Source of the DNA: a virus
Lineage: Duplodnaviria > Caudoviricetes
IMG/VR virus record: IMGVR_UViG_2744054842_000001
Location: 11,649 to 75,648 of that record
DNA: 64,000 nucleotides
Reading direction: 5' to 3' (one strand)
Positions within the stretch are counted from its first letter, which is position 1. The number at the start of each line of letters is the position of its first letter. Position numbers and translations under genes: made by a program. Shown piece by piece: positions 1 to 64,000 of the stretch. Under the pieces are notes generated by a model. It saw only the letters and a program-made list of their open reading frames with translations, had not been told where the DNA came from and made no database searches.

Positions 1-2406
1 CTGGCCATTGGCGCTGGTGGTGAGCACGGCCCACGCATCGGGATACGCCGATGGCGCACCAGAGTTGACCGTGCCGTCGAACGGAATCGGTGTGGGGAAC
101 TGACCGCCCAAGTAGAACAGCGTGTCGTTGACGCCGCTTGTCACGATCTGGCAGGCGTAGTCGATGTAGATATCCACGTCCTCCAGCGCCATGATCTCGG
201 CGTGCACCCCGGCAACGCCGGGCATGAAATCGACCTGGAAGGCCTGCAGCAGCGGGTACCGCCCCAGACTCACAGTGTTACCAGCCATCAGCTTATTGAT
301 GATGCGGCAAGTGACCCGGCTGGCCGTTCCGCTCGACCCGGGCACCAGGGTGACGCCATCGGCCTCAATCACGTAGGCGACTGAAGCAGCCGTCACCTTG
401 CCGTCCACCAGGTGGTTGCCACCGGTGAACTCAAGGGTTGGCCAACCGTCGCCGTTGTTCACGGCGTCGAAGATCATGGGCGGCAACCAGTCGGTAGCGA
501 ACGAGCTGATTACCCCACCATTCAGGATCACCTGGGCAAAGTTGGCCAGGCTGTTGGCACCGTTCAGGCCGAAGACGAAGCCTCGAGTACCGACCCCATC
601 CGGCCAACTCAGGGTAAGGCGCATCGACGAATCAACGCTGTAGGTCACTCGGGAGGGCGTGCCGCCGCTTGTTACGGGGAACTCGTAGCAGGCCGGGTCG
701 ATTACCTGCGAGTACCCGTTTTGGAAAATGGCATTCATCCCGTATTGGGTGCCATAAGCCTGCAGCTTGGAAGCGTCCAGCACCAACTCGATGCGCACAT
801 CGGTCTTGGTGTTGATCAGCAGCGTCTGAATGCCCAAGGTGCGGTCGATCGCCGGCTGCGGGTCGGCCAAGGCCGAGATGCTGTTGCCTGTAGTGATGAC
901 CGAGGCGTCATAGCCCGCAATGTCTACCTCTTCCACGATCCAGCCATCAGCTGCCGGAACCACGGCAGCGTTGCCGTTCTGGAAATACCGCAGGCCGTAG
1001 TACTTGCCACGCTTGGCGTTGATGACCCGAGCGTTGAGGATCACGTTAGTCTGCAGCGGGCTTGGAGTCGATACCGAGCCGCCGCGACTGGTGTTGCGGA
1101 AAGGCACGATCTGCCCAGCGTTGAGGCTGATCGAGTTGGTCGATTCGCTTTTGGCCGGGATGTAGCGGCTCGGGTCAATGATGTAGCTGTAGCCCGGGTT
1201 AATCGTGTTAGCCGCACCGATGAAGGTGCCATAGGCCGGCAGCTGGGCCGTGTCCAGGGTGATCAGGATTCGCAGGTCGATCGCCACCGTACTGGCCAGC
1301 ACCACCGTCTGGATGCCGTCCCGAGCAATTGTAGGGGTGCCCGCATCTGCCACACTAATGACTTGGGTAGCAACGTTGGCGGCCGTCTCGTAGTTGGCCT
1401 GGTCAATCTCTTCGATGATCCAGCCGTCAGGCTTGGCCGAGGGCAAAGCGGTGCTGCCGTTCACGAAGTAGGCCAGACGGTAGTACTTGCCTGGGCGTGC
1501 GCCGATGATGCAGATGTTCAGGATCGCCTTGCTGAAGGCGGTCGGCTCGGCACTGGTGGTGCCGTTGCGGGTCATCTTGCGCAGCGGGTAGACCTTACCC
1601 CGGTTGATACTCAACGAGTCATCTCTGATGACTGGGGGGGCCGAGTAACGAGATGGATCTATGATCCAGCTTCGGCCATTTGTACCCGTGCTGCTAGAGT
1701 CGATAGCAGTTCCAGAGGCAGGCAGTGCACTGGCATCTACCACGATCTTGAATCGGAGATCTGGCCGCAGATTCGGCGTAACGATCAGCGTCTGAACTCC
1801 GCCAGTTCGATCGATGTTCGGCGCCGGATTGGTATACGAGTGAATTTCCGTGACTGCGCCGGTAGATGCATAGGTCGCTGGGTCGGCCTCGTACAGAATC
1901 CAGCCGAATTCATAGCTCCCCCCCAAACTGGCGCCGTTCTTCTGGAGAGAGATGAGGTAGTACTTGGTCAGATCCGCCCCGAGGACCTCGCAGTTCAGCA
2001 GGAACCGGTTCATCACCGGGTTTGCTGGCGATGTCACGCCACCCCGGTTCATTTGGCGAAGCGGATACGCCTTGCCTTTGTTGATGGTCAGCGCATCCGC
2101 CAGCCAGGACAGCAGGGACGAGATCTCAACCGCGACCCCGGCATCGTTCCGGTAGCGGGTTTCAAACACATCGCCAGTTCCCGGTACCGAGAAGAAGCGG
2201 TTATTGGTGCCCGAACCGCTGGTGGCGGCCAGGCCGGCTGCCACAGTGGTATAGGTCCCCATGCTCGCGAGGAATTCGGCGTAGATCTTTTTTAGGGTGG
2301 GCTTGGTGATGCCGTTGATGGTGACTAAGTCAGCATCAGACAGGAACAGCGAGTTTGCGTTAGCCACAAGCTGTTGGAACAGCTGCAGAGATTCTGCGCC
2401 GGTCAT
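1..2406 (-). CDS. Tail fibre / receptor-binding protein with three ~160-aa internal repeats (3' end off-window)
   Basis: Hand translation from ATG 2406 (MTGAESLQLFQQLVANANSLF...) is open in the segments checked; lies directly downstream of the tail tip gene; absent from the ORF track, presumably because it has no stop in the window. Confidence 0.8.
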   Translation of the reverse strand, partial: MTGAESLQLFQQLVANANSLFLSDADLVTINGITKPTLKKIYAEFLASMGTYTTVAAGLAATSGSGTNNRFFSVPGTGDVFETRYRNDAGVAVEISSLLSWLADALTINKGKAYPLRQMNRGGVTSPANPVMNRFLLNCEVLGADLTKYYLISLQKNGASLGGSYEFGWILYEADPATYASTGAVTEIHSYTNPAPNIDRTGGVQTLIVTPNLRPDLRFKIVVDASALPASGTAIDSSSTGTNGRSWIIDPSRYSAPPVIRDDSLSINRGKVYPLRKMTRNGTTSAEPTAFSKAILNICIIGARPGKYYRLAYFVNGSTALPSAKPDGWIIEEIDQANYETAANVATQVISVADAGTPTIARDGIQTVVLASTVAIDLRILITLDTAQLPAYGTFIGAANTINPGYSYIIDPSRYIPAKSESTNSISLNAGQIVPFRNTSRGGSVSTPSPLQTNVILNARVINAKRGKYYGLRYFQNGNAAVVPAADGWIVEEVDIAGYDASVITTGNSISALADPQPAIDRTLGIQTLLINTKTDVRIELVLDASKLQAYGTQYGMNAIFQNGYSQVIDPACYEFPVTSGGTPSRVTYSVDSSMRLTLSWPDGVGTRGFVFGLNGANSLANFAQVILNGGVISSFATDWLPPMIFDAVNNGDGWPTLEFTGGNHLVDGKVTAASVAYVIEADGVTLVPGSSGTASRVTCRIINKLMAGNTVSLGRYPLLQAFQVDFMPGVAGVHAEIMALEDVDIYIDYACQIVTSGVNDTLFYLGGQFPTPIPFDGTVNSGAPSAYPDAWAVLTTSANGQ

Positions 2407-2444
2407 ATGTTTCCTCTCATATCCCGGAACCGGGCATTGTTAAA

Positions 2445-5400
2445 TCAGGCGGGTGGGAACTGGTCGTCGTAGGTGTAAACGCGGGCGTCGTAGGGCATGG
2501 CTTTCATGGCCCTGTTGCCGTTGACTGGATCGGATAGCGTGATCAGGGCTGGGTATGCCCAGCGCGTTGCTGGACCGAACAGGATGTGTGGCGGCTCCAG
2601 CGGGCCGTCGACCACGGGCGTGAAGTCAAGGGCATCAACCCGCGCCGTGTACGGATCCACCTGTGTGGCGGTCCATGGTCCGGACAGCGTGCCGTCCAGT
2701 TTTCGAAGCCCGATCAGGTGCTCACCGCCGGCGCTGAAGTCCAGTGGCTCCGATGAGCTCAGCAGCGTTCCCGCACCGGTAACCTCGAAGGCCAGCAGGA
2801 TCGCGCTCTGGCAACCCTTCGGCCTATCATCGCCAACCGCCGCAAAACTGAGGTAGCCGCTGTTGCTGCCGTCCATCTCCGTTTCCCAGGCGTACACGTC
2901 TGTCCGATACTTCTGGTGGCCACGCCGACGCATGCCGATGCGCCAGGCTCTGGTCCTGTCGCTGATTCCGGGCATCTTGATCTTCTCGACCTTGTTGCCC
3001 AGGTCGCCTGGCCAGCGGCACTCGACCGTTTCCCACGCCCAGGTGGTGCGCGAGAAGTACTCCACATCCACGCCGTCGAAGTCGTTGATCGACGGCATGG
3101 CGCCGCTGATCTTGAGCATCTTGGTCATGTTCTGGGGCGAGTAGGTCTGCGTCTTTGGCCCGTAGGTGACATCGAACGCAGCCCGGACGCTGTCCCGCAC
3201 AGGCCGTAGCAGGCCACGGAACGTCACCAGCTCGCCGAACCCGCACGCCAGGGCGTTGTTCACCATGTCCTTCAAGGTGATCGTCGCGTCCAACGTCTCG
3301 TCGTAGGTGTCGCCACGGGCCACACAGACCTCGTGGAAGGCCTGCCACTCAGGCAGGTCCAGGTCGTCGTCCGTGTATCCGCGCTGTTTCAGCTGGTAAA
3401 TGCACCAAGGCACGATGTCGCGTGTTGGCCCAGTTCCGCCCTCCATAAGAGGCAGGATGCGAGTTGCCTCACCGCTTACCTGGCTCTCCGATTGCGCGGA
3501 TAACCGGTCACCCCCGCGGATGTTGCAAGTGATGACCGTCATCGGATAGCTGGTTGGCGAGTTCTGCATGCGCCCGCGCAGATCAGTCCATGTGGCGTCG
3601 TCGCGGGCCTCGTCGTTGATTCGCCCCGGGCGGTCCTTGTACAGCTTGCGAACCCTGGCCTCTGCCCGCATCGGGTATGGCAGCGTCACGCGGTCGGTGA
3701 AGCCCTGGGCATCCAGCGAGCCGCCCGTCTTCATCAGTTCAATGACGGTCCAGGCTCCGGCCAGATCCATGTCCCGATACTCGAATGCGTAGTAGGTCGG
3801 AATCTCGTAGATCTGCCCTTCCCGGCCAATGCCGCACAGGCCATTGGCGTAAGTGACCGACCATTCCAGTTCGACTACCTTTTCGTTGTCCGGGCAACAG
3901 GCGAACGGGCCGCGGTAGCCACCCTGCAGGTTAGATGCGTCCAGCGTGATCAGGCCGTTGACCGTCTGCATGGCGTTGAAGCCTGGCCAGCCGGTATCGG
4001 TAGAGCCGGATGCAGTCAGGCGTTCCACCTCGAGCAGGCTCGTGCTGAAGGCCGTGATCCGGTACCGAAGCCCCCGCGGGCCGATGGTTGCCAGGCCCTG
4101 ACCCAGTGCCAGGCCCACCACCGGGGATCCACCGTCATAGTCCAGGGTCATCTCGGCCGGCTGCTCGGGGATAGCACTGGTGGTGGCCGTGCCAGTGGCG
4201 CCACCTGGCGACGACCCCAGGATGGTGGAAGCACTGGTAGCGGTGATGGCCTGGCCGGCGAATGGCGTCAGTTCGACAATGCGAAGCACGCTGCCGCTCA
4301 CTTGCGCCTGGAACGGCTTACCGCTGAACTGCGTGTTGAGCGCCGATACCAGCCCGGACAGGTTGGTGGTCGCGGTGTTCAGCGTGATCGGGTAGCTGGT
4401 AGCCCCACGGAGCAGGGTGAAGCTCAGTGGGGTGACGTCGAAATCATACCGGGTTGGTGCAGCGGACCCGGTGAGAGTCGAAGCGGTGCCAGGATTGGCC
4501 GGAACGGCCGGGCTGTATGGCGTGTAGCTGTGCACGACGTACAGCCCCGCGTTTGCCCCCGCCACCTCGATCAGCATGCCCGGCGTTGGGTTCAGCATCT
4601 CCAGCGGCCCACGCACGATGTCACGCCCTGCTCCGCCGTCAATGACGGTGTAGGTGTAGGGCGCGAGTACGCGGATGATGATCCCGTTCGACCAGTCAGC
4701 CGGGAACTGGCCGGAGCCGGCCGGCACGCTGATCGTGCCGCCCACGAACTGGTACGCCGAAGCCGTGGCCGACCTGGTCAGGTCGGTGGCCATGGTCAGT
4801 TCCAGGCCGGCAGAGCCGCTTGAGCTTGCCCCCACCTCTGGCGCGTTAAACCAGTTGATATGCGCCGGATCGGCAGACAGGTCGGCGCCTGGCGGATAGA
4901 TGGTGAACGTAGCATCCGCGCCCAAGGAGATCAGCGGGGTTTCCCCAACCTTGACCTTGGCCAGCGGCACGTCGTACTCACCTTCGCCGATGTACAGCAG
5001 CATTTCCACGCGCTGGTCCCGCGGCGCCAGGAATGCTCGGCGCGGCTGGGCCAGGTACGACGGATAGACGCGCTGGTGGCCTGCGATCTGGCGCACCGGG
5101 TCGCCGAGCTTGACCTTGTTGCCTTTGGCACTGGCCTCGGTCAAGGGGTCGCCCTGCTGGGTGCCTGCGCTGGATGGCATGCCTGGCATCTTGGGCATGA
5201 GCAGCTTGGAGACCGCCTTAACCCCTGCGAATAGGGTAACCGCCATGAAAGCCTGTTCAAGACCTTTTGGCTCTCGGTAGATCTGCAGCAGGTCGGACGG
5301 CTTGAACTTCACCTTGTGCCATAGGTGCTGGTCGATGATCTCGTCGTTCAGCACCACGCTGAATGGTGGGCTTTTCCGGCGCTCGTACGACTGGGCCTGG

Positions 5401-5495
5401 CTCTTCAGCCACTCCTCGATCGTCATACGGCGGTCGGTCTTCCAGGTGCCGAGCGGCGCCGTATCACTCAGCTTGTTCGGGTAGAACTCGATCAC
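2445..5495 (-). CDS. Tail tip / host-specificity protein (lambda J/TipJ-like)
   Basis: 1016 aa; position after NlpC/P60 and DUF1833-like genes; typical TipJ-like C-terminus (PYDARVYTYDD). Confidence 0.85.
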   Translation of the reverse strand: MIEFYPNKLSDTAPLGTWKTDRRMTIEEWLKSQAQSYERRKSPPFSVVLNDEIIDQHLWHKVKFKPSDLLQIYREPKGLEQAFMAVTLFAGVKAVSKLLMPKMPGMPSSAGTQQGDPLTEASAKGNKVKLGDPVRQIAGHQRVYPSYLAQPRRAFLAPRDQRVEMLLYIGEGEYDVPLAKVKVGETPLISLGADATFTIYPPGADLSADPAHINWFNAPEVGASSSGSAGLELTMATDLTRSATASAYQFVGGTISVPAGSGQFPADWSNGIIIRVLAPYTYTVIDGGAGRDIVRGPLEMLNPTPGMLIEVAGANAGLYVVHSYTPYSPAVPANPGTASTLTGSAAPTRYDFDVTPLSFTLLRGATSYPITLNTATTNLSGLVSALNTQFSGKPFQAQVSGSVLRIVELTPFAGQAITATSASTILGSSPGGATGTATTSAIPEQPAEMTLDYDGGSPVVGLALGQGLATIGPRGLRYRITAFSTSLLEVERLTASGSTDTGWPGFNAMQTVNGLITLDASNLQGGYRGPFACCPDNEKVVELEWSVTYANGLCGIGREGQIYEIPTYYAFEYRDMDLAGAWTVIELMKTGGSLDAQGFTDRVTLPYPMRAEARVRKLYKDRPGRINDEARDDATWTDLRGRMQNSPTSYPMTVITCNIRGGDRLSAQSESQVSGEATRILPLMEGGTGPTRDIVPWCIYQLKQRGYTDDDLDLPEWQAFHEVCVARGDTYDETLDATITLKDMVNNALACGFGELVTFRGLLRPVRDSVRAAFDVTYGPKTQTYSPQNMTKMLKISGAMPSINDFDGVDVEYFSRTTWAWETVECRWPGDLGNKVEKIKMPGISDRTRAWRIGMRRRGHQKYRTDVYAWETEMDGSNSGYLSFAAVGDDRPKGCQSAILLAFEVTGAGTLLSSSEPLDFSAGGEHLIGLRKLDGTLSGPWTATQVDPYTARVDALDFTPVVDGPLEPPHILFGPATRWAYPALITLSDPVNGNRAMKAMPYDARVYTYDDQFPPA

Positions 5496-5868
5496 GGTAA
5501 TAGACCACCTTGGGATGAGCGGCTTCGAACCCGCCGGTTGTCCGGAGGCAGGCGCCGCCGGGGTTTGTGTCCAGCACCTTCAGGCGCCCTTCGCTTTCCA
5601 CCACCACACCTACGTGCAGGCACAGCGCGCCACGGAACACGGCGGCAATGGCGCCTGGCTCTGGGGCGCACTCCTCCATGCCCTGGCGAAGTTCGTGGTA
5701 GGCGGCGGTATTGGCCTTTGGCTTGCTCTTGCCAACGGCACCCAGGCTGGGCAGCAGGGGCAGGCCGAACACCTCATGGCGCACGGCGATGCAGAGCCCC
5801 CAGCAATCGAAGGCAATAGGCCCCCGTGCACCCTCGCGATACGGGGCGCGCATGAATTTCTCGATCAT
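5464..5868 (-). CDS. Tail assembly protein, NlpC/P60 (gpK-like)
   Basis: FDCWGL and HVGVV motifs; synteny. Confidence 0.85.
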   Translation of the reverse strand: MIEKFMRAPYREGARGPIAFDCWGLCIAVRHEVFGLPLLPSLGAVGKSKPKANTAAYHELRQGMEECAPEPGAIAAVFRGALCLHVGVVVESEGRLKVLDTNPGGACLRTTGGFEAAHPKVVYYRDRVLPEQAE

Positions 5869-5870
5869 GA

Positions 5871-6350
5871 TCAGACGTACTTCAGGCCAGGTGCCACGAT
5901 GGTGGTCAGGACGGTTCGCAGACCGTTGGTGTTCAGAAGATCCATCAGCCCGCAGGTGAGCTTGGCCACGCCATCCTCATATTCTCGACTGAGCATCGTC
6001 ATGCGGTACCGCTCTTGCGGGAACGACAGGTCTTCAGCTAGGTAGCGTCGGAAGGTGATGATGAAGCGCTCGTCGGCCGCTTTGGCCTCCTCAACGACCT
6101 CCTGCACTTCACCTGTCGTGTTATCCAGGCCTAGCACGATGTTCTGGAACGCACTGTTGTCGTTCTTTGGCAGACCCAAGTCCATCGCCATCGCGATGAA
6201 GGTCAGCGTGCGGCCATCCTCGGTGGTGCACACCCGGTCTTCCCAGCCAGAGCAGTACAGGTGGGAGACGGTGCCGCCCTCCTTGCGCGCCTCGATGGTG
6301 TCGACCAGTTCGCCCCTTCCCGATGCATAGCACTCCTCGATCAGGCTCAT
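5871..6350 (-). CDS. Minor tail protein (DUF1833/gpL-like)
   Basis: Synteny between distal tail and NlpC genes; TFRRYLAEDLS and PGL C-terminal motifs. Confidence 0.75.
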   Translation of the reverse strand: MSLIEECYASGRGELVDTIEARKEGGTVSHLYCSGWEDRVCTTEDGRTLTFIAMAMDLGLPKNDNSAFQNIVLGLDNTTGEVQEVVEEAKAADERFIITFRRYLAEDLSFPQERYRMTMLSREYEDGVAKLTCGLMDLLNTNGLRTVLTTIVAPGLKYV

Positions 6351-6817
6351 CCGAAGTACCTCGTGTACCACTTGTCCAAGCTGCCGGACAGCTGCGTGTT
6401 GAACTGGTCGAGCGGCATGCCCATCGCAGCACCGAGGTACTGATCCTCGGTGTATACCGGGCGGACTTTGAACTCGAGCTCAGCGGAGAATCGCCACCGC
6501 TTTACCTGAGCCAGCTCCCCGCCGGTGTACATGCCCTTGAAGTGCACCAAGTGCACCTGCAGGCCAAGAGGCGTCTGCAGCGGCATCTCGAACCATTCAA
6601 AACCGAGATTCAGCGCCCAGGTGTGCCAGCCCTCGAAAAGGGCCGCTTCCTGCTCGCTGAAGTTGAAGGTGAACCGTGCGGACGTTGGAGGCTTCCGGGT
6701 GGTGATCCGGTACCGCGCGCGCCCGGTGACCATCGGCGTAGCCCGCATCGGATCAACCGTGCTCAGGCCATACCCCTCCTGCAGCGGAAGTGGCAATTCT
6801 GCCGGGTATTGAATCAT
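6347..6817 (-). CDS. Distal tail protein-like
   Basis: YPAELPLPLQEGY ... GRARYR ... WFEMPLQTPLG pattern; follows tape measure. Confidence 0.7.
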   Translation of the reverse strand: MIQYPAELPLPLQEGYGLSTVDPMRATPMVTGRARYRITTRKPPTSARFTFNFSEQEAALFEGWHTWALNLGFEWFEMPLQTPLGLQVHLVHFKGMYTGGELAQVKRWRFSAELEFKVRPVYTEDQYLGAAMGMPLDQFNTQLSGSLDKWYTRYFG

Positions 6818-6843
6818 TGCCGTTCCTCAGCTGAGGTTTGCGT

Positions 6844-6987
6844 TTAGGTGAGCGGGCTGAGGCCCAGCGCCTCCTCGATGCGAGCGAGCCGCCTTTGGAG
6901 AAGAAGCTCTTTCTCATCTGGCGGCACAACGGGCTCGGGCACAGTTGCGCCCGCCCCGCTGTCGGCCTCGTCGGTTTCGGTGGTCAT
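6844..6987 (-). CDS. 47-aa small protein ending LLQRRLARIEEALGLSPLT
   Basis: Hand-translated; fills the TMP-Dit gap; C-terminal motif shared with 16997-17149. Confidence 0.55.
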   Translation of the reverse strand: MTTETDEADSGAGATVPEPVVPPDEKELLLQRRLARIEEALGLSPLT

Positions 6988-6996
6988 GGGATCTAC

Positions 6997-9900
6997 CTAC
7001 GTTGGGTTGCGCGAGAGCCCGTAGGCCGCTTCGATTGCCTGCGCACGCTCGCCCCCGCCCCAGATATCAGCCACGAAGGCGTCGATCTGCAGCTGGCCGT
7101 CTTCACCGGTGCGCTGATCAACAGTGCCGGCACGGGACCGGTCTTCGATCAGGTTCACGGTGACGCTTGGCTGGGCGACCACGGGCGCCTGGGTGCTGCC
7201 AGACGATTGAGTCGAAACAACCGAGCCGCCACCACCAGCCACCGATACCCGCTCGTTCGAGTTGATCGCCTCGAGCAGCACCCGGTTACGCTTGGTCGCC
7301 GCGGCATTCACCACGAACTCGCCGTCGCTCAGGCGGGCCATGATGCTGTCGGAGGTGCCGGTACCGGCGCCGGACACATAGCCACCGGTGGCGAAGCCCG
7401 GGATCACGGCCAGGCTTGACGCCAGAGCCGTGGTCGAGGTCAGCGCGGCCGCTGCAGGAACGGAGTTGGCGCCCAGCGTTGCAAGGGATGCCATCGCCGC
7501 CGCCGGTGCCCAGGCCGTGGCCGTGGTACCCGCCAGGATCATGCTCTGGCCGGCCGCGGCTGTGCCGAGAGTGGCGTTCAGCGCAGCATTCAGTGCCATC
7601 TGCACGCCCATCTTCACGAAACCGGCGATGATCTCGCGCACCACGTTCGAAGCGATATCGCCAAGCGTGCTCATGGACAGCTGCCCGCTCATGATCGCGT
7701 CGGTGATATCGGTCGAGATGGTGTTGAATGCGCTGGAGAAGATCGACTGCGTTTGCCCAGCAATGTCGCGCGCCTGGTTGCCGAAGTTCTGCACGGCAGC
7801 CGTCCACCCGTTGATCGGGTTGAGCATGGCCTGGTCGATCTGCGCCCAGCCAGCCTGCATCGCTGCAAGCTGCTGAGGCAGGAACTCGTTCGTCAGGTCG
7901 ATCTGCGCCTGCAAGTCCTGCCGCTGCTTCTCCGTCGTGGCGTTCGCCAGTTCGGTGCGCAGCTGCAGGATGCGGTCGTTGGTCTGCTGCTCAAGCTGTA
8001 CGCGCTGCTGCAGTCGTTGCGTCTGCTGGTCGCCCATGCCGACACCGGCTGCAGCAATGCTGTACTCGCTCTGCTGGCCTGAAAGCTGCCGCTCAAGCTG
8101 TGCCCGGTACTGCTCGGCCTGAGTGAGGCCTTGGGCTCCCTTTATGGCGGCGGCGTAGTTCAGCGAGGACTGGGCCAGCGCTTCATTGTACTGCTGCTGA
8201 GTGATCTTCCCTTTCGACAGCAGAAGCTCAAGCTGAGATTGGCGCTCGACATACTCTTGCAGCGCGAACTTGGCCGGCTGGGCCGCCTTATACAGGTTGT
8301 CGAAAGCGGTCTGGGCTTCGTTCAGCTTGCTCGATAACCCCTTCTGCCCTTTCGGAGATCCAGTGTTTCCGGGCTTCGCAGTGGTGTTTCCGTCAATCTG
8401 ATCCAGTACTTCCTGAACCATCTCCGCAACCGTCTTGGTTTTCGGCGATGACTTCGGTTGCGAGGTCGGCTGCTGCTGGCCAAAGGTCAGAAGGCTAGCC
8501 CCCTGCAGAGTTTGCTTAGGCTCGTATTTCTCGACCAGCGAAAGCCCCTTGGCGTAGCGCACTGTCTGGTCGATAACGGTTTGAATCGCATCAACCTGGC
8601 GCTTGGCGCTGGACTCGGCGTTCTCAGCCATGGTCTTCATGGAGCGCCCTTGGCTCTCCATTTGCGACTTAATGGCTTCGGACGCAGTGATCGAAGCTGT
8701 GAGCTGAACCCGCAGCCTTTCCTGGTCTTCCTTCTTGCCGTCCTTGACTGCCTCCTCGTACTTCTTGAGGAGGTCGGTTTGTTCTCCGATCAGGCGCGCA
8801 TATTCGACCTGCTGGCTGTTGAATCCAGCCTTCGCAGCCGTATATGCAGCCTCTTGGGCAGTATTTGCGCCAATGAGGTCACGGGTTTGCGTCAGCTGGG
8901 AAATGTACTTTTCCCAGGCCTGCTCGCCACCACCGACTGCCGCAGCCGAGGCCTGCTGCGCGCTCGCCTGGGACTTGGCTGAACTGGTAGCACCATCAGT
9001 TGCGGTCTTGCTGCGGTCAAGCAAGCGGGCGTAGTCGTCAGCCTTCTGGCTGCTGGCGGAGTATTCGGCGCCGATCCTGACCAGTTCGTCGCGGTACACG
9101 CTGGAAATCTGGGTGTTGCTGGTCAGCCATCCGGTCAGCGAGTCCAGCGATCGCTGTCCGTTCCTGACCTCTTCAAACATGCGCTTGAAGGTGTCGGCCG
9201 ACTCGACTCCACTGACGCCTAGCGAGTTCAGGCCATCGAACGCCCGGGTGAAATACTCGCTGAGCGCGCTACTGGCGTCCTTAGCCGCGTCACGCTGGGC
9301 CTCCATCCATTTGGCCGACTGAAAGCGCTGCTGCTCGGCACTGAGCTGCCGGTATTTAACGATGGAATCGTCAAGCGTCAGGTTCTGGTCAATCAGCGAC
9401 TGAGTGGCGCTGTCTGTGCTCGACGAAAAGTAGATGACGGCACCTGCAGCCACGGTCAGCGCAGTGGTGAGCAGGCCTATAGGCCCTCCGGCCAATGCCA
9501 TCAGCCCAGCCGAGGCCCGCGCGCCAAGCGATTGCGCGGTGTTCAGGCGAACCTGTGCGGCGTTTTGCGCCACGACAGCAGCCGTGTCAGCCTCGCGCAG
9601 AGTCGTTAGCCGGGCCTGGCCTGCCGCAAGCTGGCTCTGAATGATGACCTCTTGCCCTGCCATCTGCCCAAGGGCGCGCTCCGCTGCTGCCTGCTGCAAT
9701 GTTACTGCGGCCTCGGCCCTTCTGATCTCAGCAAGTCGGGTCAACGACTGCTGGCGACCAACATCGTTGATCTGCGCTTGGAGGCGCTGCGCCTCAAGCG
9801 CGCGATCAGCTGCCAGCTGCTGCTGCACTGCTTGCAGCTGGGCAACGGTATTTGCCTGGGCCGCTCTCGCCGCTGCGGTCTCGGCCATCGAACGCTGAGT

Positions 9901-11025
9901 GATTGAAACTGCAGCGGCTTGTTCGGCCACGGCCTTCCGAGAGGCTTGCGCCGTAGCTGCCGTGGCCGCCACTTCTGCCTGCCTCTCAGCGACTACCTGC
10001 TGCTGACTCGCCGCCAAATCGGCATAGCGAGCCTTAGTAGCAGCCGCAAGCGAAACCACCAGCCCAGTTCCGACCTTGGCTGCGTAGGCGCCAGTGATGG
10101 CCATGAGTACATCGGTGTTTTCCGCTACTGCCTTGAGGCCATCGCCGCCGACCGCCACCAGGCTACCAAGAGCATTGGCAATGCTCTGGATACCCATGAC
10201 CACTTCAGGCTTGGCGAGCGAACTGGCCAGGGCATCTACCGAGCTAACAACCGGGTCTACGTTGATCTGTCCGATAGCGGCCAAGAAGTTGTTCTTCAGC
10301 GCGACAGACGCCTGCTCGAAGCGGCGCGGCATCTTGTCCAATTCACTGTTCAGTGACGACAGCGATTGCAGAAGCGCGTTCGTAACCACATCGGATGTGA
10401 TCTTGCCGTCAGCTGCCATCTGGCGAATTTCGCCGTTTGTGACGCCGAGATAATCCGCCAAGGCCCTGGTAATGCGAGGCCCTTGCTCCATGACAGAGTT
10501 CAGCTCTTCACCGCGCAGGGTGCCGGATGCCAACCCTTGGGACAGCTGAATGGCGGCGTTCGACGCCTCTTGCATCGTCGCGCCAGAGATCACGAACGCC
10601 TTGTTGAGCGCGTCTGTGACGTTTAACAGTTGCTCCTGGGTGAATCCTGCGCCGCGCGTAGCGTTAGCCAGGCGCGTATACAGCGATACAGTGGCCTCCA
10701 GCGAGCTTCCGGTGTTGTTGGCCATCGCCAGCAGTTTCTGGAACGACTCATTAGCGTTCGTAGTCGACGTGCTAACAAGGGCCAGCGAGCCCTGCATGGA
10801 CTTGAAGGAATCGGTTAGGCGCAGAACCTCTCGCGTCACTGCGCCGACGCCAAGAGCAGCAAGGGCACTGCCAGCCGCTCTAGCGGCATCACCTACTCCT
10901 CTGGTGCTTTCGGCAGCATCGTCGCCAGCCGCCTGCAGATTTCCCAGGCCAGATCGCAACTGGTCGACCTGCTTCTTTGCACCACGCGAGTCGATGACTA
11001 TCGCGAGTCTTGATTCCTGGGTCAT
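6997..11025 (-). CDS. Tape measure protein
   Basis: 1342 aa, Ala/Gln-rich; QLSQGLASGTLRGEELNSVME motif; FATGGYVSGAGTGTSDSI motif. Confidence 0.95.
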   Translation of the reverse strand: MTQESRLAIVIDSRGAKKQVDQLRSGLGNLQAAGDDAAESTRGVGDAARAAGSALAALGVGAVTREVLRLTDSFKSMQGSLALVSTSTTNANESFQKLLAMANNTGSSLEATVSLYTRLANATRGAGFTQEQLLNVTDALNKAFVISGATMQEASNAAIQLSQGLASGTLRGEELNSVMEQGPRITRALADYLGVTNGEIRQMAADGKITSDVVTNALLQSLSSLNSELDKMPRRFEQASVALKNNFLAAIGQINVDPVVSSVDALASSLAKPEVVMGIQSIANALGSLVAVGGDGLKAVAENTDVLMAITGAYAAKVGTGLVVSLAAATKARYADLAASQQQVVAERQAEVAATAATAQASRKAVAEQAAAVSITQRSMAETAAARAAQANTVAQLQAVQQQLAADRALEAQRLQAQINDVGRQQSLTRLAEIRRAEAAVTLQQAAAERALGQMAGQEVIIQSQLAAGQARLTTLREADTAAVVAQNAAQVRLNTAQSLGARASAGLMALAGGPIGLLTTALTVAAGAVIYFSSSTDSATQSLIDQNLTLDDSIVKYRQLSAEQQRFQSAKWMEAQRDAAKDASSALSEYFTRAFDGLNSLGVSGVESADTFKRMFEEVRNGQRSLDSLTGWLTSNTQISSVYRDELVRIGAEYSASSQKADDYARLLDRSKTATDGATSSAKSQASAQQASAAAVGGGEQAWEKYISQLTQTRDLIGANTAQEAAYTAAKAGFNSQQVEYARLIGEQTDLLKKYEEAVKDGKKEDQERLRVQLTASITASEAIKSQMESQGRSMKTMAENAESSAKRQVDAIQTVIDQTVRYAKGLSLVEKYEPKQTLQGASLLTFGQQQPTSQPKSSPKTKTVAEMVQEVLDQIDGNTTAKPGNTGSPKGQKGLSSKLNEAQTAFDNLYKAAQPAKFALQEYVERQSQLELLLSKGKITQQQYNEALAQSSLNYAAAIKGAQGLTQAEQYRAQLERQLSGQQSEYSIAAAGVGMGDQQTQRLQQRVQLEQQTNDRILQLRTELANATTEKQRQDLQAQIDLTNEFLPQQLAAMQAGWAQIDQAMLNPINGWTAAVQNFGNQARDIAGQTQSIFSSAFNTISTDITDAIMSGQLSMSTLGDIASNVVREIIAGFVKMGVQMALNAALNATLGTAAAGQSMILAGTTATAWAPAAAMASLATLGANSVPAAAALTSTTALASSLAVIPGFATGGYVSGAGTGTSDSIMARLSDGEFVVNAAATKRNRVLLEAINSNERVSVAGGGGSVVSTQSSGSTQAPVVAQPSVTVNLIEDRSRAGTVDQRTGEDGQLQIDAFVADIWGGGERAQAIEAAYGLSRNPT

Positions 11026-11091
11026 GCCTTTCTCCGGGCGAAAAAAAACCGGCCATTGCCGGTTTAGTTAATTTTCATTCTCTTGAGGCGC

Positions 11092-11730
11092 TTATTTCCT
11101 CAGCGCCATCAAAATCAGGACGAACACCACGCAAAAGGCGATAGCTCCAAGTGCCTTGCCGATAGCCTCGTTCTTTTCAGTTTCTGCGGCAGCCCTCTGA
11201 TTTAGATCATCTGCCTGCCTGTTTAATCTATCAGCCTCAGCGCTCATGTGAAGGGTGTTTGCATTAAGCTCTTCCGCATACATGGCCTGGAGGGCAAGCG
11301 CCTCATCTGGAGGCAGGTTTTTCAACTGTTCGTTGAACCTATCCTGCTGATCAAGAGCGATCTGATGAATATTCTCGCCTCTTGCTGCGGCCGCCAGCAG
11401 TTCGTCGCTATCTGTCTTGACGTATCTCCGCACAGCCTGCCTATCCAGAGTCCTTTCCTGGCGACTGCTTCCCTCATGATGATCATTCTGATGGGGGGAT
11501 TCCTGCAGAGAGCTATTCGACTTCGCTTCGAGTTCTGCAACATACGCGTCAGTGAAGATAACTACGTCCTCATCTGGCCATCCTTGCATGAGGTTTTTCT
11601 GAGACTCCTCATGCTTGAGCAGGAGAGCCTGAATATCCTCACCGCTTTTGGCCGCATGCTCCAGTTCAGCCATGAAATGTGCAGCAACAGTCCTTGCTAG
11701 GCTATTCAGATCATCCCTGCTTTGAGCCAT
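11092..11730 (-). CDS. Moron protein with internal duplication and C-terminal TM anchor
   Basis: Start MAQSRDD; two similar ~50-aa helical segments; hydrophobic C-terminus. Confidence 0.65.
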   Translation of the reverse strand: MAQSRDDLNSLARTVAAHFMAELEHAAKSGEDIQALLLKHEESQKNLMQGWPDEDVVIFTDAYVAELEAKSNSSLQESPHQNDHHEGSSRQERTLDRQAVRRYVKTDSDELLAAAARGENIHQIALDQQDRFNEQLKNLPPDEALALQAMYAEELNANTLHMSAEADRLNRQADDLNQRAAAETEKNEAIGKALGAIAFCVVFVLILMALRK

Positions 11731-11806
11731 TTTTTGCCACTCCCGAGTTGATGGCAGCAATCTACCACCATCAGCAGGAAGCGCCAAAACCCCGCGAATA
11801 CAGGGT

Positions 11807-11840
11807 GAAAAAAAGAAAGGACACCCAAAGGTGCCCTCTC
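11807..11840 (-). terminator. Intrinsic terminator closing the pentamer-repeat RNA array
   Basis: - strand GAGAGGGCACCTTTGGGTGTCCTTTC followed by a T run. Confidence 0.8.
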
Positions 11841-11843
11841 GAT

Positions 11844-11965
11844 GCCGTTTACGGCCCACGCCGGACCAAGCCATACCATGGCCAACCACGGCACGCCTTG
11901 TCACGCCCCAGCTCAATTGGCGGCTTACGCCACCGCAATACCCCCTCGACGAAGGAGCATTACGC
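11844..11965 (-). ncRNA. Putative guide RNA unit 2: two scaffold hairpins, 11 GGY-NN pentamers (11858-11912), GGGCCGTAAACGGC hairpin
   Basis: - strand tract GCT-GG GGC-GT GAC-AA GGC-GT GCC-GT GGT-TG GCC-AT GGT-AT GGC-TT GGT-CC GGC-GT; same scaffold as unit 1. Confidence 0.8.
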
Positions 11966-12076
11966 TGTTTTCAGCCCATGCCACACCTTGTCACGCCATA
12001 TCGCGCCGGACCCTTGCGAACCTAGCCGCATGATGCTTTCGCACCGCAATGCCCTCTCATAGAAAGGGCATGACGC
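11964..12076 (-). ncRNA. Putative guide RNA unit 1: two scaffold hairpins, 10 GGY-NN pentamers (11978-12027), GGGCTGAAAACAGC hairpin
   Basis: - strand tract GGC-TA GGT-TC GCA-AG GGT-CC GGC-GC GAT-AT GGC-GT GAC-AA GGT-GT GGC-AT; starts 3 nt after the stop of the upstream gene. Confidence 0.8.
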
Positions 12077-12079
12077 TAC

Positions 12080-12538
12080 TCAGCGCAGGGCCTTCGTCGC
12101 CATCCCGCGCAGCGCGGAGAACTTCGCCACCTGATCCAGGTTATCTCGTCGCTGATCGTCGGTCAGCTCAGTGATGCGCAGATTTCTCAGCTTCTGCCCA
12201 GTGCTGCGGAACACCTTGCGAACGTTGCGCCCAAGCTCTTCCATGGCCACCCCCGTCTGCTCATGCGGTGGCACCCAGCGATAACCGCGCCCTCGTACTG
12301 ACTGCAGGCAGACCTGGTGATCGCGCAGCAACTCGGCCTTGAACGCCTCGACGTTTGCCAGCCATTCGAACTGCCGATCGCGGAACTGCTCGACCGTGAG
12401 CGACTTGGAGTCACCCATGGAGGGCATGCCGAACCGCGCCTCAAGCCAGTCGTGCCCCACAAGGTCGCCGTACTTGAACTCCTTGAGGAAGTCCTCGACC
12501 GCCTGCTTGTGACCGGGATATTTGGTGAGCTCAGACAT
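12080..12538 (-). CDS. Accessory protein, possible winged-helix (QSVRGRGYRW), coupled to the RAMP-like gene
   Basis: Start MSELTKYPGH overlaps the upstream stop; motif resembles the OmpR-type wing TVRGxGYR. Confidence 0.65.
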   Translation of the reverse strand: MSELTKYPGHKQAVEDFLKEFKYGDLVGHDWLEARFGMPSMGDSKSLTVEQFRDRQFEWLANVEAFKAELLRDHQVCLQSVRGRGYRWVPPHEQTGVAMEELGRNVRKVFRSTGQKLRNLRITELTDDQRRDNLDQVAKFSALRGMATKALR

Positions 12539-13106
12539 AGACCACCTTGAAACGACCGAACCGTGGGCGATACTCGCAGACACCGATCAGCTTGCCGGAG
12601 TCCTCGATGGCCTTCTTCACCTCCTGAAGGTCAAGCACATCGGCATTGATCGCCACCTCAAGCTGGCATGCCCAGTCGAGAAAGATCGGCCGGTACCGCA
12701 TGATCTTGGCCTGGCCGACCTTCACTCCGCGGCAGTCGACGAAACGCTGATCATCCCAAAGCGACTCCGGCGTCGATGGGCCGGCGAATTCAAGCTCAGC
12801 CTTGTCAGTCATTACCAAGGCTCCGCGCTTCCAGTGCGTCCCCAGCTTCTGCAGCTTGGCGCCTGCAAGGAATGTCGCGTCGAAGTTCGCGCCAGGGATG
12901 AAGAACCCGGACGATGAATCAAAATAGGCACCGGCGATGAACTCAGACCGAGCAATGGCCAAGTGATCATCATCAGTTTTCTTGCGCTTGGCGGTCAGCT
13001 CCTTGTGAGCCTTCGTAGCCGGGTGCAGCGGGTTTGCCAGCTTGTCGCTGTGCATCATCAGCGGCGAAGTGCCCTTGATACTCAGAGTTAACAGCTCCAT
13101 GCTCAT
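12531..13106 (-). CDS. Stand-alone Cas7/RAMP-like protein (VIPR-like)
   Basis: N-terminal LSIKGTSPLMMH strand, FFIPGANF, RYRPIF.DW and C-terminal Gly loop IGVCEYRPRFGRF, typical of RAMP/RRM proteins; adjacent repeat RNA. Confidence 0.75.
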   Translation of the reverse strand: MSMELLTLSIKGTSPLMMHSDKLANPLHPATKAHKELTAKRKKTDDDHLAIARSEFIAGAYFDSSSGFFIPGANFDATFLAGAKLQKLGTHWKRGALVMTDKAELEFAGPSTPESLWDDQRFVDCRGVKVGQAKIMRYRPIFLDWACQLEVAINADVLDLQEVKKAIEDSGKLIGVCEYRPRFGRFKVVYV

Positions 13107-13981
13107 TTCCCGGCCCTCCGGGTCATGTACTCGTATCGGCTTTTCAGGTTCACGACAGCCGCCATCAAGAACTGGAACATTTCGGGAATCGAGACAGGAA
13201 TATCGCCAGGAGTAGCAACCATGCCCTCCATCAACTCGCGCTTGGACAGGATGAATGCGCCTTCTGATATTTCCTCAATGCTCTGCTGGCCTTTGTGGTC
13301 GAAAGCCAGCAAGTAGCGCTTGTGTGGCTCGCCGGCGATCTGAACAGGCTCACGCTTAGGCAGGTGCTCGCCCTCGAAAACGTAGGCAGCGACGAAGTTA
13401 CAGGCATTGGCCAGTTCTTCCGCCGGAATCAGTGCGGTCTTCTGAACGCTGAAGCGGGTGCGCAGCCGGCTCTTCATGGTGTGTTTGAAGCTACGGCGCA
13501 GTGCGACCGGGAGAGCGTTGGCCTTCTGATCGATGACCTGATCCAGAACGTGCTCGCCGTCACTACCTATTACCGTTCCCATGAGAGTCTGAACAGGTAC
13601 AGGGAAGGAGCTTCCACCTTGCCCCTTAATCTGGAAGTAGCTGTCTTCCAGCTTCTCGAACACCTCCCAGGCTTCGTCGGTGTCCAGCATCTTGGCATGA
13701 CGAGCAGCACCACGCTCAGTCCAGAGGATGAGGCTACGCGCCTGCTTATCAACAGACCCGATATTATCGGGGCTGTTCTTGAAAGCCTTGAGATCCGCGC
13801 CTTCCAGCTTGAAAAAGTGCTTCCCGGCTTCAAATCGGTCTGCGTTGTTCTGGAAATTGTCCTGGATGTTTTTGGGCTTGGCTCGGTACACGCTAGCGAG
13901 TGCCGCAGTGGTAATGACCGGCAGCCCGGTAAAGCGAATGCGCGGGAGGTTGTCCGGCGTAATTGTTGTGCTATTATTCAT
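13103..13981 (-). CDS. Antirepressor with ORF6N domain
   Basis: VITT..LA..Y, RFEAGKHFFKLEG and LWTERGAARHAKMLDTDEAWEVFEKLEDSYF motifs. Confidence 0.9.
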   Translation of the reverse strand: MNNSTTITPDNLPRIRFTGLPVITTAALASVYRAKPKNIQDNFQNNADRFEAGKHFFKLEGADLKAFKNSPDNIGSVDKQARSLILWTERGAARHAKMLDTDEAWEVFEKLEDSYFQIKGQGGSSFPVPVQTLMGTVIGSDGEHVLDQVIDQKANALPVALRRSFKHTMKSRLRTRFSVQKTALIPAEELANACNFVAAYVFEGEHLPKREPVQIAGEPHKRYLLAFDHKGQQSIEEISEGAFILSKRELMEGMVATPGDIPVSIPEMFQFLMAAVVNLKSRYEYMTRRAGK

Positions 13982-14048
13982 CTCGACGTTTTTCCTAGAC
14001 CGATTGACGTTATCCAAAGCCTCAGCGCCTGCCAGCACTGGGGCTTTT

Positions 14049-14216
14049 TCATGCCCGCTGCTTTTTCTCATCCTGCATCTCCTGCTCGAGTGATTTTCTG
14101 AGCCGGAAGACAATCTCTCCGCTCAAGCTTCGCCCATTAATCTCCGCGCGCTGCTCCAGCTTTTGTCGCATATCGCACAGCATTCTCACTGCGGTGGTTA
14201 TCTTCTTGGTACCCAT
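14049..14216 (-). CDS. Arc-like ribbon-helix-helix repressor (55 aa)
   Basis: Hand translation MGTKKITTAVRML...AEINGRSLSGEIVFRLRKSL; AAGGAG RBS; immediately upstream of ant. Confidence 0.8.
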   Translation of the reverse strand: MGTKKITTAVRMLCDMRQKLEQRAEINGRSLSGEIVFRLRKSLEQEMQDEKKQRA

Positions 14217-14330
14217 ACCTGGCTCCTTTTCTTGCGTTTTGTGAGTTTAATGCCTTTGATTGCCTTGTCAAACATTTTTTGCTTTTTGTGCGTTTGATGT
14301 ATGCTTCTAGAGACGTACATAGGGCGCGCC

Positions 14331-14756
14331 ATGTCTGACGATTTCGCAACAAAACTCATCTACCTGCGCGGCGAGAGAAACCTCACGCAGCAGGAACTGG
14401 GAGACGCCAGTGGTGTGTCTCCCTCACAGATTTCAAGGTATGAGGCTGGCCAGGCAAAGCCTCGTAAGACTGTGCTGAGAAAACTGGCCGAAGCACTTTG
14501 CGTGCCGGTGGAGGAGCTTCAAGACGAGGTTCCAGTCGTCCTAGAGAGTCCTGACGGCGATAAAATGCCGATCACGATAGACCGCGAAACCTTCGACCAG
14601 ATGCAAAAAGCAGCCCGCGCATCAGGCAAGTCCTTGGGCGAAGTCCTGTCTGAAACCCTCGCCTGGGGCCTCCGAATGCTCAAAGAGAGCCCCGAATTCG
14701 CCGCCAGCCTTAAGCGACAGATCGAAGAAAGCCGAAAGGCAGATAAGGACGAGTAA
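14331..14756 (+). CDS. XRE-family HTH regulator, divergent from arc/ant (immI-like)
   Basis: LTQQELGDASGVSPSQISRYEAG HTH. Confidence 0.85.
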   Translation: MSDDFATKLIYLRGERNLTQQELGDASGVSPSQISRYEAGQAKPRKTVLRKLAEALCVPVEELQDEVPVVLESPDGDKMPITIDRETFDQMQKAARASGKSLGEVLSETLAWGLRMLKESPEFAASLKRQIEESRKADKDE

Positions 14757-14839
14757 CCCCAAGCCCGGCCAAGCGCCGGTCTGACCCATCCGTTCATCGG
14801 GAATCACGAACGCCGCGGTCAGGCGCTCTACAATCGTCA

Positions 14840-14856
14840 TTAACGACCCACGTTAA
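14840..14856. promoter_or_regulatory. HigA operator-like palindrome TTAAC-N7-GTTAA
   Basis: TTAACGACCCACGTTAA directly upstream of higB. Confidence 0.65.
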
Positions 14857-14865
14857 GCGTTAACG

Positions 14866-15144
14866 ATGATTATCAGCTTCCGTTGCCAAGAAACGCAGAC
14901 GCTGTTCACGACTGGCGCCTCTCGCAGATGGGCGCCAATTCTGTCTGTCGCTCAACGAAAGCTGACGATGTTGAATGAGGCGGTCGCCCTGAAGGACCTC
15001 AGGGCACCTCCCGGGAATCGCCTGGAAGCACTACAAGGGAACCGGCAAGGTCAATACAGCATCCGAATAAATGATCAGTACCGAATTTGCTTTACCTGGG
15101 ATGCTCAGGGGCCTGAAAACGTTGAAATTGTAGACTACCACTGA
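14866..15144 (+). CDS. higB: HigB (RelE-like) toxin
   Basis: PPGNRLEALQG..GQYSIRINDQYRICF.W...VEIVDYH. Confidence 0.92.
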   Translation: MIISFRCQETQTLFTTGASRRWAPILSVAQRKLTMLNEAVALKDLRAPPGNRLEALQGNRQGQYSIRINDQYRICFTWDAQGPENVEIVDYH

Positions 15145-15152
15145 GGTGACTT

Positions 15153-15464
15153 GTGTTTACTAACGGCATGCGCCCGGTCCACCCGGGCGAGATCCTAAAG
15201 GAAGAGTTCCTCCATCCACTGGATCTCACTCCGACAGAGGTTGCTCGGAAACTTCACGTTTCCCCTCCCACTGTATTGGACATTGTGAACGAGAAGCGCG
15301 GCATCACCGCTGACGTAGCATTGCGCCTCGCAACCTGTTTTGACACCACCCCCCAATTCTGGACGAACCTCCAGTCTGCCTACGAGTTGCGCAAAGCTGA
15401 AATCGCGCATGGAGCAGAAATACAGCGGCAGGTGCAAAGGGTTGTGGAGAATGCTGAGACATAG
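15153..15464 (+). CDS. higA: HigA antitoxin
   Basis: PVHPGEILKEEFL, ITADVALRL, FW.NLQ motifs. Confidence 0.92.
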   Translation: MFTNGMRPVHPGEILKEEFLHPLDLTPTEVARKLHVSPPTVLDIVNEKRGITADVALRLATCFDTTPQFWTNLQSAYELRKAEIAHGAEIQRQVQRVVENAET

Positions 15465-15878
15465 GCGCTTGCTGGAGCTTAGCTAGACTTCTGCGCGCAG
15501 CCACCAGGCACTCTGAACGCGAACCTACACTCACCTTTAAATGCCTTGGCCACACTGAGCGCGTCGACGGCACGATCGCGAGCTACACGATTGAGGTGAC
15601 CTGCTCGCGCAATAGTCGAGTTGATATACTGGAGGTAGAACCCAGTCACCTCGCCTCGGTCCGAAGCATGAAAAGACTTCTCTTAAACCGATGCATGCTT
15701 TACTCGACCACTCAGAAAAAGCACACCGAGACCATAGCTGCGATGTTCGACGCGCAGGACACTGAAGCGGAGCGAGAGAACAGCCTCGACCAAGCCATCT
15801 CGTAGCACGGCGACAGCTAGGCGCAGGCCAGAGCTAGTCACAAAAAGCCCAGCGCGGGGCTGAGCCGGTCACTTTGAC

Positions 15879-16265
15879 CTACCAACTACTGCGCTTGGGA
15901 CGGTAATAGAGAAACAAGCTCACGGGGATCAAAAGCGCTATCACCAAGCAAAGGATGCTCACTCCACCATCCAGCCTCAGCCAACCCACAATCGCAAGAA
16001 TCTCTCCAATTATCCATGCAAGCACCCACTCACCCGTCGAGTACTCCCTGGGCCCTCCACTCGAGCTCGCTCGGCTTTGCTTGGCCTTGTAAAGCGTTGA
16101 GCTTGAAATGCCAGTTCCTGGTATTCCTGTCGTAACGCGAGTACCGCGTTTGCTGAGATTGACAGTTGCCCCTTTGACGCCGAGCGAGGTGCTAACGCCA
16201 CTCTTGCTAAGGTTGATTCGTACGCCGGGGGCGATCTTGATGCTTTTTCGAAAACGTAGCGCCAT
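15879..16265 (-). CDS. DUF4236-domain membrane protein
   Basis: FRKSIKIAPGVRINLSKSGVSTSLG...IPGTGIS; two TM segments. Confidence 0.85.
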   Translation of the reverse strand: MALRFRKSIKIAPGVRINLSKSGVSTSLGVKGATVNLSKRGTRVTTGIPGTGISSSTLYKAKQSRASSSGGPREYSTGEWVLAWIIGEILAIVGWLRLDGGVSILCLVIALLIPVSLFLYYRPKRSSW

Positions 16266-16419
16266 AGCTCGACTCCTTGAGGAAGGCAATGAGCCATCAT
16301 CGCTGAAAGCTGATCACCTGACCACCCTGTCCGCCCATCCACCCTGGACGGAAAGCCAGTAACCCGCCATGCGGGTGCCGTAGTAGCGTTGTGCCTCCAC
16401 ATCGCAAGGAGGGTTAGAC

Positions 16420-16680
16420 ATGGCCCAATACGCTTCGGACACAAAGAAATACTTAAGCGAAACTACAGAGCCCAATGCGGATCATTGGAAGAAGATGTAC
16501 GGGGTCGGCGCGATAGTGCCCGTTTCTGGCATATACCGCTGCAGAGGCTGCGGCGACGAAATTACCTCGAACAAAGGTGACCCCTTCCCACCCCAAAACA
16601 AACACCAGCATGCAGACCCAAAAGTTGACATTTGGTGGGAGCTGATCGTTAAAACCCAAACTACTGGTTCAGGCCGGTAA
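16420..16680 (+). CDS. Small Zn-ribbon protein (YjzC/protein L-like)
   Basis: VPVSGIYRCRGCG...FPPQN.HQH...W. Confidence 0.7.
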   Translation: MAQYASDTKKYLSETTEPNADHWKKMYGVGAIVPVSGIYRCRGCGDEITSNKGDPFPPQNKHQHADPKVDIWWELIVKTQTTGSGR

Positions 16681-16743
16681 CAAACCGCCCCGGTCCGTTG
16701 CCGGCAAGCCCATGGACCGGGGCAACATTGACCAGGAGGTCGC

Positions 16744-17004
16744 ATGAGCTACGAACAAGAGATGCATCGCTTCATTGAGCAACAGCAGAAGTACATTCAA
16801 GAGCTAGCTAACACCGTTGAGACTATGGCCTGCTTGACTCGAGGACTGCTCAAGGCTGTGCATCAGTCGTCAGGGGATAGCGGCGTTGATGCAGTCCTCG
16901 ACACGGCACTGGCGGCAGCAAGCGGTATGCGCTGGAGCGGCGAAGCCAGAGCTAACAAGGTTCTGATCAAGCAGCTGTGCGACGAGGCTAAATCCGCTAG
17001 ATAA
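16744..17004 (+). CDS. Hypothetical moron protein
   Basis: AGGAGG RBS, 86-aa ORF. Confidence 0.6.
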   Translation: MSYEQEMHRFIEQQQKYIQELANTVETMACLTRGLLKAVHQSSGDSGVDAVLDTALAAASGMRWSGEARANKVLIKQLCDEAKSAR

Positions 17005-17149
17005 TCGGATTCAATCCGAGCGCTTCTTCGAGGCGCGTGAGCCGGCGCTCTAATAGGTCGGCCTCATCACTCGCGAGCTTCTTCAACTCCTCAAGCGTCT
17101 TTACCGGTTTACCATCAGGCTGCTCTTCCATTTCTTCCAGATTTTGCAT
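16997..17149 (-). CDS. 50-aa small protein ending LLERRLTRLEEALGLNPII
   Basis: Hand-translated; AGGAG RBS; paralog of 6844-6987. Confidence 0.6.
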   Translation of the reverse strand: MQNLEEMEEQPDGKPVKTLEELKKLASDEADLLERRLTRLEEALGLNPII

Positions 17150-17158
17150 GCTCATCTC

Positions 17159-17344
17159 CTAATTTTCGTCCTCTTCCGCCAGCGCGGCCTCATCCAAGGC
17201 GAATATCACCTCGTCGACAAGGCGCCTGGGCAGTGGTAGCGGGTGAACCTCAAGCCAGTCGGTGATCTCCCGGGCTGAAAGCCTTAGTGGCTGCACTGCG
17301 GCGGCGCCAACCAGGTAGCGCCGCCCGCGCGCCGAACTACTCAT
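17159..17344 (-). pseudogene. Relic second copy of the tail chaperone gpT C-terminus
   Basis: RGRRY...EI.D...IFALDE pattern parallels the 17341-17583 product. Confidence 0.55.
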
Positions 17345-18134
17345 TTTTTCCGGCGCGCATCCTTCGGCCGCTCTTTTTCCTGCTGCTCGGCCCAGTGCCT
17401 GCGGAACTCGTCGTCCAGGGCGAAGATCGCTGCATCAATCTCTTCGCGGCATATCGCTGATGGCTTGCGGTCGAAATACTCGTTGATGGGGGTTAGCGCT
17501 ATAGGAGCCGGCGCTCCGATCACGCCCACATACTGTCGAGACCTGCTGATGGCGGCGTAAGCTTCAAGGACCTCGGTCACCACGTTGTCGATCTCCGGCG
17601 GATCCTGAGCCTTCAGCCCTAAGCGCTCGTGCTTCCAGCGCTTTTTCTCATTCTCCTGGCCAGACCAATCACGCGACCAGCGATATGCCTCTACGGCTTT
17701 TTTGCCGTCTCCTTGGCCCGCTCCTCGGCCCGCGTGGCGATGTCGGTGGCCACTTGCAGAGCGGTGAAATAGACATCCGGGCGCTGTGCGATGAGAAGCT
17801 TGCCGCGCTCTTGCGTGTACTCGATATCAACGCCTGGCTGCTCGGCCTCTTCCACGCCCTCCCAGCCAAGGATGATGTGCTTGCACACCAGGTCGACCAG
17901 CATGTCATCCATGCTTTCGATGTCTGGGATCTCAGCGTTCACCGGGTCGAAACCTTCGGTGCCCACGCCGTAGCGAGAGTCCACAATCGCCTGATGCCGC
18001 TGGATCAGGGCGTGGTGAGACTTGAACTTCGGATTACCCGCCGATCCGACCTTGATCCTCACGCCCGGGGCGATATCCACCCACCGCGTGCCTTCAAGGT
18101 CCAACTTTGGAGCCTGGGAAATGACGATAGCCAT
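17341..18134 (-). CDS. Tail assembly chaperones gpG (17691-18134) and gpGT via -1 frameshift
   Basis: Slippery A AAA AAG just before the gpG stop; the -1 frame runs open (AVEAYRWSRDW...) into 17341-17583. Confidence 0.8.
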
Positions 18135-18191
18135 GGTATTCCTCTGCGGTAAAAGGCCCGACACACACCGCAGGGCGCGCCGGGCAAAGGG

Positions 18192-19361
18192 TTAAGCGGT
18201 GACGGTGACAGCACAGGTGTCGGTCTTGGTGCCGTCTGCGGCGCTGGTCGCGGTGATGGTGGCGGTGCCGGCAGCCAGGCCGGTTACCAGGCCGGTGGCG
18301 CTCACGCTTGCGATGGCCGGGTCCGAAGAGGTCCAGGTAACCAGCTGGCTTGCGCCAACTGGGGTGACCACGGCCTCGAGATCTGCAGTTTCGTCCACCG
18401 CTAGGCTCAGGGTGGCCGGGGTTACTTCCACCGCAGCAATGACGACGGGCGCCGGCAGACGGGTGATGGTCGGCGGCACGCGGCGGGCGGTGTATGACAA
18501 CTCGACTTGAACGATGTCGGTGGCGCCACCGTCCGGCCAATCGCCGCTGACTTCCATCTCGGGGATGAGGAAGGTGTAGCCACCGTCTGCGTTGCTCAGG
18601 GTGAACTCGAAGCTGAGCGAGTCGCCGGTCTGCTGCGCCTTCCAGTACTGGTAGGCGGTCTTGGACCAACTCAGGGTGATCGAGCCGGACGGAACGAACG
18701 TCGTTGTGATCACTGCCCCGGGAAACGGGTTGCCGTTGCCGATGCAGCGCTGGGTCTGCGAGTTGTTGGCGAACTGCAGGTTGAAGGTGTCAACGCACGC
18801 GTTGTCGTCACCCAGCTGCACGCCGTTGATCTTCAGCCCGGTCACATCCTTGAAGCCGTAGCGCCGCTGGTTGGCCTCGGGCGCAGGACTGACGATGAAG
18901 GAAGTGTTGTCGGCCTTGTCCTGCCACGAGGTGGCCATGAACGTGGTGGTGACGCTGATCTCGTTGTCGTTCGGGACCTCGATGTTGATCGTGTCAACCT
19001 GGGCTCCGCGAGCGATGCCGGCGATACCAACGTCCGCGTCATAGGCAGCGATGGAGAACGAAATGCGATCGTTGCCCATGGTCAGGGTATTACCGGACCA
19101 GTTCGCGCCGAAGCAGGAGGCCAGGAACTCGTCCAGAGCCCCGTAGCGGAACTTGGTCTCGATATCGCCGCCGACATCCACGGTCGTCTGGGCAGTGCCC
19201 TGCGACATGCGAGTCTCGCCGATCTCGTTGTTCTCTTCGGTGTTGTAGGTAGGCACCAGGCCGAAGCTGACGCGGGTCAGCACGTTCCATGGGCCTGGCG
19301 GGGTAATTCCCGGGGTGATCTCGCGAATCCACGCGGTCGAGCGCTTTGCACCGCTACTCAT
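18192..19361 (-). CDS. Major tail tube protein with C-terminal Ig-like (Big_2) domain
   Basis: MSSGAK start; WTSSDPAIASVSATGLVTGLAAGTATITAT. Confidence 0.9.
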   Translation of the reverse strand: MSSGAKRSTAWIREITPGITPPGPWNVLTRVSFGLVPTYNTEENNEIGETRMSQGTAQTTVDVGGDIETKFRYGALDEFLASCFGANWSGNTLTMGNDRISFSIAAYDADVGIAGIARGAQVDTINIEVPNDNEISVTTTFMATSWQDKADNTSFIVSPAPEANQRRYGFKDVTGLKINGVQLGDDNACVDTFNLQFANNSQTQRCIGNGNPFPGAVITTTFVPSGSITLSWSKTAYQYWKAQQTGDSLSFEFTLSNADGGYTFLIPEMEVSGDWPDGGATDIVQVELSYTARRVPPTITRLPAPVVIAAVEVTPATLSLAVDETADLEAVVTPVGASQLVTWTSSDPAIASVSATGLVTGLAAGTATITATSAADGTKTDTCAVTVTA

Positions 19362-19477
19362 GGGGTGTTTCTCCTTTCGATAGGCGTAAAAAAACCGCCA
19401 TGTGGCGGTGAACGATTTGATGCGCGATGCCGGCCCGGATAGCATCAATAATTTTGCGGCAACATTGGATACAACAA

Positions 19478-20104
19478 ATGGAAACGGAAACCGCTACCTA
19501 CATATCGTTTGCACTGAGCGCTATCTCTGCTATTGCTGCTGCCGCATCTGCTTTTGGCGCTTTCTATACGATCAAAAAAACTGCCCAGAACTCTAAACTT
19601 GAGCAGGAGGCCGATAATCAAGCAAGGGAGGATGAGCGATTAATGAATCACGCGAAAACAACTTTAGAACGCGCATATCTGGCGCTAAGGGGTCCATCCG
19701 AAAGGGCAGCAGAACCACCGAGAGACAGACTGAACTGGCTTACCTCAGCGAGATTGATCGAGGAATACAAAGCCACCAAAAAGCGCATAACAAGCGACTT
19801 CACCATGAGGGAGTGCGAGAGCCATGAGGAGCACTGGCGACATCAGTTCTACCTTCTCCTTAGTCCAGTTGCGAAACGGCTAGGAGGAATTGAGTACTAC
19901 AGGAGGATCAGTGACCAGGAGCTCGGGATTGACCCGGTCTCTGCCATCATAGTGAAAGCCTTTGCTACCTGGCCCGACGACAAAAATGACCCCCTTGATA
20001 AATACAGATCACCTCAAGATGCGGCAAACAAGCTAGGTGTTAGCAACATTTGGACATCCTTCAGATTTCACTTAAAGGACATCAAAGTTAACCTTCCTGA
20101 TTAG
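19478..20104 (+). CDS. Moron: N-terminal TM hypothetical protein, antisense to the tail operon
   Basis: Lower GC, hydrophobic N-terminus, inserted between tail terminator and tail tube genes. Confidence 0.7.
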   Translation: METETATYISFALSAISAIAAAASAFGAFYTIKKTAQNSKLEQEADNQAREDERLMNHAKTTLERAYLALRGPSERAAEPPRDRLNWLTSARLIEEYKATKKRITSDFTMRECESHEEHWRHQFYLLLSPVAKRLGGIEYYRRISDQELGIDPVSAIIVKAFATWPDDKNDPLDKYRSPQDAANKLGVSNIWTSFRFHLKDIKVNLPD

Positions 20105-20508
20105 TAGGCCCGGTATGGGATCGACACGTTTACCTGGTACCAGCCGTGGCCGTCATCGCCGATCGTATTGGCCGAGGCCGTGTAGCACTCAAACGGACCG
20201 GTCGGGTCGCTGTAAAACTCGAAGTGCTGTACCAGCGTGTCGGCGGCCTTGGTGATGGCCAGTGTGCCCTTGTAGCTCGGCACGAACAGCTGAATCATGA
20301 TGATGCCGGTCCGGCGCACGCATGGGCCAATGCCGACCTCCGGCGCGCTGGCCAGACCTGGAACGTCCGCCAGCCTGGCCCAAATGGTTTTCCCGGACGG
20401 GTCGAACGGCCCCTGCGGGTTGTTCGGGTAGTCGACAGCGGATGCGGGAATGCCCGCCCACTGCGTCATGCGGCCAGCGACGATGGCCCGGATCTGTTCG
20501 AAGGTCAT
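20101..20508 (-). CDS. Tail terminator protein (DUF4128-like)
   Basis: GIIMIQLFVP..KGT, WYQVNVSIPY; synteny. Confidence 0.75.
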   Translation of the reverse strand: MTFEQIRAIVAGRMTQWAGIPASAVDYPNNPQGPFDPSGKTIWARLADVPGLASAPEVGIGPCVRRTGIIMIQLFVPSYKGTLAITKAADTLVQHFEFYSDPTGPFECYTASANTIGDDGHGWYQVNVSIPYRAY

Positions 20509-20939
20509 GAGTAGGCCTGCGAGACGCCATGGAAGGACGCCGCATAGACGCCACCAGGCGCCTGGGTCGAGTGGCCGTCCTCCAACTTGCCGGCGTAGGG
20601 CAAGTTCGTCTGAACGTAAATGACGGTGAACGGCTCTAGGCCTGAAAGCTGCCGCTGCCCTTCGGCGGTGGTTTCGGCGCCGTTCTTGTCGATTTTTGTC
20701 GTCTGGGTGTAGACGGGGGCTCCGATGCTGACGATGTGGCTTCCCCGGAATCTGCCGCCTGTATAGCCTGGGGGTGCCGGGCTCTCCCATAGATCAGGGT
20801 TGCCAACTGGCGAGCGCAACACGATCTCTCCAAGCATCGCCATGGCTATCGCCCTTGATCGCTGCGTCAGCGCATCTTCCACTACCCCAGCAAATGTGCT
20901 TGGGGGCGTGCTCCACCCATTGCCCTTGCCTTTGGCCAT
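20505..20939 (-). CDS. HK97 gp10-like neck protein
   Basis: SPV..TGGRFRGS, NLPYA.KLEDGHS.QAP.G. Confidence 0.8.
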   Translation of the reverse strand: MAKGKGNGWSTPPSTFAGVVEDALTQRSRAIAMAMLGEIVLRSPVGNPDLWESPAPPGYTGGRFRGSHIVSIGAPVYTQTTKIDKNGAETTAEGQRQLSGLEPFTVIYVQTNLPYAGKLEDGHSTQAPGGVYAASFHGVSQAYS

Positions 20940-20941
20940 AG

Positions 20942-21322
20942 TCACTTCCTCAGCTGGATTTCGTAGTGCGCCTTGGCTGGGTCAATGCCTGGGCTGATGA
21001 TGCTGTATGTCACTGGCTCGCCAGTGATCAGGTCGGTGGCAGTAATCTGGTGCCCAACGGCAGGCCTGTCAGTCACTTCGTTGGCCAGGCATATCAGCAG
21101 AAGGTCGCCCACCAGGATGTTCAGGCCGTCGATGCGCCGGCTGTCGTAGCTGTCGAGCACCCCGCGCCCGGTGTAGGTCACTGGCTGGGCCGTGGTGGTC
21201 TCGTTTACCGGGTCCCAGACGCCGGGCCCCATGTAGGTACCGGTGAACGTCGATACCGCGTCGGCCAGGTCTTCGTCGAAGGCCTCAGCCAGGTCTGCCT
21301 GGATATCGTCGCGGAGCCCCAT
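20942..21322 (-). CDS. Head closure / head-tail adaptor
   Basis: Synteny; MGLRDDIQADL...IQLRK. Confidence 0.7.
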   Translation of the reverse strand: MGLRDDIQADLAEAFDEDLADAVSTFTGTYMGPGVWDPVNETTTAQPVTYTGRGVLDSYDSRRIDGLNILVGDLLLICLANEVTDRPAVGHQITATDLITGEPVTYSIISPGIDPAKAHYEIQLRK

Positions 21323-21324
21323 GG

Positions 21325-21717
21325 CTATCCCCTTTTCACAGCAAAGGCGAACGGATTGCTGCGCCATGGCGTCAGCAGGGCCAGTGCCAACTGCACACAG
21401 GCTGGCTGGGCGACAGTGCAGGTCTTGTCGATCGAGCCGAAGGTCTTGCTGGTCGATACCGATCCGGCCTTGACGGTCTTCGCCTCGAGCGAGCCCTCGG
21501 TCTGCTGCTGGTACAGCCTCCCCTGCGAAGCGCATTTGGCCAGCCTGGCGCCGGCCTGCTTAACGTCGTCAGGGATGTTGTCCATGTCGATGCCGACCAG
21601 GTTGAGCGCGGTCAGATAGGCATTCGCCTCGAAGACCGCCTCGTCCTTCAGCTCTGGAGCTGCCCAGTCAGGCCCGAGAATGGTGTCCACGTCGGCCACG
21701 GTGATGTAGGTAGCCAT
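21325..21717 (-). CDS. Head-tail connector protein
   Basis: YITVAD, IPDDVKQA motifs; synteny after the capsid gene. Confidence 0.7.
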   Translation of the reverse strand: MATYITVADVDTILGPDWAAPELKDEAVFEANAYLTALNLVGIDMDNIPDDVKQAGARLAKCASQGRLYQQQTEGSLEAKTVKAGSVSTSKTFGSIDKTCTVAQPACVQLALALLTPWRSNPFAFAVKRG

Positions 21718-21756
21718 CAGGCCTCCGCTTGAATGAGTGGGGCCGCAGCCCCGGGA

Positions 21757-22353
21757 TTACTGTTGGCCGAGTTCAGTGACCTGCTTCTGCAACGTCTCTT
21801 TCGAGGCGTTGGCGCGGTAGGTGACGTTCGCAGCGTCCAGCGTGGCCTTGAGCTCGGCGACCTCTTTGGCCTCGCGGCTTTCTTCGGTCTCAAGCTCCCG
21901 CTTGGCTGCTTGGGCCAGCAGGTCGTCCACTTGCTTCTGCAGCACTCTAGCCTTCTCGACTTCACCGTCGCGCTCGCGCTGAAGGCTCGCGATACCGGCG
22001 TTGACCGCTTCCAACACCTGGAATAGGTGGCCAGCAGTTTCGCCAAGCTCGCCTTCAGGGCGCTCCAGGCGCTGCGCGGCGAAGGAGTCGACGATCACGC
22101 CGATGGATGCAAGCTCGGTGACCACGCGATCGAGCGCTGCATGATCGGGACCTTCGACAAGAGCCACGCGTGTCGGTACCTCAACCACTGACACATCAGC
22201 GCCAGCGGCTTCGTAAGCATCGACCACCTTGGGCCAATCGCCGATCACCACAACCGATTCGACGCCTGGTTCGGCCTGATCAAAGTGTCGTGGGTTGCGA
22301 TAGGTACGGCCTTGCTCGAAGCCGTCACGCTGGGTGGTGTAAATCAGTTCCAT
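21757..22353 (-). CDS. Head accessory protein with C-terminal HeH/LEM-like motif
   Basis: ELKATLDAANVTYRANASKETL. Confidence 0.65.
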   Translation of the reverse strand: MELIYTTQRDGFEQGRTYRNPRHFDQAEPGVESVVVIGDWPKVVDAYEAAGADVSVVEVPTRVALVEGPDHAALDRVVTELASIGVIVDSFAAQRLERPEGELGETAGHLFQVLEAVNAGIASLQRERDGEVEKARVLQKQVDDLLAQAAKRELETEESREAKEVAELKATLDAANVTYRANASKETLQKQVTELGQQ

Positions 22354-22401
22354 GGATTATCTCCAAGGCAGGCCCGCTGGACCCGCCTTTGCTGTGGCCG
22401 A

Positions 22402-23346
22402 TTAAGGCGCGGACAAGTCGATCAGGACGCCGGCAGTAGCCTTGTCGCTGGTCGCATGCTTACGCCAGTTCGCGCCGGCGCCGAGAGCTGCGAGGTTCGG
22501 GTTTACGCCTGCGGTGTCCTTCCAGGAGTAACCCATGATGTCGACGTTGAAAGCGCCTTCCGCGCGATAGCCGATCGCCAAGTTTTCCTGGGTGTTTACC
22601 GGATACGAGCGCACACCCGGGGCTTGGGACTCAGTCACCGAAACAGCGCCCACCTGCAGGCCGAAGATGCGCTCTTCGGTGACTTTGTCAGAGACGAGGA
22701 CCGGTTTGCCCATGGTGCCAGGCGAGCCGCCGTAGATGACCACGCCCGCCTCTTCGTAAATCTTCTGGTCGATTGCGTCGTCAACCAGATCGAAGTAGGT
22801 GGCGGAGTCCATGGCGAAGAGCGCGATGCGATTGAAACGATCGCCAAACTTGCGCATGCCCTTGGTCAGCACCTTCTTGTGATCGACTGCGAAGGAGCCG
22901 GTGGCGACCATGTTGGCGTTAGCACCGATAGCCGCGCCCAGAGCCGCGAAGGCAGTCTGGATGTAGTAGTCCAGGGCTGCGTCGGCCATATCCTGGCCAA
23001 CCAGCATGGAGAACTCTTCGGGGCTTCGCGCACGTCGCTTGAAGGCCTCCTCCGTGGTCTCGTACGGGCCGTACTTCCACGGGGTTTTCACGCCGACCGC
23101 TTCGTCGGCGCCGATCTTGATGCCGGCTACAGCGGCGTCAGAGTTGACGTTACGGTGGCCCAACGTGCCGCCGATCTTGTAGAACGAACGCTTGCGCAGG
23201 TCGCCCTCGATCAGTTCGTTACGCAGGATCAGCGCACCGCCCGACGAGGCGTTGAACACCTCCAGAACGTCCTGCAGACGCTCCAGATAAGCGGTTTGGG
23301 CAAGATCGTTGTAGATGATCATGTCCGAGTTGAGGGTGGTAGGCAT
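22402..23346 (-). CDS. Major capsid protein
   Basis: 314 aa following the scaffold; NW....K.TAGV C-terminus. Confidence 0.88.
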   Translation of the reverse strand: MPTTLNSDMIIYNDLAQTAYLERLQDVLEVFNASSGGALILRNELIEGDLRKRSFYKIGGTLGHRNVNSDAAVAGIKIGADEAVGVKTPWKYGPYETTEEAFKRRARSPEEFSMLVGQDMADAALDYYIQTAFAALGAAIGANANMVATGSFAVDHKKVLTKGMRKFGDRFNRIALFAMDSATYFDLVDDAIDQKIYEEAGVVIYGGSPGTMGKPVLVSDKVTEERIFGLQVGAVSVTESQAPGVRSYPVNTQENLAIGYRAEGAFNVDIMGYSWKDTAGVNPNLAALGAGANWRKHATSDKATAGVLIDLSAP

Positions 23347-23356
23347 CTGCTACTTC

Positions 23357-24076
23357 CTATTTTGGCAATTTGAGGTATGCCTCCTGCCCATGCGCTTCGA
23401 TGTATTCGCGCTTCTGGACAGAGGTCATTTCGGAGCGTTTCTGTGCGGCCCCGCCGCCTTTTCCAGCACCGCCGGCCCCGCCGCCAGATGCCTTGCTACC
23501 AGCGATCAGCGGGCCGAAGGCCGGATCGTTGGTGAATTCTGCTTTCAGCTCATCCAGCGTTGCCGCCGAGAGCTTGCCGGCAGCGTCCAGCACGACAACG
23601 GTTGGTTTACCGTCGCGCTGCTCGACGCTCAGCCGGCGTTCGATGTGGGGAAGCAATGCCTTGGCGCTGCCTGGCACGGCCAGAGCAGTCGCGATCTCGG
23701 TGGCGGTACGGCCCACGGTCAGATCCCGGATCTGGCCTTGCAGGGTGGCGCGCTCGCTTTCGAGGGTGCCGGTCAGCTCAGCTTCGCGGCGGTTGTATTT
23801 CTCGGACCAGGACTTTTCGAGCTCCTCGACGTTGCCAGACTTGCGCAGGGCTTCCTCGCGCTCCAGGCGAGCCTGTTCTTCGGCAGCCTTGCGCTTGTCG
23901 GCTTCGGCCTTCTTTTCGTCAAGCAGCTCTTGGACTTTGGCCTTCAGGCCGGTGACATCCTCCTGCTGCGGCAGACCATCGATGCCGAGGACGAACTTGC
24001 CGTCCTTCTCGACATACAGGGCTGCTACCGATTCATCGACGCCTTCGAGGCTGTCAAGTTGGAATTTCAAGGTCAT
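23357..24076 (-). CDS. Scaffolding protein
   Basis: Coiled coil, GSKASGGGAGG, EAYLKLPK terminus. Confidence 0.8.
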   Translation of the reverse strand: MTLKFQLDSLEGVDESVAALYVEKDGKFVLGIDGLPQQEDVTGLKAKVQELLDEKKAEADKRKAAEEQARLEREEALRKSGNVEELEKSWSEKYNRREAELTGTLESERATLQGQIRDLTVGRTATEIATALAVPGSAKALLPHIERRLSVEQRDGKPTVVVLDAAGKLSAATLDELKAEFTNDPAFGPLIAGSKASGGGAGGAGKGGGAAQKRSEMTSVQKREYIEAHGQEAYLKLPK

Positions 24077-24153
24077 TGCTGTCTCCCAGAGACTTGTGCA
24101 GGCCCTGCCTGCGGGCATAAAAAAGCCCCGCACTGGGCGAGGCCTTGGATTTG

Positions 24154-24190
24154 CGCGCCACGTTTAACGAGGCAGCTTTTTGTGGCGCGG
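24154..24190. repeat. Dispersed palindrome CGCGCCAC-N20-GTGGCGCG, copy 1
   Basis: Four co-oriented copies in the prophage. Confidence 0.8.
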
Positions 24191-24247
24191 GGAGCTCATA
24201 ACGAAAAAGCCCCGGCGGATGCCAGGGCTTTCATGGATGTCTGTAGC

Positions 24248-24424
24248 TCAGGGTTTGTCGAAGTCGTCTTCGAGCTTTTGCAATACTGCATCTGCCATCT
24301 GCTTGCTGAGTTCTTTCCAGGCTTTGCCGCCATCAAAAACGCCAACGCCTCGGGCAAGATTCGCCTGATGCTCACGCCGGGCTTCTTGAATCAAATCCTG
24401 CGCGCTTTTTTTGTTGGTCGTCAT
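24248..24424 (-). CDS. 58-aa protein overlapping the MuF stop (candidate immunity protein)
   Basis: Hand translation MTTNKKSAQDLIQEARR...; ATGA overlap. Confidence 0.55.
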   Translation of the reverse strand: MTTNKKSAQDLIQEARREHQANLARGVGVFDGGKAWKELSKQMADAVLQKLEDDFDKP

Positions 24425-25995
24425 GATCTCTCCCGGCTGTATTTCAAGCCCACCCTGCCGCTCAGGATACTCCAGAACTGGTGTTCAGCTTCCGACTGGG
24501 TATGCTCGCGTTCAAGCTCGCCTCGATTGACCAAATCATACACGCGTTTTACGGCCTCTTGCTCGACCTGGCCAGACAGCTTGTCGACGACCTCACCACT
24601 TGGCCATCCCTTTTCAGCAACCATCGAATAGCGAAGGGTCGGGCCGACGGCCCGCAGTTCATACAGGCCAATGTAGGATGCAAGCTCAACATCCTCAATC
24701 GAGAACGGGCTATTGCCCGGATGATTGTGGGTGAAGGTCGTTCCCTTCAGCTTGCCGAACTCGCTCACTGGGAAGCCGACACGATCAGGCTGACCCTGAC
24801 GCTGAAGCAGAATCGAGCCGTCGTCACCAATGAACGCTCCCGTTTCCAGCGCGTCGCTACGAATTCGATTTTCGAGCTCGACTGCGGTCCGTCGCGCAGG
24901 CGTGGATACATCCGGTTTTGCCACCGGATAACCAATGTCATACACCGTGAACTCACCAGTCGGCTGCTTGAAAGTAACCGCTTCGCGTTGTCGCAGTTGC
25001 TGCAGGGTAAGGGTCTTCCCGTTGTCATCTACGAATTTGTCCAGCGTCAGTTCGCCCTTGCTGAACAACTCATAGCGGGCTGGGCCCAGCACATCCTTTT
25101 GGAACGCCGCGGGCTGCCGCGCCAGCCATTCGCCGTAGCTGGTCTTGCTGCTCACCTGCTCAACGCCATTCGGGCCAATAGCTGGCCTGGTCGAACCGGG
25201 GATCTCCCTGGCGAACTCGTCTTTCAGCACCGGGATTACCGTAGTCCGGCACCGCCAGTGATACGGCGGCTTCGGACCATCCAGTGGGATGATCGTCTGG
25301 TCGATGCTCATGCAGAACAGCGTGGTTCGACTGTCCAAGGTGGCGATCCGGCGCATCCCCTTGAGGATGTCGTCGTTATCCTTGAGCACTTCCACCCGCG
25401 CCGTGGTGGCGATGTGGTTGGTCATGGTGTTGACCAGGGCCTGAGCTTGATCGCGCTGCTGGACGCCCAGTGACGTCAGCCGGCGACTGATCTGGCCGGT
25501 TGTCTCGCCCAGTGCCGACCCCATGCGAATCTCGCTGATGATCTCGGCGCTCTTCTTGGTGCCGTACTGGTCGAGCGCGCCGTTGATGCTGATGCGCTGC
25601 CGACCCTTGCCGACTTCCAAGTCGAGCGGATCGGCCAGCACTGCGGCGGCGACCTGCTCGATGCTGGGCCTGTTCAGTTGCACGACCGTTTTCACGACCT
25701 TGCCAAGTAGGGTCAGGTTGAACTCGGCCTCGTAGCCGCCGAACTCAGTCAGGTCGAGCACTGCCTGCTGCTTCATCTCGCCGTAGACACCAGCGAGTTC
25801 GCCCTGTAGCTCCTGAATTTGCTTCTCGTACCGTTGGGTGCCGTAACGGCTCAATCCCTCTGATACGCGCGATTTGGCGGTGCCAATGGCCTTCGTGATG
25901 AACTTGGCCAGGCGCTTGAGGCTTCCCCCGGCGTAGCGTTGCACGTGCACCTGGTGGCGAGTCGCCGCGTCTGACAGGTAGCCGTCACTGCTCAT
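24421..25995 (-). CDS. MuF (SPP1 gp7-like) minor head protein with C-terminal JAB/MPN-like extension
   Basis: ATLDSRTT.FC, PPYHWRCRT core; extension with E...THNHP..S.FS.ED. Confidence 0.85.
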   Translation of the reverse strand: MSSDGYLSDAATRHQVHVQRYAGGSLKRLAKFITKAIGTAKSRVSEGLSRYGTQRYEKQIQELQGELAGVYGEMKQQAVLDLTEFGGYEAEFNLTLLGKVVKTVVQLNRPSIEQVAAAVLADPLDLEVGKGRQRISINGALDQYGTKKSAEIISEIRMGSALGETTGQISRRLTSLGVQQRDQAQALVNTMTNHIATTARVEVLKDNDDILKGMRRIATLDSRTTLFCMSIDQTIIPLDGPKPPYHWRCRTTVIPVLKDEFAREIPGSTRPAIGPNGVEQVSSKTSYGEWLARQPAAFQKDVLGPARYELFSKGELTLDKFVDDNGKTLTLQQLRQREAVTFKQPTGEFTVYDIGYPVAKPDVSTPARRTAVELENRIRSDALETGAFIGDDGSILLQRQGQPDRVGFPVSEFGKLKGTTFTHNHPGNSPFSIEDVELASYIGLYELRAVGPTLRYSMVAEKGWPSGEVVDKLSGQVEQEAVKRVYDLVNRGELEREHTQSEAEHQFWSILSGRVGLKYSRERS

Positions 25996-27409
25996 CCTCG
26001 CCGCCTCCGGTGTCGTTGCCGGTCACCGGCGGCTGCTGGGCCAGTTCATCGTCGATGAGCTCGTCGGTGCGGTCAGCCTCAATCACACCGCCCTGGCGCA
26101 GATTGGTGCGCAGGTCGGACTTCGCGATGATGCCCTGCTGCCAGAGCTGGACCTGGGCCAGGATGTCCTGAGCGGTCATCGTCTCGTCGAAGAACGACTG
26201 GTTGAGCCAGAAGACCGTCCCGTCCTCGTCCGGCTCGTCCATCATGAAGCGCTCGGCGTCGAGGATGGCCCGTTTCAGGGCCTCGGACACGTTGCCGGCG
26301 ATGGTGCCCAGCACGCTGTTGTCCGAGCTGTAGCGAATACGAACGGCCTCTGCTGTCTCGGCACCGCCCGCCTTCTGGACGATGCGTGCGCCGATCATCA
26401 GCATCTGCTCTTCCTTGTCCTTCATCAGCGTGCGAGAGAGCTGGCTCTCGTCCGCCTGGACAAGCTTTGCGTCACCGGACTTACCGAGGTTGAACCCGCG
26501 GGTAGAGCCGATGTGGATACCGTTGGGGTTAAGCTTGGCGAAATCGTCCGCGCTGATGTCGGTGGTGATGAACAGCGTGGGCTGGCTGCTGATGAAGCCG
26601 CTCTCTTCCACTGTGGCGCTGTTGCCGTAGTGCAGGATGTTTACGTCGGCCAGGTCTTCCAGCGGCGACTTGTCGATGCTGGCGTCGTTGTTCTGGGCGC
26701 CGTAGAAGCTGAACAGGATGTGGTCGAAGGCCCGGCCGTTCTTGTCGAGCGGTGCGAACTCCGTGAAGGTATTGCCATCCTTTGCGTAGACACGCTGGAA
26801 ATACCTACCTTCGATCAGCAGAAGCACCCGGTACTGGGTATCAGTGGTGCGCTCTAAGCTGTCCGGGCTGAATGCAGACACGCGCTCGAGCAGACAGACA
26901 TAGACCAGACGCTTCACGCCATCGATCACCTGCTCATCCCAGTCGATGATCGACTCGGCGTCGTAGTGGTGGATCAGGGCGCGCCGGCCCTGCATGTCCG
27001 CCATCGAGGACACGCCCTCAACCGCAGGGAAATCCACGAGGAAGCCGCCACGGCCAGCATCCAGGCATTCCCCTACAGCATCCTTGGAAAGCTGCTCCAG
27101 GCTCGTGCCGTCGCCGCTGGCGTTCTCCTTCAGGTACTCCACGCCCGCGGGCAGGGTCAGCTCCGCAGTCTTGCGGAACACCGCGCCCAGCAGGCCGGTA
27201 CGCGTACGCCCGGTGATGTTCAGGAACATCGCTCGCTTCTTGTACTGCTTGTACCGCGCCAGGTTCTCCGGTGATTTGTTCTCCGGGTCCGGCATCGGCA
27301 GGTATTCGTCGTGCTTGCGCACCTCACGGGCGCCGGCCACGCAGCGCTTGACCAGCTGCCAGCCGGGCAAGGCCTCCGAGTACTCTGCCCGGGGAATGAA
27401 GTTCGGCAT
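25985..27409 (-). CDS. Portal protein (DUF4055-like)
   Basis: 474 aa between terL and MuF; Y..RA.F.N.T.RT motif. Confidence 0.85.
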   Translation of the reverse strand: MPNFIPRAEYSEALPGWQLVKRCVAGAREVRKHDEYLPMPDPENKSPENLARYKQYKKRAMFLNITGRTRTGLLGAVFRKTAELTLPAGVEYLKENASGDGTSLEQLSKDAVGECLDAGRGGFLVDFPAVEGVSSMADMQGRRALIHHYDAESIIDWDEQVIDGVKRLVYVCLLERVSAFSPDSLERTTDTQYRVLLLIEGRYFQRVYAKDGNTFTEFAPLDKNGRAFDHILFSFYGAQNNDASIDKSPLEDLADVNILHYGNSATVEESGFISSQPTLFITTDISADDFAKLNPNGIHIGSTRGFNLGKSGDAKLVQADESQLSRTLMKDKEEQMLMIGARIVQKAGGAETAEAVRIRYSSDNSVLGTIAGNVSEALKRAILDAERFMMDEPDEDGTVFWLNQSFFDETMTAQDILAQVQLWQQGIIAKSDLRTNLRQGGVIEADRTDELIDDELAQQPPVTGNDTGGGEDEQ

Positions 27410-27417
27410 GGGTGGCC

Positions 27418-28719
27418 TCAGAAAGTGAACGTGATTGGTACGTGGGTAACCGGCCTGCTGATCGGGTAGTCGTGGTGGATGAAGTAGCCACCCGCGTCGT
27501 TCGCGTGGTCCACGCCGGACTTCTTGTCGGGCTCGCCGTTGGCCGCCCATACCTGCTGCTCCAGGCCGTCCGCATAGGTCGGGCAGCGCAGCGGGTTGAC
27601 CAGGTAGCGGCGTTCGCCATTCGCGTTGCAGAACATCGCGTTCATGGCGTTGATGCGGTCTTTCACTGGCGGGTTGGCATCGGGAGCTATGACGCTGAAG
27701 CCGGCCTGGCGCAGGATGGCAATGTCCGTCTCGCTGGCGTTCACCGACTTGCGTGACCCGCCCGAGGCGTCGGGGTAGATCCTGATCTCGCAGGTCTTCT
27801 CGTAGCCCCTGCCGTTGTGCCGCCAGTAGCGCTCCTTGATGCGCCGGATCATGTCCGGGGTATCGAAGCCGTCGATCAGCTCATCCACCGCTCTGGGCTT
27901 TCCGTCAGGCCGTTTGACATGAACGATCGCCGCCATCTTGCCGACGTTGAAGTCCATGCCAATGAACAGGGGTTCTCCAGGCTCTACGGTGTCGAAGCAG
28001 GAATTCAGCTTCCTGTCGTAGGCGTGGTAGATCGACCCGGAGTTCAGGTTGACGAACTGGCCGTTCAGGTAGGCCATGATCAACTGGGCCGGGTACGACT
28101 CCATCAGCGACGGGATGTAGTCAGGCGGTAGGTTCAGCTCGTTGTCGAACGTGCTGGCCTGGACCAGGCCGTACATGCCCTGCAGGGCCGGCTTCTCCCG
28201 AAGCTGCTTCACGAACTGCTGGTAGACGAACTTGAACCCCTCAGGGGTCGTGGTCACATCCACGCCGTTCTTCAGCCCTGGCTCGTTGTAGCGCATCCGG
28301 GCAATGATCTTGCGCCAGGCGTGTTCGGCCTTCAGTGCGGGCAGCACATCGAGCTCATCGACCAGGGCGTGCCCGATCTTGAAGCCCACGATAGTCTGCG
28401 GCTTCTCCATTGAGCGGCAGATGGTCGTGCTGCGGTACTGGCCGCCGCTGTAGAACTCGACCTCCTTGTCGCTCTCCTTCGTCTTGACCTTCAGGCCCCA
28501 GTCGAAGGCGACCTCCTCGATGGTGGGGAAGAAGATGTCGCGGATCTGCGGGTAGGTCGGGGCGAAGTAGCCGGAGTCGATTCGGGGCCACTCCCACACG
28601 TGCTTGCACAGCGCCGCGCAGCCTACCCAGGTCTTGCCCGAGCCGAACCCGGCGACGAAGCCGCGGAACTTGTTCTCCATCCGAAGGAAGCTGGCCTGGG
28701 GCACGTTAAGTGACGGCAT
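27418..28719 (-). CDS. terL: Terminase large subunit
   Basis: Walker A AGFGSGKT, LVDE, TTTPEG, GMDFN, DHANDA. Confidence 0.95.
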   Translation of the reverse strand: MPSLNVPQASFLRMENKFRGFVAGFGSGKTWVGCAALCKHVWEWPRIDSGYFAPTYPQIRDIFFPTIEEVAFDWGLKVKTKESDKEVEFYSGGQYRSTTICRSMEKPQTIVGFKIGHALVDELDVLPALKAEHAWRKIIARMRYNEPGLKNGVDVTTTPEGFKFVYQQFVKQLREKPALQGMYGLVQASTFDNELNLPPDYIPSLMESYPAQLIMAYLNGQFVNLNSGSIYHAYDRKLNSCFDTVEPGEPLFIGMDFNVGKMAAIVHVKRPDGKPRAVDELIDGFDTPDMIRRIKERYWRHNGRGYEKTCEIRIYPDASGGSRKSVNASETDIAILRQAGFSVIAPDANPPVKDRINAMNAMFCNANGERRYLVNPLRCPTYADGLEQQVWAANGEPDKKSGVDHANDAGGYFIHHDYPISRPVTHVPITFTF

Positions 28720-29167
28720 CAGGCTTCCTCGCATCCACCACATCAACCTGCACCCGGGTGGGCGGCACGTTGTCGTGGGGATTCTCGTTCTTGGTCTGGC
28801 GGTTCACGTAGACATCGCCGACCTCTTTGGCCGCCTGCTCCAGCAGCTGAGCCGTCAGGGCCATGTTCTTCATGTTCTCGGCCTTCTCAGCCATCCGCCC
28901 CAGCACACGAAGCCGAAACGCTCGGTTGGCGATCGGTATCTCAGCCGTCTCCTCGCGGAAGCGCTTACGAGTGTCTTCGAACAGAGTTACCCAGCGCTTG
29001 GCCAGGTCACGCCCAGCACGCTTGGTCGGGTCGTGCGCCTCACACTTCTGCCGGGTAACCTCAAGGCCGAATTCTTCTCGGACGGCTGCCGCGACTTGCG
29101 AGGGGGTATCGAAACAGGCCAGGGCCTGAACGATGAAGGCTTTCACCTCGTTGCTCAGGGCCGCCAT
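28706..29167 (-). CDS. terS: Terminase small subunit (DUF2280)
   Basis: MAALSNEVKAFIVQALACFDTPS; upstream of terL. Confidence 0.85.
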   Translation of the reverse strand: MAALSNEVKAFIVQALACFDTPSQVAAAVREEFGLEVTRQKCEAHDPTKRAGRDLAKRWVTLFEDTRKRFREETAEIPIANRAFRLRVLGRMAEKAENMKNMALTAQLLEQAAKEVGDVYVNRQTKNENPHDNVPPTRVQVDVVDARKPDAVT

Positions 29168-29198
29168 AGGTTTTCATCCGTCGTGGGTCTGTCAGGGG

Positions 29199-29807
29199 TC
29201 AGGCAGACTTGAGCAGACAGGTTCCGCAGGCCCTCGAAATGTTGATCTTGGCCACCTCTGGCGGCCGGCTTGCAGCGTCGATCAGCTGCTGTACGTCATG
29301 CCCGGCACCGTAGCGGCGAACCACGCCGACGAACTCTTCGACGTCATGGCCGCGCAGGTACAGCTTGGGTAGCCCGTCCTGTGTGAACTTGGGTGCGCCG
29401 TACTCATCAGTCGCCTGGGCGATGTGGTACAGCTCGTGTTCTATCAAAGCGCAGAACTCGGCGTCGGTGCACTGGGCACAGTAGTCGGCAGCCAGGGTGA
29501 TGAGGTAGTCCGGCTCCTCACCGAACCATTCCCGCATCTGCTGCTCTTGCCGAGCTTTCTGCCATCCACCGGCGCGGAACACCAGCTGCTCGGCTTGGCC
29601 AAGGACGACCCGGCCCTGCTTGGCGAATCCGCTGGACGCCCAGAGCACGCCGATGTTGGCGTCCATCAGGTGGGCATGCTCTGGGTTATGGATGCTGCCG
29701 GTGTCGGCGAGGAATTCGCTCTGTACCCAGTCCCACACACCGATGGCCGGGCGCAGGGTCAACCAGAGCGATTCGAGTAGGTCGGCTGGTGGGATTGGTC
29801 TGCTCAT
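29199..29807 (-). CDS. Putative phage metallopeptidase
   Basis: EHELYH and HDVEEF motifs. Confidence 0.8.
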   Translation of the reverse strand: MSRPIPPADLLESLWLTLRPAIGVWDWVQSEFLADTGSIHNPEHAHLMDANIGVLWASSGFAKQGRVVLGQAEQLVFRAGGWQKARQEQQMREWFGEEPDYLITLAADYCAQCTDAEFCALIEHELYHIAQATDEYGAPKFTQDGLPKLYLRGHDVEEFVGVVRRYGAGHDVQQLIDAASRPPEVAKINISRACGTCLLKSA

Positions 29808-29813
29808 GAACCC

Positions 29814-30119
29814 TCACCTGAACCATCCGGTCGCTTCTACACCACAGTTACGGCAGTGAACCGCGCCACTGGCTTGGCCTGTCTTGCGCATGATGAAGAA
29901 TGTTTCGCTACCGCAGTTGCAGTGGAATGCCTCGTCACCTGGTTGCGGGCCGAATGGATACTTGAACGCGCCACAATGGGTGCCGCACTTCGGACACTCC
30001 AGCTGAGTGACTCCTACCGGGGCAGCCGCCACCCATTCATGCCGACAGTTCGCGCAGATGCATTCGCCGGAGGCGTGCGGCTCTTCGCAACCTCGCGGCT
30101 TCAGCTCAATCACGTTCAT
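29814..30119 (-). CDS. Cys-rich Zn-finger hypothetical protein
   Basis: Multiple CxxC pairs. Confidence 0.6.
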   Translation of the reverse strand: MNVIELKPRGCEEPHASGECICANCRHEWVAAAPVGVTQLECPKCGTHCGAFKYPFGPQPGDEAFHCNCGSETFFIMRKTGQASGAVHCRNCGVEATGWFR

Positions 30120-30307
30120 TCGGCCACCATCTTGTGGGTTTCGGCATGCGCGTGACCATGCAGCAAGCCGACCAGCAGCCCCTGAGGAAGGCCGGCTGCC
30201 TTGGCGAAATCAATCGCCTTCACCAGGGCAGCATCGAACTCGGCCACCGCGTGGACGATATCCATGCTGACCGGAAGCTCATGGCGTATGCGGGTGACCT
30301 TGCTCAT
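30116..30307 (-). CDS. Hypothetical protein
   Basis: Overlapping start/stop with neighbours. Confidence 0.6.
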   Translation of the reverse strand: MSKVTRIRHELPVSMDIVHAVAEFDAALVKAIDFAKAAGLPQGLLVGLLHGHAHAETHKMVAE

Positions 30308-30429
30308 GCAAGCACCACGCGGAAGTGCGAGAAGACCCAGATCAGGCCCTCAATGAATGCCCATCCTGCAACGGCACACATCAGGCCCAGCATGATGAAC
30401 GCACCGGTCATGTCAGGAAGCTGGCCCAT
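30304..30429 (-). CDS. 41-aa hydrophobic protein
   Basis: Hand translation MGQLPDMTGAFIMLGL...; GGAG RBS; ATGA overlap. Confidence 0.5.
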   Translation of the reverse strand: MGQLPDMTGAFIMLGLMCAVAGWAFIEGLIWVFSHFRVVLA

Positions 30430-30446
30430 CTGGAAATCTCCATAGT

Positions 30447-30484
30447 CGCGCCACGAAACGGCGCATCTCTGTTTTGTGGCGCGG
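30447..30484. repeat. Dispersed palindrome CGCGCCAC-N21-GTGGCGCG, copy 2
   Basis: Direct reading. Confidence 0.8.
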
Positions 30485-30796
30485 TCAACTAGACCGCTTG
30501 CACATGTCGCAATCCAGTCGCTGGCAGATCCAGCGCTTTACCTTGGGCCAGTAGGTGACCACGAACATGTGGCGCAGGCCTGCCATGGCCAGGGCGACGT
30601 GCATCGTTACCCCAGCTGTGTTTGGGTTGAAGAACATGCGGTCCGACCTGGCCAGGATGGCGTAGCCGCTCAGCGCGATGATCGAGTACAGGATCTTGCC
30701 AATCACACCGTCTCGAACCTTGCCACTCAGCACGGCCCAGGATGCCCACAGGGCGATCACCCCAGCCGCCAGAGCGTTGATGTATTCGAAAATCAT
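30485..30796 (-). CDS. Holin-associated membrane protein
   Basis: Three TM segments; late operon position. Confidence 0.6.
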   Translation of the reverse strand: MIFEYINALAAGVIALWASWAVLSGKVRDGVIGKILYSIIALSGYAILARSDRMFFNPNTAGVTMHVALAMAGLRHMFVVTYWPKVKRWICQRLDCDMCKRSS

Positions 30797-31119
30797 CCGT
30801 TAGGCCCTCCGAACTTGGACCTGATGACAGACCAGAGATCAGCGGCCTTGATAGCGCGGGTGACTGCGGCGATGAGCGACCCGCCGAACGTTCCAAGCAG
30901 AAACCCTACCCCCGCCACGCTGCGAGGCTCCACGATGCCGAAGTAGGCGCTGACCATTCCGGTCAGGTAGTGGGCGCAGGCCATGCCGGTCAGCAGGAAG
31001 AGGATCCAAGCCTTGCGGTCCGTCAGGTCGTCCTTGTGCCACCGGGTGGCAACCAAGGCCCCCAATAGGCCCGCTATAGCCCAGTCGAGCTTTTCGAGCA
31101 GGCGGTGAAAAAGCTCCAT
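30793..31119 (-). CDS. Putative holin
   Basis: Three TM segments, charged C-terminus, upstream of packaging genes. Confidence 0.65.
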   Translation of the reverse strand: MELFHRLLEKLDWAIAGLLGALVATRWHKDDLTDRKAWILFLLTGMACAHYLTGMVSAYFGIVEPRSVAGVGFLLGTFGGSLIAAVTRAIKAADLWSVIRSKFGGPNG

Positions 31120-31217
31120 GCGCTCGGCTCCCGCTGGAATGAAAATAATAACTCAAATTTGCTGTACGCAAAGCAAATTTGCTGTATACTGAGCTCACAC
31201 AACAACGAGGCGAGGTG

Positions 31218-31400
31218 ATGAGTTACAACGAGTTCAAACGGTGGCTGAAAGCCAGAGGAGTAAGGTTCGAATCGTTAAACGGAACGAGCCATTTCAAACT
31301 CTACTTCGAAGGCAAACAAACGATCTTTCCGGATCACGGTGCAAAAGAAATGAAAGAAGGAACCCGGAAAGGAATCATCAAGCAACTGGGGCTCAAATGA
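31218..31400 (+). CDS. hicA: HicA toxin
   Basis: EFKRWL..RGV, GTSHFKL, P.HG.KE, IIKQLGLK. Confidence 0.9.
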   Translation: MSYNEFKRWLKARGVRFESLNGTSHFKLYFEGKQTIFPDHGAKEMKEGTRKGIIKQLGLK

Positions 31401-31479
31401 GCCCCTACCACCGTTTGAGTCGAATCATCACCTCGCCTCGCGAACATCACTCAGAGAGCCGCCCAAGGGAGGGCTAGAA

Positions 31480-31905
31480 ATGTTTGACTACCCGGTAACT
31501 GTGCATACCGAAGACAGCCCAGGTGTTGCGCTCACCTGCGACACCATTCCCGAGTTCAACGCCGCCGGGGATGACTTGGAGGAAGCCTTGGCCGAAGCCA
31601 GCATCCTGATGCCTGCCGCACTTTCGATTTACGTTGACCAACGTCGAGCGATCCCCAAAGCACCGGCACCTGAAGAGGGCCAGCCCGTAGTAACGCTGAC
31701 CGCACTCACCGTGGCGAAGATCGAATTGTGGAACTCGATGGTTGAAAAAGGCATGCGCAAAGCTGATCTGTGCCGCCTGCTCGGCGTAAGTCAGAGCCAG
31801 GGCGACCGGCTAGTGGACTTCATGCACGGCACGAAGCTGGAGGCTCTCGAGAATGCACTGGCCGCGCTCGGTAAGCGCCTGGTGGTATCTGTCGAGCCGG
31901 CCTGA
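31480..31905 (+). CDS. hicB: HicB antitoxin
   Basis: IPE...GDDLEEAL N-domain plus C-terminal HTH. Confidence 0.9.
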   Translation: MFDYPVTVHTEDSPGVALTCDTIPEFNAAGDDLEEALAEASILMPAALSIYVDQRRAIPKAPAPEEGQPVVTLTALTVAKIELWNSMVEKGMRKADLCRLLGVSQSQGDRLVDFMHGTKLEALENALAALGKRLVVSVEPA

Positions 31906-32251
31906 ATCTGTGTGGGTCTCTCCCCACCTGTCCGCCGAAGACCATTGCAGCGCTGGCACCCCAATGCACCAGTCTCGCCGATCCGGTCACGCGCCACCCT
32001 GAAAGCATGTGAGGTCAGAGTGCGCGGGCTGCCGGTGTTTTTTCCGTACACCACACTACCGGCTAGCAGTGTCCAGGCTGTCCCGTTAGGGCCTGCCCTG
32101 GCTGCAGTTGCGTTTCTTGCTGGAACAAAAATCCCGGCGCTTGGCCGGGACTCTTGAGGCCCTATGGGGGCTTGGACAAGGCCGAGGAGAAGAGAAAGCA
32201 TGGCCCCATGCTATCGTCGCAATCCCTACAACCGCGACACAGGATGGAACT

Positions 32252-32551
32252 ATGGCAAGCTTTATCGTCACCTTTAAATTCAAGTCTGATGACACTCGCA
32301 GCGAGCGGTATGACTCGTTCGTAAGGAAAATCAACGAGCTAACTAGCTATAGGCACTGGGACGAAACGACATCGTTTTACTGCTTCGAGCTTGACATGAC
32401 TGCAGATGCACTTTGTTCAGCCCTGTATGTCGGCACCGACTTCAATTCAACCAAAGACATCATGGTTGTAATCGATATCACTAACAAACAGAAGGCTACA
32501 AAGGGCGCCTTAGAATGGCCTTCGGTGCTCGACTCATACCTTGGGTTCTGA
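32252..32551 (+). CDS. Small moron protein, possible ferredoxin-like (Cas2/VapD-like) fold
   Basis: FIVTFKF....RYDSF...I pattern; fold call is weak. Confidence 0.55.
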   Translation: MASFIVTFKFKSDDTRSERYDSFVRKINELTSYRHWDETTSFYCFELDMTADALCSALYVGTDFNSTKDIMVVIDITNKQKATKGALEWPSVLDSYLGF

Positions 32552-32767
32552 CTGCTGGGCCGGTGGTTGCAATATCTGCGATTCCAGCTCGGTCACGCGC
32601 GCCTCGTAGCGCTCAAGCGTCTCTTGGTTGGATCGCAGCGCAGCCGCGAGCTGCTTCTCTCGGTCAACTGCTTCGGCATGCAGCCTGACCACCTCCGCCA
32701 GCTTTGCCTCTTGAGCAATAACTGACTCAACAGCTTGGCGGTATGAGCTCTTCATGCTGATCTCCAA
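32534..32767 (-). CDS. Coiled-coil hypothetical protein
   Basis: ORF track. Confidence 0.5.
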   Translation of the reverse strand: MEISMKSSYRQAVESVIAQEAKLAEVVRLHAEAVDREKQLAAALRSNQETLERYEARVTELESQILQPPAQQSEPKV

Positions 32768-32804
32768 AAACGAAAAAGCCCAGCAAATGCTGGGCTATCG
32801 GCGA

Positions 32805-33020
32805 CTATTCTGCAATCTGCAAGTCTGCGCGCCTCTCCTGCATGGTCAGGCATCCCAGTCTGCGTGGATTGCCACACATCCAGCAGGAGCAGACTTTCCC
32901 GTGATTGGCGAACAGGCCGGCGTTGCGAGCATCAGTAGCCCAGCATTCCTGGGCTCGTTGCTTGAGGTAAAAGCGGGCCTTGATTCGGCGTGTATCGTGT
33001 CGGCGTTTTGCTCTGGACAT
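32805..33020 (-). CDS. Small basic Cys-containing protein
   Basis: AGGAG RBS; CSCWMCGNPRR. Confidence 0.6.
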   Translation of the reverse strand: MSRAKRRHDTRRIKARFYLKQRAQECWATDARNAGLFANHGKVCSCWMCGNPRRLGCLTMQERRADLQIAE

Positions 33021-33145
33021 TTGATTCTCCTAAGCCAAAGCCGACAAAGCCCCGGCAGATTTCTCTGGCGGGGCTTTTGTGGTCACTCCTCAACATGCGC
33101 AGGAATGACAGGATGGAGAAATAATGCGACACAGCGACAACTAAG

Positions 33146-33694
33146 TCAATCGTCCAAATGCGCGAGCTCCGATTTTTCGTAAGCTCTCAAAACCTCTCCT
33201 AGTCGTTCATTCACGTTATGGAAGAAATATCCTGATTCCATCCATTCAAGCTCTGATTCCTGTTCTGATTTAGCCCTCGTCACTTTTGAGCAGAGAGAGG
33301 TCAGATCAGAGATCTGCTGCCTCAGATTGTCGTCGAGCACCCTCACGCGCAAAAGATTGGCCTGGCGAAACGCCTCCATGGTTGCGGCGCTCACTTCTTC
33401 AGAAAGCTTCTCCTTCGCCCACTCGCCAGAAGCCCGGTAATTGCTAACGTCTTCCAGATGTTGGCGAGAGACGGACCTCATGAGCTTGGCCAGCACCTCC
33501 TGAATCTCAATCAAAAGCTTTCGCTGATTTTCTAATCGCTGCTGCTGAATAAGCTCTTTCCGCTTCTCGACCCTTATTTTTCTCTCTTTTTCTTCCACTC
33601 GCCTTTCAGTTAGAAGATCAAAAGCCGCTTTCAAGACTAGCCCCAGAACGAGGGTGACCACAGGAAACCAAACAACAGGGGTTAACGCTTCCAT
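33146..33694 (-). CDS. Moron: N-terminal TM, coiled-coil protein
   Basis: Low GC insert right after the Q-like gene. Confidence 0.7.
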   Translation of the reverse strand: MEALTPVVWFPVVTLVLGLVLKAAFDLLTERRVEEKERKIRVEKRKELIQQQRLENQRKLLIEIQEVLAKLMRSVSRQHLEDVSNYRASGEWAKEKLSEEVSAATMEAFRQANLLRVRVLDDNLRQQISDLTSLCSKVTRAKSEQESELEWMESGYFFHNVNERLGEVLRAYEKSELAHLDD

Positions 33695-33702
33695 ACAATT
33701 CC

Positions 33703-34404
33703 TTAAGCAGCACCAGCCATTTCGGTTGCGACCAACACACCCTCGCTCGCGAGAATTGTCTCGGCTGATTCAAGTGCCTCGTCAACCATTTCCGTTAGTG
33801 TATCGAAAATTTTTTTTCGCCACCGCTGCCTCGTCCGTTCGCTATTCGCATTAAGGTCCCAGGTGTTTATGTCGTAGAACTCGGCCGGGAGCACGATCAT
33901 GTCGGTGGAGCGCTTCACATACTGCTCGCGGCGCGCCTGCCCGGCGTCCTCTGGCATCTCTCCGCCAGCCAGATGCTTGCCCACGCCAGCGGTGAGGGAA
34001 TCGAACTCTGCGCGCTCTCGGGCCGACCGGCTGGCCACCTCATGCCCCGAGTGCGCCTGCACGCCCTTCACCGGTGGAATTGCCCAGGCGGTGACCGCCT
34101 TGTACCGAAACAGGTTCGGCGCCTGCGTGGCGATCAGCGGTACCAGCTTGCCGATCGCATCCACCTTCTTGGCCTTGTGGGTCGAGAACCTGGCCGTCAG
34201 CGCATTCCAGTGCCGCGGGATCAGCTTGCTGTGCAGGCGGGCGTGCACCCAGCAGTCGACCAGCATCGCCGCATCCTTCCCGGAGATCTCCCCCTTCAGC
34301 TTCGAGGCCTGGACCTTCGGCTCGAAGTCGCCGCCGCCCACCCCGCTCATGGTTTCTGCCGCGAGGGCACGCACTACTGCCGCCAAAACGCTCTGATACT
34401 TCAT
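33703..34404 (-). CDS. Putative late antiterminator (Q-like)
   Basis: Position after the nin region; FYDINTWD...ERTRQRWR motif. Confidence 0.65.
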   Translation of the reverse strand: MKYQSVLAAVVRALAAETMSGVGGGDFEPKVQASKLKGEISGKDAAMLVDCWVHARLHSKLIPRHWNALTARFSTHKAKKVDAIGKLVPLIATQAPNLFRYKAVTAWAIPPVKGVQAHSGHEVASRSARERAEFDSLTAGVGKHLAGGEMPEDAGQARREQYVKRSTDMIVLPAEFYDINTWDLNANSERTRQRWRKKIFDTLTEMVDEALESAETILASEGVLVATEMAGAA

Positions 34405-34547
34405 TGCTTGCCCCCTGCCTGCTTGGCCTTGCTCAAGATGAATTCTTCGTAGCTGCGCTTGCGGCGCACGGCGCCTGCCCATGACAGCGCCACACCGGCC
34501 ACCACCATGAGGGCAGCCATAATCAAAAACCCCCACGCTGGCGTCAT
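34401..34547 (-). CDS. Small membrane protein
   Basis: Hand translation MTPAWGFLIMAALMVV...; overlaps neighbours. Confidence 0.55.
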   Translation of the reverse strand: MTPAWGFLIMAALMVVAGVALSWAGAVRRKRSYEEFILSKAKQAGGKQ

Positions 34548-34640
34548 GCCGCTGCCCTCCTCAGGTCTTTTAGTTTTTGCCGGTACAGAGCCTTGATGGC
34601 CTGCAGGTCTTCGATGGTTGCTCGGCTTATCCTCATCGCT

Positions 34641-35273
34641 TCAGGACCTCTTGTGGGGCAGAGCATGAAGATCCAGGTATTCGTTCCTGGTTTTGATCGC
34701 TTGATCGATATCGTCAAACCTGCCGAGACGAATCTGTCTACGCTGCCACTGGACTTTCGCCACCCACTTACCCCTGTCCCACGAGACTCCGACATGACCA
34801 CTGGTGTTCTTGTCCGTGATCCTCCGATTCGCCGCCTGGACGTTGTAATCGACGTATCTGCAGTTCTCAGGGCAATACCCTTTGCTCGACTCAATACGGT
34901 CCAAGGTCAGTTGGTCGGTGTAGCCATTCGCCAGGGACCACTCCATGAACGGCTCGAAGTTCATCCACTCATCACAGAGGGTGACGCCGGCGTACTTTTC
35001 CACCTCCGAACCCCGAGGATTGAGGCAGCGGCGCTTCATGTTTGCCCAGGTGACGTGGAGTCGACTGTTGGCGTTGTTGAGGCCGTGCGTGGAGCGCGTG
35101 CGCCCTCCCCGCTTGTTGGCGCAGGGCGGACAGCACCCAGTCATGGACTTCAAGCGATCCATGCGCGACGAGAACTCGACGCTGCATGTGCAGCACTGGA
35201 ATACACCCATCGACCGGTTTGTCCCTGAGCGTTGCTCCACAAAGGTCCTGAGCGGAATTACCTCGCTACCCAT
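34641..35273 (-). CDS. HNH-like/AP2-domain homing endonuclease
   Basis: W.NMKRRC, LTLDRI...GYCPENCR; AP2 motif NTSGHVGVSW...LGRF. Confidence 0.85.
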   Translation of the reverse strand: MGSEVIPLRTFVEQRSGTNRSMGVFQCCTCSVEFSSRMDRLKSMTGCCPPCANKRGGRTRSTHGLNNANSRLHVTWANMKRRCLNPRGSEVEKYAGVTLCDEWMNFEPFMEWSLANGYTDQLTLDRIESSKGYCPENCRYVDYNVQAANRRITDKNTSGHVGVSWDRGKWVAKVQWQRRQIRLGRFDDIDQAIKTRNEYLDLHALPHKRS

Positions 35274-35871
35274 AGCAAACCTCCTCCTGCCGTTTTTCGA
35301 GGCGCCGCGCTTTCTTGCTGAACACCGCCTTGACCCGCCTCAGATATGGGATGTCGTGACGAGCGACGTCGCTGTTGCACTCCAGCCAATCAACCTTGGC
35401 CTGGCCGATCTTCTCGATGAGCGCCGGCCTGTAAGCCATGATGTTTCCGCTCAGGAAGTTGTTGCAGGCGCTGCAGGACTTGTTCATGTTCCAGAGGTTG
35501 AAGCGCAGGTGCGGGGCGGCGCCGACGCTACGGAAGTGGGAGCAGTGCCATTGCCCCTGCCATGAGGCCGGCTTGCTGCAACTGATGCAGCCAAGGTGAG
35601 CGTCCCGCAAGCGAACGTAGCGATTAATCGCTGCCTGGGCTTCCTTGGCGTACTCGGCCCGGCTCTTCAGCTTCTCCCGGCGTGCCTTGAGGTCTTCCCG
35701 GGCCTGCCGGGTGATGGCCTTGGCTGCCACCTTCTGCACCTTCGAATCCTTCGACATGGCCAGCGCACAGGCGATGCTGCACACCTTCTGTGTGGTCATG
35801 GTCGGCTTGAAGGGCTTGCCGCAACCTGGTGCCTTGCACTTCTTGAGCTTGATCTCCTTGATCGCAGTCAT
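35266..35871 (-). CDS. ninG: NinG/Rap recombination endonuclease
   Basis: RLRD...CISC, HFRSVGAAP.LRF..N...C..CN.FLSGN. Confidence 0.88.
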   Translation of the reverse strand: MTAIKEIKLKKCKAPGCGKPFKPTMTTQKVCSIACALAMSKDSKVQKVAAKAITRQAREDLKARREKLKSRAEYAKEAQAAINRYVRLRDAHLGCISCSKPASWQGQWHCSHFRSVGAAPHLRFNLWNMNKSCSACNNFLSGNIMAYRPALIEKIGQAKVDWLECNSDVARHDIPYLRRVKAVFSKKARRLEKRQEEVCYG

Positions 35872-36119
35872 CAGCGATCCTCCCGTTTCTGCCGCTGGTA
35901 GAAGCTCGTGACTACCTCGGCCAGGAACCGGCAGCCCATCTCACTTAGCCCGCTGGCGAAGTCCGCCGCGGCACCGGCGCGCCCGGCGTACTCTTGATCC
36001 AGTCGCTGAGCCACTGCGGAACAGAAGGAGCCAATATCCTCGGCGTCCATCTCTTTCACGACCTTCTCGGCCGAGAGGAACACAGTGGTTTGCGTTGTGA
36101 TTCCAAGTCCGTCGCTCAT
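35871..36119 (-). CDS. Hypothetical protein
   Basis: MSDGLG start, coupled to neighbours. Confidence 0.55.
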   Translation of the reverse strand: MSDGLGITTQTTVFLSAEKVVKEMDAEDIGSFCSAVAQRLDQEYAGRAGAAADFASGLSEMGCRFLAEVVTSFYQRQKREDR

Positions 36120-36586
36120 GCCGCCTCCTCGCTGAGCAAGTCGCTGAACACCACGCCCTGCGGCGCGAACTCGGCCACGATGCGGTCGGTGTACTGGCAG
36201 CCCTGGGCCCGATCGAACAGTCGGGTAACCGGGAAGCCATCCGGCCCGAACATCGCGCACGGCCCCATCAGGCGAAGCTTCACCTCATACGGCAGGTGGA
36301 TGAACGACTCGGCCCAGCCGGTGCGGAACTCTGCGCAGCCGGCCCGCATGATCGGCACGCCGAAATGCAGCTTGCAGTACCGGCGCACATCCTCGATGTC
36401 GCCCATCTCGGTGCTCTTGGCGATTCGGTCGTACATGGCGAACCACAGCGCGTTCTGGTCCAGTGTGCGGTCCTTACCCGGGCGCATGCTGACCACGACG
36501 AACTTCTTGTCGCGGAACATGCGGGTGAGCATGGTCACGGCCTCGGAGAGCTTGGACTGACTGTTCACGCTGATCTTTTCAGCCAT
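36116..36586 (-). CDS. NinB-like protein
   Basis: RTLDQNALWFAMY..IA motif. Confidence 0.7.
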   Translation of the reverse strand: MAEKISVNSQSKLSEAVTMLTRMFRDKKFVVVSMRPGKDRTLDQNALWFAMYDRIAKSTEMGDIEDVRRYCKLHFGVPIMRAGCAEFRTGWAESFIHLPYEVKLRLMGPCAMFGPDGFPVTRLFDRAQGCQYTDRIVAEFAPQGVVFSDLLSEEAA

Positions 36587-36784
36587 GGGCGCGGCCCTCC
36601 AGTTCAGCCATCGACCGGATAAGCTCGCGGTCATGTTCGACCAGGCCCTTGGCTTTGTCGTGCAGCCCTCTTCCGCGCACGCCTGGAAACGGCATGGCCC
36701 TGTACAGGTCCCAACCGAGGTACCACCTCGACAGGGTCATCTGCGCGTCCATTACTCGCATCCGGATCAATAGGCTTCTCATGC

Positions 36785-37105
36785 TCATGGCGCCACCTTC
36801 AGGCCCTGGACCTCGATCGCAGAACGCAGCGACTCACGCATGTCACGCTCAATGCTGGCCGGGTAGTCGTCGAACTTCGGCAACTCCACCACCACAGCCT
36901 CGCGCGAGGCCTGCCAGGCCCACCATGCCGCAGCAACCCCAGCCTGCGAATACGAGTCGCCCACTCGAGCTTCCTGGATGGCCTGCAGAAGCTCGTCACG
37001 CATGAACTCTTTCATTCGCTCAGAGGCGCCATTCTTTTCGCCCTGAAGGGCAGTTGCTTGAGCGAACGCAACTTCGAACTGCTCGCGCATCTTGTTGGTG
37101 TCCAT
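36785..37105 (-). CDS. Phage hypothetical protein
   Basis: MDTNKMREQFE...AWWAWQASR family pattern. Confidence 0.65.
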   Translation of the reverse strand: MDTNKMREQFEVAFAQATALQGEKNGASERMKEFMRDELLQAIQEARVGDSYSQAGVAAAWWAWQASREAVVVELPKFDDYPASIERDMRESLRSAIEVQGLKVAP

Positions 37106-37314
37106 CAGTGCTTCTCCTCAAGCTTGTTCAGCAGCCAGGCGGTAGGAATGGCAGCCAGCAGGATCGCCGGGCCTGCCATGAGGACCAGCTTCGCGGGCAA
37201 CCAAAGATCCAGCCCTACGGCGAACTTGACCCACAGGGTGAAGGCAGCAGATGCCGCGATGATCACGGTCGGAGCCAGGACGATCATCAGGACTGCCTTG
37301 AGGTAATTTCGCAT
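37105..37314 (-). CDS. Small membrane protein
   Basis: Two TM segments. Confidence 0.55.
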   Translation of the reverse strand: MRNYLKAVLMIVLAPTVIIAASAAFTLWVKFAVGLDLWLPAKLVLMAGPAILLAAIPTAWLLNKLEEKH

Positions 37315-38075
37315 CACACCCCTTCCCCGGCCGGCTGCCCGGCGCGCTTGATGTTCAACTTGGCCAGCAGGTGTGCACGGCACGCGGCGGCGCTGGTTGG
37401 GATCTGCTGAATCTCCAGCAGGCGGACCTGCTTCTGGCTGGCGTACTCGTCGGCCAGCTCGACCATGCTCTTCTGGCTGTCGTGACCGATGCCGGTGGCG
37501 ATGTCGCCCAGTGGCTCGCCGGCGACCAGCATGCGGATGGTGATGTCGTAGGCCCGGGCGAACACCTTCTCGGCGCGCTCCACCTCCATCGAACCCAGGT
37601 TGTGCGCCTCGCACTGCAGGGCCGCGTGGCGCACCGCTGCATGCGACCAAACACGGGAACCTGCCCTGCTGGGGTGGAAGTTCTCCAGCGCCTCTGCCAG
37701 GGCCCGCGCAAGCGGCGGAATACCCATCTCTTCCGGGGTCGGCTGGCACAGCTTGATGAACTTGCCGCTGCTCGGGGCGAAGTCGGTACCCAGCACCCGG
37801 CACTTCTGGATGCCGAAGCGGATCTGCTCGAGCGTGTTGATGCCCGCGGCTACGAAGGACTTGATCCAGCTGCGCTTGGCAGCTTTCAGGGCCTCGTCAT
37901 CCGGCCAGGCCTGCTTCCACGCCGGGAAGATGGCCTGCAGTTCCTTGAACAGGGCGTTGACCACTTCGGTGGTGCCTGGGTCCAGTTGCTTCGCCGGGGC
38001 CTGCACCTCGGCTGGCAGGTTGCGGGCCGTGGCCATGATCTGCGTCACGCTGCGCAGTTTCGGTTGTGCGGTCAT
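37314..38075 (-). CDS. Replication protein P-like
   Basis: LF.ELQAIFPAW, PSSGKFI.LC, WSHAAV motifs. Confidence 0.85.
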   Translation of the reverse strand: MTAQPKLRSVTQIMATARNLPAEVQAPAKQLDPGTTEVVNALFKELQAIFPAWKQAWPDDEALKAAKRSWIKSFVAAGINTLEQIRFGIQKCRVLGTDFAPSSGKFIKLCQPTPEEMGIPPLARALAEALENFHPSRAGSRVWSHAAVRHAALQCEAHNLGSMEVERAEKVFARAYDITIRMLVAGEPLGDIATGIGHDSQKSMVELADEYASQKQVRLLEIQQIPTSAAACRAHLLAKLNIKRAGQPAGEGV

Positions 38076-38815
38076 AAGCCCCCCAGGTCATCAGCCCAGC
38101 TGATGTCGTTGAAGTCGGGACCGCTGCGGCGCTGGCCCTGCTGGGCACCTGGCAGCACCCTCTCCGGGAACAGGCCGGTCCAGCCGTTGCTGATCGACTG
38201 GTTGATCACCGCGTCGGGTGCGTGGTGGCCGGCCAGGGTCTTGGCCTGCTTCGCGCAGGTGGTGGCGGTCAGCGGCTTGCGGATCTCTTTACGGTGCTGA
38301 CACCAGTCGGCCCATACGGCGGTGTTGACGTTGGACGGGCAGGCGGTCAGAGGGTCAAACTTCGAGGCCTTGCGCGAAGCGGTCGGGGACGCCTTGGCGG
38401 CCGCGCGCTCACCCTCAGTTGTACTGTTGCTCTTTGTATTACTCTCCTCCGCCTTTTCCGAAGAGGGGTCACCGTGTTTTCCGAATAGGGTCGTCGTGTT
38501 TTCCGAATAGGTATTCGACTTTCCGAATAGGTTCGTGAGACGCACACGACGCTCTACGACCTGCCGACCATCACGGATCAGTTCGACCCGCAAAAGACCC
38601 TTGGCCGACAAAGCACTGATGATCTCGGACACGCGAGAGCTCGACAGGCCAAAGAACCTGGCGAAATGGCTGTTGCTGGCGTAGCAGCCGCGGACAGGGT
38701 CTTGCAGGCTACCAATCTCCACCATCATCACCTTCTCGGTGATCGACAGGGAGTGGTCGAGCCAGACCTCGGCAGGGATCCATACGCCCTTGAATTGACG
38801 CGGGATGTCGGTCAT
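38072..38815 (-). CDS. Replication initiator (O-like, HTH)
   Basis: CYASNSHFA HTH, internal iterons, SISNGWTGLF C-domain. Confidence 0.85.
   Translation of the reverse strand: MTDIPRQFKGVWIPAEVWLDHSLSITEKVMMVEIGSLQDPVRGCYASNSHFARFFGLSSSRVSEIISALSAKGLLRVELIRDGRQVVERRVRLTNLFGKSNTYSENTTTLFGKHGDPSSEKAEESNTKSNSTTEGERAAAKASPTASRKASKFDPLTACPSNVNTAVWADWCQHRKEIRKPLTATTCAKQAKTLAGHHAPDAVINQSISNGWTGLFPERVLPGAQQGQRRSGPDFNDISWADDLGGL
38454..38531. repeat. Replication origin iterons (4 x TTTCCGAA(T/G)AGG)
   Basis: Copies at 38454, 38477, 38499 and 38520 inside the initiator gene. Confidence 0.85.
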
Positions 38816-39267
38816 TGGCCGTGCTCCTTGGCCATGCAGGCAAGAAGCTCCGCGTCATCGGCCATCGCCTTATCGATGGCCTGGTCGGCAGCTTCGGACT
38901 CAAGCCAGAAATGGCGCCCATCGGTAATCCCTACCGCCCGGGCGCAGTTGTTGTAGGGGAAGTCGCGCATGTAGCGATACCGCTTAGCGTCTTCTCGCAG
39001 TGCGTCGTTCTCGGAATGGATCTGATCGCCCTCATCATCGAGGCTGGTGATCAGATCGCGGACAGCCTTCGCAGCAACCTCGAGCGACTCGTGACGCGGA
39101 TGAACGCCGTTCTCGATCAGCAAAACGAGTTCCTTGGCTGCCTCCATGAGCTCGCAATACAACGAGTAGTCACCGATTCCGGCAGCGGTGACACGTCCGC
39201 CCGCCAGCTGCATGCCCAGGTGAATCGGCTCGACAGGGGCTTCAACAACAAGAGTCACGACTTTCAT
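38812..39267 (-). CDS. Phage hypothetical protein
   Basis: LREDAKRYR motif; coupled to neighbours. Confidence 0.6.
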   Translation of the reverse strand: MKVVTLVVEAPVEPIHLGMQLAGGRVTAAGIGDYSLYCELMEAAKELVLLIENGVHPRHESLEVAAKAVRDLITSLDDEGDQIHSENDALREDAKRYRYMRDFPYNNCARAVGITDGRHFWLESEAADQAIDKAMADDAELLACMAKEHGQ

Positions 39268-40067
39268 GGGCGACCCTTCCCTGCCAGTTCAACCAGTTCA
39301 GGGAAGCGATCCACGTACCAGTGGGGCTGCGTTTCGCGTGGGCATTGAGGGCTGGTCAAGTTCTTGCCATAGCGAAGCCCTTTGTCGGTGATTGCCCAGA
39401 ACGTGACCGTCTCCTGCTTGGAGTTCTTGCGCTGCATGACCTTGAGCAGGCCGGCCTGCTGCAGCGCCTTGTTGAACGAAGCTGGCGACATGCGAATGCC
39501 GTTGTCCTTGAGCAAGGCGGTCAGGGCCTTGGTCGGCAACGAACTGCCGCCAGCTGCGTCAGCCGGCGCATCCACGGCATAGCTGGGCAGGAACTTAGGA
39601 TCGAGGCCGTTGTTCTCGGCGATCTTGGTCAGCATCTGCATCTGGCAAGACGCGGCTGGCTTCAGGAGGCGCGTGAAGCACTCCATGATGGCGATCTCGC
39701 CTATCACCTTGGTGCCGTTGGCCATGACCGCCTGGCGTGCTTCGGACTGGCCTTCCAGTTCACGCCAGCGGCGAATCACCTTCATGCGCAGCCCAGCGCT
39801 ATAGCCGGTCAGCAAGCAGTCGGTGTGCTCGCGATCAAGCAGATACTCGACCTGCTCGCGGTTCTGCCCGTCCAAGTAGATGTGCTCAAAACTGAGTACA
39901 TCTGCTTTCAGTTCGGCCAGCATGGCCACAATGTCACGCTTAACGTTGGCGTGACGCTTGCCAGTCAAGCTGGCGATCTCTCGCGACGACATCGTGCGCG
40001 CCACGAAATCGTGGTTCGCATTTTGTGGCGCGGGCCTGGACAGGGCCTGTACACTTTGGGTCTGCAT
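39264..40067 (-). CDS. Rha-family regulator with antirepressor-like C-terminus
   Basis: MSSREIA.LTGKRH.NV.RD, LLTGYS..LR.KVI.RW.ELE. Confidence 0.88.
   Translation of the reverse strand: MQTQSVQALSRPAPQNANHDFVARTMSSREIASLTGKRHANVKRDIVAMLAELKADVLSFEHIYLDGQNREQVEYLLDREHTDCLLTGYSAGLRMKVIRRWRELEGQSEARQAVMANGTKVIGEIAIMECFTRLLKPAASCQMQMLTKIAENNGLDPKFLPSYAVDAPADAAGGSSLPTKALTALLKDNGIRMSPASFNKALQQAGLLKVMQRKNSKQETVTFWAITDKGLRYGKNLTSPQCPRETQPHWYVDRFPELVELAGKGRP
39997..40033. repeat. Dispersed palindrome CGCGCCAC-N20-GTGGCGCG, copy 3
   Basis: Inside the 5' end of the rha gene. Confidence 0.8.
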
Positions 40068-40195
40068 AGGTAAAATTCCTGAACAGAGTTTTTGTTATGC
40101 AGAGAGCCGGGCCGCAATCCCGGCTTTTTTGTCTCTGCGTTTTGGCGTCCCTTATCAGGGACTGGCGCCCGGGTCCCTAATTAGGGATCGGACGG

Positions 40196-40408
40196 TTACC
40201 TCGGCGCCGCGAACGGCACCACGTTGTTGCTCTTGGGCTTCCCCCGCTGCGCGAGGAAGTGCGTGGCCTTCTTCAGGATCTGCGCGGCAAGCTCGTCGGT
40301 GCTGACACCAACCTCCTCCGCCCAGGCCTCCAGGTCCGCGAAGTCATTCCGGCGGAACCGGGCGACCTCTACGTCGTGCTGCTGTACCGCTTCGTTTGCA
40401 GGCGACAT
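40196..40408 (-). CDS. Small putative DNA-binding protein
   Basis: Similar pattern to 40704-40883. Confidence 0.6.
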   Translation of the reverse strand: MSPANEAVQQHDVEVARFRRNDFADLEAWAEEVGVSTDELAAQILKKATHFLAQRGKPKSNNVVPFAAPR

Positions 40409-40427
40409 TCGTCCTCCCTTGACCTAT

Positions 40428-40637
40428 TCAGGCCCTGGCCTTCTTCTCGTTGATCAGCGGCAGGTGGCCGTGCTCTTTCTTGAACGCCAGCGCGGCCAGG
40501 ATGATTTCCCGGGCCAACACGCTGTGCTGAGCCTTGAGCTCCAGGGCGTATCCCTTCAGCTCGTTGAAGTCCTCGTCATCCAAGCGGACCTTGACCTGGT
40601 GGTCGTGTCGGTGTGCTTTGTCGTCGTAGGCCATCAA
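40428..40637 (-). CDS. RHH-like small regulator
   Basis: H.HD..VKVR.D motif; paralog of 40902-41090. Confidence 0.65.
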   Translation of the reverse strand: MMAYDDKAHRHDHQVKVRLDDEDFNELKGYALELKAQHSVLAREIILAALAFKKEHGHLPLINEKKARA

Positions 40638-40703
40638 GTGATCCCCTGCTCGCTGCTGCTTCAGTAGGTCGGTCGGGCTTATCAGTTACGCGTCAGGGCC
40701 TAT

Positions 40704-40883
40704 TCAGGCCTTTCGGTGGAACGGCATTACTGCCCCCCGCGGACTGCGGGGCTTGGTTCGGTTGGCCAGTTCTCGACGGATCAGGTCGGCTGCGAGCGCT
40801 TCAGGGCTGATGCCCCGTCTCGTCGCCTCTCGCTCCAGTTGCTCCATCAGTCCCTGGTCCAATCCGATGTCTTCAATCGGCAT
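40704..40883 (-). CDS. Small putative DNA-binding protein
   Basis: Hand translation MPIEDIGLDQGLMEQLEREA..RGISPEALAA; GGAGG RBS. Confidence 0.6.
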   Translation of the reverse strand: MPIEDIGLDQGLMEQLEREATRRGISPEALAADLIRRELANRTKPRSPRGAVMPFHRKA

Positions 40884-40901
40884 GGGGCCTCCTACGGGCC
40901 T

Positions 40902-41090
40902 TCAGGCCACGTTCTGATCGCCGGTATTCTCCGAAGCCAGGGCGGCCAATTGAGCTTCGAGCAGCTCACGACAGAGCACGGCGCGCTGGGTGCGGTGAAA
41001 CTTGGCCAGCGCCTGAATCAGTTCGAACGTGTCCTCATCGACCCGGACCTTGATCTCGCGGTCATGCAGGTGATTGCGGTTGGCGTACAT
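40902..41090 (-). CDS. RHH-like small regulator (cII position)
   Basis: Directly after cro; AAGGAG RBS. Confidence 0.65.
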   Translation of the reverse strand: MYANRNHLHDREIKVRVDEDTFELIQALAKFHRTQRAVLCRELLEAQLAALASENTGDQNVA

Positions 41091-41120
41091 GCGGGAGTAG
41101 CTCCTTGCAGTTGGAATTGG

Positions 41121-41336
41121 TTAGGCGGCGACTTGTGCCGGCGGGAAGGCATCATCAAGGGCGCAACTGGCGCCCAGGACGTTCAGCGCTTCCACGATTT
41201 GGCGCGCCTCTTGAAGGCCCGGATTCCTGAGGCCTGATTCGTAATTCGCCAGGCGGGACTGATTCCAGCCGAGCTGACGGCGCAGCGCTGCCTGGGTAAC
41301 GCCAGCCCTTTCGCGGATCGTTCGGACTTGGTTCAT
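41121..41336 (-). CDS. cro: Cro-like repressor
   Basis: HTH TQAAL...GWNQSRLANYESG; divergent from cI. Confidence 0.85.
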   Translation of the reverse strand: MNQVRTIRERAGVTQAALRRQLGWNQSRLANYESGLRNPGLQEARQIVEALNVLGASCALDDAFPPAQVAA

Positions 41337-41367
41337 ACGGTCTTCCTCCATTGATGACCGAAGGATA

Positions 41368-41428
41368 AACACGCATCGTGTTAATTGCAATCACAATAAG
41401 TGAAAGCCGGGTATTTCGTTTCGTGATG
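41368..41428. promoter_or_regulatory. OR operators, (A/T)CAC-N5-GTG(A/T)
   Basis: ACACgcatcGTGT, TCACaataaGTGA and a degenerate third site between cro and cI; same motif at OL. Confidence 0.7.
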
Positions 41429-41439
41429 AAATTCCGCGC

Positions 41440-42246
41440 ATGAACGAATCATTGAGCCAGCGCATCAAGCGCCTGAGAAAAGCCAAAGGGATGTCCCAGG
41501 CCCAACTTGCTGAGGCCTGCGGCTGGAAATCGCAATCCCGGGTTGGTAACTATGAGGTCGGCACTCGCGAGCCTACCTTGGCGGATATCGCCTCGATGGC
41601 AGCAGCCTTGGGCGTGGACCAGTCCGAGCTGCTCCTGAATTCGCCGGCGCCTGAACCAACTGCCGCGCCTGAGCGGAGCATGGCCGATCTTGTGAAGCAG
41701 ATGCTCGCAAAGAGCGGAAAAGGCTTTTCCGAAGAGGCGCGCCGCCGGCTTCTCGCAGCAGCTGAGGAGCCGCAACCGTCAAACGTGATTGAGGCTGACT
41801 TCTCCCGCCCAGGCCTGGTAGGTGATGAGGTGTGGATTGCCCACTACGATGTCCGGGCATCGATGGGCGGAGGTCAGAGCGCGCACGACTTTCCAGAGCT
41901 GCTCAAGGACATCCGCGTCAGCCCGAGCCATCTCCGTGAGCTGGGCGTCGAGTTCGAAGAGCACTTCCACCTGAAGGTGGTCACCGGATGGGGCCAGTCG
42001 ATGGAGCCCACCATCAAGCACCGCGACCCGCTGATCGTGAACATCAACGTCCGCGAGTTCGTGGGCGACGGGATCTACCTCTTCGTCTGGGATGACCTGC
42101 TCTACATCAAGCGCCTGCAGGTGGCTGATGAGGAGCACTTCGAGATGATTTCGGACAACCCGAGGCACAAGGATCGGCTGATCCGCCGGGATATGACCTA
42201 CATCCAGGCCAGGGTGCTGCTGGTGTGGAATGCTCATCTAGTGTGA
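41440..42246 (+). CDS. cI: CI repressor (HTH + S24 peptidase)
   Basis: N-terminal HTH; GQSMEPTI and YIKRLQ S24 motifs. Confidence 0.93.
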   Translation: MNESLSQRIKRLRKAKGMSQAQLAEACGWKSQSRVGNYEVGTREPTLADIASMAAALGVDQSELLLNSPAPEPTAAPERSMADLVKQMLAKSGKGFSEEARRRLLAAAEEPQPSNVIEADFSRPGLVGDEVWIAHYDVRASMGGGQSAHDFPELLKDIRVSPSHLRELGVEFEEHFHLKVVTGWGQSMEPTIKHRDPLIVNINVREFVGDGIYLFVWDDLLYIKRLQVADEEHFEMISDNPRHKDRLIRRDMTYIQARVLLVWNAHLV

Positions 42247-42352
42247 AATTACTCGCAGCCGGACAGGCCCAAACCCGGTTTCTTTTAGCAACGCGCGTGA
42301 CTGTAATTCCATTAGCTACGCCTATCTCGCTGAACATACTCAGAAGGAAGGA

Positions 42353-43648
42353 ATGATGTACCACGAAGGATTTGAAGAGCTTAAAAGAGCGCTTGAGAAG
42401 CAAAGAGCCGAGCGGCTAACTTTGCCCCCGAGATTCTCTTTTAAAGAACATGATGTCTATAACTTTGACAGACTCATGGACTTCTTCAATTGGGACATTC
42501 ATAACACCCCGGTAGAGATTGATCTAACCCAATGCCACACAGCCAATTACCAAGCTTTATCTCTGTTAGCTATTTATGGATGGCAGCTTAAGGCTCAAGG
42601 GTGCAGAGTCACATTCATTGAAAATGACAGGGGCACTGGAGCAAGCGAAATGTGGCGAAGCATGGGTGCTCGCGGCCTATTTCCTGTTCTGTTCAATGAC
42701 GAGCAACAATTCAAAGGCCACCAGTTCAAACCGCTATTTGCCCTCCGAAATGCGGCCGATTTCGGTTCAATCATCCAATCTGCGGAGAGTTACACAAAGG
42801 GGTTCAACGTTGAGTATGAAAGCACTCTACGATATGTACTCAGCGAACTCCTATACAACACCATGGAGCATGGAACGTGTTACCAAGGCAACACTCGAAT
42901 ACCCTCCCTTGTCCAGTTTACGTGGTACAAGAGCAGGAATGAGATCCAATTCATTATCGCAGACCTCGGAATCGGGATCAAAAAACACATAGAACAGGCT
43001 TTCCCTCCCCTAGAGAGTGACGAGGAGGCTATTGAGTTTGCCCTCCGTCCTAAAGTTTCCGGTACGTTTGGACGATCCGACCCATACAGAACGAAAAATA
43101 ATGCCGGCATGGGCCTATACATTTCGTCAAACATCATTCGCCGCCTGAATGCCGATATGCACGTTTTGTCTCGCAACGGCCTCGTACATATTTCACCCAG
43201 AGATGTAACCCAGAGAAAATTAATCAACCCATGGCCGGGAACTCTTGTACTCGTCTCCCTACGACTTGAGCAAAATACCACTTTCCTTCTGCATAAGATG
43301 ATGCAGGAATTTCGTGATGCAGCAGATAAAGAACAGAAGCTAGGCGATAGTAATGAGGAAAATTCACGGTTCGTGATTGGAATCTTTAATTTCTTTGGTA
43401 AATATGCAGAAGACAAAGAGGCTGCCATACGATTCCGCGACAAGCGAGTATTCCCAGCAATTGAAGAAGGGAAGTCCATTGTTATAGATTTTGACAATGT
43501 CGTTAGCTCTCCACATAGTTTTCTGAGCGCCCTACTCGCCTCACCAATAAAGATTCTAGGGATGAGTGCTTATAAGAAAATTAAAGTCGTGAACGCCGCC
43601 CCCGAAATCAGGGAAACCATCGACTTCATCCTTGACGACAACACTTGA
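42353..43648 (+). CDS. STAS-like / HATPase / DUF4325 protein (moron, candidate defence)
   Basis: SELLYN..EH, IADLGIGI, AGMGL GHKL boxes; C-terminal IDFDNV....SFL STAS-like domain; low GC. Confidence 0.8.
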   Translation: MMYHEGFEELKRALEKQRAERLTLPPRFSFKEHDVYNFDRLMDFFNWDIHNTPVEIDLTQCHTANYQALSLLAIYGWQLKAQGCRVTFIENDRGTGASEMWRSMGARGLFPVLFNDEQQFKGHQFKPLFALRNAADFGSIIQSAESYTKGFNVEYESTLRYVLSELLYNTMEHGTCYQGNTRIPSLVQFTWYKSRNEIQFIIADLGIGIKKHIEQAFPPLESDEEAIEFALRPKVSGTFGRSDPYRTKNNAGMGLYISSNIIRRLNADMHVLSRNGLVHISPRDVTQRKLINPWPGTLVLVSLRLEQNTTFLLHKMMQEFRDAADKEQKLGDSNEENSRFVIGIFNFFGKYAEDKEAAIRFRDKRVFPAIEEGKSIVIDFDNVVSSPHSFLSALLASPIKILGMSAYKKIKVVNAAPEIRETIDFILDDNT

Positions 43649-43730
43649 CAAAATCCATCCCCCCGGCCATAAAGAGATTGTCGATGCGAAAGGAGTCGCG
43701 CTTCCATCGATCTCCGGCGTAATGCCTACC

Positions 43731-43770
43731 CGAAAAGCCCTTCCTTCCAGGAAGGGCTTTTCTTTTCTCT
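43731..43770. terminator. Intrinsic terminator (probably bidirectional)
   Basis: GAAAAGCCCTTCCTTCCAGGAAGGGCTTTTC perfect stem. Confidence 0.85.
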
Positions 43771-44097
43771 TCAGATAGTTAGCTGTTCCTCCACCCTCTC
43801 CTCCTGCCAATCCCTCTCCGCGACCAGGTCGTCTCGATCGTCTGCGCTCTGCGGCTCCCACCGAACCGTCACGCTCTCGTCGTCATTGAACGTCAGGTCC
43901 AGCTCCGGCGTTTCGGCCAGCAGCCCCATCACCTCCTCCCACTCCCTGTCTCCATCCGTGTCCAGGCGATGGATCGTCACCCAGCGCTGAGTCTGCGCGA
44001 TCGGGTGATTGATCATCGATGAAACCCGCAGGCCAAGGCGTTCCAGCCCGGTCATTTCCTGGCGCGCCTGCGGCGCCGACTTCTTCTGCGTGGCCAT
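43771..44097 (-). CDS. DUF1654 protein
   Basis: ERLGLRVSSMINHP.AQ..RWV.IHRLD. Confidence 0.8.
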   Translation of the reverse strand: MATQKKSAPQARQEMTGLERLGLRVSSMINHPIAQTQRWVTIHRLDTDGDREWEEVMGLLAETPELDLTFNDDESVTVRWEPQSADDRDDLVAERDWQEERVEEQLTI

Positions 44098-44112
44098 TCC
44101 TTCCTCCGCTAA

Positions 44113-44128
44113 CTGTACATCCATCCAG
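44113..44128. promoter_or_regulatory. LexA (SOS) box
   Basis: CTGTACATCCATCCAG (CTG-N10-CAG) upstream of the DUF1654 gene. Confidence 0.75.
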
Positions 44129-44146
44129 TATTGAGCAGAGCATACA

Positions 44147-44253
44147 TCACGCCTTGTGAAAGGTGAACACGCTTCGCTTGGAAGAATTTCAAAACGGCCT
44201 CGAAAAAATAAATCACATTTCGTGTTGACATAAAAAACACATTGCGTGATATT
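44147..44253 (+). promoter_or_regulatory. OL operators and PL promoter (TTGACA-N17-GATATT)
   Basis: TCACgccttGTGA, TCACatttcGTGT and ACACattgcGTGA around the -35/-10 boxes. Confidence 0.8.
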
Positions 44254-44306
44254 TGCCTCAACACAGCAGTCACTCACGAGGGACTGCAGAGGCCCTCAAG
44301 CCTCAC

Positions 44307-44319
44307 CGCTCTTTAACAA
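44307..44319 (+). promoter_or_regulatory. boxA antitermination site
   Basis: CGCTCTTTAACAA downstream of PL. Confidence 0.8.
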
Positions 44320-44600
44320 CCTGCGCCATGCCCGACTACCCGGCCCAGCCGGTTAGGTCACTCCCGGCTCCATCGGTGGGAGGTCAGTAAACCGATGAAC
44401 AAAACCGCACTTGCCTCTACCGGCGACCGGCGATCCGACAGGCCCGAAAGCCTGCCCACGCGCAGCCCACTGCGACGGCGGACGAGGTGTTGACCGAACT
44501 GAGTGGATGACCTGGTAAGCGGGTGCGGAGAAACACCACGAGATTCACTGAAGCACCTGGGCGACCGGGTGCTTTGGGAATCCACTGGAGGAACGCCGAT

Positions 44601-47484
44601 ATGAGTTCGTGGCGAGGCTGGGAACGAAACAATGGGAGGCCGCGCCATGCAAGCGGTCGTGTTGATGTTCGATATGCCGACGGCAAGGAGTTCCATGACC
44701 GTCGCGCAGAGGACTGCTACTGGGGCAAGGACAGTCTGATCGAGTCATGGCGGCCGACCCCGACCAACCAAATCAAATGAGCGACAGGCAATTTCACTGG
44801 CTGGCCTTGGCGACAGGGCCAGACGGGAAATCAACCGCCCTGGAGGGCAAGACGATGAACCTGAATGACAGAAAGCAGGACGACCGAATCCGATCGGCCC
44901 TGCGCAATGCGGATCGTCGCGGTCAGCTGCAAGTGGTTGCAGCGGTAACCGGCATTGCCGGTGGCGTCGATAAGCTGCGCGAGATCATGAACAGCACCGA
45001 CGAGTTGCACATCATGGACCGCGGCATGCTAGCCCTGCACCTGGGCTGAATACCTTGACGGCCGGAAAGACTGGCCCGATGCCCTGCTCCCCATCGCAGG
45101 CTGCATCGGTGGACCAATTGGTGAAGGACAACCCAGCCTCTCACACCCCGGGCGAAGCTGGTCGAGCTATGAAGCCAGTTGCTCCACCGATGCATCCCGC
45201 ATCCGTAGGAGACGAAATGAAAAGAACCCATCTCATCGATTCCGTGTCGGTTACCGATCCGTCGGGCTACAGCCATACAGTGAACGTATACGAGGATGAA
45301 ATCCTCACCCAAACCCTGCAGGGAACTCGCAGCACCAAGGGCCTGAAGTCATACGCCCTGGCCAACGGAAACCCTGTCAACTTCATCTCAGAAGGCAAGT
45401 TTTACGACGTTTTCGGCGAGCGCACCCTGACCGCCGCGTAATCCCCTCAAGCGATAGCGGGCCGCGTTGTAGCCCGCACTACCCCTCTCACTTCACATCG
45501 ACCGCATTGGCAGGCGCCAGGCCACCTTTCACGGTGGGTTTGGTCACCCGCGCCTGGCTCCTGGCCAATGCGGTCCAGAGGATTTTCCATATGTGCGATT
45601 GCAGGCAGAAATTCGAAAAGGCTGCAGCAGAGCGGCACCCTGAAATCATCGGTGCCGAGGCTACCTTGCAGGGTTACATGCTCATTCCAGCCGGCCGCCA
45701 GTACGCGAAATGCGAGGTCGTCGGAACCCGCACCACAGCCAAAGGCAAAGAAGTTAAGGCCAAGGCAACCATCAACGTGCTTGGCAACTACTGCATGTTC
45801 TGCGGTGAGAAGCACCCGGAGGCAGCATGAGCAAAGTAACAGGCGGCCCTGCCTTCCCAACGCAGATCAACAACAGCGGAATCACGCCGATCAAGGGTTT
45901 CAATGGCGAAGAAATCAAGCCGCAAACCTTCAGCGCATACCCGGGCATGAACCTGCGTGATTACTTCGCCGCCAAGTTCGCAGCTGCTCAGGCAACTGCG
46001 ACCAGTGCAGACAGCAATTTCATAAACCCTGGCTACGTTGATCCGCGCGATGGTAGGCCGGTCGCACAGAAGATTGCGGAAACCTCCTACGAACTAGCCG
46101 ACGCCATGCTCGCCGCCCGGTTGAAGCCATGAGCAAGCTCGGTTACTGCGAGGGTGAAACCTGCGCCCGCGATGGCTGCGAGGGCTCCATCGAAATAGAG
46201 TCAGTAAAGGATTGCAGCTGCCACATCGCTGCGCCCTGCTGGAATCACGAGAACGCCGACATGCACTGCCCCGATTGCGGGTGGCGCGCAGCCGATGACC
46301 CTCTCTGCGTTCGTGAGATCGAATCCATCAGCTTGGGCGCCCCTCTTCCCTTCATCCAGACAAAACCGCGCGTGCTCGACCCTACCAAGATCGACTGGGT
46401 GGCAAAGCTTCACACAGCCAGCTCGATGATCAAGGAAGGCGTTTTCCCTGTTGGCACCACCGCCAAGGAAGTTGAGGAAAAGGTGCGCGGCACCTTTGGC
46501 GGCCGCTTCGAGCGATTCGACGCGGAAAAAGGCCTCTTCAAGTACATCGCATACCCCGACTGAACCCACCACCTGGAGGCGACCATGGGCGCACTTCGAG
46601 CAGCACAATGGCAGTACGACAACCAGTTGCCTCCGGCGGTGAGCGAAAGCGCGGCTGAGCAGGCGGAGGCACGCTGGATCGACGACGGTATCGCAGAGCT
46701 GATGGCGCGCCGTGACGTAGTGTTCCAGCGCAACTTCCGCCAGCGTGGCGTGACCTACGAACGCTTCGCTCAGGCGGTGGATGAGTTCGTGATGGGCCAG
46801 CTTGGGCTGTCTGGCATCAGCAATTCGGTGCTTGGCCGTCTGGTCCTGTCTGCGCGCTGCAAGGTCACCAGCGATGCCGCGGCAGCTGCCGACGAAATCA
46901 TGAGCATGGCGAGCCCTGAGGCAGCACTACAGGAGATCGCCCGCCAGCTGCTCACGCCCTTCGCCAAGGAAGCAGTGCTGGCCCAGGCCGAGGACGCGGA
47001 ATGAATCCTCACAGCGTGGCGGTTCGCGCCATCGAGGCCGCAATCGAGACGATGCTTCTGCCGGGCTCAGGCCCGGTGGAGGATGCGAAGGCCGAATCCA
47101 TGGTGGTCGCATGCTTCTCTCTTCTGGCCATCGACTCCAACGAGTTTAAACACTACTGCGAGCGCATTCGGCGTATTGCCGTTCGGCGCAAGGAGGCTGC
47201 ATGAGCACCGCACCTGTCAAATCCCTGATTGACGAACAGCTTGAGCAGATCGAACGCAGCCTGGCGATCATCGGCGTGGGTCTTCCCCGCGAACTCCCGG
47301 TGCAGAAGCTGCCGCCGGAGATCGTCGCGGCGCTCAAGGCCGGCCAGATCGCTGTGAGGCCCCGGCCATGACCAGCTACCAGCGCGCCCGGCGCCTGGTC
47401 ATCTGGCGCGGCTCCTTCTCCATGCTCTTCGCCTGCACCTTCTTCATGCTCGCCAGTGCACTGGCCGGCAGCATCACTTCCTGA
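44601..47484 (+). other. PL-arm small hypothetical ORFs (44601-44780, 44855-45049, 45217-45441, 45591-45830, 45827-46132, 46129-46563, 46585-47004, 47001-47204 and two shorter ones)
   Basis: Co-oriented, RBS-bearing, often ATGA-coupled ORFs. Confidence 0.65.
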
Positions 47485-47657
47485 ACACACACCCGGCGCA
47501 CGGCGGGCCTTCGGGATAACCGTACCCCTTCGGGAGCGTAAGCGGCGAGAGCGCGCAACCATCCACCGCAGCCAGGGCCTGGAGCGTACCTCCGTGCCTG
47601 GGTGACCTGGCATTTCCCCTTTCAACTGACGGCGCCGGCCTGGCGCGAGGTTTTCCA

Positions 47658-48389
47658 ATGTCCACTACCAACATGCGCATCTGGGAGAAGGTCCAGACGA
47701 CCGACACCCGATTTACCAAGGACGCCAAGGTCGGCGGCCAGCAGATCACCAGCCTGAACGGCACCGCCATGATCATGAAGGCCACTGAGGTCTTCGGGCC
47801 GGCCGGCATCGGCTTCGGCTGGAACGTGGTTGAGGAGCGCTTCGACAAGGGCGCCGAGATGTTCAGCGGCGAAGGCGACAAGCGCGTCAGCCTGGGCTTC
47901 GAGCTAAACCACACAATCAAAATCACCTTCTGGTTTGTGCTCGACGGCCAGCGCGGCGAGATCGAGCAATACGGGTGCACCCAGTACCTCTACAAGTCGA
48001 AGTACGGCACCACCACCGATGGCGAGGCACCGAAAAAGTCGCTGACCGACGCCATCAAGAAGGCTCTTTCCATGCTGGGCTTCAGCGCCGATGTGTTCCT
48101 GGGCATGTTCGACGATGTGAATTACGTGCAGCAGCTGCAGGCCGAGCAGGCCATCGAGCAGGCCGAAGACCGCCAGGCCGAGATAGAGCGCCAACAGCAG
48201 GAGCGCCTGGACTTTATCAAGGACACGATCGAGACCATGCAGAAGGCGGTGACGCCGCATGAGCGCAAGAAGATCCACGACCACGCAGTACGCAAGCTCA
48301 TCGGCCGCAAAGATGAGAAAGGAGCTGCGCGAATCTCGCTCGAACTGAAGAACCTTGAGGCCGGGAAACCACAGGAGGCTGCAGCATGA
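47658..48389 (+). CDS. Single-strand annealing protein (Rad52/22-like)
   Basis: ATEVFGPAGIGFGW, EAPKKSLTDAIKKALS.LGFSADVFLG. Confidence 0.75.
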   Translation: MSTTNMRIWEKVQTTDTRFTKDAKVGGQQITSLNGTAMIMKATEVFGPAGIGFGWNVVEERFDKGAEMFSGEGDKRVSLGFELNHTIKITFWFVLDGQRGEIEQYGCTQYLYKSKYGTTTDGEAPKKSLTDAIKKALSMLGFSADVFLGMFDDVNYVQQLQAEQAIEQAEDRQAEIERQQQERLDFIKDTIETMQKAVTPHERKKIHDHAVRKLIGRKDEKGAARISLELKNLEAGKPQEAAA

Positions 48390-48949
48390 CCCAGCTCTAC
48401 GCACTCACCGGCCAGATGGCCGAACTGGCCGCCATGTGTGACACCGACGACGAAGGCCTCAAGCAGGCCATTCAGGACACCATGGCCGGCATCCAGGGCG
48501 AGTTCGAGGTGAAGGCCGACAACATCGTCATGCTGCGCCGGAACATCGAGGGCGACATCAGCGCGATCGACGCGGAAATCGACCGCCTCAACGAACTCAA
48601 GCGCATCAAGACCAACAGCGTGACGGCCATTACCGACTACCTGCGCCGCAACATGGACGCAGCGAATATCAAGTCGATCAAGCGCCCGCTGTTCACCATC
48701 AGCCTGGTCATCGGCAAGGAGAAGGTGATTGTCGACAACGAGGACGCGGTACCAGACGACCTCACTTCGGTGGCTACCAAAATCACGCCGGACAAGAACG
48801 CCATCGCCGCCAAGCTCAAGGAGTACCGCGAGCACAACGAGTCGGTACGCAAGCGAATGGCCGCCGGCGAAGACTGCGAAGACGAACTCATCCCCGAGCC
48901 AAGCTGGGCGCATCTGGAGCGCGGCGAGAGCTCGATCCGAATCAAGTGA
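48386..48949 (+). CDS. Siphovirus Gp157-family protein
   Basis: LY.LT, FE.KAD.I, PDK.AI...LK, AHLE...SIRIK. Confidence 0.85.
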   Translation: MTQLYALTGQMAELAAMCDTDDEGLKQAIQDTMAGIQGEFEVKADNIVMLRRNIEGDISAIDAEIDRLNELKRIKTNSVTAITDYLRRNMDAANIKSIKRPLFTISLVIGKEKVIVDNEDAVPDDLTSVATKITPDKNAIAAKLKEYREHNESVRKRMAAGEDCEDELIPEPSWAHLERGESSIRIK

Positions 48950-48956
48950 GGTTGGC

Positions 48957-49469
48957 ATGAACCAATCAATCGACCTGGAGGCCGCAAAAGCGGCCTTCTT
49001 CGCGTCTGGCGGCCAGCTCGTCGTGCTGGAGGGCTTCACCTACCGGCCGCTGCCGCAGCGCAAGCACCCTGAGCCCAAGCCGAAGCGGGCCAAGCCTGCT
49101 GCGCATAAGTCGGAACACCCGCAACAAAGCCGGGCCAGGACTCGCGCCGCACAGATCGCCGAGCTTGCCAAGACCATGACCTGTGGCGAGGTCGCGAAGC
49201 TCCTGGGCGAGACCAAGGGAGCGCTTTGGGGCGTAGCCGCTCGCGAAGGATTTAGGTTCTGCAAGCCGCCGCGCCAGGCGCAGCCAGTGAGAGACGCGGC
49301 CGCTCAAGAGGCTGCCGATCGGGAATTGGCAGACCGGATCATTGCCTTGCGCGATGAGGGTATGTCCCGCTGCCGGGCAACTGCAGCACTCGGAATCGGC
49401 AATCGCAAGCTGGAGCGGATCTTGGCTGCATACAAGATCAACTTCCCGCTTCAGCGGCATAGGGGATAG
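48957..49469 (+). CDS. Phage HTH-like hypothetical protein
   Basis: AFFASGG N-terminus, HTH-like segments. Confidence 0.6.
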   Translation: MNQSIDLEAAKAAFFASGGQLVVLEGFTYRPLPQRKHPEPKPKRAKPAAHKSEHPQQSRARTRAAQIAELAKTMTCGEVAKLLGETKGALWGVAAREGFRFCKPPRQAQPVRDAAAQEAADRELADRIIALRDEGMSRCRATAALGIGNRKLERILAAYKINFPLQRHRG

Positions 49470-49708
49470 GCCATGAGCGACCACGGCGAGCACCCCAGCG
49501 TCTACTACCTTGGCCGGGAATGCCGCCGCAACGGTGGCGGCAAGATGGCCAACCCATTCGCCTCTCACACGTTCCACGGCTCCTGGTTTTTGGCGGGCTG
49601 GAACGACATGGATCTTGAGATTGGACAGAAAAATCCGAAGCGCGCTGCAAAGAACAAGGCGGCGTGAGCAGTTCAACCTACCGCCCAGCGGATTGAAGGA
49701 GGTGCCGT

Positions 49709-50239
49709 ATGGCGATGTCTCAGCAGGCCCGCGACGAGAAGCGCCGCGCCAAGGCCGCCAAGTTGCAGGAAGAAGACCTGCGCTTGAAGGTTCGACCAGG
49801 GACTAAACAGGCCCTGCTGGAGCTGATGGAGTGGGCCGGGATCGAGGAACAGGGCGAGGCGATGACGCTGATGATTCATCACATCGAAGCGCTCGGGCAT
49901 CACGCACTGCTCAGGATCTCGCGCCACGAAATCGATGCCTACCGAACTGTGGCGCGGACTGAGCCGCTGCGGTTGTCAGCCAGGAAGCGAACCGGCCAAC
50001 ACCTGCGAGCGATCTGCGGCTGGGCTGATGCCACCTACAGCCAGATGATCGAAGCGCTGATTCACGGAATCCACGCACTGGGCAGGCTGCACGCGGTGAA
50101 GTTTCTCACCCCGCCGCGGCATGAGATCAGCATCTCGCCCCGCCTGGCCATGGCCTTCGACCGGAAGAGCATGCTGATGATTCAGCAGGATCCAGGGGAT
50201 GAGGTGATCACTCCCGTCGGCCTAGTATCAGGATACTGA
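49709..50239 (+). CDS. Phage hypothetical protein
   Basis: GGAGG RBS; internally repeated helices. Confidence 0.65.
   Translation: MAMSQQARDEKRRAKAAKLQEEDLRLKVRPGTKQALLELMEWAGIEEQGEAMTLMIHHIEALGHHALLRISRHEIDAYRTVARTEPLRLSARKRTGQHLRAICGWADATYSQMIEALIHGIHALGRLHAVKFLTPPRHEISISPRLAMAFDRKSMLMIQQDPGDEVITPVGLVSGY
49920..49957. repeat. Dispersed palindrome CGCGCCAC-N21-GTGGCGCG, copy 4
   Basis: Inside the 49709-50239 ORF. Confidence 0.8.
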
Positions 50240-50674
50240 TCTGGCGTTGAGCACTCGTCTAACAATCGCAACTAGGGTTCTATAACTCCATTCTGGGTGC
50301 TCGCGCGCCATCAATACGTCGCCGGCTGCAGACAAGATGGAACCATCGGATTTCATCAAGAACCTGCTTACCTCCATGGGTTCGCCCGATACCAGGTCGT
50401 TGATGACGACCACAGCCTCGATAACGCCGTTACCTTCATAGCCCAAAGGCTCATATCGGATGACGAACTTTTTACCAACAATTTCGCCATTGATGCAGCC
50501 ATTCACGGGATCAGCCGAAACTACAAGCGATCGCCCCCAGTGGTGGCTTCCTACCTCGCTCCAATGCTCAACCATACCTAACAGCTTTTCAGCGGCGCCT
50601 TTGACGGCGAACTTGGTAACGCCCAATTGCTTCTGAAACAGGTCTACATCGTAATCGAAATCGGTGTTGTCCAT
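50228..50674 (-). CDS. Antisense moron hypothetical protein
   Basis: AAGGAG RBS before MDNTDF. Confidence 0.6.
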   Translation of the reverse strand: MDNTDFDYDVDLFQKQLGVTKFAVKGAAEKLLGMVEHWSEVGSHHWGRSLVVSADPVNGCINGEIVGKKFVIRYEPLGYEGNGVIEAVVVINDLVSGEPMEVSRFLMKSDGSILSAAGDVLMAREHPEWSYRTLVAIVRRVLNARSVS

Positions 50675-50786
50675 AGCAACCGCTCCTTGGGCCGGCCCCA
50701 TGCCGGCCACCCGTAATACCCCATCCCAAACCAAATTGCCACTATGCCGCGACCCAGGAAGGGCCTCGCGCACCCAGGAGAAACAC

Positions 50787-51527
50787 ATGAAGGTCGACAC
50801 CGAAGTCATGTCGCTGCTCAGCGCTGCACGAACCGAAGGCAACAAACTGTTCATCACAGGCGGCCAGCTGGAGCGCGGCCTGTATGCCCGCTTGGACAAG
50901 ACGCTGAAGGCTGCCGGAGGCAAGTGGAACACCAAGGCCAAGGCCCACCTGTTCGCCGATGACGCTGCCGAAGCGATCGAGAACATCATCCTCACTGGGG
51001 AGGTCGCGGTACCGCAGGACTTCGGTTTCTTCCCAACCCCTGGCCCTGTTGTTGATAGGCTGCTGGAGTTCGCTCAGCTGGACAAGGGTATGTCAGCCCT
51101 GGAGCCTTCGGCGGGACGAGGCGCCATTGCCAGCGCCTTGGCCATTGCTGGCTTGGAGGTGGATTGCGTCGAGCTGTTGCCGGACAACGCCAAGCACCTA
51201 GAGCAACTGCCTTTCCGCTCCGTGCGCTGTGCTGACTTCCTCAGCATCGAGCCTGAGCCGATCTATGACCGCGTCGTGATGAATCCGCCATTCGACAAGA
51301 AACGCAGCGACATTCACCACGTGCTGCACGCGCTGAAATTCCTTAAGCCGCGCGGCCTGCTGGTGGCGATCATGCCGACCGGGGTGATCTTCCGCGAAGA
51401 CGCCTTGTCCCGTGACTTCCGCGGCATCGTATCAGCACGCAGCGGCAGCATCGTCAACCTGCCGGAAGCCTCGTTCAAGACCTCAGGCACCATGGTCAAC
51501 ACCTGCATCGCGATCATCCCCGCCTGA
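50787..51527 (+). CDS. SAM-dependent amino (N6A-type) methyltransferase
   Basis: FFPTP, LEPSAGRG, VVMNPPF motifs. Confidence 0.85.
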   Translation: MKVDTEVMSLLSAARTEGNKLFITGGQLERGLYARLDKTLKAAGGKWNTKAKAHLFADDAAEAIENIILTGEVAVPQDFGFFPTPGPVVDRLLEFAQLDKGMSALEPSAGRGAIASALAIAGLEVDCVELLPDNAKHLEQLPFRSVRCADFLSIEPEPIYDRVVMNPPFDKKRSDIHHVLHALKFLKPRGLLVAIMPTGVIFREDALSRDFRGIVSARSGSIVNLPEASFKTSGTMVNTCIAIIPA

Positions 51528-51548
51528 CGGCACTGACCGCCAGGACTG

Positions 51549-51830
51549 CTATCTGGTTGATGGCCAAAAGGCCGGATTTACTTCCGGTGAGTAGCCTGGC
51601 ACAAACCCCTCGCAATACTTGCGTATCAACCCCAGGGCCTGCTGCGTGGTCTTGGCTCCTGAATTCTCCGGTTTGATCGCTTTCCCTCTTCGCTCGCACC
51701 GGCAGAAATGGCTTATCTCCCAGTGGAGATCGTCGTCATCAGTAAGCCCTTTGGTAATCCTAGCTTGGACCGGGTAGCCGAAAACAACGATCGAGTACGT
51801 CGCAACAACCTCTCTAATAACCAGCTGCAT
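51549..51830 (-). CDS. Antisense moron hypothetical protein
   Basis: GGGGG RBS, 93 aa. Confidence 0.55.
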   Translation of the reverse strand: MQLVIREVVATYSIVVFGYPVQARITKGLTDDDDLHWEISHFCRCERRGKAIKPENSGAKTTQQALGLIRKYCEGFVPGYSPEVNPAFWPSTR

Positions 51831-51907
51831 ATTCCCCCCATAGATGTCAACAGTTTTCCAATTCTACCTCATTTTCTAGATGCCGTTTTTAGGGGGCAGG
51901 AACCACC

Positions 51908-52831
51908 ATGACCACAGCAATCGACCTTTTCGCCGGCCTCGGCGGATGGAGCACCGGCGCGCGCGCCGCAGGCGTCCAGGTTCTCTGGGCGGCGAACCAC
52001 TGGCCGGTGGCCATTGAATGGCACAGCGCCAATCACCCCGACACGCAGCATGTTTGCCAGGACCTGCACCAGGCACGCTGGGAGCAGGTGCCGGCACACG
52101 ACATCCTGCTGGCCTCGCCCTGCTGCCAAGGGCACGCAAAGGCCCGCGGGAAGAAGTCAGGCAACCCAGAGCACGACGCATCGCGTTCGACGGCATGGGC
52201 GCCAGTATCGGCCCTTGAGTTCCACCGGCCGCAGGCGGCGGTGATCGAGAACGTTCCGGAGTTCACCGACTGGCTGCTCTACCCGGCTTGGCTGCAGGCC
52301 ATCCAAGCGATGGGCTACCAGTGTGCGCCGCACATCGTGGACTGCGCCGACCTCGGCGTGCCACAGCACCGCGTGCGGCTATTCATGGTGCTGACGCGCA
52401 GCAAGGCGCCGCTGATGCTGCATTTACCGCAGGAGCGGCATGTACCGGCGGCCAGTTTCCTCGACTTCGACGGCGGGCGGTGGTCGCCCATCGAGAAGCC
52501 AGGCCGTGCCCAGGCCACACTCGACCGGGTGCGAAACGGCCGCCAGCGCTTCGGCGATCGGTTCATCATGCCCTACTACGGCAAAGGATCCGGTACCACG
52601 GGCCGCGACATCAATCGGCCGATCGGCACCATCACCACCCTGGACCGCTGGGCACTGGTCGACGGTGACCGCATGAGGATGCTCAGCGCCAGCGAGGCCC
52701 TGGCCGCGATGTCGTTCCCCGCTGACACCCTGCGCCCTGACAACCACCGGCTGACCATGCATATGGCCGGCAACGCGGTACCGCCTTTGGCCGGTCAGCG
52801 TGTGATCGAAGCGTTGCTGAAAGCCGCCTAG
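51908..52831 (+). CDS. DNA (cytosine-5) methyltransferase
   Basis: DLFAGLGG, SPCCQ, ENV, PQHRVR, AGNAV. Confidence 0.93.
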   Translation: MTTAIDLFAGLGGWSTGARAAGVQVLWAANHWPVAIEWHSANHPDTQHVCQDLHQARWEQVPAHDILLASPCCQGHAKARGKKSGNPEHDASRSTAWAPVSALEFHRPQAAVIENVPEFTDWLLYPAWLQAIQAMGYQCAPHIVDCADLGVPQHRVRLFMVLTRSKAPLMLHLPQERHVPAASFLDFDGGRWSPIEKPGRAQATLDRVRNGRQRFGDRFIMPYYGKGSGTTGRDINRPIGTITTLDRWALVDGDRMRMLSASEALAAMSFPADTLRPDNHRLTMHMAGNAVPPLAGQRVIEALLKAA

Positions 52832-52838
52832 ACAGACG

Positions 52839-53087
52839 TCAATTAGCCCAGATCGCTGTCGTCATGTTGATCTCTGGGTACGGATTGGCGTCCCAGTCGT
52901 ACACCGAAGCGATCCACTTCTTCATCATCGGGCCATGTAGGCGACGCCCCTGATCCATGAGCCGAAGAACCTGCTTATCGATCCGGTACGGACCGCAATC
53001 AGCGCACACCGCTTTGTAGGAATCAGTGCGCGGGTCCAGCACCTGGAAGGTATCGACCCTGCACACCACACAAGTCATATGGTCCAT
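52839..53087 (-). CDS. Small Zn-binding hypothetical protein
   Basis: CxxC pairs, AGGAG RBS. Confidence 0.55.
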   Translation of the reverse strand: MDHMTCVVCRVDTFQVLDPRTDSYKAVCADCGPYRIDKQVLRLMDQGRRLHGPMMKKWIASVYDWDANPYPEINMTTAIWAN

Positions 53088-53142
53088 GGCGCCTGCTCCT
53101 GAAAACCAAATTTGAAATGTAGCCTAGTGCGAAGGTATCCCC

Positions 53143-56100
53143 ATGCCCACAGAAAACCGATCCAGCAACACTGAGATGGTCAGCGTGCCGCGCCAGACGC
53201 TCGAGAACGTCCTGCGAGATGGCAGCTCCACGCGCGAGGTTCATGCAGCTTTCCTCCAGGCTCAGCAAAGCATCCGGACATTGCTGGACCAACCAGCCCC
53301 GCAGCCCCACCCCGAGCCTATAGCCTGGATGGTTGGTACTGCCTTCTGGTGGACCAAAGAAGAGGCAGAGAGGGACGCGGCGGCGACTGGACTTCCTATT
53401 GTCCCCATTGGGCCGTTGGTATCCATCCCCGACGAGTACTGCCTGATGCCCAAGCGGCTCACGGCCGAGAACGGCGCCAAGGCACTGCTGCTCGGTGAGT
53501 TCAAGCTGGAGTTCACCCAGGAATGCCCGGAATGCCGCGAACTGGATGAGCCGGTAGAAGGCTGCGAGATATGCGATGGCGAGGGTGAGTACGGACAGCG
53601 CCACACGCTCCCATGGGACATGATCAAGTTCATCTACAGCACGGCCGTGAAGGGCCTTACGTCCAAGCCGAGCGCAGCCCTGGAGCGCCAGCCATGAAAA
53701 TCCACTGGGCAGCCCACATCGACTACGACCACGACGGCAACGACGACGAGCACTTCTCAGCCTGCGGCGTTGGCCGTGGCCACCGTGACGGCGAAGAGTG
53801 GGAGTCGGCCAGGTTCAAGTCCGAAGTCACCTGCAAGACCTGCCTGAAGGTCATAGCCAAGCAAGAGAACATCTGTACTCCACCGCTGTAACCCCTCTCC
53901 CCTCTATTCACTGCCGCGATATGGCGGCCAAGGAAGCGCTATGCCCAAGAAAAGGGTGGCCATGAAAGCCCGCATCGAAAAGAAGCTCAGCAAGCGCCTG
54001 GTCGAGCTTTTGCCCTCGCTCTATCGCAAGGCCTGGCGTGATCAGGAGCCGTCAGACCTGGCGTATGACCAGGGCTCCAGTGTTCGTCACGTTCTGAGCG
54101 TGGGCGGCGGACTGGATTATTGGGGTGAAGGTCAGGATGCCTACACCGTCTGGGAGGACTGGCAGATGAACTGGTGCTGGCACGGTCCGTTCGAGGCCTA
54201 TCCGAACGGACACCGCCTGGAGGGGTACCCCGACATTGATGGATTCCGCCCAACAACAATCAACCTGCTGAAGCTGGCCGCCCAATGCGAGCGGACCAGT
54301 AAGGAGTGGCCATGATGACCCGCCTCGCCCTCTGCCTCCTGCTGCTGGCCACCGGCGCCATCGCATCCGAACTGCCATCGGGCGTCTGGTCCTTCGAGGA
54401 CAAGCCCCGCGGCGTCGTCTGCTACGTCATGAACTCGCTGGGCAACAACGCCATCAGCTGCGTGAAGGTCTCGCTGCCGCAAGTCGCAGGCAACGAGCGC
54501 CAGCTCTCCCCGCACGAAACCCAACCCGAACCTACACCCGCACTGGCGCCTGGACGCTGGATTGATGAGAGGTATGAGCTGTGAGCGAATGGATCAAATG
54601 CAGCGACAAGCTGCCAGAACTGGATACGCCCGTCTGGCTGCGCATGGATGGGGACCTGATGATCATAGGGGAGCGTGCTTCGAGCACTGATGGCTGGATG
54701 TGGTCCGCGTGCTATGGGCACTACTTCGACAAGGGCAAGTGGGAGGTAGTGGAAAGCGACGCCAGCGACGAGCACGAGCCTACCCACTGGCAGCCCCTCC
54801 CTTCTCCGCCGAGTGCTCAGCCATGACCGGCCTGATCGAAGTGAAGACGGCCAATCTGGCCGGCGAGGCCTTGGGCTGGGCGGTAGGCAAGGCGGAAGGC
54901 CTGGACCTGCAGCTGGCCCCGCCCAGCTATAACGGCGTGCCGTGGCGTGTGTTCGCGCGGTACCAGGGCCAGGCGATCGAGCACACCAAGCGCTACAACC
55001 CTTGGGAGGACTGGGCGCTGGGCGGGCCGCTGGTCGACAAGTACAAAGTCTCGCTCTCTCCGCCGACAAGCGCTGTGCACCGCAATTTCGGCTACATGGA
55101 CAAGCGCAACGGCTACTACGAGGCCGGCGTCTGGAGTAGCACCATATTCGGCAAAGAGCGCAAGCACCGCCGCACGGCATTCCACCACCCCGACAACCCT
55201 TTGACTGTCGCCATGCAGGCGATCGCCCAGTTTGAGCTCGGCGATACCATCCAGGTGCCCAAGGAGTTGGTGCAATGCAAGACCTGATCAAGGTGCAAAC
55301 CTGCGACCTAGCCGGCAAGGCGCTGCTCTGGGCCGTCGAGAGCGTGGACGGACCGATGCCGGCGGCAGCCGGACAACTGCAGCTGCCACTGGGCGGCCAG
55401 GCCCTCGACGACGCGACCGGCGAGTATCTGATCCAGAAGCACAGCATCTGGATCGATCGCGGCTACAGCTGGCCATGGTTGGCCTGTGTGTCAGGTCACC
55501 CGCTGGACCGCCAGCCCGGCGACACCCGGGCAGAAGCTGCAGCCCGCGCTGTAGTGCACCACGCCCGCGGCGAAACCATCAACGTGCCGAAGGAGCTCTT
55601 CCAGTGATCCTGCCCCTGATGTTCGTGGCCCTCCACCTCTACCGGTGGCCGCGATGACCTGCATCCGCATCGAGCACGGCTTTGTCTGCCTGTCGCCTTT
55701 CTACCGCCTGCCGCTTGCGGACGGCACCCGGGTGTTCATGGCCTGGCACAACTACCTCGGCCCCACCTTCTTCCGCGACCGCAATGAGCAACGCGAGATG
55801 GAGACCTGGTACGAAAGCCCGCTGATCTGCGACGCGCTCGACTGGTTTTGCAAGCGCGGCCACCGCGCCTAATCCCTCCTCCTACTACTAAAGCCCGCCG
55901 ACATGCGCGGGCATGGAGAGCTATTGCCATGACGAAATACAAACACACCCCCGGCCCCTGGGAAGTCCTGAACGAAACAGAGGTTTTCACCGGCCTCGGT
56001 GCGGACAGCGGCGATGGCGTGAAAGCGCTGCCCTCCGATGGCTGGATGATCGCGGATTGCGGCGGCTGCGTGACCTTCAGCGAGGTCGGGCCGGCAGAGC

Positions 56101-56586
56101 TCAGCCTAGGCCTGCGCCGGGCGAACGCCAAGTTGATTGCCGCAACACCGGCGATGCTGGCCGATCTGGTAGACGCCGCCGCCCAGCTGCGCAAGTACGA
56201 AACCCTGCACCGGGCCAAGGGCACCGCTGACAGCCTGGCCAAGGCCGAAGCCAACGCCGAACTCGCCTCACGCTTCGAGCGGACGATCGCAGCGGCCACG
56301 ACCTGACCACCAACCTGCCGCCACAGGCGGCGTGGAGACCTGCATGACCACCCCATTCAAGGCCTACACCCTGGGCGAGGACTTCGCCGTCAGGGAGGTC
56401 ACCATCGTGCGCAAAGGCCTGTTCTGCGTGGACAGCAAAGGCGTGAAGCACCCGAGGCCGAAGCTGTTCACCAGCGCCAAGGCCGCGCAGGACAAAGCCA
56501 GGAAGTGGCTGGCCGACCGTGAGGCTCAGCTGGCCAGAGAGAACGAGCTGCATGAGCAGCGCAAAAAGATAGTCGCATCCTACTGA
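53143..56586 (+). other. Ea/nin-type accessory ORF cluster (53143-53697, 53694-53891, 53941-54315, 54306-54584, DUF551 54581-54826, paralogous DUF2591/NinX-like 54823-55287 and 55275-55607, 55645-55872, 55929-56306, 56344-56586)
   Basis: Co-oriented coupled ORFs; WIKCSDKLP...THWQPLP (DUF551); L.G.AL.WAV...VPKEL pair; HTPGPW. Confidence 0.7.
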
Positions 56587-56613
56587 TGCCGCCGGGTGCG
56601 GCAGGAGCCCTAC

Positions 56614-56859
56614 ATGGAACCAGAAATCATCCACATCCCCGAACTGGCCAAGCTCCTTGGCCGATCCGAATCCGCCATCCGCAGCGCCCGGCAGGCCGGG
56701 GCATCCTGGCTGCCGCCGTTCTTCAAGCAAGGCGCCAGGATCTGCTGGCGGGTCAGCACGGTGCGTCAGTTTTTGCAGGAGTGCGAGAGCGGACTGCACA
56801 CGCCGGCGAAGCCAGGTCGGAAGCGCCAGGCGCCCCCGACGCTCGCCAGCGTGCGTTAA
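56614..56859 (+). CDS. Excisionase / AlpA-like HTH
   Basis: ELAKLLGRS..AIR, LPP.FK.G.RI.W; convergent with int. Confidence 0.75.
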   Translation: MEPEIIHIPELAKLLGRSESAIRSARQAGASWLPPFFKQGARICWRVSTVRQFLQECESGLHTPAKPGRKRQAPPTLASVR

Positions 56860-57833
56860 CCGAGCTTGTCAGCCAGGGTGTCGGGGCACAGATGCGTATA
56901 GCGCTTGAGCATGCTCAATGACTTGTGCCCCGTGATTGTGCTGACTTCCATCATGGACAGACCTTTTTCGAACAGCCTCGACGTACCTTCATGGCGAAGG
57001 TCGTGGAAGTGCAGGTCTTCAACGTTGGCCGCCCGGCAGGCCCGGGTGAAGTACTGGCTAACGGAGTGCGGAACCAGTGAAAAGACTTTGCCATCCAGGC
57101 GCGCCGGCAGCGACTCGAGCAGGTTGCGCGCGCGAACAGACAGCGGGACCAGTCGGCGGGTACCGTTCTTTGTGTCTTCCAGAATCACGTGCTTCGCTTT
57201 GACGTTCTCGCGACGGAGCGTCAGCAGTTCGCTACGGCGCATCGCCGTCTCTACCGCAATACCGATGATCGCCGGCATCTCAGCGTGGATATCGCCAGCC
57301 GCCTTGATCACATCCTTCAGTTCCTGGGCAGTCGGCCGCCGATCGCGCGACTTCGCCCCCTTCGGCATCCTCAGCCGAGCCACCGGGTTGCTCAGCCCCT
57401 CAATCCCCCAGTCCTTGATGGCCACTGTATAAAGGTGGCTGATCACCGCTAGGTCGAGCTTGACCGTCGCGGTGGACTTCCCTTCCTTGAGCTCATCATC
57501 CCTGTATGCAGCCATATCGCTTGACCGGATCGCGGCCAGGCCCTTCTTCGCCAGCTTGTGCTTCTTCCACTTGGCGATGCGGGTCATTTCCTGCTTTGCC
57601 CCTTTCTTCGCCGCGGTGACTTCGCGGGAGTAGCGATCGAGGGCCTCTTCCAGGGTGGTGCTCTCAGCCTCGCGCATGTCGACGAACCTGGCGCGCGACA
57701 TGTCGCCTTCGATTTCGGCAGCCCAGCGCTGGGCCTCGGCCTTGGTGTCGAAGGTCGCGGAGAGGGTCGGATATCCTTTTCGGCGGATCTTGGTCCGCCA
57801 TGCCCCGTTGGGGCGCTGCTCGATAGTGGCCAT
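56856..57833 (-). CDS. int: Tyrosine integrase
   Basis: TAMRRSEL, TKNG, FHDLRHE, TGHK...MLKRY catalytic residues. Confidence 0.95.
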   Translation of the reverse strand: MATIEQRPNGAWRTKIRRKGYPTLSATFDTKAEAQRWAAEIEGDMSRARFVDMREAESTTLEEALDRYSREVTAAKKGAKQEMTRIAKWKKHKLAKKGLAAIRSSDMAAYRDDELKEGKSTATVKLDLAVISHLYTVAIKDWGIEGLSNPVARLRMPKGAKSRDRRPTAQELKDVIKAAGDIHAEMPAIIGIAVETAMRRSELLTLRRENVKAKHVILEDTKNGTRRLVPLSVRARNLLESLPARLDGKVFSLVPHSVSQYFTRACRAANVEDLHFHDLRHEGTSRLFEKGLSMMEVSTITGHKSLSMLKRYTHLCPDTLADKLG

Positions 57834-57972
57834 GCACCGGATTTTGCCGGGGACACGTGGGACATGCAATTTCTTCGAGTGTCCCAGGATTGTCCCAAAT
57901 GGCCGGGGCCAGCAAAATCCGCAGGCATGAAAAAAGCCCCGCAACCTCAATGGCTGCGGGGCTTTCGAATGG

Positions 57973-58046
57973 TGGAGGCCGAGGTCGGAATCGAACCGGC
58001 GTAGACGGATTTGCAATCCGGAGCATAACCACTTTGCTACTCGGCC
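57973..58046 (-). tRNA. tRNA-Cys(GCA), prophage attachment site
   Basis: GGCCGAG...TTGCAAA...GGTTCGATTCC...CTCGGCCTCCA, 74 nt; upstream TTGCAA/CATAAT promoter. Confidence 0.95.
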
Positions 58047-58201
58047 TCAAAGGTCGGATCTAGCAGCTTGCGCTTCGCTATCTCCTTGAAACGCTGAACC
58101 TTTTTTCAAAGTTTGCTGCGTTTCGATGGGCGCCATTATGTCTTCATTCCTTTAACCTTGCAACCCCCTGAACGAAAAAAAATTTCAACGGGTTCAAGGT
58201 G

Positions 58202-59221
58202 TTAGCGCAGGCGGCCGAGTTTACTCCACAAGCCCACCACGGTGTTCTCCACCGTGCCACTGGCAGCCATGCCGATTCGCTCCTGCAGGCTCTTGCGTTC
58301 GGCGTAGTGCAGGTGGAACAGGTTGGCGTTGCGCGCGCGCTCGCTGAGGTACTCGTCACTGGTCTGCAGCTGGTCCACCAGCTTGCGGTTGAGTGCCGCG
58401 ACGCCCAGCCAGACTTCGCCAGTGGCCACTTCGTCGATGTGCAGCTGTGGACGATAGCGGGCAACGAAGTCCTTGAACAGCTGGTGGGTGATGTCCAGGT
58501 CTTCCTGGAACTTCTCCCGGCCCTTCTCGGTGTTCTCGCCGAACACGGTCAGGGTGCGCTTGTACTCACCGGCGGTCAGCACTTCGAAATCGATGTCGTG
58601 CTTCTTCAACAGGCGGTTGACGTTGGGCAACTGCGCCACCACGCCGATGGAACCCAGCACGGCGAACGGTGCGCTGACGATCTTCTCGCCGATGCAGGCC
58701 ATCATGTAACCACCGCTGGCGGCCACCTTGTCGATGCACACGGTCAACGGGATGCCGGCCTGGCGAATGCGCGCCAGTTGCGATGCGGCCAGGCCGTAGC
58801 TGTGCACCAGGCCACCACCGCTTTCAAGGCGCAGCACCACTTCGTCACGCGGGGTGGCGAGGGTCAGCAGCGCGGTGATTTCGTTGCGCAGGCTTTCGGT
58901 GGCAGAGGCTTTGATGTCACCATCGAAGTCCAGCACGAAGACCCGGTCCTTTTCCTCGGCCTTGCCCTTCTTCTGCTGTTTTTCCGCCTTGGCCTGCTGC
59001 TTGCGCAAGGCCTTGAGCTGGGCCTTGTCGAGCAGGCCGGACTCCAGGCGCTCGCGCAGGTCCTTGTAGAACTCGTTCAGGCGGGTGACCTGCAATTGCC
59101 CACCCGATTTGCGCCGCCCCTTGCCGCGCAGCCCGGCGATGGCCGACAGCACTATCAGGATGGCGATGACCAGGGTGGCGGTTTTGGCGAGAAAGCTTGC
59201 GTATTCAGCAAGAAACTCCAC
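58202..59221 (-). CDS. sohB: Inner-membrane peptidase SohB (S49)
   Basis: LESGGG.VHSYGLAASQL, AASGGYMMAC, TAGEYKRTL. Confidence 0.95.
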   Translation of the reverse strand: MEFLAEYASFLAKTATLVIAILIVLSAIAGLRGKGRRKSGGQLQVTRLNEFYKDLRERLESGLLDKAQLKALRKQQAKAEKQQKKGKAEEKDRVFVLDFDGDIKASATESLRNEITALLTLATPRDEVVLRLESGGGLVHSYGLAASQLARIRQAGIPLTVCIDKVAASGGYMMACIGEKIVSAPFAVLGSIGVVAQLPNVNRLLKKHDIDFEVLTAGEYKRTLTVFGENTEKGREKFQEDLDITHQLFKDFVARYRPQLHIDEVATGEVWLGVAALNRKLVDQLQTSDEYLSERARNANLFHLHYAERKSLQERIGMAASGTVENTVVGLWSKLGRLR

Positions 59222-59605
59222 AGTAGTCCTCAATGCCCGGAATTAAAGGGCTACGCTACCATGGCTTGTGACAGTTTGGTACGGTCTTGTGACATTCCGA
59301 AGCACTTGAGGCAGGCTCAGCGGCGCACCTTTCGGGCTTCCTTCTGGGTCCTTATCGCCTGCCCGTGAGGGTCCCTATCGCGCTCACAGGCACCCACGCG
59401 AGGGCCTACGGGGGAACCTGCGCGGGATGTCTTGTAATGGTGACCTTTCAGATTTTTCTGTCAGATTCTCGAAGGGCCTGCTGTGAGCTGACGAGCAGCG
59501 AACTACCGGCGACTACGCGACCATAGCCAGAGGGCTACACGGACGACCAGACAGGCCCAGAGGATGGCCTGTAAGTAGTCCATGGGGTTCTCCTTAGGTT
59601 GATGG

Positions 59606-60337
59606 TTATTTGATGGCCCTGCCCCACTGGTCGATGCCCACAAAGGCAGCTTCACGATTCATGGCATCAGCATTAGCTTTGAGCCATTCATTGAGGCCCT
59701 TGAGGGTGATCTTGAACAGGTGCCCACCATTTTTCGCTGTGACCAGATTGGAAGGCTTGAGGGCCGTGATGTAGCCCTCGCGCAGATAGTCCGGGTGTAG
59801 CTCGGTGAAAACCTGTGAGGGCGTCTCAAGGCTGACCTTACCGGAACTGATAGAGCGCTTACGGGCACGCCCACGGGAGACCAATAAGGCCAGTAGTTTG
59901 TCAGGATGGTTGATACCAGCGAGACGGCAGGCTTCACGCCAGCTATAGCCTACTGAGCGCCCCTTACGGACGTGCTCATTGAAAGCAGGTGCCATTGCAT
60001 TGACCCGTGCCTGGAGGTCGTTGAGAGTGGCGCTGATGGCCTGAGCGGCAAAGGCCGGGTCAGCGGCTTGCTCCAGTTCGATCCAACGACCTACCACGTT
60101 GTGGCGAAGACCCGTGTCATAGCCAGTGATGAGGGTGAAGGTAAGGTGCTTATCGAGGACCAGCATCGGCTTTTCACGGCCACGGCCATCGGTGTAGACC
60201 GCTTCAATGGCCTCAGATTTGAGGGCATTAACTTGAGAGAGAACCGCTCGGGCATCTCGGAGAACGTTGTCGTGGCGCTTGCCAGTCAGCTCAGCGATCT
60301 CAACGGAGGTCATGGTCACGTTGTTATTCATGTTCAT
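59606..60337 (-). CDS. Rha-family regulator
   Basis: MTSVEIAELTGKRHDNVLRD, LITGYD..LR..VV.RW.ELE. Confidence 0.88.
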   Translation of the reverse strand: MNMNNNVTMTSVEIAELTGKRHDNVLRDARAVLSQVNALKSEAIEAVYTDGRGREKPMLVLDKHLTFTLITGYDTGLRHNVVGRWIELEQAADPAFAAQAISATLNDLQARVNAMAPAFNEHVRKGRSVGYSWREACRLAGINHPDKLLALLVSRGRARKRSISSGKVSLETPSQVFTELHPDYLREGYITALKPSNLVTAKNGGHLFKITLKGLNEWLKANADAMNREAAFVGIDQWGRAIK

Positions 60338-60583
60338 TGTCGATTTCCTTTTGTTCGCCCTCTGAGTCGCACCCACGGACCAGCCCACAGACCCCGACAA
60401 GGGTGCTGGCGTGGCCTCAAAGGGCGAACAGAAGAACTGTGGATTGAATGCCCGTGCGTGGGCAGAAATGGTTTGCACATCCAGAAAATGGACGCACAAA
60501 GGGGAAGCTATGCAGAATTTGCACAGGTGACGCGGTGCCCCTGCCGGTCCCTCATTAGGTCCGGCCTTACGGGTTCTCTACGA

Positions 60584-61597
60584 TCAGCTCAGGACAATGC
60601 GAGTGACCAGCGGGAACGGTACTTGAACAGTCTGTAGACCATCGGTAGTCAGTTTCACCTTGACCATGCCGTTGGCGATGATGTCCACCATAGCCATGAT
60701 CTCAAGGTCCCAGCCTTGGGCGTTCGGGTTGCGGGTCGCTTCGATGCGCCAGATGTTGCCGTCTTGGCGCTCACGGTAGCTCAGCGAGGTGAACAGCTTG
60801 GGCAACATGAAAATGCCACGGTCGGTGCCGGTGTAGGGCTGAACGCCAGCGCCTATGAGGTCCTCGATAGAGTCCTGACCAGCACGTTGAGCAGCACGCT
60901 CAAGGACAGCCACCAGTGACACTGGCAGCAGGATCACGAAGTCACTCAGCGAGGTGCCCACAGTCTGGTTAACGTGGGTTGTCATAAGATCAATGAGTTC
61001 CTCAGCGATCTCGGTAGGCTTACCCGTAGGCATGGCCACGGAGCGACTCTCGGTGCTTGGGGCAGTCGCCAAGATGGTAGCGACCTTACCGGCTGCGCTG
61101 TACTCGATGTCCCGCATCATCTTGTCAGCGGTCTGTTCCATGGACTGGACAGTGAAGCCCGCTTGAATATTGTGGTCGAGAATGGTGACACGATGGCTGA
61201 TGACCAATGCTGTGTCGGTGGCCTCGGTGAAGATCACGGAACCAGCCAGGACTTCACCCTTCTCGACGGTCTGGTTATCCCAGTTCTTGCGAGGGTCAAA
61301 GGTGACGGAGCGGTCGGCCATGGTGATGATCTGTTGCCCAGTGGCCTCAGAGCCAGCCGGACGGAACTCGCAAGGAGTCGCCTCCATGGCAGCCTTTCGC
61401 CACTCATCGCCGTTCAAGTACTCCTCAGCGGCCTCCACAAGGGCCTCCACATAGACGGACACATCGGTGGCCGCTTGGGTCTCGGGGCGGACATCAGCAG
61501 TGTTGAATCGAATCGACCCGCTTAGGTGGCCGTTACCATCGTGGTAGGTGGCAGTGGTGTAGGTCGAAGGCTTGGTGTACTGGAATGGCTTAGTCAT
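60584..61597 (-). CDS. 337-aa hypothetical protein, possibly capsid-fold
   Basis: AGGAG RBS; size and pattern reminiscent of HK97-fold proteins (weak). Confidence 0.6.
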   Translation of the reverse strand: MTKPFQYTKPSTYTTATYHDGNGHLSGSIRFNTADVRPETQAATDVSVYVEALVEAAEEYLNGDEWRKAAMEATPCEFRPAGSEATGQQIITMADRSVTFDPRKNWDNQTVEKGEVLAGSVIFTEATDTALVISHRVTILDHNIQAGFTVQSMEQTADKMMRDIEYSAAGKVATILATAPSTESRSVAMPTGKPTEIAEELIDLMTTHVNQTVGTSLSDFVILLPVSLVAVLERAAQRAGQDSIEDLIGAGVQPYTGTDRGIFMLPKLFTSLSYRERQDGNIWRIEATRNPNAQGWDLEIMAMVDIIANGMVKVKLTTDGLQTVQVPFPLVTRIVLS

Positions 61598-61649
61598 GAT
61601 TATTGTCTCCTGAAGTGATTGAATGAAGTACGTGTCGAGGGCGGTGCTG

Positions 61650-62051
61650 TTACCAGCCACCACTATTGGCACGAGAGGCTGCTCGGATGCGTTCACTCTG
61701 CTCACGAATGGCAGCGGCTCGGGCCTCCCGATCAGCCTTCGCTTGGGCGATCTCTCGGGGCGACCATTCACGGCACCGCTCAGCATGGGCATTGGCCTCA
61801 GCCTGCAAGCGAGCACGCTGCTGAGCCTTCTGGTACTGGTCTTGGCGGTAATCTCGGGCGACATCGGGAATCGCTTGGAGCGACAGACCGGCCTCATCGA
61901 AGGTCTTAACGATTTCGAATTGACGGCCCTTCAGGGTGCCGCACTGGGCGACCAGCATCGGCAGCATGATGTTCTCGGCGTACTCTCGGTTCAGGGTTTG
62001 GCCGCAGATGGTGACTTCGTTCTTCAGGACCTTAGTGATAGTGATTTTCAT
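61650..62051 (-). CDS. Hypothetical protein
   Basis: AGGAG RBS before MKITITK. Confidence 0.65.
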   Translation of the reverse strand: MKITITKVLKNEVTICGQTLNREYAENIMLPMLVAQCGTLKGRQFEIVKTFDEAGLSLQAIPDVARDYRQDQYQKAQQRARLQAEANAHAERCREWSPREIAQAKADREARAAAIREQSERIRAASRANSGGW

Positions 62052-62267
62052 GGGTTGGGTTCTCCTATTGGGGACCCTTTGATTCGTCCTTGCGCCATAG
62101 ACGCGCACGACCAGACGGCCAAGGAGAAAGCCTTCGCGGGCATCTTCAAGGACGATCAAAAGGTTCTGGGTTTCAAGTGGTGCCAGTTGGCTGGCGGTGT
62201 TGATGACGCTGATTCAGGACATGGCAAGCCTGAAGGGCATCGAAGGGATCAACCGTGGCGACGGTCG

Positions 62268-62558
62268 TCAGGGGCGAGCGGTGAGGACCACAGGTACTGC
62301 ATTGACAGCATGGTAGAAACGAATCAAATCGAGGCCGGTGGCCTTTAAGGTTTCCTCAAGGGGAACCAAGAGGAACGCGCCCAGTTTGCCTGACACATAC
62401 TCAAGGCATCGCTCAGGGCCATTGCTGGTCCGAAGGTTTAGGATCTTGAAGTTAAAGACAGCCAGACGATGGCGACCGGTGGGCATGGCTGCCTCAATAG
62501 ACAACAGGGTCTCTTGGCGTCCTTGTGGAATGCCGTCAAGTACAAAGTGGTAATTCAT
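62268..62558 (-). CDS. Hypothetical protein
   Basis: AAGGAGG RBS. Confidence 0.65.
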   Translation of the reverse strand: MNYHFVLDGIPQGRQETLLSIEAAMPTGRHRLAVFNFKILNLRTSNGPERCLEYVSGKLGAFLLVPLEETLKATGLDLIRFYHAVNAVPVVLTARP

Positions 62559-62976
62559 TGAGACCTCCTTGAAGGCGACTGATCGAATAGGGGGATTATG
62601 GTCGCAAGACCGACCCCTAACTTAGAGGGGTCAGTTAGATTATCTTTTAGATCTTATTTTCAGGTTGATATAAAGATAATAATGATGGAGTTGCTCAAGG
62701 GGAATCTTTAAGTTAAGGCCCCCGAACAACTTGAGCGATACACGGTGGCCCCAATCCCGTGCATGGTCTACCCAACGGTGCCCTTCGTGGGCATCGGTTC
62801 ATGGATCAAGACAATATCAAGCTGTGCTCCTTCCTACTGGAGCCAGACACTGAGGTCTGCTTATCGGGGACTGTTGGCGCTGGCTCGCATCATCGTAATG
62901 GTGGCTGGTCTCTTATCGCTTGGTCGTCGCTGATCGGGAATCGCATGGATGCCCGGTAGGATTGCCCAGGATATCC

Positions 62977-62999
62977 TGTGGCCATAGTGAGTGGATCTG
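62977..62999 (-). promoter_or_regulatory. T7/gh-1-like phage RNAP promoter CAGATCCACTCACTATGGCCACA
   Basis: 19/23 identical to the copy at 63603; CTCACTATGGC core. Confidence 0.65.
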
Positions 63000-63063
63000 G
63001 ACGCCTTGAATTACGGGACCTCCAGAGGCTCCCCCCATAGGGGTTCACCTCACTAATAGCCCA

Positions 63064-63570
63064 TCATGCCCGTGCAAACTCCTTGTGGTTCCGCTCACGG
63101 ATCGCCCGTATACAGTTGGTCGCCGCCTTGAAGTTCTTCAGGTCCGACTCAAAGAGGCGTCCGCCTGCCATGACCGTGACTCGATAATCGCCATTCTTTA
63201 ACTTTGTGATTCCTTTTGGAAGCCCAGAGCGCTTCGATTTTCCTTTGGCATTCCAAGTATTCTCCTGAACGGTGCAGGCGCGTAGGTTCTCAACCTTGTT
63301 ATTCAACTGGTCGCCGTCGATGTGGTCGACAACAAGTTCGGCAGGGTCGATACCGGTGTGCATAAAGAAGATGACTCGATGGGTCCGGTAGAATTGGCCG
63401 TCAAACTTCATTCGATAGTAGCCGTCGCTGCCCATGCTCACGACTGGGCCGACTCGACCGTTTCGACCACGGGTGGCTTTGATGCGGGAGAGGCCCGAGG
63501 GGCTCGCCGGGTCGATCTTGTAGATTTCTTGAAGGGATTCGAGGGATGGCATTGGGGTAAAGCTGGACAT
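63064..63570 (-). CDS. HNH homing endonuclease (HNH_3 with AP2-like tail)
   Basis: HRVIF, VDHIDGD.LNN..ENLR..T..EN. Confidence 0.9.
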   Translation of the reverse strand: MSSFTPMPSLESLQEIYKIDPASPSGLSRIKATRGRNGRVGPVVSMGSDGYYRMKFDGQFYRTHRVIFFMHTGIDPAELVVDHIDGDQLNNKVENLRACTVQENTWNAKGKSKRSGLPKGITKLKNGDYRVTVMAGGRLFESDLKNFKAATNCIRAIRERNHKEFARA

Positions 63571-63602
63571 GGTTGTGGTCCTCCTATGGTTGGTTGTGGT
63601 GT

Positions 63603-63625
63603 CCTGGCCATAGTGAGGGGAACTG
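63603..63625 (-). promoter_or_regulatory. T7/gh-1-like phage RNAP promoter CAGTTCCCCTCACTATGGCCAGG
   Basis: Intergenic, just upstream of the HNH RBS; CCCTCACTATGGC core. Confidence 0.65.
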
Positions 63626-63637
63626 GGTAGTGACGTG

Positions 63638-64000
63638 CTACAAAACACCCACGGCAATCGGGTCGCTCGACTCAGCAGCGTTGTATTGGCCGGTCTTGCG
63701 GATGGTCGGAAGGACTTCCTCGGTGACCCAGCGGCGGAATGGTTCGGACTGAGGCGCCCGTCCACTGAGCAACATGGTGTAAACCTCGGACTCACTAAAC
63801 ATGACCGTGGTGTTACGCATCCGCCTGCCCTTGGAGTCAAGTGGGAGACTGGTATCGGTTTCCTGTACCAGTGCCATTACTTGGCAACCAGCTTTGCGCC
63901 ACTGGCGATTGTTATGGACCGCCGCCTTTGGGTTACCCAGACCTGCTGCCGCTGCTACCTGAGTCGCCACGAACAGCAGGTCATGCTCAGGGTGGCCCAC
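63638..64000 (-). CDS. Bro-N domain protein (5' end off-window)
   Basis: FSESEVY.ML....PQSEPFRRWVTEEVLPTIRKTGQY. Confidence 0.88.
   Translation of the reverse strand: MGHPEHDLLFVATQVAAAAGLGNPKAAVHNNRQWRKAGCQVMALVQETDTSLPLDSKGRRMRNTTVMFSESEVYTMLLSGRAPQSEPFRRWVTEEVLPTIRKTGQYNAAESSDPIAVGVL

Follow-up and report, generated by a model that had tools for sequence, protein, structure and literature searches.

A probable type II VIPR locus in a Pseudomonas-type siphophage provirus, with guides predicted to match tail tube genes of rival phages

Introduction

What kind of system is formed by a stand-alone RAMP-like gene, a partner gene and a non-coding region patterned in pentamers, and against whom is it directed? 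The locus that raises this question lies in a viral record of 75,648 bp, classed as a provirus and estimated to be 100% complete. The window analyzed here is a 64,000-nucleotide stretch of that record, and all positions refer to it. A sequence-only reading of the locus had likened it to recently reported VIPR systems and had otherwise held it to be undescribed. VIPR (Viral Interference Programmable Repeat) systems do exist and have been described in preprints (bioRxiv 10.64898/2026.04.26.720920 and 10.64898/2026.04.26.720927), and the 191-amino acid protein encoded at the locus is a homolog of the Vipr protein of phage SUSP1. The comparison was correct, and the locus is not of an undescribed kind: type II VIPR is defined in three bioRxiv preprints of 2026. 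The locus is very probably a type II VIPR of a Pseudomonas-type siphophage provirus, with guides apparently aimed at the tail tube genes of rivals. It matches the published type II VIPR, so the kind is already known and the main value of the analysis is confirmation; the defining features that can be tested in silico were found, the residues that hold the GGY bases and the target backbone in SUSP1 Vipr being kept in part.

Gene order and genomic context

The cassette is flanked by tail genes (PHROG matches) and, apart from a divergent regulator gene, is encoded on the minus strand. A promoter-like site (14244..14271, minus strand; TTGACA, a 16-nt spacer and TAAACT) lies upstream of an arc-like gene; it agrees with 10 of 12 consensus positions and, as a consensus match only, is a candidate promoter of the operon with a presumptive function. 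The arc-like gene (14049..14216, minus strand), which encodes a ribbon-helix-helix protein of 55 amino acids (Arc-like PHROG families, E 5e-8 to 8e-11), is the first gene of the putative operon. It is followed by an ORF6N/Rha-type anti-repressor gene (13103..13981, minus strand; PF10543 ORF6N, E 7e-18, and anti-repressor PHROGs), the start of which is uncertain because the open reading frame stays open up to 14113. The stop of the anti-repressor gene overlaps the start of vipr (12531..13106, minus strand; phrog_4652) by 4 nt. The next gene is a vap1-like accessory gene of 152 amino acids (12080..12538, minus strand; phrog_5926), which starts at an ATG at 12538 and overlaps vipr by 8 nt; a longer GTG-started form reaching 12583 is also open. 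The two overlapping open reading frames described by the sequence-only reading were confirmed.

A divergently transcribed gene for an XRE/cI-type helix-turn-helix regulator (14301..14756, plus strand; repressor PHROGs, E 8e-16) is a conserved member of the cassette, with homologs in the same position in four related loci (L001-L003 and L005) and in phage Medea1. An Arc-like homolog also lies upstream of vipr in L001-L003 and in Medea1, and in Medea1 a Rha anti-repressor occupies the same place as the anti-repressor gene here.

The absence of cas genes and of a CRISPR array from the neighborhood, noted earlier by eye, held up on scanning. No Cas model matched any of 27 open reading frames between 1 and 26 kb, no multi-copy repeat-spacer array was detected in 1-30 kb, and a class 1 CRISPR-Cas system was rejected on these grounds. 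Neither Vipr nor the Vap1-like protein matched a family in PADLOC (2023) or a significant family in Pfam.

Vipr and its Vap1-like partner

The proposal of a stand-alone protein of the RAMP/Cas7 type was borne out both by sequence and by a structural model. The 191-amino acid protein matches SUSP1 Vipr (PDB 36pp_D) with an E value of 4.3e-43 and is identical to it at 75 of 188 residues (40%). An AlphaFold2 model of the protein (pLDDT 94.3) gave 59 Foldseek matches at E <= 0.001, the top-ranked of which are Csm3/Cas7 RAMPs from the effector complexes of CRISPR types III and VII (E 3e-5 to 1e-4, TM about 0.5, sequence identity 10-12%). As modeled, Vipr has a CRISPR RAMP/Cas7-like fold, in keeping with the minimal RAMP architecture of type II VIPR (one RRM core, a glycine-rich loop and a thumb).

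Residues H17, K33, R138 and R179 of SUSP1 Vipr are described in the preprints as RNA/DNA contact residues (bioRxiv 10.64898/2026.04.26.720920 and 10.64898/2026.04.26.720927). By hand count on the pairwise alignment, they correspond to H19, K35, R139 and R180 here, and 23 homologs show no variation at H19, R139 and R180. The G-loop near the C-terminus is likewise invariant in the 23 homologs at G175, R180, G184, R185 and F186. Among further residues by which SUSP1 Vipr holds the GGY bases and the target backbone, the pocket residues E71 and M72 are replaced by A73 and N74, and D177 and W178 are replaced conservatively by E and Y. The nearest relatives found, in P. laurentiana, P. entomophila and one metagenome-assembled genome, are 90% identical.

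Type II VIPR includes an adjacent vap1 accessory gene with a predicted DNA-binding product. The 152-amino acid protein encoded next to vipr is, by sequence comparison, a Vap1 homolog (22% identity to SUSP1 Vap1 over 135 amino acids, E 2e-13), which gives an identity to what had been called simply a partner gene. In Medea1 and in 17 of 25 related loci, the gene immediately downstream of vipr is a vap1-like homolog. Foldseek with the Vap1-like protein returned no match at E <= 0.001 and weak winged-helix matches at E 0.1-1, while the matches from a wide VIA-align search were dominated by a C-terminal helical hairpin and were uninformative.

Structure of the guide RNAs

In type II VIPR, vipr is flanked on its own strand by tandem YNNGG units, at least 4 and typically 9-16 in number, that form the guides (vrRNAs). 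The stretch that follows the vap1-like gene (11808-12079, minus strand) is non-coding, lies on the same strand as vipr and the vap1-like gene, and holds two vrRNA units, as had been read from the sequence. A 36-nt element is duplicated in it at a spacing of 111 nt (copy at 12042-12077), and a second element is repeated at a spacing of 90 nt. The leader of vrRNA1 (12033..12079, minus strand) consists of a copy of a longer hairpin, termed hairpin A, and of a short GNRA-type hairpin, termed hairpin B; the leader hairpin is present in the minimum free energy fold. The leader is followed by a tract of 11 pentamers (12032-11978, minus strand) with the variable dinucleotides GC TA TC AG CC GC AT GT AA GT AT, and by a tail (11913..11977, minus strand), assigned by motif and covariation, that comprises a GGGCUG-AAAA-CAGC mini-hairpin, hairpin A (about 30 nt) and hairpin B. 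The tract of vrRNA2 (11912-11858, minus strand) also has 11 pentamers, with the dinucleotides GG GT AA GT GT TG AT AT TT CC GT. Its tail (11808..11857, minus strand) begins with a GGGCCG-UAAA-CGGC mini-hairpin and ends in an intrinsic terminator, seen as a terminator-like hairpin at 11840-11815 followed by a T-run (U in the RNA); the closing terminator of the sequence-only reading was recovered. The loci L002 and L003 share the terminal architecture of the vrRNA2 tail.

The strict period of five with a near-constant triplet was also confirmed. The triplets of both tracts are mostly GGC or GGT, and the degenerate ones are CAT, GCA, GAT, GAC, GCT and GCC. A tract scanner run on both strands of the window found only these two tracts, and the whole 75,648-bp record holds no other GGY-NN tract. 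One hundred first-order Markov random sequences contained 0.23 tracts on average, and no tract in them had 7 or more good units. The array folds more stably than its shuffles (z = -6.3). It matches no Rfam family, the best match scoring 17.4 bits where the gathering score is 40.

Conservation of the guide RNAs among relatives

It had been proposed that homologs be examined for adjacent tracts in which the scaffold is kept while the dinucleotides vary. GGY-NN tracts occur in 23 of 25 related loci, in all cases on the vipr strand. Among 33 vrRNAs from 14 related loci, the first position of the unit is G in 94% and the second in 72%, and the third is a pyrimidine (C or T) in 96%. These three positions carry on average 1.68, 0.82 and 0.86 bits of information, compared with 0.23 and 0.21 bits for the fourth and fifth, and 32 distinct dinucleotide series occur in the 33 vrRNAs. 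The GGY scaffold is thus conserved, and the NN positions are near-random in related vrRNAs.

The motif GGGCYG-N4-CRGC follows all 33 tracts, the same motif having served as the anchor for collecting them. Of the 19 pairs predicted in hairpin A of the tail, 13 show compensatory changes. The mini-hairpin and hairpin B were not recovered by RNAalifold and are based on inspection of the alignment, in which GCYG/CRGC covariation is visible at the terminal units and two register classes of hairpin B occur. A sister guide of vrRNA2 in P. laurentiana (L002) keeps 9 of 9 dinucleotides and differs at 5 scaffold bases, a pattern suggesting that its dinucleotides are kept under apparent selection.

Predicted targets of the two guides

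Targets were searched for with the published rule in which one nucleotide is skipped between dinucleotides, the guide being the 20 NN bases of units -11 to -2. This register was picked after the first matches had been seen, and it is independently supported by the conservation statistics of the 33 vrRNAs. In this register, vrRNA1 matches at 20 of 20 positions a codon-phased site in the major tail tube gene of one prophage lineage (family B). An exact search of the whole of IMG/VR gave 19 matches, all 19 at one site in the tube gene. A match at 20 of 20 positions is present in 18 of 62 family-B loci, and only with the 1-nt skip; skips of 0, 2 and 3 nt give best scores of 16, 15 and 14. The maximum for shuffled guides was 18 of 20, reached once in 200 shuffles. 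An earlier register (10 units ending before the GGG unit) had given 18 of 20 for vrRNA1 and no exact IMG/VR match. Within 50 family-A provirus records, no match to vrRNA1 with three or fewer mismatches was found.

The second guide points to the same kind of gene in another lineage. Units -11 to -2 of vrRNA2 match at 19 of 20 positions the tail tube genes of the phage's own family (family A); 39 of 80 family-A loci score 19 and a further 39 score 18, the maximum for 200 shuffled guides being 17. In the tube targets, the skipped bases are the third positions of codons. There is no exact match to vrRNA2 in IMG/VR in this register. An exact scan of metagenome contigs gave three matches outside tube genes (two in an unrelated open reading frame and one in low-GC DNA without an open reading frame), which are consistent with chance. 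A single exact IMG/VR match found with vrRNA2 in the earlier register, in an unrelated AT-rich phage structural gene, was judged probably to be due to chance.

The prophage's own major tail tube gene (18195..19361, minus strand) belongs to family A and encodes a protein 84% identical to the targeted one. Its site homologous to the vrRNA2 target (18693-18722, minus strand) encodes PGAVITTTFV and, by hand count, matches the guide at 13 of 20 positions. No window of the phage's own contig reaches 16 of 20 and none reaches a match of 75% or more. The proposal that the variable dinucleotides form a gapped guide against competing phages thus finds support in the predicted pairing of both guides with tail tube genes of rivals. 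This guide-target prediction appears to be new relative to the preprint text consulted.

It is also conceivable that the locus is a genuine VIPR but that the tube matches are due to chance or history and the real targets lie elsewhere, for example in the lysis-lysogeny regulators of resident prophages. Genus-level scans gave results close to background, with 2 of 301 genomes matched by vrRNA1 and 9 of 401 by vrRNA2 as against 2 control matches in each case. Moreover, the tube-gene matches are homologous to one another, and the evidence from each guide therefore amounts to essentially a single independent case. Against such targets stand the single tube-gene site of all exact IMG/VR matches to vrRNA1, the scores of both guides above their 200 shuffled nulls and the finding that the two guides fall independently in tube genes, both of them in phase with the codons and both only when the 1-nt-skip rule is applied. 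In addition, guides of the closest relatives match the same prophages at 19-20 of 20 positions within 8-10 kb of the tube gene. Targets elsewhere are accordingly considered unlikely.

The sequence-only reading had left the target as DNA or RNA. RNA is the substrate of RAMP proteins in type III CRISPR systems, and both guides of the locus are antisense to the tube-gene mRNA, as would be expected if they paired with the message rather than with double-stranded DNA. However, the guides of L001 and L003 and vrRNA1 of L002 match the tail region in sense orientation and cannot pair with mRNA; guides that match both strands are as expected for DNA targets. The preprints also report targets on both strands, binding to double-stranded DNA in vitro and a DNA-bound SUSP1 structure (bioRxiv 10.64898/2026.04.26.720920 and 10.64898/2026.04.26.720927). 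Published work thus upholds the DNA half of the original claim, the RNA half falls, and action on tube mRNA is very improbable.

That the locus is an inactive relic, with intact-looking genes and decayed guides, is the least credible reading: some units depart from GGY and the second G is kept in only 72% across the clade, but the same degeneracy is clade-wide and frequent internal degeneracy of vrRNAs is noted in the preprints, both open reading frames are intact and share 84-99% identity with their counterparts in relatives, the dinucleotides of the sister guide are kept under apparent selection, and vrRNA1 has a perfect target.

Proposed mechanism

Taking the locus as a type II VIPR directed at tube genes, a mechanism may be proposed largely by homology to the VIPRs of SUSP1 and of Pseudomonas fulva prophages. 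A single arc-ant-vipr-vap-vrRNA transcript would run from the promoter near 14250 to the terminator at 11815 and would be processed to yield two vrRNAs, each roughly 100 nt long; a search for sequencing runs containing the locus turned up no RNA run. One Vipr protomer would bind each GGY triplet, and the resulting helical filament would expose the NN dinucleotides. These bases would pair with double-stranded DNA, every third target base being skipped, and the bound complex would block transcription. From the target searches, vrRNA1 would be aimed at the stretch of the major tail tube gene that encodes IT(A/T)TFTMAGLDYA in one lineage of rival prophages, and vrRNA2 at the stretch of the tube gene that encodes GNIIPTTFTP in phages of the same lineage as its carrier. 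The carrier's own tube allele, having diverged, would escape its own guide. The likely effect is that co-resident or superinfecting rivals would be stopped from building tails. The perfect and near-perfect targets (20/20 and 19/20), together with the 13/20 allele of the phage itself, could be used to gauge mismatch tolerance.

Comparison with known systems

The SUSP1 system of an Escherichia phage resembles the locus in its vipr-vap1 pair, its location on a phage and its lack of cas genes. Its vrRNAs also have about 11-12 GGY-NN pentamers, a hairpin before each tract and a structured 3' tail that starts with a GGG unit, and its four contact residues are conserved here. The two systems differ in that their Vipr and Vap proteins share only 40% and 22% identity, respectively. 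All vrRNAs lie downstream of vipr here and none upstream, unlike in SUSP1. The tail here combines a mini-hairpin with a long covarying hairpin, whereas that of SUSP1 is a pseudoknot sequence. SUSP1 is a lytic Felix-O1-like phage and targets the recombinase of a satellite, whereas the phage studied here is a temperate siphophage with predicted targets in the tail tube genes of rival prophages.

The P. fulva prophage clade described in the preprints (32 loci and 96 vrRNAs, with predicted targets in other Pseudomonas prophages) is likewise a type II VIPR of Pseudomonas prophages with vrRNAs, vipr and vap1. The preprints stress lysis-lysogeny regulators of resident prophages as the targets of most guides of the clade, whereas both guides here point to tube genes. 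The present predictions suggest that Pseudomonas-clade VIPRs may aim at virion structural genes such as the tail tube, and not only at regulators.

The backbone RAMPs of class 1 CRISPR systems (Csm3/Cas7, types III and VII) share with Vipr an RRM-based RAMP fold and a glycine-rich loop and, according to a VIPR preprint, the logic of a filament with one subunit per repeat. In contrast to class 1 CRISPR, the locus has no repeat-spacer array, cas1, cas2, cas6, cas10 or adaptation module, its period is 5 rather than 6 and its guide is gapped.

Linkage to an arc/anti-repressor module

In the immI-type module of phage P22, an Arc-like repressor gene and then an anti-repressor gene lie beside a divergent repressor gene. 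The Arc-like gene, the anti-repressor gene and the divergent regulator have the same arrangement here. Unlike in P22 immI, ant is followed on its own strand by vipr, vap and the vrRNAs, the successive genes overlapping at their stop and start codons. The locus thereby adds a conserved genomic linkage of VIPR to an arc/anti-repressor module. Arc, ant, vipr, vap and the vrRNAs may form one operon with two weapons, a speculative reading held with low confidence and summarized as 'induce and disarm': Ant would force heteroimmune resident prophages out of lysogeny, VIPR would next silence their tube genes and so keep them from producing virions, and the divergence of the phage's own allele would serve as self-protection in an arms race centered on a structural gene. 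The cassette is found at differing places of the tail module in prophages of P. laurentiana and P. entomophila and in Medea1, which, if that tentative reading were true, would make it a mobile module of inter-phage warfare.

A type II VIPR locus in the provirus

The vipr locus of this provirus is a genuine type II VIPR. VIPR is defined as a stand-alone RAMP protein (Vipr), generally accompanied by a single accessory gene (vap), together with vrRNAs in which 9-16 YNNGG repeats lead into a conserved 3' tail. Each repeat is occupied by one Vipr protomer, and the complex reads dsDNA through the NN bases while one target base is skipped per unit, resulting in transcriptional silencing. According to the preprints, such loci are mostly viral or proviral, with SUSP1 and a Pseudomonas fulva prophage as examples of type II (10.64898/2026.04.26.720920; 10.64898/2026.04.26.720927; 10.64898/2026.10.15.759431).

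As the sequence-only reading had claimed, the locus contains two overlapping ORFs and downstream period-5 RNA tracts. The ORFs, which encode proteins of 191 aa (vipr; 12531-13106, minus strand) and 152 aa (vap1-like; 12080-12538, minus strand), overlap by 8 nt. A 272-nt non-coding stretch (11808-12079, minus strand) begins after the stop of the 152-aa ORF. On this strand, a leader in the 5' part of the stretch precedes a first period-5 tract (vrRNA1, 12032-11978), a structured spacer, a second period-5 tract (vrRNA2, 11912-11858) and a terminator-like hairpin with a T-run (11840-11815). A scanner for GGY-NN runs detected only these two tracts on both strands of the 64-kb window, and the same approach found no further tract anywhere in the whole 75,648-bp record. 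In 100 first-order Markov random sequences, the scanner gave a mean of 0.23 tracts and none with >=7 good units.

Neither protein has a significant Pfam match, and the PHROGs families of the 191-aa and 152-aa proteins (phrog_4652 and phrog_5926, respectively) are of unknown function. A PDB sequence search with the 191-aa protein returned a single match, 36pp_D 'SUSP1 Vipr protein' (E 4.3e-43, residues 3-188), and 75/188 residues are identical to the phiSUSP1 genome copy of Vipr (E 3e-53). An AlphaFold2 model of Vipr built on 23 homologs (pLDDT 94.3) was compared with the PDB by Foldseek, giving 59 matches at E <= 0.001. Type III and type VII CRISPR effector complexes supply the best-matching chains, and Cmr and Cas6 rank lower (E 3e-5 to 1e-3, TM ~0.5), in agreement with the Cas7/RAMP-like fold proposed from the sequence. 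The SUSP1 contact residues H17, K33, R138 and R179 are preserved in a pairwise alignment, while D177 and W178 are replaced by E and Y, and E71 and M72 differ (residue roles from the cryo-EM preprint on SUSP1, 10.64898/2026.04.26.720927). The 152-aa protein is 22% identical over 135 aa (E 2e-13) to SUSP1 vap1, the gene after vipr, and its model (pLDDT 87.6) has only weak winged-helix matches.

The SUSP1 Vipr homolog, the Vap1 homolog and the vrRNAs support the earlier proposal of an RNA-guided system resembling VIPR. The alternative that the system is undescribed does not stand since VIPR has already been described in preprints, and novelty is therefore limited to the added locus and its target predictions. 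Judged against the text of the preprints, what is new is a set of specific, testable guide-target predictions for another type II VIPR locus. By homology to known VIPR, the locus would be transcribed and the vrRNAs processed, Vipr would assemble into a filament with one protomer per GGY, and gapped pairing of the NN bases with dsDNA would be followed by silencing.

Relatives and vrRNA conservation

With each species represented by a single genome, 25 loci with Vipr relatives were identified, the nearest of which (90% identical) are in P. laurentiana, P. entomophila and a Pseudomonas MAG. Vipr relatives also occur in 135 records of a phage collection, including Pseudomonas phage Medea1 (83%) and phiSUSP1 (39.7%). 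GGY-NN tracts occur in 23/25 related loci, invariably on the vipr strand, and a vap homolog lies downstream of vipr in 17/25 loci and in Medea1. The scanner found no GGY-NN tract within the available flanks of L013 and L022 (Vipr relatives of 57% and 35% identity), where the tracts may follow a different repeat consensus or be located farther away. Four loci of distant relatives (L016, L018, L021 and L024; 31-49% identity) have arrays that are much longer and cleaner, with up to 23 consecutive GGC-NN units, and some of these are upstream of vipr.

The prediction that homologs keep the GGY scaffold while NN varies was borne out by 33 vrRNAs from 14 close loci, gathered using the anchor motif GGGCYG-N4-CRGC 3' of each tract. 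G is found at G1 in 94% and at G2 in 72%, and a pyrimidine at Y3 in 96% (1.68, 0.82 and 0.86 bits, respectively), whereas base use at N4 and N5 is close to even (0.23 and 0.21 bits), and the 33 vrRNAs have 32 different NN series between them. The third P. laurentiana vrRNA is a sister of vrRNA2 in which NN is identical at 9/9 units of the common part and the scaffold has 5 changes, a pattern expected if NN carries information. The last pentamer before GGG (here 11978-11982 and 11858-11862) may be part of the handle or tail rather than of the guide because its NN is mostly AT (A in 27/33, T in 26/33); SUSP1 arrays likewise have AT before GGG in several units. The stem of the hairpin 3' of the motif is retained via compensatory changes at 13/19 predicted pairs (21 sequences), and the whole array is far more stable than shuffled sequences (z = -6.3). 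The hairpin pair of the spacer is also found 5' of the first tract, and SUSP1 similarly has a hairpin ahead of each tract.

Predicted targets of the guides

Targets were searched by the published rule, in which each GGY is treated as one wildcard, and the guide register was refined after the first matches were seen. At <=2 mismatches, vrRNA2 matched 9/401 sampled Pseudomonas genomes versus 2 for the reversed control. All nine matches fall on the same homologous position within a phage tail tube gene with PF18906 and Big_2 domains (family A), where the skipped bases are codon third positions. With units -11 to -2 (20 NN bases), vrRNA2 scored 19/20 in 39, 18/20 in 39, 17/20 in 1 and 15/20 in 1 of 80 IMG/VR family-A loci. 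Skips of 0, 2 and 3 gave best scores of 16, 15 and 15, and 200 shuffled versions of the guide, scored over the same 2.2 Mb, reached 17 at most. Exact matches to vrRNA2 numbered 0 in IMG/VR and 3 in metagenome contigs, none of the latter in a tube gene; the first register had one exact IMG/VR match, in an unrelated AT-rich phage.

For vrRNA1, the first scan matched 2/301 genomes versus 2 control matches, and one of the two is the tube gene of a P. laurentiana prophage that itself has a VIPR locus. Among 62 IMG/VR loci of this second tube family (family B), vrRNA1 scored 20/20 in 18, 19/20 in 6 and 18/20 in 6; across 200 shuffles of the guide, scored over the same 2.2 Mb, the highest value was 18, reached once. 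In an unbiased search of the entire IMG/VR for exact matches, vrRNA1 had 19, with 19/19 at the site encoding IT(A/T)TFTMAGLDYA, while the first register gave 0. At <=3 mismatches, vrRNA1 is absent from 50 family-A provirus records. Because the many tube-gene matches of a guide are homologs, each guide counts as about one independent event.

From these matches, vrRNA1 and vrRNA2 each appear to target the major tail tube gene of a different rival siphophage lineage. Guides from the closest relatives also score 19-20/20 against prophages of the matched tube families, on either strand. The site of the first P. laurentiana vrRNA (L002:4141) spans the ribosome-binding site and start codon of the family-A tube gene, with 20/20 in 7 of 80 family-A loci and 19/20 in 28 more (e.g., L044:9977-10005); a second VIPR phage therefore also appears to aim at tube genes.

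Neither guide matches its own contig at >=75%. The provirus's own tube gene (18195-19361, minus strand) is 84% identical to the tube matched by vrRNA2 but reads PGAVITTTFV at the site versus (P/A)GNIIPTTFT in the matched genes, leaving 13/20 guide bases matched by hand count. The own tube allele thus probably escapes its own guide.

The two guides have a 12-nt stretch in common, with the NN series GT AA GT (vrRNA1 units 8-10, 12003-11989; vrRNA2 units 2-4, 11907-11893; both minus strand). In both targets, the units lie over Thr-Phe-Thr codons in tube genes, and the two sites are not homologous.

Genomic context

The IMG/VR record is a provirus that is estimated to be complete. The cassette lies within a ~6.5-kb moron-like island (11092-17600) flanked by the tape measure gene (7000-11025) and a tail assembly chaperone gene (17694-18164). 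The absence of nearby cas genes and CRISPR arrays noted from the sequence held up, as none of the 27 ORFs located between 1 and 26 kb matched Cas models and a repeat search of 1-30 kb found no CRISPR-like array.

On its own strand, vipr is preceded by an Arc-like gene and then an ORF6N/Rha anti-repressor gene (13103-13981, minus strand), the stop codon of which overlaps the start of vipr. Ahead of both lies a promoter-like site (14271-14244, minus strand), and a gene for an XRE repressor is transcribed divergently from the Arc-like, anti-repressor and vipr genes. Medea1 has the identical order (repressor, Arc, anti-repressor, vipr, vap, vrRNA) between other tail genes, and Pseudomonas relatives have parts of the cassette in common with this provirus. 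A functional link of VIPR with the anti-repressor is speculative. In PADLOC, the anti-repressor also has a weak match to PDC-S05, a family of a candidate system (E 6e-8).

In addition to the VIPR cassette, the island contains a toxin-antitoxin pair. Several of its other ORFs belong to no known family; one of them, a 212-aa ORF (11092-11730), had no match in PHROG, Pfam or PADLOC. The toxin-antitoxin pair (14866-15461, plus strand) adjoins the cassette and consists of HigB/RelE-like toxin and HTH antitoxin genes (phrog_3066, E 7e-33; phrog_1381, E 3e-26).

Follow-up and report, generated by a model that had tools for sequence, protein, structure and literature searches.

What kind of element is the short run of phage-type genes upstream of sohB at the end of a 75,648-base viral record, and on which phages might it depend? 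We analysed the last 64 kb of this record (IMGVR_UViG_2744054842_000001; hereafter the window), for which a sequence-only reading had proposed a satellite island wired to T7-like phages of the Autographiviridae. On comparison with about 60 related Pseudomonas loci (10 genome or viral and 50 metagenome; L numbers below), the island belongs to a widespread Pseudomonas family and most likely rides on T7-like Pseudomonas phages as a previously undescribed kind of satellite; no description of such an island was found in literature searches.

Results

The island part within the window (59210-64000, minus strand) makes up the right-hand 4.8 kb of an integrative island of 6.5-7 kb, which is inserted in the 5' end of sohB (Peptidase_S49, 58202-59233) and truncated at the contig end. 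ORF calls together with Pfam and PHROG searches bore out the phage-type cluster described earlier, with all ORFs on the minus strand and in the order Bro-N (incomplete at the contig end), HNH, 96-aa ORF, DUF6971, 337-aa protein, Rha and 26-aa peptide. None of the three ORFs previously called unknown has a family above cut-off, but one proved to encode an HK97-fold capsid protein (below). The Bro-N domain gene (Ant-like; 63638..64000, minus strand, 5' end missing; Pfam Bro-N E = 1.4e-13) matches PHROG anti-repressor families, and its DNA is 70-85% identical to early-region 'Ant' genes of ~40-kb T7-like phages (for example, CHF7 and Laces98), a likeness that may be a sign of contact between the island and such phages. 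The HNH endonuclease (63064..63570, minus strand, 168 aa; Pfam HNH_3 E = 6.6e-15, phrog_99 E = 3e-35) shares 31% identity with the gh-1 HNH protein over 108 residues and is encoded by an accessory gene of the variable region, present only in some related islands. The Rha-family regulator (59606..60337, minus strand, 243 aa; Pfam Phage_pRha E = 5.8e-12) is the product of a core island gene, which follows the capsid gene in most related islands.

No adjacent window exists, the element being cut by the contig end. In relatives, the family layout spans 6.5-7 kb (integrase, variable genes, DUF6971, capsid protein, Rha, junction mimic, att), its compact gene order is constant across all complete copies and its integrase is of the tyrosine type (Pfam Phage_integrase). 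At least four chromosomal insertion sites are used (sohB, nadB and two others), with direct repeats at four and an island length between att repeats of 6.5-6.8 kb. The sohB-type island in contig L020 is flanked by the 20-bp repeat TTACTGTGGAGTTTCTTGCA, and related repeats flank L034, L053 and L012. Relatives are integrative elements with their own recombinase and att sites; in the window copy attR alone is visible, as an att arm and attR core at 59210..59345 (minus strand; core ACTGTGGAGTTTCTTGC at 59226-59210) that overlaps the first sohB codons, and the left part, including the integrase and the second att copy, lies past the contig end. Similarity between islands from different insertion sites stops near 59346. 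Metagenome contigs of 6.4-7.3 kb are integrated copies with short flanks, and no direct terminal repeats were seen on the relatives' contigs because the island copies are integrated.

Two near-identical intergenic motifs had been likened to the promoters of phage gh-1. Numbered via alignment to annotated 23-nt gh-1 promoters, promoter-like site 1 (63603..63625, minus strand) spans -17 to +6 with the core CTCACTATGGC at 63617-63607, and site 2 (62977..62999, minus strand) has the same exact core at 62991-62981. Both sites are intergenic and co-oriented with the genes (site 1 between Bro-N and HNH, site 2 between HNH and the 96-aa ORF), and by-eye reading finds them alike at 20 of the 22 positions over CCAGnTCCnCTCACTATGGCCA. 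The exact 11-mer occurs twice in the window compared with 0.03 expected (0 of 100 shuffles reached two) and is present at six annotated gh-1 phage-RNA-polymerase promoters; at one mismatch 1.07 core matches are expected, and significance is therefore confined to the exact match. The gh-1 promoter consensus given in the sequence-only reading was right, as quoted in the available text of PMC4517105. Sigma-70-like sites are no more frequent here than chance predicts (2 versus 1.8 expected).

Among relatives, the 2.6 kb preceding the capsid gene has the 19-mer TAAAAACCCTCACTATGGC (up to three mismatches) on the coding strand in 35 of the 39 assessable loci and on the opposite strand in none of the 39, with none in 150 kb of flanks; four of the 39 loci have no recognisable gh-1-type promoter. 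Each window copy matches the consensus TAAAAACCCTCACTRTGGC (-17 to +2) at 14 of 19 positions, comprising all 11 of the core and three of the eight upstream bases (CAGTTCCC at site 1 and CAGATCCA at site 2, compared with TAAAAACC in the consensus), and lacks the A-rich stretch from -17 to -12, which is retained in nearly all relatives. The exact upstream TAAAAACC accompanies 28 of the 67 core matches (core at up to one mismatch, about 60 loci), and in both window copies it is replaced by CAG(T/A)TCC(C/A), a variant unique among the 67. The window copy specifically might thus be an inactive or retargeted member that has lost its upstream promoter halves, and would either not respond to a gh-1-type polymerase or respond to an unsampled polymerase of other specificity; that the variant is common to both copies argues for selection or copying over random decay. 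We consider this reading of the window copy rather unlikely, as the core (-9 to +2) is exact in both copies, copy 1 retains positions -11 and -10, all ORFs and the 22-mer described below are intact, and retargeting is without a known target because no viral contig with several copies of the variant was found in IMG/VR. The bases 3' of the core at site 1 (CCAGGACAC) are identical in the L008, L011, L018 and L020 promoters, and site 2 lies at most about 26 nt from the mapped position of the full-consensus L008 promoter.

The T7-end-like motifs of the sequence-only reading are likewise real. The 22-mer GAATCTGACAGAAAAATCTGAA (59447..59468, minus strand) is identical to the bases just left of the right terminal repeat in gh-1 and KNP (in gh-1, the 22-mer is at 37116-37137 and the annotated repeat starts at 37143), and a related sequence, AAAAATCTGAGTGACTA, occupies the corresponding place in T7. 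It is identical in the window and seven of the ten island loci examined (one base off in L003 and L004); at up to three mismatches, 21 of 28 loci have it and none has it on the opposite strand, and two of the seven loci without it, L008 and L012, have diverged versions. A terminal-repeat-start mimic, which includes GTTCCCCCGTAGG, follows at 59346..59446 (minus strand; alignment to KNP and gh-1), and window 59346-59475 matches the start of the Ghunavirus right direct terminal repeat. In all, 65 phage records (37-42 kb; 53 from Pseudomonas) match window positions 59340-59500 at the repeat start, the match lying about 250 bp from the right end in records in standard start-to-end order. In 37 of 38 loci, the integrase gene has a second boundary motif, C[CT]CTATCTGT, at a constant place (minus strand, none; elsewhere, once in 503 kb). 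This motif matches the boundary between repeat and unique left sequence of both gh-1 and T7 (GTCCCT/ATCTGT at 160/161). Its codons (CCT/TCT-ATC-TGT) have no synonymous variation, unlike the flanking codons; as the motif is in coding sequence, its conservation may act partly at the protein level. At the sequence level, the two T7-group terminal-repeat boundaries together would form a helper packaging signal.

These same promoters and the junction mimic are also compatible with an island that serves for defence or as a decoy, aborts infection and is not transmitted as such. The phage polymerase would then switch on a dominant-negative coat protein, the HNH nuclease and the Rha/Bro regulators, the junction mimic would titrate or misdirect terminase, and spread would be by integrase or generalised means alone. 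The variable region does carry HNH nuclease and Ant-like genes, and interference with the helper is also seen in known satellites (PLEs fully restrict the progeny of ICP1, according to the available text of bioRxiv 10.1101/639039). However, one terminase-binding site would suffice for a decoy, which would not need two boundaries kept, across the att junction, in the order and orientation of the phage, and the very wide spread, the multiple insertion sites (at least four) and the constant size of about 6.5-7 kb suggest efficient horizontal transfer and a packaging size limit; we judge this reading improbable.

The 337-aa protein (60584..61597, minus strand), product of the most conserved island gene, has 277 homologue clusters, part of them with a C-terminal Big_2 domain. 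Searches of Pfam, PHROGs and 50,697 phage records (tblastn) gave no sequence match, and the protein resembles the coat protein of gh-1 neither in sequence nor in profile comparison. Foldseek searches of its AlphaFold2 model (pLDDT 81, pTM 0.76) against the PDB gave a best E of 1e-8 and 280 matches at E ≤ 1e-3 and, among the matches listed, all were capsid proteins or encapsulins. VIA-align gave Z 9-11.4 over 210-274 residues (for example, 11.4 to the phi29 coat protein, 9.5 to T7 gp10 and 9.2 to the cf-PICI EcCI2 capsid), with 136 chains at Z ≥ 8 and TM-scores of just 0.3-0.4. On this model, the protein has the HK97 (Johnson) major-capsid fold over most of its chain. In related islands, the gene immediately 5' is invariably that of the DUF6971 protein (61650..62051, minus strand, 133 aa; weak DUF6971 match, 22.9 bits versus a cut-off of 27), which has 274 homologue clusters, several named DUF6971 by source. 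Its residues from about 70 to 125 are rich in alanine, arginine, glutamate and glutamine and are probably helical, its C-terminal end is an invariant N-x-G-(G)-W and its PDB homologue, 5EUR, is labelled 'uncharacterized'. Position and composition make it a candidate scaffold or size factor.

Genes for RNA polymerase, DNA polymerase, portal, terminase and tail were absent from the window's contig, the 10 genome or viral loci and the 50 metagenome loci. The sequence-only reading had taken an own RNA polymerase and full virion genes as the marks of a prophage; in tblastn searches against the related loci, complete copies included, and the window's contig, just 1 of the 41 gh-1 proteins (HNH) matched. 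PF00940 is also absent from the window's own contig, an observation that is weak alone (control genomes were likewise negative), the tblastn search with gh-1 RNA polymerase being stronger. A Pfam scan of the L005 island ORFs detected no primase domain, and no replication genes were found in the islands. The island lacks genes for autonomous replication, packaging and virion assembly.

An Autographiviridae prophage was rejected, with neither a single-subunit RNA polymerase (gh-1 RNA polymerase tblastn) nor a T7-type virion module present. Two further readings dispense with a helper: the element could be what decay has left of a temperate T7-like prophage, or a miniature virus that is itself autonomous. 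The integrase and the T7-type promoters and ends do recall temperate T7-like phages such as LUZ100 (available text of PMC10134795), and the element encodes a capsid protein. Yet the polymerase, portal, terminase and tail genes are missing from the window's contig and from the related loci, the compact gene order is constant in complete copies, each of the capsid and DUF6971 genes is intact in over 270 clusters, and the coat protein sequence is unrelated to T7-group coat proteins; we find either origin highly implausible.

Discussion

With relatives that carry full-consensus promoters (35 of 39 loci), mimic both terminal-repeat boundaries, have an integrase and att sites of their own and carry no RNA polymerase or virion gene set, the island does appear wired to T7-like phages. 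We think it probable that it is a satellite of gh-1/Ghunavirus-type (T7-like) virulent phages, activated by the phage RNA polymerase, cut and packaged by the phage terminase and probably carried in capsids of its own coat protein. Such an island would be silent until a gh-1-type phage infects, whereupon the phage single-subunit RNA polymerase would transcribe its operons from the phage-type promoters. Excision by the integrase would yield a circle joining the junction mimic to att and the 5' part of int, which would restore both T7-type terminal-repeat boundaries in phage order, 0.8-0.93 kb apart. Because the island is without a replication gene, the phage replisome would be needed to copy it into concatemers, which the phage terminase would cut at the mimicked boundaries into unit lengths of about 7.5 kb that bear long terminal repeats. 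The island's HK97-fold coat protein, probably scaffolded by the DUF6971 protein, may form the shells into which this DNA is packaged; these shells, presumably smaller than the helper's, would sit on the phage portal and tail, and the accessory genes (Bro-N, HNH and Rha) might modulate the helper or harm it. As the coat protein is without similarity to that of gh-1, its co-assembly with the helper portal is conjectural.

More tentatively, and with a probability somewhat below even, the islands could be the first satellites of T7-like phages and form the smallest known tailed-phage-type particles. A sub-T=7 shell, built from the HK97 coat and the DUF6971 scaffold on the helper portal, core and tail, would hold the unit DNA of about 7.5 kb cut by helper terminase at the two mimicked boundaries; the att site and the beginning of the integrase gene would fall inside the 0.8-0.9 kb 'terminal repeat', and the invading phage's RNA polymerase would drive expression and perhaps replication priming. 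The sequence-only reading had also mentioned islands with T7-like promoters in enterobacteria, for which literature searches gave no confirmation.

Like cf-PICIs, these islands would be satellites with an HK97-fold capsid of their own, the EcCI2 capsid being a structural match. However, cf-PICIs are larger, encode portal, protease, head-tail connectors and both terminase subunits, and take tails alone from temperate helpers; identity with them was rejected, as the complete islands have no portal, protease, connector or terminase ORFs and no match to the gh-1 portal or terminase. Chung and Hinkle reportedly showed that plasmids with a T7 replication origin and the concatemer junction are packaged by T7 as transducing particles, a phage promoter and concatemer junction being enough, on that account, for T7 to copy and package foreign DNA. 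Both kinds of element are present in the islands, which differ from those laboratory constructs (packaged in normal heads as long concatemers) in being natural and integrative and in supplying a coat protein. PLE (about 18 kb, Vibrio cholerae) and P4 (11.6 kb) are both larger, encode replication functions and, rather than bringing a coat protein, remodel that of the helper, and we know of no use by either of promoters for a phage-encoded single-subunit RNA polymerase. The likeness lies in activation of the satellite by the helper's infection programme and in redirected capsid assembly. PLE's helper, ICP1, is a lytic phage (bioRxiv 10.1101/639039, available text).

PICMI of the Vibrionaceae is likewise very small (PICMI115, 6,110 bp), dependent on a virulent helper and minimal in gene content; as described in the available text of PMC10803314, it has int, an excision factor (alpA) and a primase, is located beside fis, lacks a capsid gene and enters full-size heads as an eight-copy concatemer. 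The Pseudomonas islands, in contrast, have a coat protein, several insertion sites and no primase, and their site-specific T7-type cut signals should give unit-length DNA; identity with PICMI was rejected on the capsid gene, the absence of a primase in the L005 scan and the insertion sites (sohB, nadB and two others). The metagenomic 'twilight-zone' mini HK97-fold genomes (<11.6 kb; PMC13669383, Nat Commun 2026, available text) resemble the islands in having an HK97-fold coat and a putative scaffold as the only structural genes, an integrase, and no terminase, portal or tail genes. In its available text, that source uses direct terminal repeats on the contig as its completeness criterion, raises a satellite lifestyle as one hypothesis and identifies no helper type. 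The islands fall within its size and gene definition (<11.6 kb, HK97 coat, no portal, terminase or tail genes), but are set apart by description from its dominant group (human gut, about 8.75 kb, encapsulin-like Pfam domains, often Rep/helicase): they occur in Pseudomonas, with a coat without a Pfam family and no replication gene, and their helper lineage is readable from promoters and terminal-repeat boundaries.

Two smaller reading frames complete the window's part of the island. The 96-aa ORF (family F5; 62268..62558, minus strand), which had no match in Pfam or PHROG searches, is preceded by an A+T-rich leader with a hairpin and is kept in L008, L010, L011 and L020. The ORF of the 26-aa hydrophobic peptide (59503..59583, minus strand; ORF call) has its DNA kept in L005-L011, and a comparable peptide is readable in L005.

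Organization of the island and its relatives

The island occupies the end of the window, which is the final 64 kb of a 75,648-base source record classed as a provirus in IMG/VR, and it therefore runs off the contig at 64000. The sequence-only reading had described a minus-strand cluster of Bro-N, HNH, unknown ORFs and Rha by sohB, and annotation agreed: all genes from 64000 to sohB lie on the minus strand. These are a 5′-truncated Bro-N gene (63638-64000), an HNH endonuclease gene (63064-63570), a 96-aa ORF (62268-62558), and genes for a DUF6971-like protein of 133 aa (61650-62051), a 337-aa protein (60584-61597), a Rha-family regulator (59606-60337) and a 26-aa hydrophobic peptide (59503-59583), with the Bro-N, HNH, DUF6971-like and Rha assignments made from Pfam and PHROGs. 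Next after the island comes sohB (58202-59233), with tRNA-Cys (57973-58046) beyond it; Rfam gave no match in 59200-64000. The 26-aa peptide lies between Rha and the mimic of a phage terminal-repeat junction described below; its DNA is kept in relatives, and the related locus L005 has a readable peptide comparable to it. Tiny genes immediately ahead of the right end are also found in T7-group phages.

To place this element among its relatives, we compared 2 viral, 8 genome and 50 metagenome loci. Homologues of the 337-aa protein form 277 clusters at E ≤ 0.001, and every named one is from Pseudomonas and called hypothetical. Complete copies are built alike: a tyrosine integrase gene is followed by one to four small genes that vary between copies (Bro-N and HNH among them), then by DUF6971, the 337-aa gene, Rha and small ORFs, and finally by the junction mimic and an att site. 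Flanking direct repeats were found at four kinds of site (the nadB 3′ end, the sohB 5′ end and two other genes), with 6.5-6.8 kb of island between them, and the attR core of the window copy (ACTGTGGAGTTTCTTGC, 59226-59210) matches the 20-bp repeats that bound a sohB-type island in contig L020. Many homologues sit on contigs of 6.0-7.3 kb, which might have been free (excised or packaged) islands; these contigs showed no terminal overlap and hold both att repeats with short flanks, and are therefore integrated copies. No public sequencing run covers half or more of the stretch. Of four runs compared, all as Logan contigs, three RNA libraries (X17, X18 and X20) have contigs that are 85-95% alike to 59200-64000, covering relatives of the capsid-like and DUF6971 genes, the junction region and the HNH and Bro-N genes; they may represent transcripts or carried-over DNA.

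One island gene has close counterparts in T7-like phages. A BLAST search of 50,697 phage records showed the Bro-N gene to share 70-85% nucleotide identity with 'Ant', an early-region gene of ~40-kb T7-like phages; in phage Laces98 this relative is placed between the left repeat and the RNA polymerase (RNAP) gene. Nucleotide identity of up to 85% implies that the islands and their presumed helper phages have exchanged genes recently. Relatives of the Bro-N gene (63638-64000 in the window; 4383-5180 in the related locus L002) occur as 'Ant' in T7-like phages of Pseudomonas, Dickeya, Klebsiella and Salmonella. A special tie of HNH and Rha to T7-like phages was also considered and rejected, as their relatives are generic phage proteins at no more than 51% identity.

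Phage-polymerase promoter-like motifs

Two near-identical, co-oriented intergenic motifs had been noted from sequence alone, together with promoter consensus sequences known for T7-like phages. The two motifs proved to carry the exact core of gh-1 phage-RNAP promoters: the 11-mer CTCACTATGGC, identical in six annotated gh-1 promoters, occurs exactly twice in the 64 kb (63617-63607 and 62991-62981), both times between genes and in their orientation, with 20 of 22 positions alike in the two copies. Only 0.03 matches were expected by chance, and two matches appeared in 0 of 100 shuffles, which rules out a chance origin. The gh-1 and phiPsa17 consensus sequences are printed in PMC4517105.

Upstream of the core, the window copies read CAGTTCCC and CAGATCCA, and the consensus there reads TAAAAACC; with these differing bases, each window copy agrees with 14 of the 19 bases of the consensus 19-mer. 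Among related loci, 35 of the 39 that were assessable carry the 19-mer (≤3 mismatches) on the coding strand, no more than 2.6 kb upstream of the 337-aa gene; it occurs on the opposite strand in 0 of 39, and nowhere in 150 kb of chromosomal flanks. The upstream half was exactly the consensus in 28 of 67 core matches (≤1 mismatch), and among the 67 the upstream variant of the window was unique to it. An IMG/VR search for a helper with this variant (CAGNTCCNCTCACTATGGC) gave 0 matches, and a looser pattern gave 16 single matches, never two per contig. Sigma-70-like sites in the window part of the island were at chance level. With its diverged promoter halves, the window copy may respond to a gh-1-type RNAP, to some other, unsampled polymerase or to no polymerase at all.

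Between the second promoter-like site and the 96-aa ORF lies a leader of ~430 nt (62560-62980). It is poorer in G+C (0.50) than any other part of the region and contains an A+T-rich run as well as a hairpin, GACCCCT...AGGGGTC, located near 62632-62609. T7 origins consist of a phage promoter and an A+T-rich stretch, and by analogy the leader could be a candidate transcription-primed origin.

Mimics of both terminal-repeat boundaries

T7-end-like motifs had also been noted in the island, and they were borne out by BLAST against the 50,697 phage records, in which 59391-59475 aligned with the start of the right direct terminal repeat of Ghunavirus phages. A focused search returned 65 matching phage records, 53 of them from Pseudomonas and all 37-42 kb, with the match ~250 bp from the right end (records in standard start-to-end order). 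Within it, the window, gh-1 and KNP share an identical 22-mer, GAATCTGACAGAAAAATCTGAA; in gh-1 it ends five bases ahead of the annotated repeat, and T7 has the related AAAAATCTGAGTGACTA directly before its own repeat. Of 28 assessable loci, 21 have the 22-mer (≤3 mismatches) downstream of the 337-aa gene, and none has it on the other strand. Two of the seven loci without it hold diverged but recognisable versions, at L008:11830-12150 and L012:12330-12690. The L012 junction region had no phage match, and the only match of the L008 region was the repeat of a Yersinia T7-like phage, not a Ghunavirus; the diverged 22-mers may reflect adaptation to other helper lineages.

We then joined the island ends in silico, as by excision, and on comparison with a gh-1 concatemer junction they also matched the opposite end of the phage repeat. 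This second boundary lies in the integrase gene, outside the window, and is known from related loci, in 37 of 38 of which the motif C[CT]CTATCTGT holds a constant place inside that gene (it occurs once elsewhere on the plus strand in 503 kb, and never on the minus strand). The motif aligns with the repeat/unique-left boundary of gh-1 and with that of T7 (GTCCCT|ATCTGT at positions 160/161; the repeat end is not annotated in the T7 record, and we take the T7 terminal repeat to be 160 bp). It falls in the linker of the integrase (for example, at L005:6494 and L020:648, and in 35 other loci). Its codons, CCT/TCT-ATC-TGT, taken to be rare in these G+C-rich genomes, show no synonymous change whereas neighbouring codons do vary, which points to constraint on the DNA itself; a DNA signal appears to be overlaid on the integrase coding sequence. 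A circular or concatemeric island would thus have both putative T7-type cut sites, in phage order and orientation and, by arithmetic, 0.8-0.93 kb apart.

A capsid-like protein and its upstream neighbour

AlphaFold2 modelling of the 337-aa protein from a deep alignment, built by exhaustive profile search, reached pLDDT 81 and pTM 0.76 (pLDDT was only 55.9 with a shallow alignment). Foldseek gave 280 PDB matches at E ≤ 0.001, and all among the matches listed were HK97-fold capsid proteins or encapsulins. By VIA-align, 136 chains reached Z ≥ 8, including the phi29 coat protein (Z 11.4, 274 residues aligned), T7 gp10 (Z 9.5) and a cf-PICI capsid (Z 9.2); TM-scores were low (0.3-0.4). Sequence kinship with the gh-1 coat protein was rejected by both BLASTP and hhalign, the 50,697 phage records contained no match, and the protein had no similarity to PHROG families, the PHROG matches of its relatives being limited to a fused Ig domain. 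That domain, a C-terminal Big_2 Ig-like domain, is found in a subset of homologues of ~420 aa (P0048, P0073, P0078 and others; L012:10001-11272) and recalls decorated phage coat proteins, such as that of phi29, which also carry a Big_2 domain.

The DUF6971 gene always precedes the 337-aa gene. The later part of its product is charged and taken to be helical, with an invariant C-terminal N-x-G-(G)-W; the only solved relative is uncharacterised, an ESM Atlas search returned its own cluster only, and comparison with the gh-1 scaffold revealed no similarity. We infer a putative scaffold role for it.

A predicted helper-dependent satellite

Only 1 of 41 gh-1 proteins, the HNH endonuclease, matched the window's contig or any related locus, in which there were no RNAP, DNA polymerase, primase, portal, terminase or tail genes; a Pfam scan of a complete island found no replication protein. 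This gene content, with the conserved compact plan, excludes a decayed T7-like prophage. The simplest account of the sequence data is that the island is a helper-dependent satellite of Ghunavirus-type phages, in which the phage RNAP would switch the island on, the phage replisome would copy it, the phage terminase would cut it at the mimicked boundaries and the island's own coat protein would supply a shell suited to ~7.5 kb. T7-type terminases cut at specific sites, not by headful; a head of small size would then be required for a small unit genome, which would account for the retention of a coat gene in so minimal an element. The main rival, a pure defence or decoy island, accounts for the promoters and one terminase site but leaves the two ordered boundaries and the constant island size unexplained.

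Full-text searches of literature open without subscription returned no paper describing satellites of T7-like phages, these islands or DUF6971. Within phage satellites, the combination of phage-RNAP promoters, a split terminal-repeat mimic and an own coat gene stands out. The nearest published idea is that of 'twilight zone' mini HK97-fold genomes, which have coat and scaffold genes only and whose helper is not known (PMC13669383). PICMI are comparable to the Pseudomonas islands in size but lack the coat gene that these islands have and are packaged as a concatemer (PMC10803314), and the Pseudomonas islands transduced by jumbo phages are different elements that adjoin tmRNA and carry defence cargo (PMC12595487).

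A chromosomal island wired directly to a phage-encoded single-subunit RNAP would be a simple infection sensor, of interest under either outcome, hijacking or defence. T7-like phages are strictly virulent, and are workhorses of phage therapy, biocontrol and synthetic biology. If a widespread Pseudomonas element uses their promoters and mimics their genome ends, there would be consequences for phage efficacy, for gene transfer among Pseudomonas living with plants and in soil, and for the orthogonality of expression systems built on phage RNAPs. The helper lineage and putative cut sites are readable from the island sequence, and P. putida, gh-1 and relatives can be grown in culture as hosts and phages, which makes the satellite question directly testable.

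The neighbouring prophage

The island integrase was also sought elsewhere on the window's contig, and the search yielded only an unrelated integrase (25-34% identical to island integrases; 56856-58016) that abuts the tRNA-Cys 3′ end. This gene starts a siphovirus-type prophage that fills the remaining window and is a separate element from the island. The prophage, of temperate type, spans 400-57900, with genes for a tape measure, a J-like tail protein, a portal, a head morphogenesis protein, a CI-like repressor and DNA methyltransferases, along with two further Rha/Ant-like genes, and the provirus class of the record is probably due to it.
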